Source of the DNA: Sphyrna mokarran
Lineage: Eukaryota
Direction: 5' to 3'
DNA: 64,000 nucleotides
Assembly: GCA_024679065.1 (NCBI GenBank)
Contig: JAGIQG010000011.1
Coordinates: 4,464,001-4,528,000, forward strand
The position numbers were made by a program, and so were the translations under genes. A model generated the notes under the pieces. The model was given only the letters and a program-made list of their open reading frames with translations. It was not told where the DNA came from and did not search any database. Shown in pieces: positions 1-64,000 of the stretch; the stretch's first letter is position 1, and each line of letters opens with the position of its first letter.

Positions 1-114
1 TTGCTCGATTCCTAATGTTCATATAAAATTACTTCCATTCGCATTACTTGTATAATTTAAGGGGTAAACGTTCCACAGAAGCAGAGGGTAAATCATTTCA
101 TTCAACAATTAGAG

Positions 115-1208
115 ATGCAAGGACTGATTAGGTACAATCAGCATGGCTTTGTGAGTGGAAAATCATGCCTCACAAATCTGTTGGAGTTTTTTTGAAGGGG
201 TAACCAAGAAGGTGGATGAGGGCAGTGCAGTTGATGTTGTCTACATGGACTTTACCAAAGGCCTTTGACAAGGTACCGAATGGAAAGTTGTTGCCTAAGA
301 TTAAATCTTATAGGACCCAGGGTGAGGTATCTAAATGGATATAAAATTGGCTTCTTGAGAGAAGGGTGGTTGTAGAGAGTTGTTTTTCAAAAAGGAAGCC
401 TGTAATCAGCAGTGTGCCTCAGGGGTCAGTGCTGGGCCCACTGTTATTTGTCATTTATATTTGTGAGTTGAATGAGAATATAGGAGGCATGATTAGTAAG
501 TTTGCAGATGACACCAAAATTGGTGGCATAGTGGACAGTGAAGAAAGTTATCTCTGATTGCACTGGGATCTTGATTAATTAGGCCAATGGGCTGATGAAT
601 GACAAATAAAGTTTAATTTAGACAAATGTGAAGTAATGCATTTTGACAGACTGAATCAGGGCAGGACTTACTCAATTAATGGTAGGACGTTGGGGAGAGT
701 TACAGAGCAAAGAGATCGAGGGATACATATTCATAGCTCCTTGAAAGTGGAGTCACAGGTGGACAGAGTGGTGAAGGCGGCATTCAGCACGCTTGGTTTC
801 ATCGGTCAGAACATTGAATACAGGAGTTGGGACATCTTGTTGAAGTTGTATAGGAAATTGATAAAGCCACACTTGGAATACTCTGTGCAGTTCTGGTTAC
901 CCACTATAGAAAGGATATTATTAAACTAGAAAGAGTGCAGAAAAGATTTACTAGGATACTACTGGGACTTGATGATTTGAGTTATAAGTGAGACTGGATA
1001 GATTGGGACTTTTTTTGGAGTGTAGAAAGCTGAGGGGTAATTTTATAGAGGTCTTTAAAATAATGAGGGGCACAGATTAACTAGATACTCAATATCTTCG
1101 CTCAAAGGTAGGGGAGTCTAAAACTAGAGGGCAGAAATTTAAGGTGAGAAGCGAAAGACATGAAAATGTCCAGAGAGGCAATTTTTTCTCACAGAGGGCG
1201 GTGAATTC
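115..1208 (+). mobile_element. CR1 LINE fragment, degenerate ORF2 (RT)
   Basis: VPQGSVLGPLLF, KFADDTKIGG and PHLEY motifs broken by stops and frameshifts. Confidence 0.9.
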
Positions 1209-2330
1209 TGACACAAGAACATCTTCTCATTATTCTTTCTTTCCACCCCAGTTTGGCACATCAACAGATTTTTTTTTGCCTTATAAAACAGAAGTGTAAA
1301 AAGATCCTTAAAAATAAAATGAAAGGAACAATGAGTTAAATGTCCACAAGGTCTGTAATAAAACAAGGAGCAAGGAGCAGCAATATGATGTAAGTAACCA
1401 GAAACAGTGGGGGTCCTGAGACATGTTCTAGTATGCAAGGATGGTGGTTGGCTAACATTTTCCCTACATTTAATGAGATCCAAAGTATCCAAGGAACTAT
1501 AGAACTATACAGGCAACTGGTAGTAAGTCACTGGTAGTAAGAAATAACAGAATCCCCACTAAAGGGAGAAATAGATAAATATCCAGAAATCAAAACAGTA
1601 ATACTGAATAGTCAACATGGTTTTCAAAAGGGAAAGCCTTGCTTGTGCAAACACTTTGACTCTTTGAAGAGATGAGAGGGCAGACATGAATAATTCAGCA
1701 AATGTAAATATATCTTGATCTTCAAAAGGATATCAAAAGCGTTAAACCTTTAAGCTGTTGAATGATTGCTTTAAGAGGAGATCACGTGATTTTATGGTGA
1801 TGGTATGGGATGCCTTTTTCAATCTGTACTCTGTATAGGTCAGAGCTCCTAGAATAAATCTGTTGTGTGTTAGTTTGAATCTACATGTGCAAACTATGTC
1901 TTTTTCTTTATCTTTACAATCCACAACCCATAACATAGTTTGGGCTTTGTAAAAAGACAATTGATGATGTTCATCGACAACATTGAGAAATGATCCTAAG
2001 TAGAAGAAAAAACATTGAGTCCTCATACTGAGAATATCAGAAGGCTGGGGAGTACCAACAACAGAATTAAAGATTAAGATACCAATTCAGAAAGAGCAAG
2101 TATGAAAAAAACCTGTGGTTTTAAAAGAGGTTTTTTTTCCGGATGAGAAGGGTGAGATTTCAGGCAGTATCCGGCATATTTAAAAAGAGGTACTTTGCTG
2201 TAATGGCTTGAGTCATCTAATACAAAACATCAAGTCAATGATCACCAGGGTATAGAGGGAGTATTAGAAAGACAGTAAAAGAAAACATATACCATGCAGT
2301 CTTGAGTTGCCAATGCCTGCAAGAGAAATA

Positions 2331-2620
2331 ATGAATCAATTAGGATTCATGGACCCTTTCGACGAAGAAAATGAATCATGGAGTTCTGACGCTTAGTGTT
2401 TTTCGTACTTTGTAGAAGTGAATAAAATTGCAAACAAGTTGCTTGTACCAACTCTTTTCAATAGGAAGTAAAATTTTCTTCAGAGCTTGGTTCATTCAGC
2501 AAAGCTAAAAACCAAAACACAGGATGACTTGACAAAGACCCTTAAAGAGTATTACTCTCTAAAGCCACTGATCACTGTGCAACAGTTCAGATTCCACTGG
2601 GGGAAACAAGTGGAAGGTGA
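2331..2620 (+). mobile_element. Gypsy/Ty3 gag N-terminal remnant
   Basis: Reads MNQLGFMDPFDEENESW...KTLKEYYSLKPLITVQQFRFH, resembling the gag start of K02A2.6-like fish Gypsy elements; same strand as the pol remnant at 4800-6230. Confidence 0.55.
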
Positions 2621-4775
2621 TGTTTCTTCAGAAGGAACTCTTCAAAAAATGCAGAAAACATAACAAAACTGACTCCAGTTTATAAATCAAACAAAAGGTT
2701 TAATAAAGAAATATCACTACTCCTAACTTGAGCCCTGGGCCACTCCAAGCTTCCCTCAATTCTACATAGATTCTTATTTATAGTGAATCAGCTGACTATT
2801 ACATCACTCTGTAATTGGTTCCATGATTTACTGGGTCAGCTGATCCTTACATCTTGTTCCCATTGGTCACATTACATAGTTAATGTTAACTCCAATACAG
2901 AGTTGTCACCGGTTACATCCTAACAGATTCCTTTTATTTTAGTATCTTATTTTAATTTTTTTTCAAACTAATTTAAGACAACCATCCTCCAGTATTCTTA
3001 ATAACTTTCTGCACCTCTTTTTGTAAAAATAGTTGGATACCTGTAGATTTGCACTGATCCAGGCAAGTTTGGAAATTTCCTTGTTTTCCAGTATTTGCTT
3101 AATGATGGCCAAATCAATTCTGTCATTTTTCTGCTACACTTTTTGTTGAGTAAACATTGTCCCATCGATTGTTCACATACATTCAATTGGTACTTTCCTA
3201 CCTGATGTGCTCAAAAAAAAAATCTGCTCTGACAAATATATCCCCATATCCAATGCCTCCACTAACACTAGGGCTTCAGCCACCAATGTACTTTTGACTA
3301 CTCTTCTTATTTTCTTTGCTTCCCAGGCCAAGGGGCAACACTTTCTTTCCTTAGCTACCAGGGATATTATAAATCTAGCACCACATGAATGTCCATCTGG
3401 TAGATCGGCATGTGAAGCATCCTGAAACACAACCAATTTCATATCTTCTGATGCTCCTAGTTCTGGGAATTTAATTACTAATTCCTCTAATTTTAACATT
3501 TTAATATTTTATTAGCCTGCAAGACGTGACTGTGGCGTGCTTCAATATATTACTGAGCTCTAGGAGGTTAGAGTTCCCATCTGGTCTTTTCTGTGTGCAT
3601 ATCCAATTTAACTGTCCTATCATACTCCTCAACAACTGTTTCTTTTTTCATTGGCCTGTTTTTCTTTTCCCATTGATCTTTCTCTGATGATGGAAATAGG
3701 ATCAATACTGTTGAGGTATTCCTGTTGACTCATCGTTATAGCAGATGTGCCTTGCTGTAAACCAAGATATCGAAAAGCACCAACTGCTCGATTCCCTACT
3801 TTAAATTCTGTTTTCAGCTTCTCAATTATCCTTTTTGCAAATTCTTCTGTGCCACGCCATAGGAAATCATCCACATGCATCACAAAAATTCCAGCAAATT
3901 TTCCTTCCAGTAAAATGTTGCTCGGTTTGCTTTTAACTGGACACAGGTAGTCTTCAATAAGACAGATTGTACAGAGAAATACCAAATCCTTGATGCATCA
4001 AACCCATATATATGTATTTGTTCAATTTCCACAAATGCCCCTGTGTATCACTTGCTTCTTTGGGTGGCCTCAAAAAAACTTTTCTCTGAAATGTTTTGCC
4101 TTGAAGAAATGCTGCTTTGATATCAATTGATTTACGTATCCAATCAAGAGAAGTTAGAACAGTAAAAAAATTTTCAGTGTCACATTCCCTGCTGTGGATG
4201 ATTGAACCCTAATGTATCTCCCTTCCAAATGTTCCTCATATCCACGGGCTGCTAATCTGGCTTTAGCTTTATATGTTCCATCTTGCCAAAACATTCTCTG
4301 TATAAACCCCACTATGGGACAAAGCAGTCTGCCTTTCATCTCATACCATGGTGTACACCCCAAACTTCTTCCAACTGTCCAGTTCTCTTTGTTTGGCCTT
4401 TCTTACTTTTGTAAGCTCCATTTTGTTTGCAGCTATTAATTCTTTCTTATCATGGAGACTTCTACTCCTATTCTTTTCACTGATTTGATTCCTACTCTTC
4501 CCTGTTAAACTCCGACCTCTGCAGTCATGTGTATTTCTGTCAGGGCTGCTGCTCTCAGATTGCTGTTCTCTGTTGACACATCTTCAGTCACAGATTCGTG
4601 ACTTTTTTCTGGGTTCATAAATGTTTACTGTCTCATCCTCAGCACTTAGGTCTCATTTTTTTTTGTTTCCATCTGTCCATCCCATTTTCCCAATCTATGG
4701 CTTTGACTTCTTGACTTGCTCTTGGATGTTGAGCCAGTGTTTCTACTTTACTGGGGCCTTTCCTGCTTTCTATCA
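2621..4775 (-). mobile_element. Copia/Ty1 LTR retrotransposon remnant (RT-RNase H plus putative 3' LTR at about 2621-2925)
   Basis: Minus ORFs: KAKARLAARGYEE, VMHVDDFLW, FRYLGL, DASHADLPDG, AWEAKKIRRVVKSTLVAEAL. Purine-rich tract followed by TGTTA at 2925; candidate LTR ends ...AAACA at 2621. Confidence 0.85.
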
Positions 4776-4799
4776 TACAGGGTTAATCACATAGATTAT

Positions 4800-6230
4800 G
4801 GGTGATTCTGAAATTAAGCAGACAATCTAATAGGATGGAGGTTGATACTGCAGTATCTGTAACTCCTGAGATTACATATCAATAAAAGCTGAAGCATCTT
4901 CTTTTACAGCTAGCTGATGTGATTTTAAGGGTATTTTTGGAAGAGATCATGCCATTAAAATGTTACATCTAGGTCAATATAGAATTGAGTGGACAAACAA
5001 CAGGTTTGCCTCATCCTGTGGTCTATGATAATTTTCCAGCTCTATTTGGAGATCATGGTTGGAGAAGATGAAGCTTAAAGGAGCGCTGTCAACAAACTGG
5101 CTGATGCCAAAACAGACCTATAACACCTTCAGGATAAATACAAAAGTGTATTTGAATGGACACTTGGCTCAATGAAGGGACTTCAAATGAAACTCAGGAT
5201 AAAGACTAACAGTCACCCAAAATGACTCAAAGAAAGAGAGTTCCATATGCAATTTGTTCAAGGTCAAGGAAGAATTAATATGACTTGTTAACAATAATAT
5301 ATTAGAACCAGTTGCAATGAATGGGTGGGCTACTCCCATCATACCTGTCATAAAACCAGATGGTTCAGTTTGTATTGGTGATGATTTTAAAACAACCATA
5401 AATCCAGTGTTGTGTGCTGATCAATACACGTTTCCTTTAATTGAAGATTTGTTTACTGGGTTATCAGGTGGGCATAAATTCAATAATATTGATCTTTCAC
5501 AAGCAGATTTACAGATGAATGTAGCACTGAATCTCAACCACTTGTTCATAATGGTCTTTTTTGTTATAAAAGATTGTCTTTTGGAATAACATCCATGCCA
5601 GACCTATTCCAAACATCAAGCGATTTTAATTAGTTTCTCTGGTTACTTGGATGATATTCTCCTAAAAACATCCTATGAGCAGGAGTACTTGAATAATTTA
5701 GAAGCAACATTGGAACATCTTCAAGCACATGGTCTGCATATCAAGAAAGAAATATGTGACTTTTTCCAGATGTTAGTCCAGTATTTGGATTTTATTGTTA
5801 GTAAAAACCTATGTAAAGCACCTTAAAAAAGGTGGATGCTATTTTACAAGCACAACATCTGATGAAGGTGATGCAACTGAAGTCCTTTCTAGGATTGGTA
5901 AATTATTATGACAAATTTGTTTCCTAATTATTGAAGTCATTGCATAATTTGCCATGTGTGAAACATGGGACTGGACAACAGAAAGTGAGAAAGTATACAA
6001 AGATGTCACAGATGCTTTGCAGAAATCTGAAGTATTGGTTCATTTTAATCTGAAGTGATCATTACTGCTTGTTTGTGATGCTTCACCTTATGGAACAGGG
6101 ACAGACATTTCAAATATTATGCCTTTGGGAGAAGAATGACTAATAGTCATCTCTTTGTGTACTTTGACTAGTGCTGAATCTAACTATGCTCAACTAGCAA
6201 ATTAAGGATTGAATATATTTTTGGGAGTAG
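4800..6230 (+). mobile_element. Gypsy/Ty3 pol remnant (protease-RT-RNase H)
   Basis: MEVDT protease-like motif (about 4835), WATPIIPVIKPDGSV, YLDDILL (about 5644), CDASPYG and NYAQL; many stops. Confidence 0.88.
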
Positions 6231-6493
6231 GCCACCTGAGCCCTTTGAGTCTGTTTTGCCATTCAATAAGTATGACTTATCAGTAACCTCAACTCCATGC
6301 TCCTATTTACTTCTGTTAACCTTTCATCCCCTTATTTACCTTCATATTAAAAATACTAACTGTACAAAAATTTTCGTAAAACAATACACTGAAGACTTAG
6401 GACCTCTAAGTATGTTGTAGCAAATGAGAGGAATAATTCCCTTGGTTTGGATATGTAATTATCTTTTGAAATGGAGTAGGTGCACATTTAACC

Positions 6494-7192
6494 TAGAACA
6501 CTACAGCACAAACAGGGAATTCGGCCCAAAAGTTGCACCGATCATACCCATACCTACTAGGTCATAGAACCATCTGTAACTCCCAATCTCATTTAATCCC
6601 ATGTACTCATCCAGAAGTCTTTTAAAAGACCCCAATGAGTTTGCCTCCACCACCACTGACGGCAGCCGATTCCATTCACTCACCACCCTCTGAGTGAAAA
6701 ACTTAACCCTAACATCTCCTCTGTACTTGCTGCCCAGCACGTTAAACCTGTGTCCTCTCATAGCGACCATTTCGGCCCTGAGAAATAGCCTCTGAGAATT
6801 CCTACCCTATTTCTCTCTACATTTTATAAACCTCTATCAGGTTGCCTCTCAACCTTTGTCTCTCCAGGGAGAAGAGACCTAGCTCCCTCAACCTATCTTC
6901 ATAAGGCATGCCTCCCAATCCAGGCAACATCCTTGTAAATCTCCTCTGCACCCTCTCAACAGCTTCCATATCTTTCCTGTAGTGAGGCAACCAGAACTGC
7001 GCACAGTACTCCAAATGGGGTCTGACAAGGGTCTTATACAGTTGCAGCATTACCTTCCGCCTCTTAAACTCCAATCCCTCGATTAACGAAGGCCAGTACA
7101 CCATATGCCTTCTTGTCCACATCCTCCACTTGCGAGGCCAATTTAAGAGTCCTATGGACCCGGACCCCAAGATCCTTCCGCTCTTCAACACT
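6494..7192 (-). mobile_element. CR1 LINE 3' fragment
   Basis: LVRPHLEYCAQFW...FFTQRVV; 3' tail ending gtgttcta. Confidence 0.93.
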
Positions 7193-7616
7193 CAACATTT
7201 GCTCCCAAACCATTCTGCACACAGAATCCCTCCACAGCATAAACAGAAGAAAATTTGCAACTAATCTGTTTTCAGTGATCATATAGAATGAACTCAGTAG
7301 ATTTAAATAAAAAAGAATATTTTGCAGGAAATTCATCTTGGTGTCACTCTCCCAGGACTCTATGTGGCATTGTAATATAAAACTAGATTGTCAATACCTT
7401 TTGAAGCTCAGCATGATTGAATGAGTAAGGTTGGCTTATAGCATTGCCTGAAGGCACAAAATTGAGAGAACCACTTCAATGACACACAGTTTTGTGTTGT
7501 CTCCTGGTGATCTGTAATTTGCTGTAAATGCACAGGAAGAGTTTGAGGCAGTTAAGGCCAGCATTTGCATTAGCTAACATTGCAGGGATATATGGGGAAA
7601 AGCTCCTTTCAGAGAC

Positions 7617-8330
7617 AAAGAACAAAGAACAAAACAGCACGGGAAACAGGCCCTTCGGCCCAACGAGCCCACGCCGCCACTCCGATGCTCCCACCTCTAC
7701 CTGTGATCCCTATCTATGTTTATAGATCTAAGGATTAAAAAACCAAATTGGAGACAATTTAGGGAGAATTTGTTTTGCCAATTAGCCTAAGAGCACATTT
7801 TTGGGATGTGGGAGGAAACCGGAGCACCCGGAGAAAACCCATGCAAGCACGGGGAAAACATAGAGCATAGAACATTACAGCGCAGTACAGGCCCTTCGGC
7901 CCTCGATGTTGTGCCGGCCAGTGGACCCTCTAACCTAAACTATTCCAATATCATCCATATGCCTATCCACCGACCATTTGAATGCCCCCAAAGTAGGCTC
8001 GTCCACAACTGCTGCAGGCAGGGCATTCCACGCCCTCACCACCCTCTGTGTAAAGAACCTGCCTCTGACATCCGTCCTATAACTACCGCCTCTTAATTTA
8101 AAGTTATGTCCCCTCGTGTTGGTCATCCCATCCGAGGAAAAAGGCTCTCACTATCCACTCCATCCAGTCCTTTGATCTTATACGCCTCAATTAGGTCACC
8201 GCGTAACCTTCTTCTCTCTAATGAAAATAACCTCAGGTCCCTCAGAGAATGCACAAACTCCCACAGACACAGGCCCAAATCCATGTATCTGCACAGCACA
8301 GCGATAGTCACTGAGCTGTCGTGTTGCCCA
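7617..8330 (-). mobile_element. V-SINE (HE1-like) subfamily copy with (TTCTTTG)n tail, split by a CR1 insertion
   Basis: V-domain core ggagtttgtgcattctc...ggtttcctcccac on the minus strand; GGCCGAAGGGCC stem-loop tail; near-identical copies at 16469 and 63753. Confidence 0.8.
7859..8245 (-). mobile_element. Young CR1 3' fragment nested in a SINE
   Basis: LRDLRLFSLERRRLRGDLIE / GRFFTQRVV; (GTTCTAT)-like tail; SINE sequence resumes at gagaatgcac. Confidence 0.92.
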
Positions 8331-9594
8331 TCAAATGGTCCAGGTCAAGCGTATACTAACGACGTGAAGCACTAGGATACTCTCGAAAAAATCCAAGAGC
8401 AGCCCTCTCACGAGCCATTGCGTGTACGCCCCTCGTTAGACAACAAGGTGGACCAAAGCACCTGTAGGATAAAAACAAGTACATCAATATCATCATCTAT
8501 TTACACACATCCCAGGGACTCCCAAGACTCATGATCCCTATTTTAAATCAGTTTTCTATACCCCTCCATTCCCATTCTGTTCATGTGCCTAAGTATTTCT
8601 TAAATAACTCCAGAGTGCCTGCCATTGATATAGTAATTATATTACAGTTTCTGAGCCTGCCACAGCTAAGAATATGGAACAATGACAAAGTAGCATCACA
8701 AATTATTCTTACCTTCATGCCGGCTATAATTCTGATTCTTCAGAATGGTGAGTGATGTGTTAAGTAGGTATGTATAACATTTAATATAACCCTCAAGCAT
8801 TCATGCAGTAATATCATTAGTAAATCTTTCTGGGTTTATATGTAGTCAGTCATATATATCCCTATCGTGCATCAAAACCAGTGTACCTAAACATTTTATG
8901 TGCGTTTAAATGGCCAGCTTCTACTATCTATACACACTGGCACTTGAGGCATCATTGGGATATACATGATAGATCATATACAAGCCTAGAAAGAATTATT
9001 GCTGATATCAGTGGATGAATGTTTGAGGTTTTTATTTCTGTCAAACTATTTAATGGAGAAGTTAATTTATAACTTGTTCACTGTTCAATACCTTTGCTAA
9101 AACACTGGATGGGTGAATATCAGATAAATGCATCCAGTGTCCATCTGCCAGTATTGGCATTATTGATTTATCAGCTAAGATGTCAAAGCACATAATCACC
9201 AATAGTCTAGATTTTGGAGGATCAGGAGCATGTACTTGTGTAAGTATAAAATGACTGTGCTGCCCAACTAGTTCTGCATTTCTGTTACTTAAACATTTCC
9301 ATTTGAGCAGAATCGCAGCAACTGAAATCTCTTGTGTTGTATCTCCACAAAAACATTTTTATTCTCTGAGTTTATAAAGAGTCCTCTGATAAACGTTACT
9401 GATAGCAGATACTTTCTAAAAAACAAATTAGCTGCCACTTATGTAGGGCTAAGTACAATTACTCTCAATTTACAGCACTAATCCGGCCATTATAGTTCTC
9501 CTTTGACATACGAGCTGTTTCAGCAGTTTTAAGTACAAAAACATTTTTAACATTATACAGCCATAATAACTTCTCAATGTTAAAATCCTTAGGA

Positions 9595-10100
9595 ATGACA
9601 GTCAGCCATTTAGCTACTCACACCTGTTGCACAATTCAATTTGCTTATACCTGATCTCCACCTTAACTCAACGTATCTGTTTTACCTAACCAAAATCTCA
9701 GGCACAAAGACCTTGAGTTTTGAGTATTTCAATTGATCCACCTTTTTCAGGAAGTTCCAGATCTCCACTATCCTTTGTGTAAAAAGTGCTTCCTGATTTC
9801 GTTTGAAACAGACCACTCTAAATTTAAGATGGAAACCCTTGCCCCATATTCTTCGTGAAAGGAAATAATTTCTGTGTTTCTACCTTATTAAATCCCTTTA
9901 TTATTGTTTGATTAGAAAACTTCTTAACCGTCTGAATGAAGAAGAAATCAACTACATGCAACCTGCTCTTATGTCATAAATCTGGCATTATTCTACTGAA
10001 TCTGTACCAAACTCTTTCAAGGCCAATATTTATTTTTTTAAGGTGCAGTGTCTAAAATTGAACACAGTATTCTAGATGGGGTCTGGCCAAGGCTCGAGAA
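9595..10100 (-). mobile_element. Old degenerate CR1 3' fragment
   Basis: Diverged match to the CR1 C-terminus (aattgaacacagtattctagatggggtctg = reverse of the RPHLEYCVQF region). Confidence 0.6.
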
Positions 10101-10781
10101 AAACTACACCAACTACAGTGATTTTTATATGTGGACAGGCTGTTTGGAAATTTCTGGAATGTAAACTAATTTTCAAAATGAAACTTTAGGCCAGATTTTG
10201 TGCCAACACATTCTACCTGGCCCATCTAGAAAAATGGTGGGCCAGATCTGGAAGTCTCCCATGGCAGATCCCATTTTTTTGTCAGCAGGGGGAGGGATCT
10301 GAATTGTACAAACATGGATCACAAAACTTCTGGGCCTTTTGAAATTAGTGCTAACTTGAAACAGAACCTATTTTCATTGTTCCAAAGGCCTTAACCTGCA
10401 GTGTGAAAACCACAAATTTATGAAGGCAGCATTAATGTTCTGAAGGTGAACTTCGGTCTGTTTAAGTGTCATGATAGAGTTAATATGAATATCTAATTTC
10501 ATGATTCATATGTTTAAAGAGTCTAACATTTAGTTTGGGGATTAAAATTTTTAAATGTAAAATAAATGAAAACACCTGGGGCGGGATTTTATGGCCTCAC
10601 TTGGGAGACAGTGGGAATTCCCTCCTGAGATCAATGGAGGTTTCTATTGCCAGATCCTCACCTGCACCAGTTCCGTGGCGGACGAGGTGGTAGAGTTCAG
10701 GCCATAGTGGGAGAAGCGAGTAAACAGATCTAAAGTAATTGCAAATCACAGGGCAGCCTATGTTTATATTGAAAAACTCAC

Positions 10782-11572
10782 TGTTGTAGGTTTTGGAAAT
10801 TAAGTAATGGACTGTCTTCCTGGCGGAGATGGGATGTTTTCAACAGTTTCAATAAGGAGTTTAATTATTCATATAGTTTCCCAGACCAAAGGTTTCGGAT
10901 GGGAGATAATTAGTACGTCTCTATTTGGGATATCCCAAGCATGCCATGTTGCCACAAGGATGTATTGCACAATTTTGCTTTCATTTGGGGTTTTACCTGG
11001 GTGGTTTTTCACTGAAAGAAGAAGCTGAAGTCTGGGCCAGGCACAGTTTGGAGACGGAATAGAATTTGCTAGGATTTGCTGGAGGTTGCATGGATTTCAG
11101 GAACCAGGAGTGATTCCAATTTGGAGTCACTAAGCAAGAAAGCATTGAAGTTTATGGAGACACTACATTTATAAGGTGTTAAAGAGTTGGAGAATTGGCT
11201 TAGCCAGATGCTAGTCGAAGGATCTCAATAAATCTCAGAACTCAGAGAATGGAGGGAACATTGAGGAGAATGAAAGTGAATTTGTGAGAGTAATGGCACA
11301 CCTTTGTTTGGTCCCAGGAAAATTGAAGGACCCCTTATGATCCTGTAAAGAATACTTTTGGAAGGGCATAAAAGGAGGATGGGAACTGCTCTGTTGAGAT
11401 ATTTGGGTCTAACGTACAAGTTTTTAGAAAATATAGTGTTAAGTTATTATAGTTTAATTCTGTTATATTAAATGTTTTGTTTAAAACATGAAATCTGGCG
11501 TAATCCTTTTAGTTTTGACTAGGAGTCTGAATTTCTTTTTAAAAGTTACTAATCTCCACCAAGATCATAACA
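10782..11572. mobile_element. Possible solo LTR
   Basis: Starts TGTTG and ends gatcataaCA with an LTR-like 3' segment; no TSD seen. Confidence 0.3.
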
Positions 11573-13464
11573 AAGCAAAATAAAAATATCTCTGTTGGAA
11601 TACATTTTATTGAGAGGCCATCTGGATTAAACTATGAAAAAAATTATTATTTCAATAGACTTTATTGTTTAGATTTCTCAAGGTTTGTTACTATAGCTGA
11701 GCCCATTATATGGGCAACTGAATTTCAAAAGATCCAGAACAACTTATGTTAAACAGCATTAGTGTAGATATTGTGATTCACAGTTTTAAGAGGTAATTGA
11801 AGGATGAGATGCCTTTAATGTAATTTAAATGTTGGATAAAAATGTTTGTTTTTATGACAGATTGACCACTTGTGGGAATTTACATTTTTGAATGGGTTTC
11901 ATGAATGAACATATTTTTCAATATTAAGTAGGTTTGAGTAAGGCTCCCATTGGATTGTTAAAATTTAGTTTAAAAAAATTTCTCCATAGCTCCTGATGAC
12001 TGCCGTTAGCAGGTACTCGGTGAATGGCAATGGAGGATACATGGGAAACATGATCTGGGTATGGGGAGAGAGGGTGGGGTGGCTAGGTGAGGCAGTGAGA
12101 GGATGTGAGAGCTAGAGGGCCTTAAAGACTTTAATATAACTAGGCCAAAACTCAAGAGCATGGAGGCAGGCTTTCTAGCCAGCCTACCTTGGCACTTGTC
12201 CACTCCATGGTTGTCTCTGAACTGTCCTGAATCCATCCCACCTCCTGCAACCTGGAACAAAAACATGGTGGGCCGGTTTAAAGGAGATGAACCAGCCATG
12301 TCAGGAAATGTTCTAACTTGACCTTCAAGTTCATTGGTGAAAATCTAGCCCTTTCTGTTTTTCACTTTTCATAATGTGGAAGTGGAAGATATTTTTACCA
12401 GCAGCAAAGCATAACTCAGGGTTTCAACAATAATCCCTGTCACACCAGAATGGAGATTCCGGGTATGAATAGCACTCTCATTACTGTATTCATTACTCAG
12501 GATGCCTTATCTGTTCATTTCACAGATATTCCCTGAATATTTCCAGAATTTTTGTTTCAGATTTCCAGCATCCAAAGGATTTTGTCCTGTTTTCCTATCT
12601 CATATCATGACCACATCTAGATCTTAGCGAAATGGAGCCAACTATGCTTTTAAACATTATAGACACTAAAAAGCACAATTGCTGGAGTGTTCATGTGGTA
12701 ACTTCAGCTTGGAGCTTCACTTGAAAAGAGTGATAGTGGAAATTAGGATTGCAGCATTGTAGCTCTGTATCTCAAGCATCCCAGTGGGAACATGGGATTA
12801 GATGGTTGAGTTCACGCTGGTCTCTGTGACCCATGTTCAATTTCTCAAGCAGTTTGATGAATAGCTATGGAGGATTGGTGGGTGATAGGAAATAGGAATG
12901 GGGTTTGGGTATAAGAGACATGTAGGTGGGTAAGGAATGAGAGGGTGTAAGGGTGAGGGCTAATGGGCTGAATATCTTTTGGTAGAACTGAGTCAAAGGC
13001 AGGACTTCTAACCAGCCTATCTTGTCATTTGCCAATCTCCCTGTCTGTCTCTGAACTGCCTCCAGAGGTGATGGATCTGACCCCATCCCACGAAACCTTC
13101 TCAGAACATAAATATGGTGGCCGGAAACCCTTTTAAACAAGGTTGGTCGTCATTGCAGTATTTGAAAAATGCTGCTCCACATGCTTCAGCCACAGAGAAT
13201 TCTCGATAATCAACTGTGGCATTTATTTAACATATCCTACTCGTCCTTTTTCAGATATGTTATCAATCTTTACCTACCTATATGCATCTCCTGTGACTAC
13301 GTTACTCTAACTTTTTTTGTGGAAGTCACTCATTACGTTCCATTACTGAAGCTGACATATGACTACCCAATGTCAACGTTAAGTTGAAAGTGAGGTGGTT
13401 TCATGGTCTAAACTGTTCTTCATAAATGTGTTTATGATTTTATCATAGGACACATGCAACAAAA

Positions 13465-14515
13465 ATAGTTTACATTTATATAGTGTCTTTAAAATGACAA
13501 ACCATCCCACAAGAGCACTGGAAAATAACGATGACACTAAGTCATCACTAGAAAAAAAAAATTTTCAATCTCGACTGCTGCGGGAATCATTAGAGATTTG
13601 ATGGATTATTTAAAGGTCCAATGACCTGGGGAAGAACGTATGGTCTCAGAATAGATGGGACTGTAAAATCCTGCCCAATTGGATGAATGACCAAAAACCT
13701 AATCAGAGATAGGTACTAATGCAAGTCTTAAAGGAGAAACATGAGATAGGGAGATGGGTACATGTTGGAAGGAAAATCCAGAACTTGGAGCTTAGATAAC
13801 TGAATGCATGGTCACCAATGATGGAGCAATTAGAATTAGAAGTACACATGAGAATAGAAATAGAGGGGCACAAGTTTCTTGAAGGATCTGGGACTAGAAG
13901 AGATAACAGTGATATGGAGGGGCAAAACCATGGAAGCATCTGAATCCAACAATCAGTATTTTAAAATTAAGTTGCTGCTTCCGAGATTCAATATAAGCCA
14001 ACAAGCAAAGTACGTTCAGAAAATGGGGCTTGCTGTGAGTTAAGATATAGGTAGCAAAGATGACTTCAAGTATATGGAAGATAAATGTAGGAGACGAACC
14101 AGGAATGCATTGGAATAATCAAATCTAAAGATAGGAAAGGCATGGATGACAGTGTCAACAACAGATGTGCTGAGGCAGGGGTAAATTTAGGTGATGTCAT
14201 ATAAAATGAGCAGTCTTAATGACAATTCAAATGTGAAATTGAAAGTTCATTTTGAGATTAAATGTGGCAGCATGGTTACAGATGGACTTAATCTCAGGCT
14301 GTTGCCAGGGAAAGGGATGAGGTCAGCAGTTCAGCAATGGAATTTGTTGGGCATCAAACAATGGCTTCAGTCTCCCTAATTGGAAAGTCATTCTGCACGT
14401 CCTATTCTAAATGTCACTTAAGCAATCTGGTAATTTAGTAGAAGTGGTGGAGTCAAGAGAGGTGGTGATGAGGTACAGCTGGGTGTTATTAGTTTCCATG
14501 TGAAAACTAACGCTA
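13465..14515 (-). mobile_element. Old L2-clade LINE 3' region (with a small MITE at about 13560-13677)
   Basis: Begins with the tttatatagtgtctttaa tail motif shared with 23410 and 52210; degenerate L2-like body. Confidence 0.55.
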
Positions 14516-15744
14516 TGGGAGTGATCTTACCTGGCTGATCCTACTGGTCAAACGAAGGGTGAGCAGGTAAGATCATGTGAGAGGCAAAAAATCAGGTTCA
14601 TGCCCAATTTCCTGCCTCTTGTAATTTTAACAGCCTGGGATTTCTGTTTCAATTGTCCAGACTTACTTGCCTTAACTGCCTCACTGCTAAAGGTCCTTAT
14701 CAACATGGGTCAGGTATGGCCCCCATCGATACAGGCTTGACATGTCGGTAAAACCAAAGCCAATGAGAAACCCCAGTAGGTGGGGGACAGGCAGGACAGG
14801 GTCCCTTGGGCATTCCAGCCTGGGCACCAGGCATCGAGCAGTGCTAAGGAGGTGAGTCTGAGGAGGTGGGGTTTAAGGGTTGTGGATGGAACCTGGGGAG
14901 GGTGGGACCTAAGGGGAAGGGATGAGGGAGAGCTGCCCACTCTGCCTCCTGTAAATTTCACAGCCTGGGATTTCTGTTTCAATTGTTCAGACTTACTTGC
15001 CTTAACTGCCTCACTGCTAAAGGTCCTCATCAACGTGGATGACGTTCTCTGAGAGAGAATTGCTTGTTTGGCAATTGGCCGGGGCCAGAGGTAGCAATTC
15101 TTAAACTCCCAACCTTTAATATCTTCATGTCTCATGTTCCACGTTCTCCTTTTCTCCCATGTGAGATACATTTATATGAATACAATTTATTGTTATTATG
15201 GTAGAATATCATTAGATAGTACATTATTAGTATACCTCTGGATTCCATCTGGCTTTTGCAACATGATAAAACCTTTAAGCATCATCCTTTTCTTGTTCCT
15301 TTAAATGAAACCTCATCTAATGAAGTAGACAAATAGACTACTGGACCTTTAAGGAAAGCTGCTGTCTTTTTTCAGAATTGATTCTATTTTTGGCATTGTG
15401 ATGCCTCCATAAAGTTCTAACTTGACACATTATTTACATTTTGCCATATTGAGTTAAAAACTGTGATGCTTTCCTTGCTGCCGGGTACAGTTTGCTTTAA
15501 TCCTTTAATGTAGTGCAACTTCAATTGAGAATCTCAATTAAACTAACTGGAATCAATTGCATTATAATGTCACATTAATAGATCATCACATTGCCCTTGA
15601 TGGTTCTCAAAAGAGTGGGTGAGTTTACATTCAATTAACACTCACAGTTTCTCATTAGCGCACTGCAGTTATAAAATTCAAAGTACCTTCTCAGGATGTT
15701 AATGAATGTGGAAATCGGATCACTACAAATGGAATATATAGAAT

Positions 15745-18070
15745 TAAGGCTGCAAGAGAATTCAGTGAGATTTTGTGCCCACTGCAAATGGCGAGATGGA
15801 CGCAACATCCCACAAGAGGCCAAAAATGCAAATTTTGCTGGCAGTCTTATGATGTGATTGTGCTTGCCCCCACACCATTGAGGTAGCAACATTTTTGCAC
15901 AAGATCAGGAACTTAATTTGAATACTTTATAATCTAATTAGCGGGCAGTCCAGCTTAATGCAATGTCCAATTGCATCGATTTGGCATCACGGTTTTTAAA
16001 ATGAGAACCTGTCGACCTGCTCTCCGAGGGAGATAGCGGAGGTGAGCGCACAGATTGTCATTATCCAACAGAGATCCCAAGAGGACAGAGAGGGTGCTGG
16101 AGAACCGAAATGATGGGGGAGCTGGAATCCAGCTAAGGGAGCTGCACTGCTTGCAGGTAACAGATTCAGAGTGTCACCAGATTGGGGGTAGGGTGGGGTG
16201 GGGTGGGGCAGGGGAGTGGGGGCAAGTTGAAGGAATTTGGGAAGTGAAGCTGCAGGTTGCCGGGTTGAAAGGTCAGGTCTCAATGGACTACGAGTGATTG
16301 GGGGTGAGGGACGGAAGGCTGAGGCTGTATATCAGGGAGGTCATGTTTGCGAGGGTGCATCACTGCATCAATTTTGCAAGACTGTTGGGGTTTGCCTAGA
16401 TAGCTGGCTTTTCACAAGTAGAAGGAGCCATTGATTACATGAACATGGCTCTCCATTCCCAAAGGCATCAAAGAACAAAGAACAAAACAGCATGGGAACC
16501 AGGCCCTTCGGCCCAACAAGCCCACGCCGCCACCTCGATGTTCCCATTTCTACCCATGATCGCTGTCTATGTTTATAGATCTATGCATTGGAACCAAATT
16601 TGTGACAATTTAGGGAGAATTTGTTCTGCCAATCAGCCTAAGAGCACATCTTTGGGATGTGGGAGGAAACCCATGCAAGCACGGGGAGAATGCACAAACT
16701 CCCACAGACACAGGCAAGGTGGTGTTCCCTTCATAAACCAGATGGCCTACCACCCCCTTAATGTCCAGACAGTCTGCAATCATACCAAGTGTATCCTGCA
16801 AGTGTGGCTATTTTCCAAAGGAGCCCCATGACACCTACATACTAGGTTGCTCTCAGATACCAGAGGTATAAGGGAGCTCTTTGGTTACAGCATTGGCTCC
16901 TTGGGACAAGGGGTGGCTGATTCCATTTAACGTGAAGGCCACAGAGTGCAGCAGAAGCCTGATATCATGAGGCTTATGCTGGTAATTGCACTTTGGCAGA
17001 ATAGATGATTGTATCCTGAAAATGTGGTTCTAGAGCCTGGACCAGTCAGATAAAGCTCTGCAGTAAAACTCCCAGAAAGTACTGCGCATTATTATTTTTT
17101 GCTGTGCCCTCCACAATCTGGCATTTCAATGGGGTAAGAAGCTAGCAGAGGAGGAAATGTCCACTGATGAGAAGGATGTTAAAGAGAGCGCTGAGAGGGA
17201 ACTCCTGGAGGAGACAGAGCAAGGATATCAGGTGATGGAGAGGAGAGCCTGGGCCGCTTTGATAGCCACCCCACTTCAAAGATGACCAGGACCAGACTGG
17301 ACAAGGAAGCTCCATCATGGGATAGGGTCCTTCTTCACTGATTGTTGGCTATCTCAACCCAGCACTTCCTCCTGTCTTGGGAAGTATGCAGTTGCCCCTA
17401 ATCCAAACAATATACTTTTTCCCCTTACACCCACCTCATCCACAGCACGGGAGCAGTCTTTTCCTTCCTGGCAAGATGGAGGGCTCTCTCCTTGAAAGGT
17501 GAGATGATTTTCAGTTCGGGCATGTCTCTGCCCGTCTTTACTTGTTTTTTTTTATTGTGAGCCAGATGGGGATGGTGTAAACAGGCCACATGTTGGGTCA
17601 GATAGTAAAGATGCCTGGCGTGTATTGTTGGTGAATGGAAGCTGTGATGATGAAAGATGCTGTAAGGGAGGTGAGGAAGTATGTGGTTGGGGGAGGTAGG
17701 AGCCCCATGAGTTGGAAGTGAATGAGTCCCAGTGCATGTGTGATAGATAGGAAAATGGCAACAAATAAGAAAAGCTGCACAAAAGAGGACGTCATTTATT
17801 TTCTTCTTGCACTGGATGCCTATCGTCTTGCACAGGAAACTGGTGATTGTCAGTGCTGCCATTGCCTCCTTAGGTATATACTTGAGGGTATAGAATGTTC
17901 TACATCTCCACCTTATCCAGCATTCTTCAGAAAATCTCAGGATAGTCTTCCTAACAGCCATTCTCTTGACTGGACATGGAACAAGTGCTGGAAAGGCATT
18001 TAAAATGGAGCACTCCTGTGATTGCTCAGCTGATGGCAGGGTGGACAGATCAGAGTCAGCCCACCACAGA
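15745..18070. mobile_element. PIF/Harbinger DNA transposon remnant (transposase on +, Myb/SANT-like ORF on -)
   Basis: + strand FINQMAYHPLNVQTVCNHTKCILQV and WLLG-DKG resemble Harbinger DDE motifs (about 16725-16915). - strand LRFSEEC...IQCKKKINDV resembles the Myb/SANT partner (about 17790-17970). Confidence 0.75.
16469..16715 (-). mobile_element. V-SINE copy (5'-truncated) inserted in the Harbinger transposase
   Basis: Near-identical to 7617-7858 and 63753-64000. Confidence 0.85.
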
Positions 18071-18724
18071 TATGATGTTGAACTTATGCAAATTCTTTTC
18101 TCCAAAACTCCCTAAAAATACAGCTTGCAACACTGCCAGCAGGTTACTTGCTACTCACCTAAACAACACTTAATAGAAAAAAGGGCAATTTCAACCCAAT
18201 GTCACTTCCAATTTACATATTAATGGCTGGATCTTCCAATCCAGCACACGAGTGGGATTTACTAGTGTCACTGAAGTCAATGGAGTTTTGGCTGGCTTGC
18301 CGCATCTACCCAGGTGGGGCCAGAAAATAATTTATATATAAACCAATTAGTTTCTTTAAATACATCTGTAACTTTACAGAGCTAAACAGATCATTCAGTG
18401 AATTAATTATTGAATATTTTGTGGAAGATGTCATTTGAAATTTTAACATACAAACACTTAAGGTTGGAAAGTTAAATCAAAACATAATGGATAGGATTTT
18501 CCACATATTTTTTGTGGTGGTGAAGGTGGCCCATCATTGGCTAATGGCAGGATTTTCTGGCCACCGTTGACAATGGTTTTCCCATTGAATACATCCATCA
18601 CCAGCATGAAAGCCTGTAAAGTTCCGGCTAAGATTCTGTCTGTAGAAATTTGTGTTAAATGAGTATTGGTGTGTGATGTCTGAGAGCGCTTGGTACTATT
18701 AGACATTCAGGTGAACATATTCTA

Positions 18725-19680
18725 AGTTTGACATGAAAAAATAGCTAAGGGCCACCAAAAGGATGAAAGAAGGGAAAACAAATTGGAGAATTATCTAGCC
18801 AGGAATTTAAAACCGAATGTAAAAGCTTTTACAAATATATAAAAATGGGGAGAGCTGCCAGAGTAAACATCATCCCAAAAAGGGACAGGAGAAATTATCA
18901 TATGTAATGAGGAAATGGCAGAGACCTTGAACAAATAGTTTGTTTCTTGTCATCGCTGCAGAAGAAAGCATTGACATACCCAATACAGGGTAGCAAAGGA
19001 GTTAGAAAGAGGAAATTAATATCAATAGAGAAACACTGGAGAAACTTGCAGGACTAGAATCTGACAAATCATCAGGATCTTGGATTTCAAAGAGGTAGCT
19101 ACATAGATAAAATTGCGAATTTCCAAAATTCTTGAGGCTCTAGAATGGTTTCAGCAGGTTGAAAATTAGCAACTGTAACTTTACTATTCAAAAAAGGAGT
19201 GAGAGATATATATGGAATGACAGATCAGTGAACCTGACATAATCATCGAGGATATGTTGGAATTTCTTATTAAGAAAAGTCAAAAGTCAAAGTCAACATG
19301 GTTTTATGATGGGGAAATTGTCATTTTGGGTAAGAAAAGCTGTGAGTAGCCTGCTGGCAGTGTTTGGTGGGTTTTTGTTTCGTATCTTTAGACACTTTGA
19401 AAGAAAAATTTTGCACAAATCTATTAGAGTTTTGAGAATGTAACTAGTTAGGTAAATGAGAAGAACCAGAAAGCTGGATTTCCCAAAGGATGAGAAATAA
19501 CACAAGGGTTACTACAGAAGCTAATGGCTCATGGATTAGTGGGTAATATATTAGCATGGATAGAAGATTGGTAATGAAAGGGAAGTAGTGAGTAGAGATA
19601 AGTGGGGCATTTTAAAGTTGTCAGCCTACAATGGATAAAACGCTACAATGACCAGTGCTGGGGCTACAGTTATTTAGTTT
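18725..19680 (+). mobile_element. Old CR1 ORF2 fragment
   Basis: Degenerate EEMAETLNK, QHGF and TNLLEF segments. Confidence 0.7.
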
Positions 19681-20224
19681 GCATTTGTTTGTGTGTCAGC
19701 CATGCCTCTCTTGCCTCTGGGTCCAAGTTCCACTCCAAGGTCTAAGCACAAAAAATAAGGCTTGCACTACAATGCATCCCATTCATCAGTAAATGTATAT
19801 ATTCATATATGACATGAATTTATCTTTCAGGGCAATTATACAATTGTGCAGGAATAAGACAAAATTTAATTTACAAGTACACAAAACTAAGCATCTTGAA
19901 AATATAGAAGAGGCCTACTTATTTGACCCTACCTAACCTCTGGTCTGAACTGTGATCACTTCACAACTGTTCTTATTTACTGACAAATCAGAATTTTTGT
20001 CAACCTGTTCACCAGTATCTTTGACCTTACCCACAATGTGACAGGAATATCAGATGTGGTAACATCCTATAACACTGAATTCTGTTTAGTTCTGTTCGAG
20101 AATTGCATGATTGCTCACATGTACTCACTGCATCCTCCCTTACATACCATATAGCATCTCTATACAGATCACCTGAGCAGGTTGAACAATTTCAAATCTC
20201 TTATCTAGCTCAGTGCATCCCAAG

Positions 20225-22137
20225 TAGCAACACTCTCTACACACGAGTATGGTACTGACTTCATGTATTGTGACAATCTAAATCCTGGCAAACTGAAGTC
20301 CTGACACAGTTGGGTCAACTGTGCCTGCAATATGGAATACAGAAAAGAGATAGAGAATCTGGTGAAATGGAATGATGATAATAATCTCTCAACGTCAGTA
20401 AAACAAAGAAGATAGACAAGCAAAGTGGAGGATATGCCCCTGTCCACATCAATGGTGATAGGTGTTCAGATCACCAACAATTTGCCCTAGTTCTTTCACA
20501 CTGACGTAACAGTTAGGAAAGCCCGTCAACACCTCTACTTTCTCAGGAGACTAAGGAAATTCAGCATGTCTGCTATGACTCTTATCAATTTTACAGATGC
20601 ACCATAGAAAACATCCATTCTGTTATGGCTCTTGTACTGACCAAGACTGCAATAAACAACAAAAAACGTTCTAAACGTAGCCCAGTCTATTATGCAAACC
20701 TGAATCCCATCCATCGATTCCATCCATACTTCCCACTGCCTCAGAAAAGCAGCTAGCATAATCAAGGATCACACACATTTTGGACATATTCTCTCGCACC
20801 TTCTTCCATCAGGAAAAAGATACAGAAGTCTGAGATCATGTAACAACTTGACACAAAAACAGCTTCTTCCCTGCTGCCATCAGACTTCTGAGTGGACCTA
20901 CCATATATTAAGTTGATCTTTCTCTACACCCTAGCTATGACTGTAGCATTGCATTCTGCACCCTCTCCTTTCCTTCTTCCTTATGTGTTCTATGAATGGT
21001 ATAATGGCTAGCTGATAGAAGACAGAGGGTGGTGGTTGATGGAAATTATTCATTGTGGAGTTCGGTTACAAGTGGTATACCTCAGGGATCTGTTTTGGGG
21101 CCCCTGCTGTTTGTAATTTTTATAAATGATCTGGATGAGGGTATTGAAGGATGGATTAATAAATTTGCAGATAACACCAAAATCGGAGGAGTGGTAGATA
21201 GTGAAGAGGGGTGTTACAGTTTGCAGAGAGACTTGGACAAGTTGCAGAGCTGGGCTGAGAGGTGGCAAATGGAGTTTAATGCGGAAAAGTGTGAGGTAAA
21301 TCACTTTGGCAGGAATAACAAATGTGTAGAGTATAGGGCTAATGGTAGGACTCTTAATAGTGTTGAAGAACAGAGGGGTCTTGGTGTATATGTGCATAGA
21401 TCCCTGAAAGTTGGCAATCAAGTCGATAAGGTTGTTAAGAAGGCATATGGAGTCTTAGCTTTTATTGGTAGGGGGATTGAATTTCGGAGCCGCACCGTCA
21501 TGTTGCAACTGTACAAAACTCTAGTGTGGCCGCACTTGGAGTATTGTGTGCAGTTCTGGTCCCCACATTATAAGAAAGATGTGGAGGCATTGGAAAGGGT
21601 GCAGAGGAGGTTTACCAGGATGTTGCCTGGTATGGAGGCAGGTCTTATGAGGAGAGGCTGAGGGATTTGAGGTTGTTTTCGTTAGAAAGAAGGCTGCTAA
21701 GAGGAGACCTTATTGAAACATATAAGATGATTAGAGGTTTAGATAGGGTGGACAGTGATAGCCTTTTTCCTAGGATGGAGAAAGCTAGCACGAGGGGACA
21801 TAGCTTAAATTAAGGGGTGGTAGTTATAGGACGGATGTCAGAGGTAGGTTCTTTACCCAGAGGGTGGTAAGGGTATGGAATGCCTGCCTGCTGCAGTTGT
21901 AGATGCGCCAAGTTTGGTGGCGTTTAAGAGGTTAGTAGATAAATTTATGGACGAAAAGGGAATGGTTTAGGTTAGAGGGTCATTGCTTTTTCCTAATTGG
22001 TTGGCGCAACATCGAAGGCCGAAGGGCCTGTTCTGCGCTGTAATGTTCTATGTTCTATGATTTTTCTGTATAGCACAAGAAACATTACTTTTCACTTTAT
22101 CCCAATGCATATGACAGTAATAAATCAAATCAAATTA
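20225..22137 (+). mobile_element. Rex1/Babar-like LINE 3' part, interrupted by CR1
   Basis: EYRKEIENLVKW..NNL, QHLYFLRRLRKFSMS and NFYRCTIE motifs; 3' end aataaatcaaatcaaa resumes after the CR1. Confidence 0.75.
21003..22058 (+). mobile_element. Young CR1 LINE, 5'-truncated
   Basis: 210-aa RT ORF (GIPQGSVLGPLLF, KFADNTKIGG); GGCCGAAGGGCC stem-loop and (GTTCTAT)n tail. Confidence 0.95.
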
Positions 22138-22199
22138 AATATGAAATAATTGTGGTATCCATTCTTACTTAGCTTCATTTCAAGGTTATTGTTCCAATG

Positions 22200-22970
22200 C
22201 GTTTGATTGCTGAATCATTATAAGTAGACAACCTAATGCTGGTTGGTGAATTCCCAATTCTCTACAAACATAGCCTTCAAACGTATTAGCACTTGCTTCT
22301 GTAATGATTTTATCCTCAAGTGAATGGTTACCACTGTTTTGTGGACATATGATTCAATATGTTGCTCCACATTGACAATATGGAATGATTGTTAAATCCT
22401 TTTCATGTTTCAATTCCTTACATACCTTGTGTACCCTCTTAAACTCCTGCTGTGTATGGGCATAACTTTGACTGCATTTGCCATTGTGTCTTGCACACTT
22501 TTCCTTTGCGCATGACATGTCATCGCATTTAGATGTATGCTCTGAGCTTAGCCTCTTGCATTGTCTTGCCCAAAGCCCATGGATACCATACACATTGCAC
22601 TGGTTCTCGTATGTTGTTCAATTGTGAATTACATAGGTCAAGCCATATTTACAAGGCTTGCTATAATTCTGACACTTGATTACTATACCAGTTGTTGTAA
22701 CCACCCCAAACACCAGAAACTGTTGGATGCCCAATCATGAAAACTTCAAACTTTTTTAGTGCTTCAATGCTGTACCCTTTCTTCTTCTCTAGTCATCTTT
22801 TTGAAGTGTGTGCATTAGGGTAGACACAAAAACTAGTTCCAAAAATCCATTCCAATAGGTCAATATCTAAAAAGTCAGACTTCTGAGCTTTGTCTCAGCA
22901 CCTTGCAACAAACTGGTCAATAATTCATCATGTTGTTGCTAGTGTGTCATCAGCTACAGCCTACATCTGA
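22200..22970 (-). mobile_element. Possible Gypsy gag remnant
   Basis: Minus strand CNVYGIHGLWARQC resembles a decayed CCHC zinc knuckle. Confidence 0.4.
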
Positions 22971-23404
22971 TTCACAGGCATTGTAATTGACTCTTAACTG
23001 CCCTCCGCAGTGTCCTAGCAAGCCTTTCAGTTCATGAACTCTCAATAACTCTCAGATTGAGCAGATAATTGTTTGCTTCTCAGGCAATGGGGCGTCCACT
23101 GTAAATATCTCTCTTATGCTGATCGAAATGATACCATACAATTCTTCTCAAGCAAGTTAACATGGCTATAAAGTTCAAGACAGCTGAGATTTGTTTTCAT
23201 AAAGATGGTGAGTCAGTTTGTTCACCTGCTTTCTGTATGAACCTGTTAGGTGTATTATATTATTGCTCCTACCAGCAGTTAAAGACCAAAGATTTAAGGT
23301 AATGGGCAAATGAAGCAATGGTAAAGGTCAGGAGAATTTTTTTAGGTGGCAAGTTGAAACGATTTGAAATGTCTGACCTGAAAGAATGCTGGAAGAACAA
23401 TTAC

Positions 23405-23868
23405 ATAAACCTGCATTTATATAGCACATTTAACTTTCCAAAGCACTTCATAGGAGCGTCATAAAACATAATTTGGCATTAAACCACATAAAAATATATT
23501 AGGATAGATGACCAAAAGCTTGATTGAATAGGTGGGTTTTAAAGAGTGTTTTAAAGGAGGGCAGAGTTCGAGAGGCAGAGATGTTTATGAAGAGAATATC
23601 AGATTTTCAGGCTTTGGCAGGAACAGTTGCAATGATGGGTCAATTAAAATCAGAATGTTCAAGATGCCGTATTTGGAAAGTTGCGATTATTTTGGGTCAG
23701 TGGGGCTGGGTAGTGTGGTTTAGGACTGGAGGAGATTACAGAAATAAGGAAGGGCGAGGGTGATAGGATTTGAAAATAAGGATGAGAATTTTAAAATCAA
23801 GGCATTGCTTAACCAAGATCCAATGCAGTTCAGCATACACGGGTAATAGATGAACAGGAATTGGGTGA
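23405..23868 (-). mobile_element. Old L2-clade LINE 3' region
   Basis: cctgcatttatatagcacatttaa tail and body similar to 13465 and 52210. Confidence 0.55.
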
Positions 23869-23869
23869 G

Positions 23870-24172
23870 TGGGACAGCATGGTTGCATAGTGTTAGCACT
23901 GCTGCCTCACAGCACCAGGGATCTGGGTTTGATTCCTGCTTGGGTCACTGTCTGTGCGGTGTTTGCACGTTTTCCCCATGTCGGAGGGGGTTTGCTCCAG
24001 GTCCTGCGGTTCCCTCCCACAGTCTGAAAGATGTGTTGGTTCGGTGTATTGGCCATGCCATATTTTCCCTCTGTGTACCTGAGTTTGGGCCAGTGTGACG
24101 ACTAGGGGATTTTCGCAGTAACTTCATTGCAGTGTTGATAAAAGCCTACATGTGACAATAATAAATAAACTT
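23870..24172 (+). mobile_element. V-SINE with an alternative 3' tail
   Basis: tRNA-like head (tggttgcatagtgttagcac...gggtttgattcc), V core, tail ...gtgacaataataaataaac. Confidence 0.85.
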
Positions 24173-27100
24173 AAAAGTTAAACTCAAACTTAGGATACAA
24201 CAGGCAGAGTTTTAGATGACCTTAAGTTTATGGCAGGTGGATGATTATGAGGTTATGCTTTGGAGCATTCAAAAGCAGAATCAAAAGCAAGGTAAATATT
24301 TAAGGTGAAAACATTTGTAGGGCAATAGGGAAAGAATTCAGGAATAGGATTAATTTTTCAATAAACTGAATGGACTGAATAGCCTTCCTCTGTGTTGTGA
24401 GATTCAATAATATTTACTGTGTTTTGGATGAGCTACTAAAGGGCCAAATGAATTACAGTCCAGAATGGGATAACACTTTCAGAAAGAAAACACAGGGTCG
24501 GAGAGGATAGATTTGGAGGGATATAAAAATGGAAAGAATGAGTGGCAAGTAATAAGGATAGATAGCTGGAAAGATGACTAAAAACAGGAATCTTCACAAA
24601 TCCATTTACTGACCTATAATACATTGTTTCAATTGATAATACAACAGCTGCAAAAGAAACAAAGGGCTTTCCACTGCCATTAGCAATCTCTTAATATTTT
24701 CTTATTAGTCAATCATACTGGTCTAAAGCTAGCTAAAAATACCACCAGGACTGTTTTCTGAAGAAAATCTATCATCTTGATAATTTGCATAATGAAATGA
24801 ATATGACAGTATGAAGTATATAATTATATTTCTGTAAGTTTCAATTCCTATAATGCATGAAAATGTGAACTCTGTTGAAAGAGTCTTCCTTTCTCCTGAC
24901 AGAGTGAAGGATGTGTTTGATTTTGGAATCACTGAACCATGTAAATGTTTATTTAAGGAACTCCAATGAAAAGGTGAAGTCTCCTTAGTTTTACTGCTGG
25001 AGTGGTTCTCAGTATGCAAACAATCCTACATAAAAGTACCAATAATGCAAAGTCAAATAGCCTAGAATACATAATGTAGTTTCTTCTTCTCAAAATGAAC
25101 TAAAGTAACAAAAGTCATATTTTTTGGTATCATGAACAACTGAACCTTGAAGAGAGTAATTCAATCACAAGAAGCCAAAAACATTAAGGGAAATAAGAAC
25201 TTTGAAATAGGTTGCCAGCTGGGCACCAGTGCTCTGTAAGTGTTCAAATGGGAGTTGGAAAAGTTTTAAGATGAGCATGGTACTGCTGTATACAAGTTGA
25301 ATTGTTGAATCATAAATTATACAACAGGGGAGGAGACCAGCATGATGAAGAGAGGAGGCCCTCAGGCACAGGGAAGGTTTTACGTAGTATTTAGCACAAT
25401 ACTGAAAAGTACTTTGTAAGGAAAACAAAATTGAAGCATATCCACCACGCCTTACCTCTACTTTCAGAGACATTTAAATAGTCATGTTGTTCCAGTGCAA
25501 CTAGCTGTGAAGGTTGATTAAAACTATTTCATTAAATTAGACAATTTGAATTAGACATTCATACTGCAGATGATAGCCTATTTTCCTTGCAACTCTCAGA
25601 CCCAATAGTTCAGGGACCAAGGCACAGTCAAGATTTTTTTCACAATTTGTGACTGCATTTTCAGATTGATTTGTAGAAAGATTAATGTTTCTACATCACA
25701 GTAATTCAGTGTAATCCTCTCCATATGCAGAACATGTCAATAAATGCATTGTAGAAGGTAATCAACAAAGAGTTCAGTAGTACCTCTGTATAATATCATA
25801 AATCAACAGTTAACATTTTGCAAAATGAATCATTGAACAGCTGTCATTCCCAAGGGTGCAAACATCAACAATTATTTTGGTCCCCTTAGAATGCATTTTT
25901 CATTGCATCTTTTTCATTTGCTTTAAAGGTATCTCAAATGTATCATGGATATGGTATAATTTGGTATTAGGTTCAATTTGGTATTGTGCACAGAAATCAT
26001 GTTTAGATTTAGATGCGTTTATTAGTAAAGGCTGAAGAACTACGTTTCAAATCTCATAAAAGCTATCAAAATCTCCAGAAATGTAAATAATTTTCAACTG
26101 TCCCAATTTTTTATCTGTATCATTAGAAGGGAAAATAGGTAGAATTGTAGAAATGATAAGTGATTTCATCTGTCTCCTCTCACTCTGTTGTCCAAAATCC
26201 CTCTTTGCCAAGCATTTCTGTTTAGTGCTGAATCTGGACATGCGAATGCAATGGTAAAGGGGGAAATGCTGGTAAAGGTGGGCGGGCGCCCATTCATTCA
26301 ATTTAAATGCATGCAAATGCACTTAAATCGCCGTTGCACCGTTTTGGGCATGATTTGGATCGTGGCCATTTTCAAGCCTTGGTAAAGTGGACATCTGCAT
26401 GAATGCAAATGCTGATCGTGTTAATGGTCTCATACCCGACTTCACCAAATTTTCACATCTGAAAAAAGGAGCGACATAATGTAAAATCGGGTCCTTAGAA
26501 TAATTCTCATAAAATTCCACTCTGGTACTCACTATTGTAATGTTATTTGCCAGACGTGATGCACAGTCAAAGGTGTTCTAAGGGTGCCTTGATTGTATTA
26601 ATTAGTTAATGCAAAACTACCTTTTCTTTAGATTAAGTGTTAGTTGCCAATTAAGTAATGTTCGATTTATGTTGATTTTGTTTATTTTGTTATTACAAAT
26701 GTCCTAAAACACAAAATATTGGTCAGGATTTTCCAATCATTTACATGGCAGGAACTTCCAGCCCTGCTGAAAGCAGCCCCCCACTCTAAATTCCTTGGAG
26801 GAACAGCCAACAAGCAACACAAATGAGCACTGACTCTGGCAAGACTGGAAGATCCTGCCAATGGCCAATAATGATCTGCCTCCAACAGAAAACCTGAGAA
26901 TTGGAAAATCCCAGCCATTGTTTACTGGTTTATTTCTGTTGTTCATTGGGAAATGCATCATTTTTACTAAAAGTTATCAGTCTTCATAGTGATAGAAGCA
27001 TATGTTAATTGTTACAATCATGAAAAAGCATACACAGGTACTGACAAGTGAGAGGGAATTCCATGTAACAGTACTCTTACTAGGGTACAGGGCTTGCAGA

Positions 27101-28074
27101 AAGCAAATTGTGGGAAATCACTGGCATGCTCTATTGGATTTTTTGTCCATTACTTTTAATAGTTACAGAATTATAAGGGATATAACCATGATTTCCCACG
27201 AAAAGCTTTCCATGAGCAATACTCCCTGTTGGAAGAGCTGGATTGTGAAATCACACCTTTTGAAATACTGTTGAATTATCTAATTTGAACAATGGTCTGA
27301 GTCCAAAACAGGGATTAGCTTAATACAGGCTTTGCACATTTCTGCCAAAGACATTACAAAAGAATCTAATCCACATATCAAAGTAGCATGATTTGAAACT
27401 GAAGTCTTAACATTCTTCAAAATGATCTAGGGAGCAAATCTACTTTTGGCACTGTTACAGCAGTGCAGAAATCTTGTTTTGAAGAAATCAATCTGACTGT
27501 AACAAGCCTTTGATATTGTGCCAGATGACAACCAAACTTATGGTATTGTCAGTCCTGAATTCCTTTAGTTGATGTCTTCTTTTGTAACTGAATTTCAGAG
27601 AAGTCAGATAACTATACTGGTTGTTTTCTTTGTAGCTGGATCAAATCTATTTGCTGAAACATAATGTTCTGTGCAGAAATAGTCTAAGATTTTTATGTAA
27701 CACTGGGTCAGCTTTTCAGAGTATTTCAATAAGTTTACAGAGAAGTTCAGATGCAGTCAGATGATTTTGACTAACGATTTTAAAAAATGGTCTGTTTCTT
27801 GGTATTGTGAAGCACAGAAGGGGAATATTTTGTTCATCACGCTTGTACTGAATCTTTGAAAATGCTATCCACTTTCCCCACAACTATGCATCTTTTTTCC
27901 TTTTTCCAATATTTATCTAATTCCCTTTTGAAAGTTAATATTGAATTTATTTTGAACAATCTTTCAAGGAGCATATTTCAGATAATGAAAAAGATCTAGG
28001 ATTCTCCGGCCACGCTTTCCTCAAAACTGAAAAATCCCATCCGAGATCAATGAACCTTTGCATGATCCACCCTT

Positions 28075-28420
28075 CCCACAGTGATTAGCCCTGCTGCTCT
28101 TACAGCACCAGTGACTCAGGTTTGATTCCAGCCTTGGGTAATTGTCTGTATGGAGTTTGCACATTCTTCCTGTTTCTCTATGGGTTTCCTTTGGGAGTTC
28201 TGGTTTTCTCCTATTGTCCAAAGATGTGCTGGTTAGGTGGATTGGCCATGCTAAACTGTCCCAGTGTCCTAAGATGTGTAGGTTAGGGAGATTAGTAGGG
28301 TAAATGTATGGGGTTACAGGTTTAGAGGGAGGGAGAAGCCTGGTTAAGATGCTCTCTCAGAGAGTCGGTACAAGCTCAATGGGACAAATGGCCTCCTTCT
28401 GCACTATAGGTATTCTACGA
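28075..28420 (+). mobile_element. HE1-like V-SINE
   Basis: B-box-like ggtttgattcca, V core, CR1-type tail tggcctccttctgcact. Confidence 0.85.
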
Positions 28421-29920
28421 TGAAGAGGTAAATATGAGAGGTGACTTGATTGAAGTATATATGATCAACTTAAGAATAAAGCAAGGAACTTGTTGCTTGG
28501 AAGCAGAGAATGTGGCCAAGATCCTAAATGAGTACTTTGTATCAGTATTCACCAAGGAGAAGGATGTGGAGGATAGTGAGATTAGCATGGAGCAATTGAC
28601 TTAAGCTTCGTGCCATTTTTGGGTAGTTCACACCGCTAAGAAGGAGCCATAATAATTGGAAACTGTTCAGTGCCAAGCATGAATCAGATTTTCAGCTGTA
28701 CACACATTTTCCCAGCTTACTGCACTGATTACCAGCGTAATGAGATGGTAAAATCACATCCGGTGTCACTCATGCATGGAAAAGATACAGTTTAAGAGAA
28801 TAGTGCACTTTTGCAAGTTGTAAATGAAAAGATAGTTCACAATGTTTAGCTCATTGTCAGAAAACAGTCAAATTGAAGGCCCTGCAAAAGTGGACTGTTC
28901 ACTCTGGAAGGGTAGTTAAAATGGGTTCAACAGCAGAGGTCATTTATCTGGGAATATTATAGGATTCCTTCAAAGAGATGAGATGGGATTTTCCCCAACA
29001 TTCTAAGTGTTGAATTTGCTTAAAAACTGGAGTAAAGCCCACTGTTTTTTCCAGCAGGATTTTCAAAGTAAATCTCCCACATACACAGTGCGCTAGCATT
29101 CCAGTGGAATCTCATGCAAAATCACAGATGGACCTACTCCTGCAAAGAGGCAGCATGGCACTGAGCAGGCTACTGCATATGTGTCGATCTGTCAAGTGCT
29201 GAGATTGGTAAGTGCGTAGTAGCCCCGCACTGCTGGCCTCCCCATCACTGGCCAGCTTGATCTGGACCCCCATATCACTGGCCCTTTGACCCACCCCCTT
29301 CCCATGGCCCAATCACTGGCTCTCTGATATGTCTGGGTCAGTCTTGGCACTCCTCCCTCCACTGCCCATCTTGATCTCCCCTCCACGGCAGTCCCGACTG
29401 ACAGTAGTGACCTTCCCTTGCCACCCCAAACCCTCTGCAATCTCCTCTTCAGCCCCCCCCCCCAAACCCCTCACCTCAGGCGGACCACTGACTCCAATGG
29501 CCAGACTCAATTGTTTGCTCCCCTCCCTCTGTCATTGCCAAGTGCAGCATGGCAATGGGATTCCCCCCCCCCATTCCAGTGCCTGGGGGGCAACACTCCT
29601 TATTCCCAACCTCCTGGGGAGGAGGGGTCGCCCCCCCTGCACTCCAGTGGGTTTGGGCTGCCAGTTCCCACAAGTGAGAGCTATTGTAAACCTCTCTGGA
29701 GTAAAACATTCCTGGCATGGGGGAGATTCTAGAGACTCCAGAGACTTTAGTCCTGGGCCTGCCTGTGATATGGAAATCCTAAATTAAATAAATCATACAG
29801 CTCCAACCAATTTCTGGCTTCTGCTTGAGTCTTGTTAAATCAGTGCAGTAGGCTGAGAGAGGTGCCACTGAACCTGACGTTCAGCAAGTTGCAAAATTAG
29901 TCACTTGTTGTTTAGTATTT

Positions 29921-30702
29921 ACAGCATTCAGTATATACTCTAATGGAACAGATTTTATTTTAAAATTTATTCTAGCAACGTTGTTAAGTGATTCCCGAGG
30001 ATTGGTTGACTTCTGCAATTTCTTCACAGTCTATCTCAAGTTTCCGTTTCACACCCACTTCTGGGTATGGCAAGTGTGCATGCTCAATGGGAAAAATTTA
30101 AGGTCCGCATCTCAGGATCTGAAACTTAACAATGAGAGCTGGGAAGAAACTAATTCACTTTAATTAAGCATGAATCATCCATTACACCACTATAAATTGA
30201 TCATTACCAGATGATCAAGTTTCTTTACAGATGAACTTGGAGCAGAAGTCAGATTGAGTGACATTTTAGAAGTAATAGTTTTCTGCAGTTGGTGTTGTGT
30301 AGACAGAAAACTAGCTTCCCTTTCATTCTTGGAACAATAAAGGAATTTGTATCAGAAGGTAGTTTTTTTCACACGATCAACTTATATTGTCCATCCAGAA
30401 TTATCTGGAAATCTGCAACCACAGCTACGTAGTGGTGTAATGGATGATTCATGCTTAATTAAAGTGAATTAGTTTGTTCCCAGCTCTCATCGTTAAGTTT
30501 CAGATTCTGAGATGCAGACCTTAAATTTTTCCCATTGAGCATGCACACTTGCCATACCCAGAAGTGGGCGTGAAACGGAAACTTGAGATAGACTGTGAAG
30601 AAATTGCGGAAGTCAACCAATCCTCGGGAATCATCTTAACAACCTTGCGAGAGTAAATTTTAAAATAAAATCTGTTCCATTAGAATATATACTGAACACT
30701 GT
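29921..30702. repeat. Long inverted repeat (arms 29921-30192 and 30430-30702, about 237-bp spacer)
   Basis: Arms align as reverse complements along their whole length with scattered mismatches. Confidence 0.95.
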
Positions 30703-31739
30703 CCATATTTGAAGTTGTGAATTGGACATGCCTTCACTGGGCATAAAGAAAGATACTGCCGGAAATTCAAGGAATATTGCCAAACTGGTAGAGTGTTTCA
30801 TGGCACATGTAAGCAACATGTAATTAGGATATGCAGAGGATGTTGAAAAGCTAACTGGGAGTTGCCACAGCTGCCAGAACTTTCCACTTTGACTCAAAAG
30901 CTGCTGTCATATGCCTGCAGGAGACAACATAATTAAAGAAACAGTCCATTCTGGACTGATTTTACTTTGTACTCATTCTGCAGCAAACACTCTCTGCAAA
31001 TTGTAAAGGTTGTACTTAATTGGTGAAAATCTGCTTTTTGCTTTCAAGGGCATCAGATTGAACAAAGATATGTTTTGTCCAATGGTTTTTACCTCATAAT
31101 TAAAGTAACATCCCGTTGATTAAAATGCAGTATTCTTGTTTTTTTTAATAAGCCTAGCCTATGTGATTTAGCATACATTACCTGTGGGATTTTATGAATT
31201 CTATATTAGCTTTTATGGAATATATTGCTATTAGGCATAAATGTTGCACACAATGGAGAAGTTTTATTTGCAGATAATTAGTATTACTGTGACAATAGAG
31301 AACAGTAGATTTATTTTAAAAATAAATTTGAATATTCTCACATGAACATCATGCAAAAATTATAAAGATACTTCCTGTTTCTGGCTTGGAAAGGACCCAG
31401 AACAGAGCTTTGGGCAAAATGTTTAACTATTTGCCAAGTGGATATACTTAATTTATGGCTCTTTTAAGTGAGTGGTATGTACAGTGCAATGTGATAGTAT
31501 CTAGGGTTACTTGAAGTTAATTTCCCTGCCTTTGCCCCTCACGACAGATAGCAGCAACATATCCAAGCACCCATACTTGTCCAGGTGTTGAAGCATTATA
31601 GCTGGGAATCCCTCAGGTTAAAGGTCAGAAAAATCAGCCCATAATTTATGTATCCTGTAATCCACATGGTACTGAGAATTAACATCCTTTGTAGCACAAC
31701 AAGCACTCAGGCAGATGCTATGCTTAGGCAGTTCTGATT

Positions 31740-31900
31740 CGGAACTGCATCGTTGTTCCTTCACTGTCACTGGATCAAAATCCTGGAACTCCTTTCCAAA
31801 CAGCACTGTGGGTGTATCTACACCCATATGGACTGCAGCGGTTCAATAAGATGCTCACTACCACCTTCTCAAGGACAATTAAGGATGGACAATAAATTCC
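31740..31900 (+). mobile_element. 3' end of an older CR1/L2-type LINE
   Basis: ctggaactcc...cttctcaaggacaattaaggatgg; same family as 54460-56890 and 58345-58750. Confidence 0.7.
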
Positions 31901-33192
31901 CCAGCATAGTACTGAGAAACAGTGTCAGAGGAGTCATCGTAGATGTCTTGGTCAAAATTTATTCCTTAGTCAACATCACTAAAGAAATAGATTATCTGGT
32001 CATTGCAATGCTGTTGTTTGAGGAAACTGAGTAGATTTCAAAAATACATAATTCTAAAACAATTGCCTCTAAAACAATTGCCTCTAAAACAATTTATCTG
32101 AGCAAGGTTTTGTTAAAAAAGAAAAAGTAAATTTTTGTAGTGCCTTTCATAAACTCAAAACACCCCAAATCGTCTTACAACCAATGAAGTACTTTTAAAT
32201 TATATCCATTATTCTTGATTTTGCAATGCAGCTGTGAGATTTTTCAAATGATGCCCAATGACAATAAAGAACAGTGCCTATGCTTAATAGCTATTTTTCA
32301 ACAGGAAAGCTTGGGAATTTAAAAAAACATTGAGAGGTATTTATGACTCATGGAGTCTTAATATTCTACTTGATTCAGTGCATGGCACAGTGCTCAGACA
32401 GGAAAGAAATTCTAGTAAATTAAAGCAAAATAATACATTTGAATAACCTTTATTCTGCAGCAATCTAGTCACATCTTAAGTTAGTTAACTTGCTTCTTTT
32501 ACGATTTTCAGTTGCTATTTTGCTCCTTGTAATGCAGGAATTAACCCTAATCCTAAAATAATCTTTTATTCCACTGTTATTATGGCCTCGCTCATCCCAA
32601 AACCCTAAAATCCTGCCAAGGAATATAGCAATTTCAGGGATTGTAGCACTGGAGAATATTAGAGATATGGAGGGCAAGAATGGAGATTTTTACATTGTGA
32701 CATTGCTAAGCGGGGAGCCAATATCCGTCATCAAACACAGGAATGATGGTTGAATTGGACTTCACAAGAATTAGGATATGCACAACAACATTTTGGATGA
32801 CCTCAAGTTTATAAAGGGAGCAAAGTGGAGCCAATCTTGAGGGTAATGGGATTGTAGAGTCTATAGGTAACAAAGACATTAATGAAAATTTATTCAGTGA
32901 TGGGTTGAGACAGGGGTGGAGTTGGACAATGCTAGAGATGCATTTAGGTGGTCATGATATTTAAGAGTATTTAGGGTTAGAAGTTCATTTCAGGTTTAAC
33001 AATGACACCAAAGTTGTGGAAGTTCTAGTGCAGTTTCATACTGTAGTCAGGGAAAGTAAAAATGGAGTTTGGATAGGGGAATGGAGACTAACTACTAACA
33101 ATCTTTTTTACAACGAGCAAAGCCTACTTAGCAAACAAAGCCTTATATGAACAATGCACTATTGCAGTCTACAGAGTCCATTTAAATACAAT

Positions 33193-33322
33193 GGGTGGGA
33201 TTTTACTGCCTTGCTTGTCCCAAAACTGTAAATTCCTGCCTGAGGGTCAGTGGACCTTTCTATTGTCTACTATTTGCCCGCTCCGATTCCCATATCAGGA
33301 ACAGCAGTGAAATTCCAGCCAA
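33193..33322. mobile_element. Harbinger-type MITE (relatives at about 10578-10704, 18225-18327, 26725-26915, 34500-34942, 41328-41455)
   Basis: Short TIRs gggtgggatttt...aaattccagcc and a shared internal tcaatgga/tcagtgga motif. Confidence 0.6.
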
Positions 33323-34626
33323 TATATCTGAATTATGACAAACAGAATTCATGACCAAAACTGCAGTTTGAGTAAAAACAAAGGGACAGCAAAATACAGT
33401 CAGTGGAGGATAGTTACATAAAACAATACTATGCATAAAGCAAATCATGCTCTTTTACAGCAAAGTGGATTCCAGATAGGATTAATATAAGAATTATCTA
33501 ATTATCACAATTCTGGCCTTGAGTAGTGGTGTCACCATATGCAGCTAATAAGTTAAATGGTGGAGACTGAAGGCAATAGTTTATTTAATATTTCAATAGC
33601 AAAACTTTCCGCATATCCAACACTGGGTGTGGGACAAACCCAATGGGTGAGATTATCCATGCAACCCGCCATGTGTTTCATAGTTGCAGAGGTGGTCTCC
33701 CGTTGGCCTGTGGTGGGATCTTCTGGTTCTGCCATTATCAGCCAAATTTCCCATTGAATGCACCTCTTGACACCATAAAACCTAGAGTGGGTGTGCGCCA
33801 TTAGCAGGATCTGAAAATCCTGCTGATGTGAATGGCCAGAAGGTCCTGACCAAGATTTTGTAACAGTGACTTCCCTGGCGTTGAGAACATAATTTTTTTT
33901 GTTCAAGTTCCAATTCTACCAAGCATCAATTATCAAACAAATGGCTCTGGTTAGTGGCGAAAACTGACAAACCATAAAACTATAATCTGGATGTAAGATT
34001 ACGAATTTAATGAGAAATTGTCATCTCACTACCTGGATGGGACAGGGCAAAAAACAGCTAGGTGACAGCAGTTGACTTATTTTCCTTCCATTAGTGAAAA
34101 GACAGCCTACCAGATTTTACCACTATCATGTAATCCCTGCATCTGTCCTAAATTTTCTCTTTACTCTCTGCCCAGGTGATGTTCATCACCCAGGAAGTAG
34201 AGACAGAAATCTTCTTCATGATATTTTGTTGATAGTCTCTTGCTGCTGTGATTTACTGTGCCAAAACTCTGATTAATCAATTGAGCTTGGAACTGATAAC
34301 ACTGGTAAATTCAATAACCAGTTATCAAACGAGAATTCATCACCCACTTCAATCATGGTGAATTACATTCCAGGCTTCAGTGAAACCGTATGTAATTTAC
34401 TTGCAGTACTCATTTCTGTCTCACAAATGCAGGACAAACTATCTCTTGTGGTATAAATCATTTCAAAATTGCTCTTATTTTGTTCCTTCAGACATACTGG
34501 GAGAATTTTCCCATCCCAGCCCATCATGGGAATCGTAGGAGGCAGCTGGGGAGGCAGGAGCTCTGGGGATGATTGAGGAGGAGTTGTGGGGGGGGGGGGG
34601 GGGGAGACCATTCCAAGGTCCACTGA

Positions 34627-34775
34627 CCTCACTTTTAATGGGTCCCTTTGTTACTGATTGTTCAACTAAGGGGAACAGCTGCTCCCTATTCACCCTGTCT
34701 GTGCTCCTCAATCTTGAACACCTCAATCAGGTCACCCCTCTGTCTTCTCTGCTCCAAAGAAAGCAATCCAAGCCT
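34627..34775 (-). repeat. Exact 149-bp inverted copy of 35564-35712
   Basis: Base-by-base reverse-complement identity. Confidence 0.95.
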
Positions 34776-35136
34776 TTCTTTTTTAGCAGTTTTGGGACGA
34801 GTGTGGCCAGGAGACCCCTCCCCCCCCAGAGGGGTAAGGGTGGGGTTGGGCTGGAAAATGCGGCGAACCAACCAAAGGTCCATTGGCTTCGACAGAACCA
34901 AAAAAATTCCACAAGTGGGAGGGGCCATAACATTCTGTCCATAATTTAATCATTACTTACATTCCACAAATTGTGTTGCTAAGATTTTGTAAGTTAATGT
35001 TTATTAATGGCAAAAACAACCTAAAACAAACTCAAAACGAAGGTGATATTTTAATTAGGATTATCAGAAAAATAAAGCAGTTTTCAATCCTGTTTATTTG
35101 TGATCGAGGTTGGAAATAGCACAAGGCACAATCCAG

Positions 35137-35335
35137 AGATGTGCAGGTTAGGTAGATTGCCATGCAAAATTGCCCCTAAGTATCCCAAAATGTGTAGGCT
35201 TGGGATTAAATATGTGGGGTTATGGAGATAGGGTGCTGGGGGTGGGCCTGGGTATGATGCTCTGTTGGAGAGTCAGTGTAGACTCAATGGGCCAAATGGC
35301 CTCCCTCTGCACTATAGGGATTTTATGGTTCTATT
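35137..35335 (+). mobile_element. HE1-like SINE 3' half
   Basis: gatgtgcaggttagg...gactcaatgggccaaatggcctcc. Confidence 0.75.
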
Positions 35336-35489
35336 ATAATAGAACCTTGGTTTAAATTTCTACAGTATTCCAACTGTACGTTTGAGTTATTTCATCATAA
35401 TTTGTATATTATTGGGATTTAAACTACTGCATAGTAGGTTTTAATTGTAAACCATCAGAGTTAATGACTTTAAAAGAATTTCATAGGAG

Positions 35490-35975
35490 AGAATACAGCA
35501 TATAGGAGATTTACCAGGATGCTGCCTGGGATAGAGCATTTAAGTTATGAAGAGAGGTTGGATAGGCTTGGATTGCTTTCTTTGGAGCAGAGAAGACAGA
35601 GGGGTGACCTGATTGAGGTGTTCAAGATTGAGGAGCACAGACAGGGTGAATAGGGAGCAGCTGTTCCCCTTAGTTGAACAATCAGTAACAAAGGGACCCA
35701 TTAAAAGTGAGGAGTGTGAGGGTTGGTGGGGGGGGGGTGGTTTGAGGAAAAGCTTTTATACTCAAAAGGTGGTGGCGGTCTGGAATGCACTGCCTCGGAG
35801 GGTGGTGGAGGCAGGATGCATCATATCCTTTAAAAAGTACCTGGATGAATACTTAGCACACCGTAACATTCAAGTGCTAGCAAGTGGGAATAGGTGGGCA
35901 GGTCAGAACATTTCACGCATGGTGCAGATTCGATAGGCCGAAGGGTCTCTTCTGCACTGTAATATTTGTGATTCT
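35490..35975 (+). mobile_element. Degenerate CR1 3' fragment
   Basis: RFTRMLPG...FYTQKVVAVWNALP; ggccgaaggg tail. Confidence 0.85.
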
Positions 35976-36874
35976 GTGATAGTAAGAAATACTGGGAGCA
36001 GCTGCACAGCAGAGGTTTCTCCAGCTGACATGATTTCAGTGAATCCTCACTATTTGACTGGCTTTTTCCAACATTGCAAAAGCACTGACCCACTTTCCCT
36101 TTGACAAAAGTTCCCTATTGTTAGTGTTGTTGCGAAGTCATGCTTTATATAAAAAATGGTTATTGAATTTACTGTTTGGAAACTGTTAATTGATTTTTAA
36201 AAATAAAGGATTGAAGCCAGACTCTCATGGCTTGGAATCACAGTCATAGACGGCTGCAGATGGGCCAAATGCATTCTGAAACACTTGAAATACAGAAAAG
36301 CTGTCCGCAAAACCAAACGGAAAGAAAATGAATAGGAGATGTTATGAAGGCAATAAAGGCCATGTGGGATCATCAATAGATCTCCTATGGGCTTCCTGGA
36401 GTATGAGCTGGGTTATTGAATAACTGGAGGAGGCTAGACCAATGTGAAGCAGTCAGCAATGATTTTAAGCCTGTAACTTTACCCGGAGATGTAGGTGAAG
36501 ATTACCTGACTGTGAACTGCAGGATCAGCCCTTTCCTTTGGCAATAAAAGGTGTTGGAGATGGAAAGTTGAGGTTTGGCTGAATTACTATATTTGGTAAT
36601 GCAGAAAATCTTTTTCCTCCATCTTTCTCTACAAACAACTTCCAAATGTAAAAATCTTTTCTGGTTAAAAAAACACCATTATGTCTCTTTTTGGGAAGCT
36701 CAAGCCTTATGACACCAATGTGGAAGACTGGGCCCAGTACATTGACACACACATTACTTCTTCCATGCTAAAATTTGAAGATGATGAAAAACAAAAACTG
36801 ATATTGTTAACAGCAGATGGGCCCTGATTTTCAGTATGATAAGAAATCTGACTAATTAACTTTGCAAGAATTTA

Positions 36875-38340
36875 GCAACACCAATTTATAATCCAACCGA
36901 TTTATTTGATAGTAAAAAAGCGAGCTTTCGACTCTTGGGTCTTCCTCAGGCAAATGCAGTGTTCTGGTCTGCAATAGCACACATCAGCACAGACAGTCAG
37001 AGATTGCTGATTAGAATGCGAATCCTTACATCTAACCTGCTATTCAAGTGTTAAAGTGGCTAACAATGTGTGTGAAGGGCATCCTGAGCATTGTTAGAGA
37101 ATTGTGTATTTTCTCCAGACAGCACAGTAAGTGAGGTTTTTTGCTAACCCAGGCAAGTTACGGGGGTTACAGATAGTGTGTCATGAAGCCAAGATCCCTG
37201 TTAAGACCATCCTCATGTGTGTGGAGCTTGGCTATCAGTCTCTGCTCAGCGACTCTGCGCTGTTGTGTATCACGAAAGCCCCTTGAAGAACATTTACCCG
37301 CAGGTCGGAGGCCGAATGCCCATGACTGCTGAAGTGTTCGCCCACAGGCAGGGAACTGTTTTGCCTGGTGATTGTTGAGCGATGCTCATTCATCCGCTGT
37401 CGTAGTGTCTGCATGGTCTCCCCAATATACCATGCTTCGGGACATCCTTTCTTGCAACGTATTAGGTAGACAACGTTGGCCGAGTTGCAAGTGTATGTAT
37501 CGTGTACCTGGTGAATGGTATCCTCACGTTTGATGATGTCGTCCATGTCTATGATCTGGCATGTCTTGCAGAGGTTGCTGTGGCAGGTTGTGTGGTATTG
37601 TGGTCACTGTTCTCCTGAAGGTTGGGTAGTTTGCTGCGAACAATGATCTGTTTGAGGTTGTGCGGTTGTCTGAAAGCAAGAAGTGGGGGGGTGGGGATGG
37701 CCCTAGCGAGATGTTCATCGTCATCAATGATATGTTGAAGATTCTGGAGAAGATGTCATAGCTTCTCCGCTCCGGAGAAGTACTGGACAACAAAGGGTAC
37801 TCTGTCCACCGTGTCCCGTGTTCGTCTTCTGAGGAGGTCAGTGTGGTTTATCGTTGTGGCACGTTGGAACTGTCGATCGATGAATCAAGCGCCATATCCT
37901 GTTCTCACGAGGGCATCCTTCAGCGTCTGGAGGTGTCTGTCACGATCCTCCTCATCTGAGCAAATTCTGTGTATACGGAGGGCTGTCCATAGGGAATGGC
38001 TTCTTTAACGTGTCTAGGGTGGAAGCTGGAGAAGTGGAGCATTGTGAGGTTGTCTGTCGGTTTGCGGTACAGTGAGGTGCTGAGGTGACCGTCCTTGATG
38101 GAGATGCGTGTGTCCAAGAATGCAACAGATTCTGGAGAATAGTCCATGGTGAGTCTGATGGTGGGATGGAACTTGTTGATATCATCGTACAGTTGTTTCA
38201 ATGATTGTCACCATGAGTCCAAAGGAAAAAGATGTCATCAATGTATCTAGTATATAACCTTGGTTGGAGATCTCGTGTGGTGAAGAAGTCTTGTTCGAAC
38301 CTGTGCATGAAGATGTTGGCATACTGAGGTGCGATTGAGC
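36875..38340 (-). mobile_element. Penelope-like element, 5'-truncated (RT C-terminus, GIY-YIG endonuclease, pseudo-LTR)
   Basis: Minus ORFs INKFHPTIRLT..VAFLDT..LYRKPTD and NVVYLIRCKKGCPEAWYIGETMQTLRQRMNEHR. Confidence 0.93.
36917..36955 (-). ncRNA. Minimal hammerhead ribozyme core in the Penelope pseudo-LTR
   Basis: Minus strand CUGAGGA-A-GAC-ccaaga-GUC-GAAA-GCUC; stem I weak. Confidence 0.6.
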
Positions 38341-38532
38341 CTGTAATTCCCAAATTTGGTGGGGAGGGTGGAAAATCAAAATAGAACCTTTAATTCTGCA
38401 AGGGCAGAAAGAACTTTTGCAACAGATGATGTGGTTCACATAAGGAACCTCGGATAGTCCAGATGGGTCCTTGAGATTGTTATAGAGAAAACGGGACAAC
38501 TATTTCACAAGAACAAAGTTCAGAGTACTTCA

Positions 38533-39435
38533 GGCAGCATGGTGGCACAGTGGTTAGCACTGCTGTCTCACAGCACCAGGGACCGAAGTTCAATTTTGGC
38601 CTCAGGTGACTGTCTGTGTGGAGTTTGCACGTTCTCCCCAGTTTCCTCCAGATGCTCTGGTTTCCTCCCTCAGTCCAAATATGCGTGAGTTAGATTGATT
38701 GACCTTACTAAATTGTCCCTTAGTGTCAGGGGGACTGGCTAAGTTAAATTTATAGAACATAGAACATAACAGCACAGAACAGGCCCTTCGGCCTTCAATG
38801 TTGTGCCGACCAATATAAAAAGCAATGACCCTCCAAACTAAACCATTCCCTTCTCTTCCATATACTTATCAACTAACCTCTTAAACGCCACCAAACTTGG
38901 CGCATCTACAACCGCTGCAGGCAGGGCATTCCACCCCCGAACCACCCTTTGGGTAAAGAACCTGCCTCTGATATCCGTCCTATAACTATCACCCCTTAAT
39001 TTAAAGCTGTGTCCGCTCGTGCTAGCTTTTTCCATCCTAGGAAAAAGGCTATCACTGTCCACCCTATCTAAACCTCTAATCATCTTATATTTTTCGATCA
39101 GGTCCCCTCTTAGCCTCCTCCTTTCTAACGAAAACAACCTCAAATCCCTCAGCCTCTCCTCATAAGACCTGCCCTCCATACAGGCAACATCCTGGTAAAC
39201 CTCCTCTGTACCCTCTCCAATGCCTCCACATCTTTCTTATAATGTGGGAACCAGAACTGCACACAAAACTCCAAGTGCGGCCGCACTAGAGTTTTGTACA
39301 GTTGCAACATGACGTTGCGGCTCCGAAATTCAATCCCTCTACCAATAAAAGCCAAAAATGGTGTTATGAGGATAGAGTCTGGGTGGTCAGTGCAGACTCA
39401 ATGGGCCAAATGGTCTCCTTCTGTACTGTAGGAAT
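38533..39435 (+). mobile_element. HE1-like V-SINE split by CR1
   Basis: ggcagcatggtggcacagtggttagcactg head and V core; tail resumes at about 39355. Confidence 0.85.
38751..39353 (-). mobile_element. Young CR1 3' fragment
   Basis: ORFs nearly identical to 57100-57831; (GTTCTAT)n tail. Confidence 0.95.
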
Positions 39436-40399
39436 CAATGGTTCAAATACCCTAAAGAAGCACTTGAATCAGAGGCGAGCGAGTCCGTGCCTGAGAAGCC
39501 CCACCCCCCCATCATCCATGGTGATAACTGCTGCCAGTGCCAGCCCTCAGCTCAAAGTTGACTCTTGTTGACCTCTGTGGATAGTGAAGGCATGGACTTG
39601 ATGATGGAGGCTGAAGAAGTGGGCCTGTGGGCTGAAGCAGAACCTGAGGCGGAACCTGCTTCTGTAACCTTGTGACACGCCCTCCGAAAGAGAAGCTCCT
39701 CCATTCGGTTTATATAGCCTGTTCTGGTCCCACCTTCAAAGATCTCTACCCACGCAATGGAAAGGACCTTCTCACAGTAGGGGTGCTGGGAGAGATGCTG
39801 ATCTAATGGGGCAGGGATGTTATGACAGTCACAAAGATCACAGATCTCCCTGTGGACTTCCTACATTATGAGCTGCCTTATTGAGTGAGCAGGGGGTTTG
39901 CTGTGTGGGAAATAGTCAGCAGGAGTTTGTAAGCTTGTTACTTTACCTGGACCGGATTTGTAAGTCCTGAGGTGAAGGTTACCTGACTGTAAGCTGTAGA
40001 ATCAGCCCTTTCCTTTGGTGCACAATAAAGAGTGTCGGTGATGGGGAACTGGCATTGGTTGAATTGCTCTATCCCATTAACAAAGCATCCAGTCAATCAA
40101 CTTGGTATTCATCTGGGTGGAAATAAACCATTGGACGTGATCATTTGGACAATGGAACCTGTGCTAAGAGGAATTCCAAGCCATGATCTAATCAAAGTAA
40201 CTGAAAACACGATCATATTTGGACACAAGACTGTTGGAGAGAGAAAGTCATTTGTCAAGCTAATCTATTGAGTATTTATCATCCGTTTTCTCTGCAAAAC
40301 AGGACAAATGACTAAGGCCTGAAGTAGGTTCCTTCCCTCACTCTCACTCTCTATCCAATCTGCAAATTTTAACCTTATCTACTGATTTTGACTATTCAG

Positions 40400-40620
40400 G
40401 TGTCACAGAGAGCTTTTGAAAAGAACTCAATCCAGTATTGCTGTCTCCAGGAATGAGTGGAGGCTCGCCCAATGGGAAGCAGTCGGCAGGAGTTTTTAAG
40501 CTGGTTACTTTAACCGAACTGCAGTTTTAGGTGCCGAGATGAAGACTACTTGATTATAAGTTGCAGGAGTGGTCCTTTTGGTGTACAATAAAGGGTATCG
40601 GTGACAGGAAACTGGCATTT
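40400..40620 (+). mobile_element. LTR fragment related to the 36340/39818 LTRs
   Basis: gaagcagtcggcaggagtttttaagc...tacaataaagggtatcggtgac. Confidence 0.6.
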
Positions 40621-40971
40621 GCTCCACTTGCTCAGTGAGGCAGCTCATATTGCATTTAAATTTTATCCATTTCACAATAAGTTGGAGCAAAGCCAAACCA
40701 TTATTGTCAATTCAAACAAATGGTTACGTTCATCAAAATCACTTCAATATAACTTGTTTCTTTTCAAAAAAACTTGAAAGCTGTTTTGTTTGTTTGCAGA
40801 TAAAAAAGATGTACGTTCTCTTGGTACTGTTGCTGTGATGCCACTACACTCACATTCTCCTTCCCAAACTAAAAGCTTTGCCAAAGTTATTTAACATTAT
40901 AGTGGTCATTAAACATTGCCATGTTTCCCTTAAACCATTTTACTGGTTGGCATTGACCATGCTAAAACCAT

Positions 40972-41325
40972 AGCTTAGTTGGCAGCATTCTTGCCTCAGA
41001 GTCAGAAAGCTGTTGGTTTAGGCGTCATCATTCCAGAGACCTGAGCATATTCCAATGCAGTATTAAGAGAGTGTTGCACCATCTTTTGGCTAAGGTGGCT
41101 TGGTTAAATATCTTCCTTCTTAACAGAATGTAGAAAATTCCACTGCTCTGTATCGAAGAAGAGCAGGAGAGTTATTCCCAGTGTCCTGAACAATACTTAC
41201 CTCATTAAAACCATAATTTAAAAAAATCATAATTTTGCTGTTTGTGAGATTATGTATCAAACATTGTAACATTCAAACACTTCAAAAGTTAGGCACTTCT
41301 TATGCCCTGAAGCTGTTACAAGATG
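40972..41325 (+). mobile_element. DeuSINE/SacSINE1-like ancient SINE
   Basis: Head cttgcctcagagtcagaa and Deu-domain-like tcgaagaagagcaggagagttattcccagtgtcctg. Confidence 0.6.
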
Positions 41326-42275
41326 CAGGCTGGAATTCTCCAGTGTGATATACCCTGCTACCATTGCCAGCAAGAATGGAGAATTTGGCACTCAGCCAAA
41401 ATTCCATTCACTGCAGTGGAGAATCCCAGCTGCAGGCAAGGTTGGAGAATTCCGGTTATAATACAAATGCTTGTTTTTGCCATTTTCGGTATTCAATCTT
41501 AAATTGTGAGTAGTAAAAATATTATTGAACACAAAATCCAATGATTTTGGTGCTAAAAACTTGTGATAACAATAGAGAAGAAATACAAGTTAAAAAATGG
41601 TTTATATTATTTTCATGACATGGCAATAGAAATACTGAAAAAAGCACAGAAACTAAGAAAGGATTCAGTAACATTCACATTTAATGCAAAGCAGAAAAAA
41701 TACTGTTAACTATGCTCAGAACAGATATTAATTAGAGGAAAAGTATTTCAAGGTTTTATTACAGGACAATTTAAATCTAGAGTTCTCTTAAAAATGTGAC
41801 AAAAGCAGCTTTGCAGGCAGTTTTTGAATCAAAGTTGCCCTTTCCATTTATCAGTTATTTTATAGAATTTTCATCATATAAAAGTCTTTATGTCAGTTAA
41901 ATTCAGAGCCCTTTGTTTACTGTATGCTGCCAAGTGATAGTGGAAGGAATATTGCAAATATTTGTAATACCAAAAAACATGTGATACAAAGGCATATGAT
42001 GTAATAATGGTTAATTGTGCAATTTGTATAAAATGGAAATTAAGTGCTGTCTTTCACCTTTCTTAGATAAACCAATTCCTGATCAGTAATTATAAAATAC
42101 AAATCAAACAAACAAGTGGAAACCAACACAACCCCTTTTTCCTCACAGGATATCTTATTAGGTAAGAAACCAGCTCTTTTGTTACTGTTGATTCAGAGAA
42201 CTTATTGCATGCACTTTGATAAGTCTCTGTCCAGGTTCAAGCTGAGCTGACCTGTTCAAAAGTGGCATCACTTAC

Positions 42276-42483
42276 CAATTTCCCAAGTAGAAAGATCATT
42301 AGCTTCAATTTCCTTCTGTCCAATGTAGTACCAAATGCAGGCCATCCAATGGGCTATCAGGGCAAACATGGACATGAGCAATGTGAGGACCACGGCACTG
42401 TACTGTGAATAACGATCCAATTTCTGAAGCAGCCGTAGCAGACGCAGCAAGCGCACGGTTTTCAGCAGATGAACCCCAAAATA
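42276..42483 (-). CDS. KCNH3: Internal coding exon (208 bp) of Elk-family K+ channel; S4 voltage sensor and S5
   Basis: Minus strand: ccacag|TAT TTT GGG...GAA ATT G|gtaagt. Translates [69 protein letters not shown](G). Elk subfamily is clear. [11 protein letters not shown] and IGQKEIE favour KCNH3 over KCNH4/KCNH8 (paralog call from memory, about 0.7). Confidence 0.93.
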
Positions 42484-44414
42484 CTGTGGAATTAATTAAT
42501 AATTAGTCTCACAAAAATGTCTTTTTACGTGAGAAAAATTTTATTTTTCTGCTGAGAATGAAAGGCTAGTTAATTGTTGATAACAATCACAGTTTACTCG
42601 CTAAAAACCTATAGTAATAAAATCACAAGCAGTTATATTCCAATGGCATTGCATTCAGGGAATGATCAGAGCAGAAGATTTCAACTGTTTTGTGAGAAGT
42701 GTCTCCTCACATCCTCATGGTTCTTTGCCCTCAAGACAGCAACAGCTCTCCAAAATATATAAGGCTATTACTGATATTTAAATAAGTAGCCCAAAAACAA
42801 AAATAATGACAAAGTCAACAAAAAGAGAACGACCGAAATACACACAACTGAGATCCCTTGTGAATTCAAGGTCTAAAGATCCCAGTTTGAAAACCAATGA
42901 TCTAAAAATACTGTTGGATACTTTAGAAAATCATCATCTATAAATAATAGATATTTGCTCAACTTACCGACCAAACTTTTACAAAAGGATTCAGACAAAA
43001 GTATTATTGTTTGAGAATAGAGAAGAATAGAGCAGTCTTGTTTTAGAATTATATTTAAGCACAAATCTGAACTCAAATGTATTTAAAATTGGTTGCCCGC
43101 CTCCAATTTTGCTGTGAAAAGTGCAATTTACAAACATACCTTAAATCCTTAATTGCACACTCAAATCACATTCAAAGAACATGAGAATGCAGTACTATTT
43201 TTTAATTGTAGGAAGCACTGGTAATATGTTGTTCCATTGCTTACCAATAATCTGATATGACTTTGTAACACCATGCTTTAAAAACAATTTTGTGTAAAAT
43301 ATGGTGGCACATTGAGTGAGATGTGGGGGGGAAGAAGTGACGGCTTTGATCGTGGTGTAGAGAGGGAAATATGCCAGCTTTGAATGCAGTGTGGGAGAGC
43401 CCCTGAGACTTCTGTAGCGGAGGGGGGGAGGTTACTTTCTTTCCTTTTGAACTTTAAAAACGGTGCCCCAAATCTCGATGCAACTGTGCTTTATCATATA
43501 AAAATTGCATTTTACTGTATAAAAGTTGCATTTTTACATAAAATACAACCACCCTGTTATTCTTTTGGCAAAATTGCATTTGGTCTGGTAGGAAAAATAG
43601 CCAGTTTCTCTGGAGAGAAACATGCCAGTTTTCAGTCAGACTTTGACACTTTAGTACTTTTTGATAAGACTCTGCCCATTATTTTCAGCAATCCTTTCAT
43701 TGGGTGTCTATGGCTTTGTGCTATTTATTAAAGTCTGAAACTGATATAGTAAGTCTGTAGGCAGGGTTTTACCACAGACCTTATGGCCCTGATGTCAGAG
43801 TGAAATGGCTGGACCTGAGTCTGCATTTAGCTCCAGGAATGCTGTCCAATTAAGGGAGCTCCGAATGCTGTGAGCTTAATCAGAGGGCCAGCAGCACTAG
43901 AACTTTGGTAATCTCTCTGAGAGAGGTAAGCACTTCTGTTGGCGGTGAACATAAAGTTGCTCTCAGAAAGATAATTTAAAATAGAATTCAAAGGTACCAG
44001 GCCTCATTGGAGCCAATAGAGTGGCTTTTGCTTTAGCCTCCATCTCCCGTTGGTGTCTAGACTGTTGCAAGGAGACCATGTTCATGAAGCTGGAATGAGT
44101 GCAGCTTGGTTGTTGGCAAAATGCTTGGGAAAACTGCTCTTATTAGGGACTTGAATTATTTATTTAGAATTTCATTTGAGCACAAATTTGGATTCAATGT
44201 ATTTAAAATTGGTTGCCCGCCTCCATTCACCACTAGAAAGCTTCCCTGACAGCAGGACTGCAGCAGGGAACTGTCCGGCCTGTCTCCCTGCTATTTTAAA
44301 GGCACCCCTTCACAGAATTGTGTAGGAGGAGGGCATATGGTCCTTTGTGTTTGCTCAGTAAGAGGTCTGGCAACACCAATTTTAAAGCTAACCAATTTAT
44401 TTATTTCATAGTAA

Positions 44415-44454
44415 ATCTGCTAGCTTTCGGCGTTTGTGCCTTCGTCAGGCAAAT
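44415..44454 (-). ncRNA. Minimal hammerhead ribozyme (sense to the KCNH pre-mRNA)
   Basis: AUUUGC-CUGACGA-A-GGC-acaaac-GCC-GAAA-GCUA-GCAGAU; 6-bp stem I (one GU) and 3-bp stem II. Confidence 0.7.
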
Positions 44455-44533
44455 GAGGTGTTCTGGTCTCCAAAAGCACACATATCAGCATAGACAGTGC
44501 GTTTATGTGTGCTTTTGGAGACCAGAACACCTC

Positions 44534-44573
44534 ATTCGCCTGACGAAGGCACAAACGCCGAAAGCTAGCAGAT
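44534..44573 (+). ncRNA. Minimal hammerhead ribozyme, mirror copy
   Basis: CTGACGA at 44540-44546, GGC/GCC stem II, GAAA at 44560-44563, then GCTA; one mismatch in stem I. Confidence 0.65.
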
Positions 44574-44689
44574 TTACTATCAAATAAATTGGTTGGATTT
44601 AAAATTGGTGTTGCCAGACCTCTTACTGAGTTTACCCCAGTCCAACGCCGGCATCTCTACATAATTACCTTTGTGTTTGCACCAGCTCT

Positions 44690-45235
44690 TCAAACGACAT
44701 TGTAACATAATGACATTTCTCTGTCATTCCCCATACCCCATACACACAATTAATATTCAAATAATCACCTAATGCCTTCTTGAAAGCCTTATTGAATGTG
44801 CCTCCATAATACTTCCGGCCAGAGTGCAAAAAAGCTTTTTCTTACATCACCTTTGCTTTATTTACAAATCACTTTAAATCTGTGTCCTCGTTTGATACTT
44901 TTGCAAGTGGGAACAGATTCTCCTATCTACTCTGTCCAGCCCCTTTAAGATTTTCAACATCTCTATCAAACCTCCTCTTAGCTTACTTCTCTGCAAAAAG
45001 ACCAGTTTCAACCTTGCCAATCTATCCTCGTAACTAAGAATTTCATATCTGGAACCATACCTGTAAACTTTTTCTGCACTCTCTCCAGTGCATTCACATC
45101 CTTTCTATAGCATGGCACCCAGAATTGTGTGCAATATTCCAGCTGAGTTCTAACTAATATCTTCTATAAGTTCAGCATTATCTCCTTGCTTTTGTACTCT
45201 ATGCATCTATTAATAAAGCCCACAATATTAGATGT
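44690..45235 (-). mobile_element. Degenerate CR1 3' fragment
   Basis: Reverse of the GFINRCIEYKSKEIMLNL and LRGGLIE region. Confidence 0.8.
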
Positions 45236-45249
45236 TATCCCACCCACAC

Positions 45250-45555
45250 CACGACATGGTAGCACAGTAGTTAGCACTGCTGTCTCATAGCGCCAGGAAC
45301 CTAGGTTAGATTCCTGGTTTGGGTTACTGTTTGTGTGGAGTTTGCACATTCTCCCCACATCCTCTGGGTGCTCCAGTTTCCTCCCACAGTCCAAAAATGT
45401 GCAGGTTAAATTTATTGGCCATGTTAAATTGCTCCTTGGTGTTACAGGGATGTCAGGGGGATTAGTAGGGTAAATATATGGAGTTACAGGGCTTGGGTGG
45501 GATTGTTGTCAGTGCAGACTCAATGGCCTCCTTCTGCACTGTGCATATCTTATTC
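45250..45555 (+). mobile_element. HE1-like V-SINE
   Basis: tRNA head, V core and CR1-type tail. Confidence 0.85.
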
Positions 45556-46199
45556 TATCCCCATACCACCTTTCCTTGGTACCAGTAAAATCCTGCCTTA
45601 TAAATCCAGGTAAGAAAATTGATCGGTATCATCTTGATTCGTGTGGACCATTAATTCTGTGTAATATTTGAACAGTTCAGTAGAAGAGATTGAGTTGGAT
45701 TTATCCTCTTACACAAATTATGTCATAATTATATCTGAAACGTAATTATCCTGATCTAAAGTCCATTGGCCAATCAATTAATGATAGTCACTGAAATCTT
45801 GCTGGCATTTAGGCCAGCAAGATCTTAAAGCCCCACCACTAGTGAATGGTGCATCACTTTCCACCAACATGAAACACGCCACAGAGGAGGGGAAAAAAAT
45901 ACTACCATCATATTGGCCGAGGGGGAAGTTGATTTTAGAAGATAAAAGCAGCAGAATGAAGCAGAATTATGTTATAACAACACCCCAGACAAATTCTCTA
46001 GGGTGAAGTATCACATTTGTCCCCTAAGGAAACCGAGAGAGAATTGGGACCAAGCTAGGTTGCCTTTTAATTGAAATTAAAATATATTCAAATACAGGGC
46101 TCTAAAGTTATGAATTTTTCCCCCAAAAATTGAAGTTTCATATTGGTGAGAAAACCAAAGTGATCTGCAATGATCTCTCTACAGCAGTCCCACACAGTG

Positions 46200-47800
46200 C
46201 ACTGAACAAACCCCCATGTGAAACCCTCAGTATGGAGCCCCAGGCGTGTGATTCTCTCAAACTGGCCCGAGAGTCAGTTAACAAGGGTCTTGTTAACAAG
46301 GGGGAGCTGCATTGAAGTGCTCTCTCAGCATTAACAGCCAGTCACATCAGGAGGACGGAAGTGCATAGACCAGCTCCACATTTCATGGAGGGAGATCTAA
46401 ATGGCTTCTGCATGCCGTGGAGAAAAGGCAAGATATTCTGTCCCTCAAGAGGGTAGACAACCCAGCAGCAGGGAGTGGATGCAATGGCTGTGGTGTCAGG
46501 TCATGGACTGACATGGAGGACTGGCACCCAATGCCAGGACAAAATGAACAATGTTATTCTGGGTGAGTGTCCACGAGTGAAGCAAGTCATGTGAAGTCAA
46601 CGTGCACCACAGAAGTGAGGATGCACAAAACCTTCATATAACCTGTCTCAAGTAAGGCCTTGGTTGGCCTTGCCACAGGCGGCCAAATCTGTCAGCCACC
46701 ACAGCAGCAACGAGGATTACTGCCAACTTTGGCTCAATCCTGGCATTCATGATTCCTCTAGGGGATGGGAAGGACAGCGGGAAAGATAGCATTATTCATC
46801 TCAGGCACCTCAAACTCTCCCAGCACCCCGTGTCCTCATGATGCTGGGCCATGACAACCCTTACACCATGCGCCTCCTCCATTGGCTGCCAATCTTTACC
46901 ACATCATTGCCTCAGAGGCTGTGGGCCCTGCCCATGCCCCTTCATAGTTGCCAATAGTTTCCAATACAACTGTACGTGTCCCTTCACATGATGCGGAATG
47001 ATGCCTTCTGCACCCTCAATAAAGTTGCATGGTCACTGGTCAGCAATGGTCAACCTTTTCAGATATGGACTCCAGTACCACAAGTCATTGACAGCGTGTA
47101 GCATATTTAACTCAGCACTCTGGTGATTACATAGGGTATAAGATCCTCATTGAGATACCCTTACAACATAACCTGTGTGCAAATGCCTGGACATGTGATG
47201 TAAACTAGCTTCCAAGCATGGCGTTCAGTTCAGACAGATGATAAAAAAGCATCCTCCTGACTTTCATGCAATGGGTGCCCATTGTAGGGAGCACTCCACA
47301 GTTCATGCAGGAGCTGTGTTAATATCTGCTAAACTCCCTTGGTTGGAGGGACAGCTGCCAGACTTTGTGTTTGTAACTATTAGTGAGATCTGGGATTGCA
47401 TGTCTGCAATAAACCACAGAGCCTGTCCAGCAGATGGATAGCAGAGTAACCAGTGTAACATTAGTGATATTTGAACTCAACTTCTTATTAAACCTCTCGG
47501 GTGTCTTTCAGCAGGCAGGGAGAATGCTCACCACACAAGCCCCAACCAGCAGCGACCCTTGACCTGAGGATCCCTAACCTAGCTTGAGCTCCCCTCCTCA
47601 CCACGCCCTTACACCCTTCAAGACCCCCACTCCAACCCACTGTGGCAGCACCTGACCTGTCCTTTTACACCCTGGAGGTTGGCATACTCACTTCCTCAGA
47701 CACTCTTGCAACTGTGAAGTCTGAACCACACTTCAAGAGACCAGCAGTGATTCATGTCAGAGAGCTGGGAACATTCTGGAAGGGCGGATAGTCTGAACCG
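46200..47800. mobile_element. PIF/Harbinger remnant (Myb/SANT-like on +, transposase traces on -)
   Basis: + strand PAPHFMEGDL..LHAVEKRQDIL...WRTGTQCQDKMNNV followed by gtgagt (about 46370-46568). - strand TRTVVLETIG at about 46950-46985. Confidence 0.6.
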
Positions 47801-49320
47801 AACTCGCAATTGAAATTGAATCAGTCAATTTAATGGGATATATGCTTATCAGCCTCGTATCTAGAATGGTGCCAGTAGAAAGGGGCTGGGAAGATTACAA
47901 ACTGTTTGGTGTGGGACACAAACCAATTTTTAGGCTTGCACGCTGTTTTCTGGGATTAGCACAATCTGTACTGATCACAGCAAGGCTTGAAAATCACCTC
48001 TATCAGGTTGCATTTTACTCTTACTTACATTTTTAAAAATGTGTTATGTTCTGTCTATGTTTGACTGACCCTCCTGTACAGTCTTAATTGATTCACTGAA
48101 AACATGTAAATGCTGGTTTTTATTCCTGATAATTTATTTCTACAATCACAACTCTCTGTTCTGGCATCCAAGTGTAGCTTTGCTAGTACTGGACAGACAT
48201 TGTGTAAAGTCTCTATGCTCCCAGTCAGGCTCAATCATTTCAGCCTCAACTTACACTATCTCACACCCTGTCCTCTCATTAAAAACCCCAAACGCCTCTG
48301 AAACCTTTGCTTTATACTGCCAGGTTTGAGATTTCGAAAGGGAAGAGGGCAGTAGCAAATTGGCTTTCACCAAACCCAACTTCAATATCCAAACACTCCA
48401 CACACGTCACCTCCTTGGCCTTTGGCTGGTGTATCCTCCTTCAGCTAAGTTCTATGGGGCAATAGTATTGTGGATTATTTTCTGATAACGTTTAGCATTG
48501 TACTGCAGTGGTTTCCAATTGCCTGTTGCAGTGGTTTGTCATTGCCTTTTGCAATGTGGCTGACAAGAAAACTTTCCTTCTCTTACTGCCTGCTATCAGG
48601 GGTACTGAAAGGATTTACAGGCTGATTGTCAGCTTGTTTGACCACAATAGGAATACTCCTTCTGTGGCCGTCAATCCTGGAATTGGACTAGAACCTAAAG
48701 CTTCTAGCCCAGAGGTAGAGATGCTGCCCACAGCATCGTAATATCTCCTAGCTGCTATTGCAGTTAGTTTTAAAAAAGAACTGGGTCGTTATACATCTTA
48801 GTGGATAATTCAATTTCTTGGTAAGATATTGGGTCATGTAGAAGAGAACATAATTAATCTCATGGACTGAGTTGGATGTGTATCGTATACATGGTGTCTG
48901 TCTCTTTAAGACGGTATAGCAGAAAAGGAGCACTTGATTTGGGGCACCCATGGGATCTGAAAATGAGTGATCACCCCAGGGGATGACGTCTTTTCTCAGG
49001 TAGGATCATCTACCAGCCATGTAGTTAACATCAAAGACTGGAGCTGCAACTTCTGCCCACCATTTCTATACATTCTTATGTAATTAGAGTACTGTCTTCT
49101 CATATGGGAAGTTACTCACGTAAGTGGCACTATCAACATGTGGAAGGGAAAGGAAATGAAAAAAATGAATTACTTAAAAATGTATGAACTAAAACATTCC
49201 ACTTTTTTATGTGCCAGAATTAGAAATAAAATTATGTTCAAGCTAATCGCAGAGTCTGTCTAATTCTGGAATCCAAAAATTGGTCTTGCAACCTAGAACA
49301 AACAGAAATAAGGTATAATA

Positions 49321-49481
49321 GAAACAGAAAATGTTGTAAAATCTCAACAGGTCTGACAGCATTTGTGGAGAGAGAATAGAGCCAATGTTTTGATGATGAA
49401 ATATTGGCTCTATTCTTTCTCCACAGGTGCTCCACAAATTCTCTGTTGGACCTACTGAATTTTTCCAGCATTTTCTGTTTC
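49321..49481. repeat. Degenerate inverted repeat, probably Penelope pseudo-LTR-derived
   Basis: gaaacagaaaatg...gagccaatgttt / aaatattggctc...cattttctgtttc; related single arms at about 12510-12590 and 57965-58200. Confidence 0.7.
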
Positions 49482-49615
49482 AGATTACAGAATCTATAGT
49501 ATTTTGCTTTTATCTTAAAAACAAGGTAAAACTCAGCCAATTTTCTGACTTAATGTACTTATATTGTGATCTGTGTCTTTCTTCATTTCAATATTTCTTA
49601 AACAGACAGACTCAC

Positions 49616-49773
49616 CACATTGATATTGAATGCATAGAGGAGGTCAAAGGGAAGTGCAGCTATAAGATCCACGAAGAACCAGGTAGTTGCATAGTGCACA
49701 CAAATTGAGCGAGGATCATAGACAACCTGTCCAGACTTACTGACATATGTTGTCCGAAAATTCAGCATGATAT
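49616..49773 (-). CDS. KCNH3: Internal coding exon (158 bp) of Elk-family voltage-gated K+ channel; S2-S3 region
   Basis: Minus strand: tttctag|AT ATC ATG...AAT GTG|gtgagt. Translates (D)[52 protein letters not shown], a typical EAG-family S2-S3 segment. Canonical AG/GT, phase 1 to phase 0, joins in frame to the next exon. Not in the ORF track. Confidence 0.93.
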
Positions 49774-52209
49774 CTAGAAAATAAAAATAATAGTGAAAGG
49801 TTTAATTTCAAAATAATCACTTAAAGGTTTCATTGTGTAGAAAAGAACAGAACAAAAATCATTTTAGAAAAAAAGAAATGGGAAATAAATACATTGGGTA
49901 TGGAGATCAGGTTCTGTATTTAAATATTATTTTTAGACCAATAAATGCACTCTTTGGAATTAATAAGAAATCTTTTGGTACATTAAAATTCAATGCTTGG
50001 ATCAGCTATTTATTTAGCTAGAGTCAGTGGTATGAGAAATTATTTAGTCTGCACATATGATTGACAACACATGTCCAAAGAAATTGCACCAGCATGGAGC
50101 TCTGGTTGTATCATTGTTTATTTTATTCAGTCAGCAGCAAATACAAGAGGACTTGCCCTTAATAAACCTCAAATACCTTCACTGTACTCAAAATTCCCAG
50201 ATCACTGCCCATGATTTTCCAATATGAAGCATATGAAGGACTTTGCCGCAGACAAGAGTAAAAATAATTTACCTTTTAGAGTGATCAGAAGCTTCCATTT
50301 AATGTACCAAGTGCAGTTTTTGTTCAGGAACAGCAGTGACAAGTATCAACCAGTACAAATATCAACCAAAAGATAGTCATTTATATTTTCTCCTAGCAGT
50401 GAATTGTCTCTAGGAATTTGCTGAAAACCTAATATGTGAGGATTTGTCTCTGGAAGCACCATTGCTGCTTCTTTACTGTGCAGTTCAGGAAGCAACACCT
50501 TATTTTAAAAACAGCATGGAGCAGAATCTTGCCAAAAAATGACAGCGTCAAGATCTGGCTGAAAACTATTACACTATCTGACTATTAGAGTGTTCTTGCA
50601 ACCGGTCTCCCATCGTCCACACAACTCGGGCTCATCCAAAACTCTCGATGCCTTTAACCTAATTCACACAAATTTCTGTTCACTCGTCACCCCTATGATC
50701 AATGATAATAATGGTTCACAGACCGGTAACACTTCAATTTTAAGATATTCATCCTTATTTTCAAATCTCTCTATAACCTCCTCCAGTCCCACAACCTACA
50801 TGATTCCTGAGCTTATCCAATTCTAATTTCTTGCACATCCATGATTTTTATTGTTCTCTCATTAGCATGTTTCTCCTCTTCCTTCTACCCCCAAACAGTT
50901 AATGTCAGCAGTGCCCCCCCCACCTTCTTCCCTCCAAACACCGTTCCCGCCACCACAAACAGTCAACACCAACATCCTCCACACTCCAAAGAGCCTTCGC
51001 TGGCATCACACTCCTTCCTCCACTACTCCCCAAAACAGTCATCACTGGCATCCTCGCCTCTCCCATGTCCACCTCACCCCCCCATCACCACAAATAAATG
51101 AATCCCCACACGTGAGAGTCCCCATGGGGCCCATCCCTGGTACTGCCCCGGCACAGATTTAATCTGTACCGGGGGCAGTGTTGGGGGTATTGTCAGGGCA
51201 CTGCCTGGCTGTGTCCCTCTCCCCCAGAGGCTGAGTGAACCTACTGTACATCTTACTGACGTGATATCACTTCACTAAGGTATGAAAATTTAGTGAAGGG
51301 TGAATATATGGCAAGGAGGGAATGTAATGACATTAAAATTTGGTTAAATGTATTAAAATAAGGTTCTTGCACATTATGAACTTGAGTATGTCGCTAACGA
51401 GGGGTGGTGAAAATTGGAAATCGTGATCTCTCCAGTGACACTTGTGATTTTTGGGTTTCACTGAAAATTGGGCTCCACCTCCAATCCCGGGGATGGAGAA
51501 TGCAGGCTCACAATCACGACAATATAAGTATCCATTTGTAATTTTCTTCAGAAGAGAATTTTACATTAGAAGTGAGAGCATTTGGAGCAAAACATATTTT
51601 ATTGTGTTTCTTTTTGTTTAGTCTCACACTGAATTCTCTAGCAGTAGCCTGTTTTTCCATCCTGAAACATCTCCATCTGGTGTCTTGCAAGGATCTCTTC
51701 TTGGCTGCTTGATGTTCCTCATCTTCACACCGTTTCTTCAGTAGGAAACATGGGATCAGCTTTCATTTGTACACAGGTGACTTCCAGCTCACCTGTCATG
51801 CCTCCTTTGATATCTCCACTGCTACATCTTGCATGACATCCAGTTCTTAAGTGCAGTTGGAGCGAATGAGTCACTGAAGTTATATTTAATAGGTGCCAAG
51901 AAGTGTAGTATGATGCACTGGAATTCTCAGTTGGTGAGAGTAGGACAAATACAGTCATTTGGACACTAAAGAACAGGGATTGAAACAGTTCAATCTATTA
52001 TAAGAGTTTAGTATGAATTGTGAAGTCAGAAGGGGTCATTTTCTAACTTCAAACTGGAAGATGAACCTTGCTCACTTACGCTGCATGTTTTTAAGTTTGG
52101 CATGGGCTTTATGTTATTTCTTGAATCTAAAACAGTTGGAAAATGGTGAGATGCAGCACAAGTTGGAAAATTACTCCTGATATGTTAGTTCCTTAGGGAT
52201 TCTCAGCAA

Positions 52210-53435
52210 CAACTTGCAATTACATAGCAGTTTTAATAAGGTAAAAATATCCCAAGATACTTCACTGAAGCACTCACCAACAAAATTTGACACCGATACA
52301 CAGAGACAGTTCTTCAGACAGATTATCAAATTTAGAGCAGCATCTTTAACGGACAAAAGAGTGGTAGAAGTTTCGGGAAGGAAGTCTGAAGCTTAGATCC
52401 TAGGCTACTGAAAGCATAGCTGCTAATGAAAGAACAATAAAAATCATGGATGTGCAAGAAGTTAGAATTGGATGAGCTCAGAGATCACATAGGTTGTGGG
52501 ACTGGAGGATGGTACGGAGATGGAGTCGGGGGAGATTATGGAGAGATTTGAAAACAAGGATGAATATTTTAAAATTGAAGTGTTACCAGTCTATGAGTCA
52601 TTATAATCATTGATCACAGGAGTGATGAGTGAACAGAAATTTGTGTGAATTAGGTTAAAGGCATTGAGAGTTTTGGATGAGCCCGAGTTGTGTGGATGAT
52701 GGGAGACTGGTTGCAAGAACACTCTAATAGTCAGGCAACAAAAGCCTGAATGAGGGTTTCAGCAGCAAGGACAACTGAGCTAGGAGCTGAAGTGAACATT
52801 GTTACAGAGTTGGAAGTAGATCTTGGTGATGGAGTGGATGAGGTTGACAGCTCAACCCAGAGTCCAAGAGAATCAAGATCATGAATGTTCTAATTCAGAT
52901 TCAGATAGTAGCCATAGAGGGAAACAGTCAGTGGCTGGAAACTGAAGTTTGCAATGGCTTGGACTTTCCAATATTGGCTGGAAAATATTTCCATTCATCC
53001 AGTACTGGTTATCAGATAAGGAATGTGACAAATCAGAGGAAATGGAAGAAATAGTAGTGAGGTAGATCCTGGGGGACACCATAGGTAATAGTGTGAGAAA
53101 GGGAAGAACAACAACCAGAAATAATTCTCTGGCCATGACTAGATAGATAAAAATGTAAGCAAGGGAAAGCTGGTTGTGGTAAAATGCGTCAAAGGTTGGA
53201 AGAAAGGTGAGAGGATAAGAAAGATAGTTTACTATGGTTGCAGTGACAAAATATGTTATTTATAATTTTATTAAGGGGAGTTTTAGTGTTTTGACAGGCG
53301 TGGAAACATGGCCGGAAGGATTCAAAACACATCTTGGAAAGATGGGGATGGATTTGGACTGCAGCAACATGTTCAAGAACTTTGGAGAGGAAAAGGAAAA
53401 TGGAAATAGGTGACAGTTTGCAAAGACACAGCGTC
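52210..53435 (-). mobile_element. Old L2-clade LINE
   Basis: Minus ORF SPISIFLFLSKVLEHVAAVQI resembles the RT motif RPISNLPFLSKVLE; L2-type tail at 52210. Confidence 0.7.
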
Positions 53436-54677
53436 ATGTTTGGGATTCTTGAGTCTTTTATCAGCTAATAACAGTAAAATTAATGAACACTTAAAAAAAT
53501 TTCTATTCCATTTCAAATACTCATTTATCAAATGTTCAATTAAGCAGAAATTCCAATGTTTATAATTATCTTTCCTTTGGATTATATATGCGAAATTAGC
53601 TGGTGGCATGACAGGGTTATTGTTATTATGGTTCACTGCATGATAGATTAGTGAGAAGTGGCACTATTTAACCTATCAGTTTACTGAAACATAGCATCAC
53701 ACTGACTTTGGGTCTGCCTAGAAAGTTTAGATAAATGACAAACTACCATTGACTGATGGAGCAGAAAGTCCAATCTCTCAGAACAATGTGTTCACTAACA
53801 TAAGGAGAAGAACTTTTCATATGGTGCTGGAAGCTTGAATGTGCAATAATAATGTCATTCTCTGCAATGCATTCGCTAAAACAAAACAGAAAAATGTCCA
53901 AATATACAAAAAAAACAATGATATAAGTTGCTTGACATGAAGTGCTTCTACATTCTGAACTGCTTCTATATTCTGTTGAATTCCAGTTCAGTAAGAAGTC
54001 TGACAACATCAGTTGTCACATCATGAATTCTACTTCAACAGTTTGGAAACCTGACAAACATTATAAATTTCTATGACATCAAACTTTAATCATTTTGCTT
54101 CTGAAAGTGAGACTTGTGCTAGTGCACAGTTCCACTATATCTCCATTATCTTGTCCAAAGATCTGTTCTGCATGTGAGGATACCAGACAGACTTCAAGTT
54201 TTAAAACTTATTTATTAGTCACAAGTAAGATTTATCTTAACACTGCAATGAAGTTACAATGAAATTCCTCATTAGTGGGCATGATTGGTTAACAGTAATG
54301 TTCTGGTCCAAGATTCTTTGGCCATTTTATTCACAGAAAGTATTTGATGTGATTCACAGAGGTGAGATTTTCCTTTATATAGAACCTTTCACGATCACAT
54401 GTCTCAATACGTTTTACAACCAATGACATTCTTCTGAAGTATGACTTCTGAAGGCACCAGATAATGCAAAAGCTATGGGGCCCTGACAACATTCTGGAAA
54501 TAGTATTGAAGGCTTGTGCTCTAAAACTAGCTGCACTTCTGACCAAGTTGTTGAAGTCCAGCTACATATATCTGGCAATATGGAAAACTGCTTAGATAGG
54601 TGCTATACACAAAAAGCAGGCCAAATCCAATGTGGCCAATTGCTGTTTTGTCAGTTTACTCCCAATCATCATTAAAG

Positions 54678-55055
54678 GAGAGACGAAGGTTGAGAGGCGA
54701 CCTGATAGAAGTTCATAAGATGTTGAGAGGAATAGATAGAGTGGATTCTCGGATGCTATTTTCTAGGGCTGAAATGGTTGCTACGTGAGGACACAGGTTT
54801 AAGATGCTGGGGGGCAAGTACAGAGGAGATGTTAGAAGTAAGTTTTTCACTCAGAGGGTGATGAGTGAATGGAATCGGCTGCTGTCAGTGGTAGTACAGG
54901 CAAACTCGCTGGGGTCTTTTAAGAGACTTCTGAATGAGTACATGGGATTTAATGGGATTAGGGGTTACAGACAGTTCTATGTCCTGGTAGGTATTGATGT
55001 GATCGGCATAACTTGTGGGCCAAAGGACCTGTTTGTGCTGTAGTGTTCTATGTTC
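54678..55055 (+). mobile_element. CR1 3' fragment with TAAAG TSD
   Basis: Same subfamily as 6494-7192; taaag at 54673-54677 and 55056-55060. Confidence 0.92.
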
Positions 55056-56356
55056 TAAAGTGATGGAAGGCGTCATCGACAGTGCTATCAAGTGGCACTT
55101 ATTCAGCAATAATCTGCTCACTGACACTCAGTTTGGGTTCTGCCAGGGTCATTCAGCCTCTGACCTCATTAAAGCATTGAACCAAATATAATCAAAAGAG
55201 CTGAGCTCAGGAGGTGAAGTGAGAATGACTGCCCTTGACATCATCAAGGCAGCATTTGACCAAGTATGACATCAAGGAGCCCTAGCAAAATTGGAGACAA
55301 TGGGAATCGGAGGAAACTCTTCACTGGTTGAAGTCATGTCTGGCAAAAAGATGGTAATTGCTGGACAACACTGCAAGAGATCCTCATGGTAGTATCGGAG
55401 ACCACTTTCAACTGCTTCATCAATAACCTTCCTTCCATCATAAGGTCAGAAGTGGGGATGTTCATTAACAATTGTACAATGTTTATTACTATTCATGATT
55501 CCTTAGATACTGATGCAGCCTATGTCCTACTGTATCAAGATCTGGACAACATTCAGGCTTAGCCAGGCAATGACCATCTCCAAAAGATAGTATCTAACCA
55601 TTTCCCTTTCAATGGCTTTGCTATTGCTGAATTCCCCAATACCAACATCCTTGCAATTGCCATTGATTATAAACTGAACTGGATCAGACTTATAAATACT
55701 GTGGCTACAAAAGCAGGTTAGAGGTGAAGAGACACTTTGTTTCCATTTCAAAAGACTGTCCACCATCTACAAAGCATAACTTATGATGGAGTACTTTCCA
55801 CTTGCTAAGAGGAGTGCAGCTTCAACAACATTGACAAAGCTCAATACCATCCATGACAGACCAGCCCACCTAATTGGCATCCCATTCAGTGACTACAAGA
55901 GCAAGTCAGAGACTGGTATTTGTGAGGCTAATAACTCACCTCCTTACTCTCCAAACTTGTAGAGCATCTACAAGACACAAGTATGTTGAACTACTCTCCA
56001 CTTGGATGGATGAATAAGGCTTCAACAACACTCAAAAACTCAACACCATTCAGGGCAAAGCAGCCTGATTGATCTCATCCACTACTTTAAACATTCAATT
56101 CCTCTCCCACTAACACACAATAGCAGCAGCATCTACTATGTACAGAAAAGCACTGCAGTGAAACTCGGCAGGACTCCTTTGATAATACTCTCAAACCCAT
56201 GACCTCTACTACCGAGACAAACAAAGGCAACACATCAACACATTGGAACATTGCCACATGCAAGTTTCCTCCAAGCTATATGCCATCCTGATTTGCAGCT
56301 ATGTCATCGAACTTCTACTGGTACTGTGTCAAAATCTCAGAATTCCCTTCCTAACA

Positions 56357-56762
56357 GGTCAAATGCTGCTTTGATAATGTCAAGGGCAGTTACTCTCATT
56401 TCACCTCCTGAGATCAGCTCTTTTGATTATATTTGGTTCAATGCTTTAATGAGGTCAGGGGCTGAATGACCCTGGCAAAACACAAACTGAGTGTCAGCAA
56501 GCTGGTTATTACTGAATAAGTGCCATTTGATAACACTGTCGATGACATCTTCCAACACTTTAATGATGATTAGGAGTAAATTGACAGTGCAGCAATTGGC
56601 CACATTGGATTTGGCCTGCTTTTTGTGTATAGCACCTATTTAAGCAGTTTTCCATATTGCTGGATATATGTAGCTGGACTTCAACAACTTGGTCAAAAGT
56701 GCAGCTAATTTTGGAGCATAAGCCTTCAGTACTATTGCCAGAATGTTGTCAGGGCCCCATAG
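56357..56762 (-). repeat. Inverted copy of 54473-54677 plus 55061-55261
   Basis: Reverse-complement alignment over about 406 bp, lacking the CR1 insertion. Confidence 0.93.
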
Positions 56763-57159
56763 GTGGTGGACATATATACATCACAAATACTGCAGCAGGC
56801 AGCTCATCACCACCTTCTCAAGGAAATTAGGGATGGGCAATAAATGCTGACCTTGCTAGCAATGTCCACACCCCCTGAAAGAAATTTTTAAAAAATCTAA
56901 ACAATGGACAATTCTTTTATCATTTTGTCATTCAAAAGGAAACTTCTTGTTAGAACCAAGCTACGAGGGGAACTCATAAAAATTAGAACACAGGAGAAAT
57001 GAAGGAACAGAGGAGTGAACTTCTATACCTGGATAGTAGAATAGAATATGCAAAGGCTGTACTTTTAATTGTATTTAATGATCTGGAATGAGCTAGTGCT
57101 TGTGTGTTCTCTATTTTTGTAACACTAAACATACTTTGCACTTTGCACAACATACTTTG

Positions 57160-57926
57160 CACTTTGGCAGGAACAATAAATGTGTAGAGTATAGGGCTAA
57201 TGGTAGGGCTCTTAATAGTGTTGAGGAACAGAAGGATCTTGGTGTATGTGTCAATAGATCCCTGAAAGTAGGCAGTCAAGTGGATAAAGTTGTTAAGAAG
57301 GCATATGGAGTCTTAGCTTTTATTGGTAGGGGGATTGAATTTAGGAGCCGCAGCATCATGTTGCAACTGTACAAAACTCTAGTGCGGCCGCACTTGGAGT
57401 ATTGTGTGCAGTTCTGGTCCCCACATTATAAGAAAGATGTGGAGGCATTGGAGAGGGTACAGAGGAGGTTTACCAGGATGTTGCCTGGTATGGAGGGCAG
57501 GTCCTATGAAGAGAGGTTGAAGGATTTGAGGTTGTTTTCGTTAGAAAGGAGGCGGCTAAGAGGGGATCTTATTGAAGCATATAAGATGATTAGAGGTTTA
57601 GATAGGGTGGACAGTGATAGCCTTTTTCCTAGGATGGAGAAAGCTAGCACGAGGGGACACAGCTTTAAATTAAGGGGTATGAGTTATAGGACGGATATCA
57701 GAGGTAGGTTCTTTACTCAAAGAGTGATTAGGGAGTGGAATGCCCTGCCTGCAGCTGTTGTAGATGCGCCAAGTTTGGTGGCGTTTAAGAGGTTAATTGA
57801 TAAGTATATGGAAGAGAAGGGAATGGTTTAGTTTGGAGGGACATTGCTTTTTATTTTGGTCGGCGCAACATCGAAGGCCGAAGGGCCTGTTCTGTGCTGT
57901 AATGTTCTATGTTCTATGTTCTATGT
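57160..57926 (+). mobile_element. Young CR1 3' fragment with an open C-terminal ORF2 frame
   Basis: Uninterrupted ORF to the natural stop at 57831; stem-loop and (GTTCTAT)3 tail. Confidence 0.95.
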
Positions 57927-58344
57927 AATCAACTCCTGTTAATCCATTAAAGCAAGCTATACACTGAAAATATGAAATAAAAAGAGAAAAAACAAGAAAT
58001 ACTGAGCAGATGAGGCAGCATCAGGGAAAAGAGTTATTGTTTCAGGTTGATAATATTTTATCAAAACTGAAACATCTTTCAATTCCCCAGCACCCCACCC
58101 CCTCCTTCACCCTGGCTTTGTGAAACATTAAATCTCTTCTTCCAGTTGTGATGAGAAGTCAAAACTTTAAAAAAATCTTAGTTTTCTTTTCTTGTCATTT
58201 TTCACTTTCTCCAATTTTATTTCTCTTTGCACCTGATCTAACTCTAATCCACCAACTTTAATCAATCTATTCCCTTCTCCGCTGTTTCTCAATCCTTAAA
58301 TCATTTTGGTTAAACATAAGAATCCTACGTGTCTGTTATCTTTT

Positions 58345-58750
58345 TAATCTGTTTATTGTCACTGGCATTGTTTCTCATCCCTAATTGTCTTTGAGAAGGT
58401 GTTAGTAAGCTCCCGTCTTGATCTTCTACAATTTATGTGGTTTAGGTTTATCCATGATGTTGTTAGGGAGGGAGTTCCAGGATTTTGACCCAGCGGCAGT
58501 TCCAAGTTAGAATAGAATGTGGCTTGGACAGGAACTGATAGGAGGAGTCCTATTAGGTTGCATGGTTGGAAGATACTGTTAAAGTGGGCTTATAGTTCAT
58601 CTTGTAGATGGTACACATTGCTGCTATGGTAAATCAATGGTGGAAGGTACATATGTTTAAGGTGATGGATGATGTGCTCATCAAATAGGCTACTTTGTCT
58701 TGGATGATACTGAGTTTTTCAAGTAGTGTTAGAGCTGTACTCATTTAGAC
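58345..58750 (-). mobile_element. Older CR1/L2-type LINE 3' fragment
   Basis: Reverse match to 31740-31900 and 56000-56890. Confidence 0.7.
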
Positions 58751-61700
58751 AGTAATCAAAATTATAGACCTGTAAGCCACAAAACAAGGGGGGGGGGGGG
58801 ATTCTCCCAGCCTGCTGTGCTGCTCACAGAAGGCCATTTAGCAGGCTCCTCGCTGGATGCCATGGTCTCCATGTGTCCCCAGCTGGAAGTTTTTGGAGTG
58901 CTCAGCTTGGCATGGAGGTGATTTAAATATTAAAATTTGAATTTCAGTCCCATTAGTGGGCCCGGGACTACGTCTCCAGATCAGGTTGTTCTACTCCCAC
59001 CCCTTCAGGAGTGGCTCACTCCAGCAGGAATTCCAACAGCTCCCCACTAATAGGGAAATGGTGGCCAGCTTATCCTGCTGGAGTGAATAGAGGCCATGGA
59101 GGGCCCCTCAAGATGTTGGGGGTAAGATGGGTGTCCCCTGGGCATTGCCCAACGGGCAAAGTGGCAATACCCAAAGAGCACAATGGCATTGCCCACTGGG
59201 CATCAAGCAGGGCCAGAAGAGGTGGGGCCTATGGGGGGAGAGGGGCAGATTGGTGGGGACTGGAAGGATCCATGGCGGGGAGACATTGGGATCTACCCAG
59301 AGAGATCTAAGAGGGATCAATCGGCTATGGGGGGGGGGTGGTTGGGAGGGGCAGCGATGTGCAGTTACTGTGCTGGCCAGTGATCATCCAACAATCAAAA
59401 GCTGGCAGCATGGGACCACCATGCATGTGCCAATCTTCACTATGACAGATCAGGGCACATGAAATAGCCCTCACAGCGCTAAGCTGCCAGCCTCTCCAGC
59501 AGGAATAAGTCCTGCCCATTGATATTCTAGTGAATCTTGCTAGTGCACTCTGTGGGAGATTCATTTTGAAAATTTCGTTTAAAAAAAGGTGGGTGTTACT
59601 CCAGTTTTTATGTTAATTTGGCACTTGAAATTTTTTGTAAGAACTGCCCTCATGACCTTTTGCTGTGGCCCATGTAATTTCCACTATGAAATATGTCATT
59701 AATATCTTGTGGTTACATTGAGAAACAAACTGGTCTCAAAGGAAAGAATTCCTATTTAAAAGATGGCAACAACCCAAATAACCTATTTAATTATTCCCTA
59801 CTCCCATTCCAGTTCTATTGTCATGTTGATTATAAAGACATTTTTAAACTTTGATGTCATTGCTCTGTGCAACTAGCAAATTATATTTTGTGGTATTATG
59901 TTTAAAAAAAACACGACTGAGAGAGAGAGTAATAGTTACTGATTCCTAAAGTAATTTATCTGTTTTTGAAAGAGATAATGGGGAATTTTGACCAGGCATC
60001 TTTCTGGTTAATTTTGAATAATATAACTGCATCTTTAATATCAATTTTAACTACTGAAATATGCAGATTAGTGAAGAATAACTCTCCTAAAATGCTGCAA
60101 CCTCAGTTCTGTACTAATCTGGAAGACAAGCATAGATTATGCATTTAAATCCTGGTCAGGATTTGAGTTCAACATATATGATTCAGAAGTCAGCATGCTA
60201 CCAAATGAGTCAAGCAGATACTTGTCGCTCATGCCATTGTGTGTGCTATCTCATTGGTTGGAACATTGTGAGCACTATGGGTGGTGGCATTTTACCATCT
60301 ATTTTCAGTATCAGGCTCTGACTGAAAACCAGCATAGTAGCTTTCCAGCTGCTCAAACCCAGCTTTCATTCCAGACCTTGAGCCTTTCTCTGTGTGAAAA
60401 AAATGAGCAAGTGTGGTTTACAACATCGCTACGGCTGGGCTTGGCATGACAGGACACAATCTTTGGAGATCTCTCCTCACCACTGCGAAAACCTCAGGCA
60501 TTCCTCCTCCTTACTGCTGCTCCCCTCTGCCTGCAAGTTTTCCTCTTATTGCCCGCTCACCTCCCCATCGCACATAACTGGAACCAACTCTCCCTCACAA
60601 TGGGGCTCCTATGAGTGCCTGTACTTGGCACTGCCCCTTTGCACAGGTTGGCACATCCAGGCCTGGGGACCTCTTCAATTGAATCTCATCTTTGAAAACC
60701 TTGTTGTAAACCTTGCTGGTGACATGTTACATTGGAGAGGTTTGAATATCTGAGAGGATTCATGTGGTGGTGGTGGTGGGGGGGTTGGCTAATTAAATTG
60801 AAATGTATGGAAATCTATTAAAACGAGTGTCACACGTTTTGAGGGTGTAACATTACAGTAAAGGCATAGAAATTTGGGAAATATAATCTCTCAAGTGAAC
60901 TTCACTTCCCCAGTTTCTCCAGATTTTCCGCCAATGTCATCAACCCTGTGGATTGCCAACATGGGCTGAAAATCACCCTCCCCACTCAGCATTGTTTCAA
61001 TGCTAGCATTCAGGTGCCTCTATTCTTCAGAAGGAAGAAACTTTCAGAAGGAAGAAAAACCTTAAGCCAGGACAAACTTATTTTCCATGAGACATTGCAA
61101 TCATTGTAATTCTATCAGAGTTGTCAAATATTAAAAAAAAATCCCCAACCACGAAGATCAAACTGCTGAATTATTCTACAAAGAAAAGAAAGTATTGCAA
61201 GATGTTTTTATAATGTGGCTTCTCACAAGGCTGGCAGTACATATTATGGTTGATATTTCACATGCTTGTGTTTTTTTTCCATAGAAATAGTTTGCAAATA
61301 CACGTTGTTTTCCCCTCTTGTCCCTAATGGGTGGAGTCACGTTGTGTTATAGTTATCTGAGCATTTGCTGGCTGTATGTATCTTGCTTAGATAGGTGTAA
61401 ACCTTTCCTTCATTTTTTGAGGCAATACACGGTGCATGAGGACAGGTAGTGAAAGTTGGCAAGCATTGCTGCTGAGTACAAATGAACTTCATGAAATTTC
61501 AAAGCAGGAGTCACTGGACTGCGGTCAGGAATAGGAATTCTGAATGAATTTCTCATCCAAATGAAGGAACACTGACATTAAATGCAGTGCACCCACTTTA
61601 GTCCCAGCTGCGGCCAGTTCTCTCACTGAAAAGCAGTGATTGAAGGTCATTCCTCTTTCAGTGACTCTGTTACTCTTTTGACATTTATTTGCTGAGCCCC

Positions 61701-62413
61701 TGGGCTGGTTTGGGGTGGGTTGGGCAAAGATGAGGAATGCATGGGTACTATTCTTGGGTTCACAAACAACAGCATAGATATAAATGTGCTGTCCTTTAAA
61801 ATTTTTTCAAAATGCTACAAATTTCTGTGGAGTCAAGAACTTCCAAAATGAATAAAATAATTGCTGCAGGTTTCTGCATTTTTTTTTGCCACAGGGCCTG
61901 ATTTTACCAAAAATTCATGCTCGTTTTCGGGCACAAAATCGCAGTAAATTTGGGCGCGGGCTGTAACGTGGTCTGCACCCAAAATCAAGCAGATTGCACC
62001 TTTACCAACACCCGCACCCCAATCGGGTGGCCCAATGATTTAAATGTATTAGCATGCATTTAAATCGTCTTAATGAACCGCGCAGCCAACTCTACCGCCA
62101 AATCCCACTTTACCATCTTCAGATCCATTCCGGATCCGCGCTGTTACCAACCTGCAGAATAAAAATCCAAAGCAGATTCCTATTCTGCAGGGGAACCTCC
62201 GAAGCTCATCCTCCTTGAATACCCTTCGCAGACCCACTGTTAACTATCCTAGCAGACCTACTCCCCACGATCCGAACCCCTTGGGAGGCAGACCTCACAC
62301 AGCAGACCACCCCCACCCCCCACTCCCCTGAAGGCAAACCCCTCTCGGCAGAGCACACCTCCAACCTACTTGCATTGCTGCTCTCCCTATACCATCCTTC
62401 TGACCTGCACTCG

Positions 62414-62535
62414 TTGATATGGAGATGTCGGCGTTGGACTGGGGTAAACACAGTAAGAAGTCTCACAACACCAGGTTAAAATCCTGTTGGAAAGTCCTAT
62501 TGGACTTTAACCTGGTGCAGTGAGACTTCTTACTG
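62414..62535 (-). mobile_element. Minimal Penelope fold-back remnant with a TSD
   Basis: Tail ggagatgtcggcgttggactggggtaaac; inverted arms 62451-62484 and 62502-62535; ctgcactcg at 62405-62413 and 62533-62541. Confidence 0.85.
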
Positions 62536-63752
62536 CACTCGGAAAGCCTGCAGCACCATCCTGGCCTTCCGCTGGCGTCTGCCAGGAGGAGGGTTGGGGG
62601 GGGGGGGGGGGGGGCAGACTGAAATAGATTTCTGGTTGTGGGGGGAGGAGGATGGTAATAGAATGGACTTGGGAAAACTCCACTACTTCCCCCCCCAACC
62701 CTGAGAGATGCTTGAGGGCAAGAGGGAGGGAGAGAATGCAGCCAAAGGCAGCGAGAGCCATACTGTGTACAACACTTCAAGGTACCTGGATTGGTACTTT
62801 CATTAATTTGCTATCCAGATTTCTTAACATTTTTTCAAAGCTTTTTTTTTTTACACATTTAACTGTGATGTTAATTGATTTTAAAAAGTGCAGAGTGGGC
62901 CAATAGCATGGAAGTTCCTGACGTTGGCACAGGGGTCATAGTAGTTGGTGAAAGAACACAGCCAGGCATAGGGCACATGAGAGGACACAGGGATGGTGGA
63001 AGGGCACAACTTGGGGGCATGAGGGAACATTGAGGTTGGATGAGGTTGTAAATTCAAATAGGGGGCATGAATGGGACTTTTCAAACCTACTTTTTAAAAG
63101 ATCCCCTTCTGGTTCATGATTTCTCCAGAAGGCCATGCACCATGGTTCTTTAAAAAGTAAATGAACTCCATAAAAATTGTGCAGGAGTTAGAGGTAGCTA
63201 TAACCACAATGGAATAACAAGGTCAGGAGTGCTGGCTGTGGATTTCTGACAAAGAGCATCACACATTCCTTAAAAATTCTCTTGACAAGCTCACAAACAA
63301 GGGGGTCAAAGGGATACCACGTTATTCATTGGAAGGGGATGGATGAAGACTCTAGATGTGATAGGTACAGGTCCAAGTGGGGCACGCACACTTTGCAGGC
63401 GATGGTCTCGATGGGTGGGTAATTGAAAAGATTTCTTCTCAAGGCTGCTAGCCTTTTCCCTCAGCATTGTTGACATCCTGCATTGTCTAGTGAAGTTAGC
63501 TGGACTGGAGAGAATGATATGAGTGAGATGAACTGGTATTTAAATATGGTGCAGACGCCTTCAAAAAGGTCAGCTGGTTGCATGGGGATGAATGAACTGC
63601 AGGCCTGTCAGGTTACTCAGAGGGAGTACTTGTTAATTGTGTGTAATTTATGAGGTTCCAAGTGCTGAATCTGGCACAGGATCCGCTATTCTGGTTGGTG
63701 CTGCTGGAGCCGCCCATTGCTAGACATGGGATTCTCAATTGTCATCAGTGTT

Positions 63753-64000
63753 AGAACAAAGAAGAACAAAGAACAAAACAGCATGAGAAACAGGCCCTTC
63801 GGCCCAACAAGCCCGCGCCGTCACCCCGATGTTCCCACCTCTACCCACGATCCCTGTCCATGTTTATAGATCTATGGATTAAAAACCAAATTTGAGACAA
63901 TTTAGGGAGAATTTGTTTTGCCAATTAGCCTAATAGCACATCTTTGGGATGCGAGAGGAAACCGGAGCACCCGGAGAAAACCTACACAAGCACGGGGAGA
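63753..64000 (-). mobile_element. V-SINE copy with (TTCTTTG)n tail, runs off the window
   Basis: Near-identical to 7617-7858. Confidence 0.88.

Follow-up and report, generated by a model that had tools for sequence, protein, structure and literature searches.

A head-to-head Penelope terminal repeat with opposite-strand hammerhead motifs in a KCNH intron of Sphyrna mokarran, a probable product of priming from two DNA nicks on one RNA

The window, the whole 64,000-nucleotide stretch of Sphyrna mokarran DNA analysed here, carries a 313-bp fold-back insertion inside an intron of a potassium-channel gene of the KCNH (EAG) family. We conclude that this insertion is the terminal repeat of a Penelope-like element (PLE), probably produced when both target strands were nicked 13 bp apart and one RNA was copied twice from starts ~33 nt apart, and that it is likely inactive, with its ribozyme predicted to be buried in a hairpin. 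The window copy is a single insertion of a known layout. The locus as such is of little weight, as it is one among an estimated few thousand such stubs (48/100 sampled copies have the layout and the tail has 5,955 exact copies). The family, in turn, bears on the open question of how PLEs integrate and how their head-to-head palindromes originate.

The original prediction had described a 313-bp insert with a 13-bp target-site duplication (TSD), near-perfect inverted arms and a 37-nt tail, and all of these are present (Table 1). The two TSD copies are identical, and a chance duplication is excluded by a swapped-flank control (0/234). The arms (131/127 bp) are inverted head to head at 44354-44484 and 44504-44630 with a 19-nt centre between them, and they differ by 4 substitutions and a 4-nt indel (93.9% identity by BLAST). 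With the inverted arm taken as in Table 1, it extends ~14 nt further 5′ than the forward arm. The 5′ ends of the two arms lie at about -50 and -36 from C3, which places the window copy in the short class described below. The tail is unpaired and lies on the right side only. The insert had also been called young. This holds in a relative sense, as CpG observed/expected is 0.72 in the insert versus 0.18-0.25 around it, but the arms are already ~4-6% apart. The nearest copies of the insert show 3-6 mismatches in ~160 nt.

Table 1. Features of the insertion and its host intron (positions in the window)
Feature	Position	Strand	Remarks
Left target-site duplication, 13 bp	44342..44354	+	Final base shared with the inverted arm as 1-nt microhomology
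Inverted tail-less arm of Penelope terminal repeat	44355..44498	-	Start lies ~32 nt in from the tail end
Minimal type I hammerhead, sense to host pre-mRNA	44415..44454	-	C3 at 44448, predicted cut after 44421
Centre junction	44499..44503	.	~5 bases fitting neither arm well; unique in genome
Forward arm: 5′-truncated terminal repeat (3′ UTR = pLTR) of Neptune-type element	44504..44630	+	
Minimal type I hammerhead, element sense	44534..44573	+	C3 at 44540, predicted cut after 44567
One-sided PLE tail, 37 nt	44631..44667	+	In tandem copies, followed by the start codon of the ORF
Right target-site duplication, 13 bp	44668..44680	+	
Host intron of KCNH (EAG-family) potassium-channel gene	42484..49615	-	GT-AG, 7.1 kb

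A hammerhead had been claimed for each strand, and the core boxes are indeed found in both arms. Each arm also has an unpaired base following A9, the G10.1-C11.1 pair, a stem II of 3 bp and a palindromic AGCU stem III that lacks a loop. The motif would be present in each arm only because it sits ~95 nt from the tail end. Stem I of the minus-strand copy, described as a full 6 bp, does pair over 6 bp (including one G-U), and the plus-strand copy has a C-A mismatch there. However, the minus-arm pairing is probably the result of CpG decay after insertion, since 14/16 other subfamily copies have C at this position. Loose core matches are rare in the 64-kb window, numbering only 7, two of which are these arms. 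The covariance-model search proposed with the original prediction gave no support, as the hammerhead families of Rfam returned no match at E up to 1 for 1.5 kb of sequence or at E up to 10 for a single arm. The insert gave only generic miRNA-hairpin and Flavi_CRE matches below the gathering score in the 1.5-kb Rfam search; the miRNA matches arise because the insert is a palindrome, and a single arm gave no Rfam match of any kind.

Across the family, the hammerhead core is retained in 36/57 long arms, with the bulged A in 36/36, AGCT in 35/36 and a G-C first pair of stem II in 32/36. Helix II occurs as 23 different sequences and reaches at least 3 bp in 35/36 cores versus 1.7 in shuffles, counts that come from related copies and so do not represent independent events. 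It is 3-5 bp long in the family, and its second pair varies among G-U, A-U and G-C. From this comparison of copies, the hammerhead motif looks to be under selection in the family.

The predicted location in a potassium-channel intron was borne out by the minus-strand exon ending at 42483, which matches KCNH2/1/5 (E 4e-19). The upstream exon ends at 49616, bounding the GT-AG intron. We take the text of this upstream exon to be channel S2-S3-like, and the host gene presumably resembles the Elk (Kv12) subfamily. Motif look-up revealed no further channel exons in the window downstream of 42270. The insert lies ~1.9 kb from the 3′ splice site of the intron. A contig from sequencing run X1 spans both flanks and shows no differences up into the arms. 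No empty-site joint was found among the matches listed for the contigs of runs X1-X4; these runs gave contigs only, mostly of other family copies, and X2-X4 were without left-flank coverage.

Other repeats were seen in the window. The Neptune-type family of the insert is also represented at 36858-38329 (minus strand), by a 1.4-kb copy that lacks the tail and has a disrupted ORF. The hammerhead core of this copy, at 36949, is on the strand of the host gene and outside any hairpin, and its stem I is poor. At 62405-62541 (minus strand) there is a second, smaller fold-back from a sister Penelope family; this 128-bp insert has a 9-bp TSD and a tail on one side, and is without a hammerhead. Decayed frames at 3150-4600 (minus) and 5284-5826 (plus) are presumably Copia-like and Gypsy-like RT fragments, and many fragments elsewhere in the window are, we assume, CR1/L2-like.

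The Penelope origin of the insert, also part of the original prediction, follows from its genomic copies, as the same repeat adjoins a GIY-YIG C-terminus and the full-length element L090 carries RVT_1. A search of the genome with the insert gave 84 matches from the best 40 of 1,898 candidates; 11 of 30 loci from this search were dropped as the same places on the other strand. Single-arm copies continue upstream into the GIY-YIG C-terminus, and PF01541 (GIY-YIG) matches the C-terminal 118 aa of L039 at E 0.001, with 19.8 bits against a Pfam cut-off of 22.6. A protein search yielded 19,930 candidates, and several frames of 800-945 aa were found among the best 150 scored. L090 is a 3,020-bp element with a single 890-aa frame from the element start, in which RVT_1 was detected (E 8e-10); GIY-YIG was not reported in a search of the whole L090 protein. 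A C-x4-C-x2-C linker stands just before the EN domain in L090-L092, and the Neptune clade is defined by a CX2-5CxxC zinc-finger-like linker between RT and EN in the excerpted text of PMC8557442. By the definitions given there, the parent would be a Neptune-type EN+ Penelope element of ~3.0 kb with RT and GIY-YIG, bearing in mind that Nematis also has the linker motif.

L090 represents a sister subfamily, with 85% identity to the window copy in the terminal repeat, while copies of the same subfamily have 95-98%. L090, L091 and L092 are near-intact Neptune-type frames of 880-945 aa that are 98% alike, which would suggest recent activity of the sister subfamily. A pseudo-LTR tandem was also found, in which a truncated 816-bp copy (L074) reads straight into a full 3,017-bp copy (L075), so that the end of the L074 tail adjoins the start codon of the L075 ORF. 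A 28-mer from the tail has 5,955 exact copies in the genome (control 0), and the 27-nt hammerhead core of the window plus strand has 581.

We sampled 100 tail copies, taking the first ones listed by position to avoid choosing by likeness. This sample is not random, as it covers the first 47 Mb of one contig, requires an exact tail and includes two neighbour pairs (L074/L075 and L132/L133). An inverted piece abuts 57/100 tail copies and has the canonical form in 48, ending 24-59 nt short of the tail end. The remaining 9/57 are non-canonical (7 internal, 2 with the tail). L103, L125, L130, L131 and L146 show a second inversion type, in which the inverted piece is internal to the element; we take these to resemble LINE-1 twin-priming inversions. 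A TSD of 8-14 bp flanks 40/48 canonical fold-backs (swapped-flank control 0/234), and the 48 have 48 different breakpoint pairs. Of the two origins offered by the original prediction, a minimal product of PLE insertion is supported.

A second sample comprised 60 arms of the window subfamily with an exact ribozyme core (7 of the first 67 core places were skipped, 6 as partners of a pair and 1 as already in the set). These arms fall into two 3′ end classes, 26/60 with the tail and 34/60 tail-less, and 32 of the 34 tail-less arms end 26-43 nt short of the tail end, with a peak at 33. Tail-less arms also occur alone, and 8/13 of these have their own TSD (11-17 bp in six of them). Therefore, the inner end is a start of synthesis rather than a stop. 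Furthermore, the inverted arm is longer than its partner in 20/48 fold-backs, shorter in 16/48 and level in 12/48, and a fold-back of tail-primed cDNA cannot give the 20 in which it is longer.

Both arms were copied from one template subfamily. In a single-template test, an arm's own partner was the best match or tied in 20/34 cases, and at most one other copy was better in 29/34; for the window copy, the partner matched at 112/116 versus a median of 0.82. Fifteen of 48 arms were too short for this identity test and were left out. The 5′ breakpoints of the two arms correlate (rho 0.74), with 14/48 within 10 nt versus 4.2 expected from permutations, and in subfamily fold-backs 14/33 lie within 20 nt versus 7.1 expected, a correlation that subfamily-specific stall sites could inflate.

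The 5′ ends of the 60 subfamily arms are unevenly spread: 42/60 lie no more than 80 nt upstream of C3, 3 fall in the following 140 nt, and 15 are further away; the -80 boundary was picked after seeing the data. In these arms (L167-L226), 23/60 of the 5′ ends fall within 20 nt in front of the core, and there is a sharp drop beyond ~80 nt. The pile-up is a candidate stall site and the drop at -80 a candidate RNA start. A spliced 5′ exon preceding the ends at -15 was considered and rejected, as the 25 arms inspected have no common upstream sequence. Ribozyme-defined template ends were also rejected for the window family. Breakpoints could be placed in 146/148 cases and are not enriched at the ribozyme cut: of 65 in its vicinity, 2 come within 2 nt of it, where 3.6 would be expected. 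Cleaved RNA thus apparently does not serve as template in this family.

We propose the following mechanism, which is read from end products only. The element's enzyme would nick both DNA strands 12-14 bp apart (13 bp at the window locus). One nick would prime reverse transcription at the tail end, and the other would prime at the inner edge of the tail, ~33 nt inside, on the same RNA. Both cDNAs would stop early, probably on a short 5′ leader of the RNA, with the short class running along this leader towards the RNA start, and repair would then join the cDNA ends head to head. We regard as evenly balanced the broader reading that the stubs form an in vivo map of Penelope integration, with both nicks of a 12-14 bp stagger primed on one RNA, two starts ~33 nt apart, and a short class running off a transcription start that would lie ~200 nt from the tail end and ~80 nt 5′ of the hammerhead. 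If this is true, the head-to-head palindromes of PLEs are explained without an antisense template, and the promoter is placed.

The same dead Penelope stub could also have gained its inverted arm by snap-back, in which the cDNA folds on itself and is copied back. Near-symmetric centres are indeed in excess (9/48 within 5 nt versus 2.4; 14 within 10 nt versus 4.2), near-perfect palindromic centres have ends within 3 nt in 12/48, and zero-loop palindromic junctions occur (for example L053, L102, L140 and L159), as do micro-inversions at cDNA ends and small local inversions at junctions. In the excerpted part of PMC3846280, rotifer PLEs are proposed to prime themselves on an antisense template. 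However, neither the solitary tail-less arms with their own TSD (8/13) nor the longer inverted arms (20/48) agree with snap-back, and we consider it an improbable origin for the window copy; snap-back of the inner-primed strand possibly accounts for part of the copies. Less probable still is a non-autonomous mini-element, in which the whole 313-bp hairpin would be transcribed and inserted again as one piece. The centre junction of the window copy occurs once in the 2.77-Gb genome, even with up to 2 mismatches allowed, which largely refutes this explanation, and fold-back lengths form a continuum of 59-2,898 bp with only 6/48 at 250-400 bp. The original prediction had suggested a mobile ribozyme-bearing mini-element and a comparison of inversion points among copies; all centres differ (19/19 look-alikes, 48/48 position-sampled and 33/33 subfamily fold-backs) and the window junction is unique, so the copies are not a discrete family and the mini-element idea falls. 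It should be noted that at least 18 other copies have a similar size and layout, and that one other centre junction recurs exactly at 6 loci (L161-L166) that belong to different subfamilies. These loci nevertheless differ in stem II variant and have the tail on one side or the other, and in 5/6 the inverted arm is about as close to its own partner as to any other inverted arm, or closer. This fits a recurrent join at a favoured 3-nt microhomology rather than one lineage, and suggests that ~50-65 nt upstream of the hammerhead core there is a hot spot for such joins. A MITE-like or SINE-like discrete element was likewise rejected, since ends, length and internal junction are not common to the copies.

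A further explanation gives the insertion a role in the KCNH pre-mRNA, where it would be a ribozyme switch open to cleavage or a long double-stranded RNA attracting editing or small-RNA processing. The minus arm is sense to the pre-mRNA with its 6-bp stem I, a ~130-bp hairpin is predicted in either direction, and another hammerhead of the family, at 36949, shares this strand. However, by folding energies that ignore proteins, the hammerhead fold would cost a predicted 71 kcal/mol relative to the hairpin, for both strands as well as in the nascent pre-mRNA, while single arms alone have a predicted penalty of 8-14 kcal/mol. The penalty holds even in the nascent RNA because the antisense arm is transcribed before the ribozyme-sense arm. 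The ribozyme state is thus predicted to be permanently off rather than switchable, which counts against the self-silencing switch of the original prediction. In addition, the loop-less stem III needs a same-strand dimer partner, and the two window ribozymes cannot dimerise with each other because they are on opposite strands. Minimal hammerheads of this kind are inactive as monomers and weak as dimers in the excerpts of PMC4209133 and PMC6765202, and need the element's protein in those of PMC11167929. Cores are found on both strands in 9/100 sampled copies, so nothing singles out the window copy, and the nearest splice site is 1.9 kb away. We therefore give an effect on the pre-mRNA very little credence as an account of the insertion. 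In these folding models a switch is unlikely, and a passive double-stranded RNA substrate in the KCNH pre-mRNA is possible. With the insertion read as a twice-primed Penelope stub, the ~130-bp hairpin would keep the ribozyme unfolded in the pre-mRNA and the insertion would be neutral for the host. The case is a warning that opposite-strand hammerhead pairs in introns are scars of insertion and not regulatory switches.

The comparisons that follow draw on excerpts of the cited papers. The insertion unit of EN+ PLEs consists of an inverted 5′-truncated copy and a one-sided tail of 30-40 bp (PMC8557442; Adineta Pen2a/Pen2, PMC3846280). The window unit shares with it the inverted copy that is shorter by the tail, the one-sided tail, the TSD, the palindromic junction and the 5′ truncation, but it is cut down to the terminal repeat, without an ORF. 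TSDs are mostly 12-14 bp in the window family, compared to 8-10 bp in rotifer PLEs (PMC3846280), and in the window family the layout has been counted (48/100 copies). Dual minimal hammerheads ~100-700 bp apart on opposite strands, and minimal hammerheads in fish Neptune PLEs, were described in PMC4209133, so the layout, including the opposite-strand pairs, is already published. The window motifs resemble those of other metazoan PLEs in their core boxes, the unpaired base after A9, G10.1-C11.1 and the loop-less palindromic 15.2-16.2, and differ from the schistosome motifs in helix II, which is 3 bp in the window copy (3-5 bp in the family) compared to 7-8 bp (PMC4209133). Non-LTR retrozymes are similarly small (~300 bp), non-coding and PLE-derived, with a type I hammerhead (10.64898/2026.07.22.740005). 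However, retrozymes are head-to-tail tandem units with same-strand ribozymes, whereas the window insert is one head-to-head pair with ribozymes on opposite strands and a unique junction. Identity with a retrozyme was rejected on these grounds.

The closest experimental counterpart in these excerpts is PAc, the protein of an anole (Anolis) Poseidon element, which in vitro cuts both strands and extends them from two RT starts, one at each boundary of the tail (PMC11167929). The window family is alike in that two starts bound the tail. The excerpts of PMC11167929 do not link the two starts to head-to-head insertions, and our search of a limited collection of papers found none that explains the head-to-head layout of PLE insertions by priming of both strands from two starts. 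The two systems also agree on the ribozyme, as there was no sign of RNA ends at the ribozyme cut for PAc in the excerpted text and there is no breakpoint excess at the cut in the window family. They differ in that PAc belongs to a different clade, with the hammerhead and RT starts inside the start of the ORF (starts 111-118 nt in), whereas in the window family the hammerhead and the starts are upstream of the ORF and the tail ends at the start codon. With the family counts, the in vitro finding of two starts becomes a set of testable predictions in a second clade.
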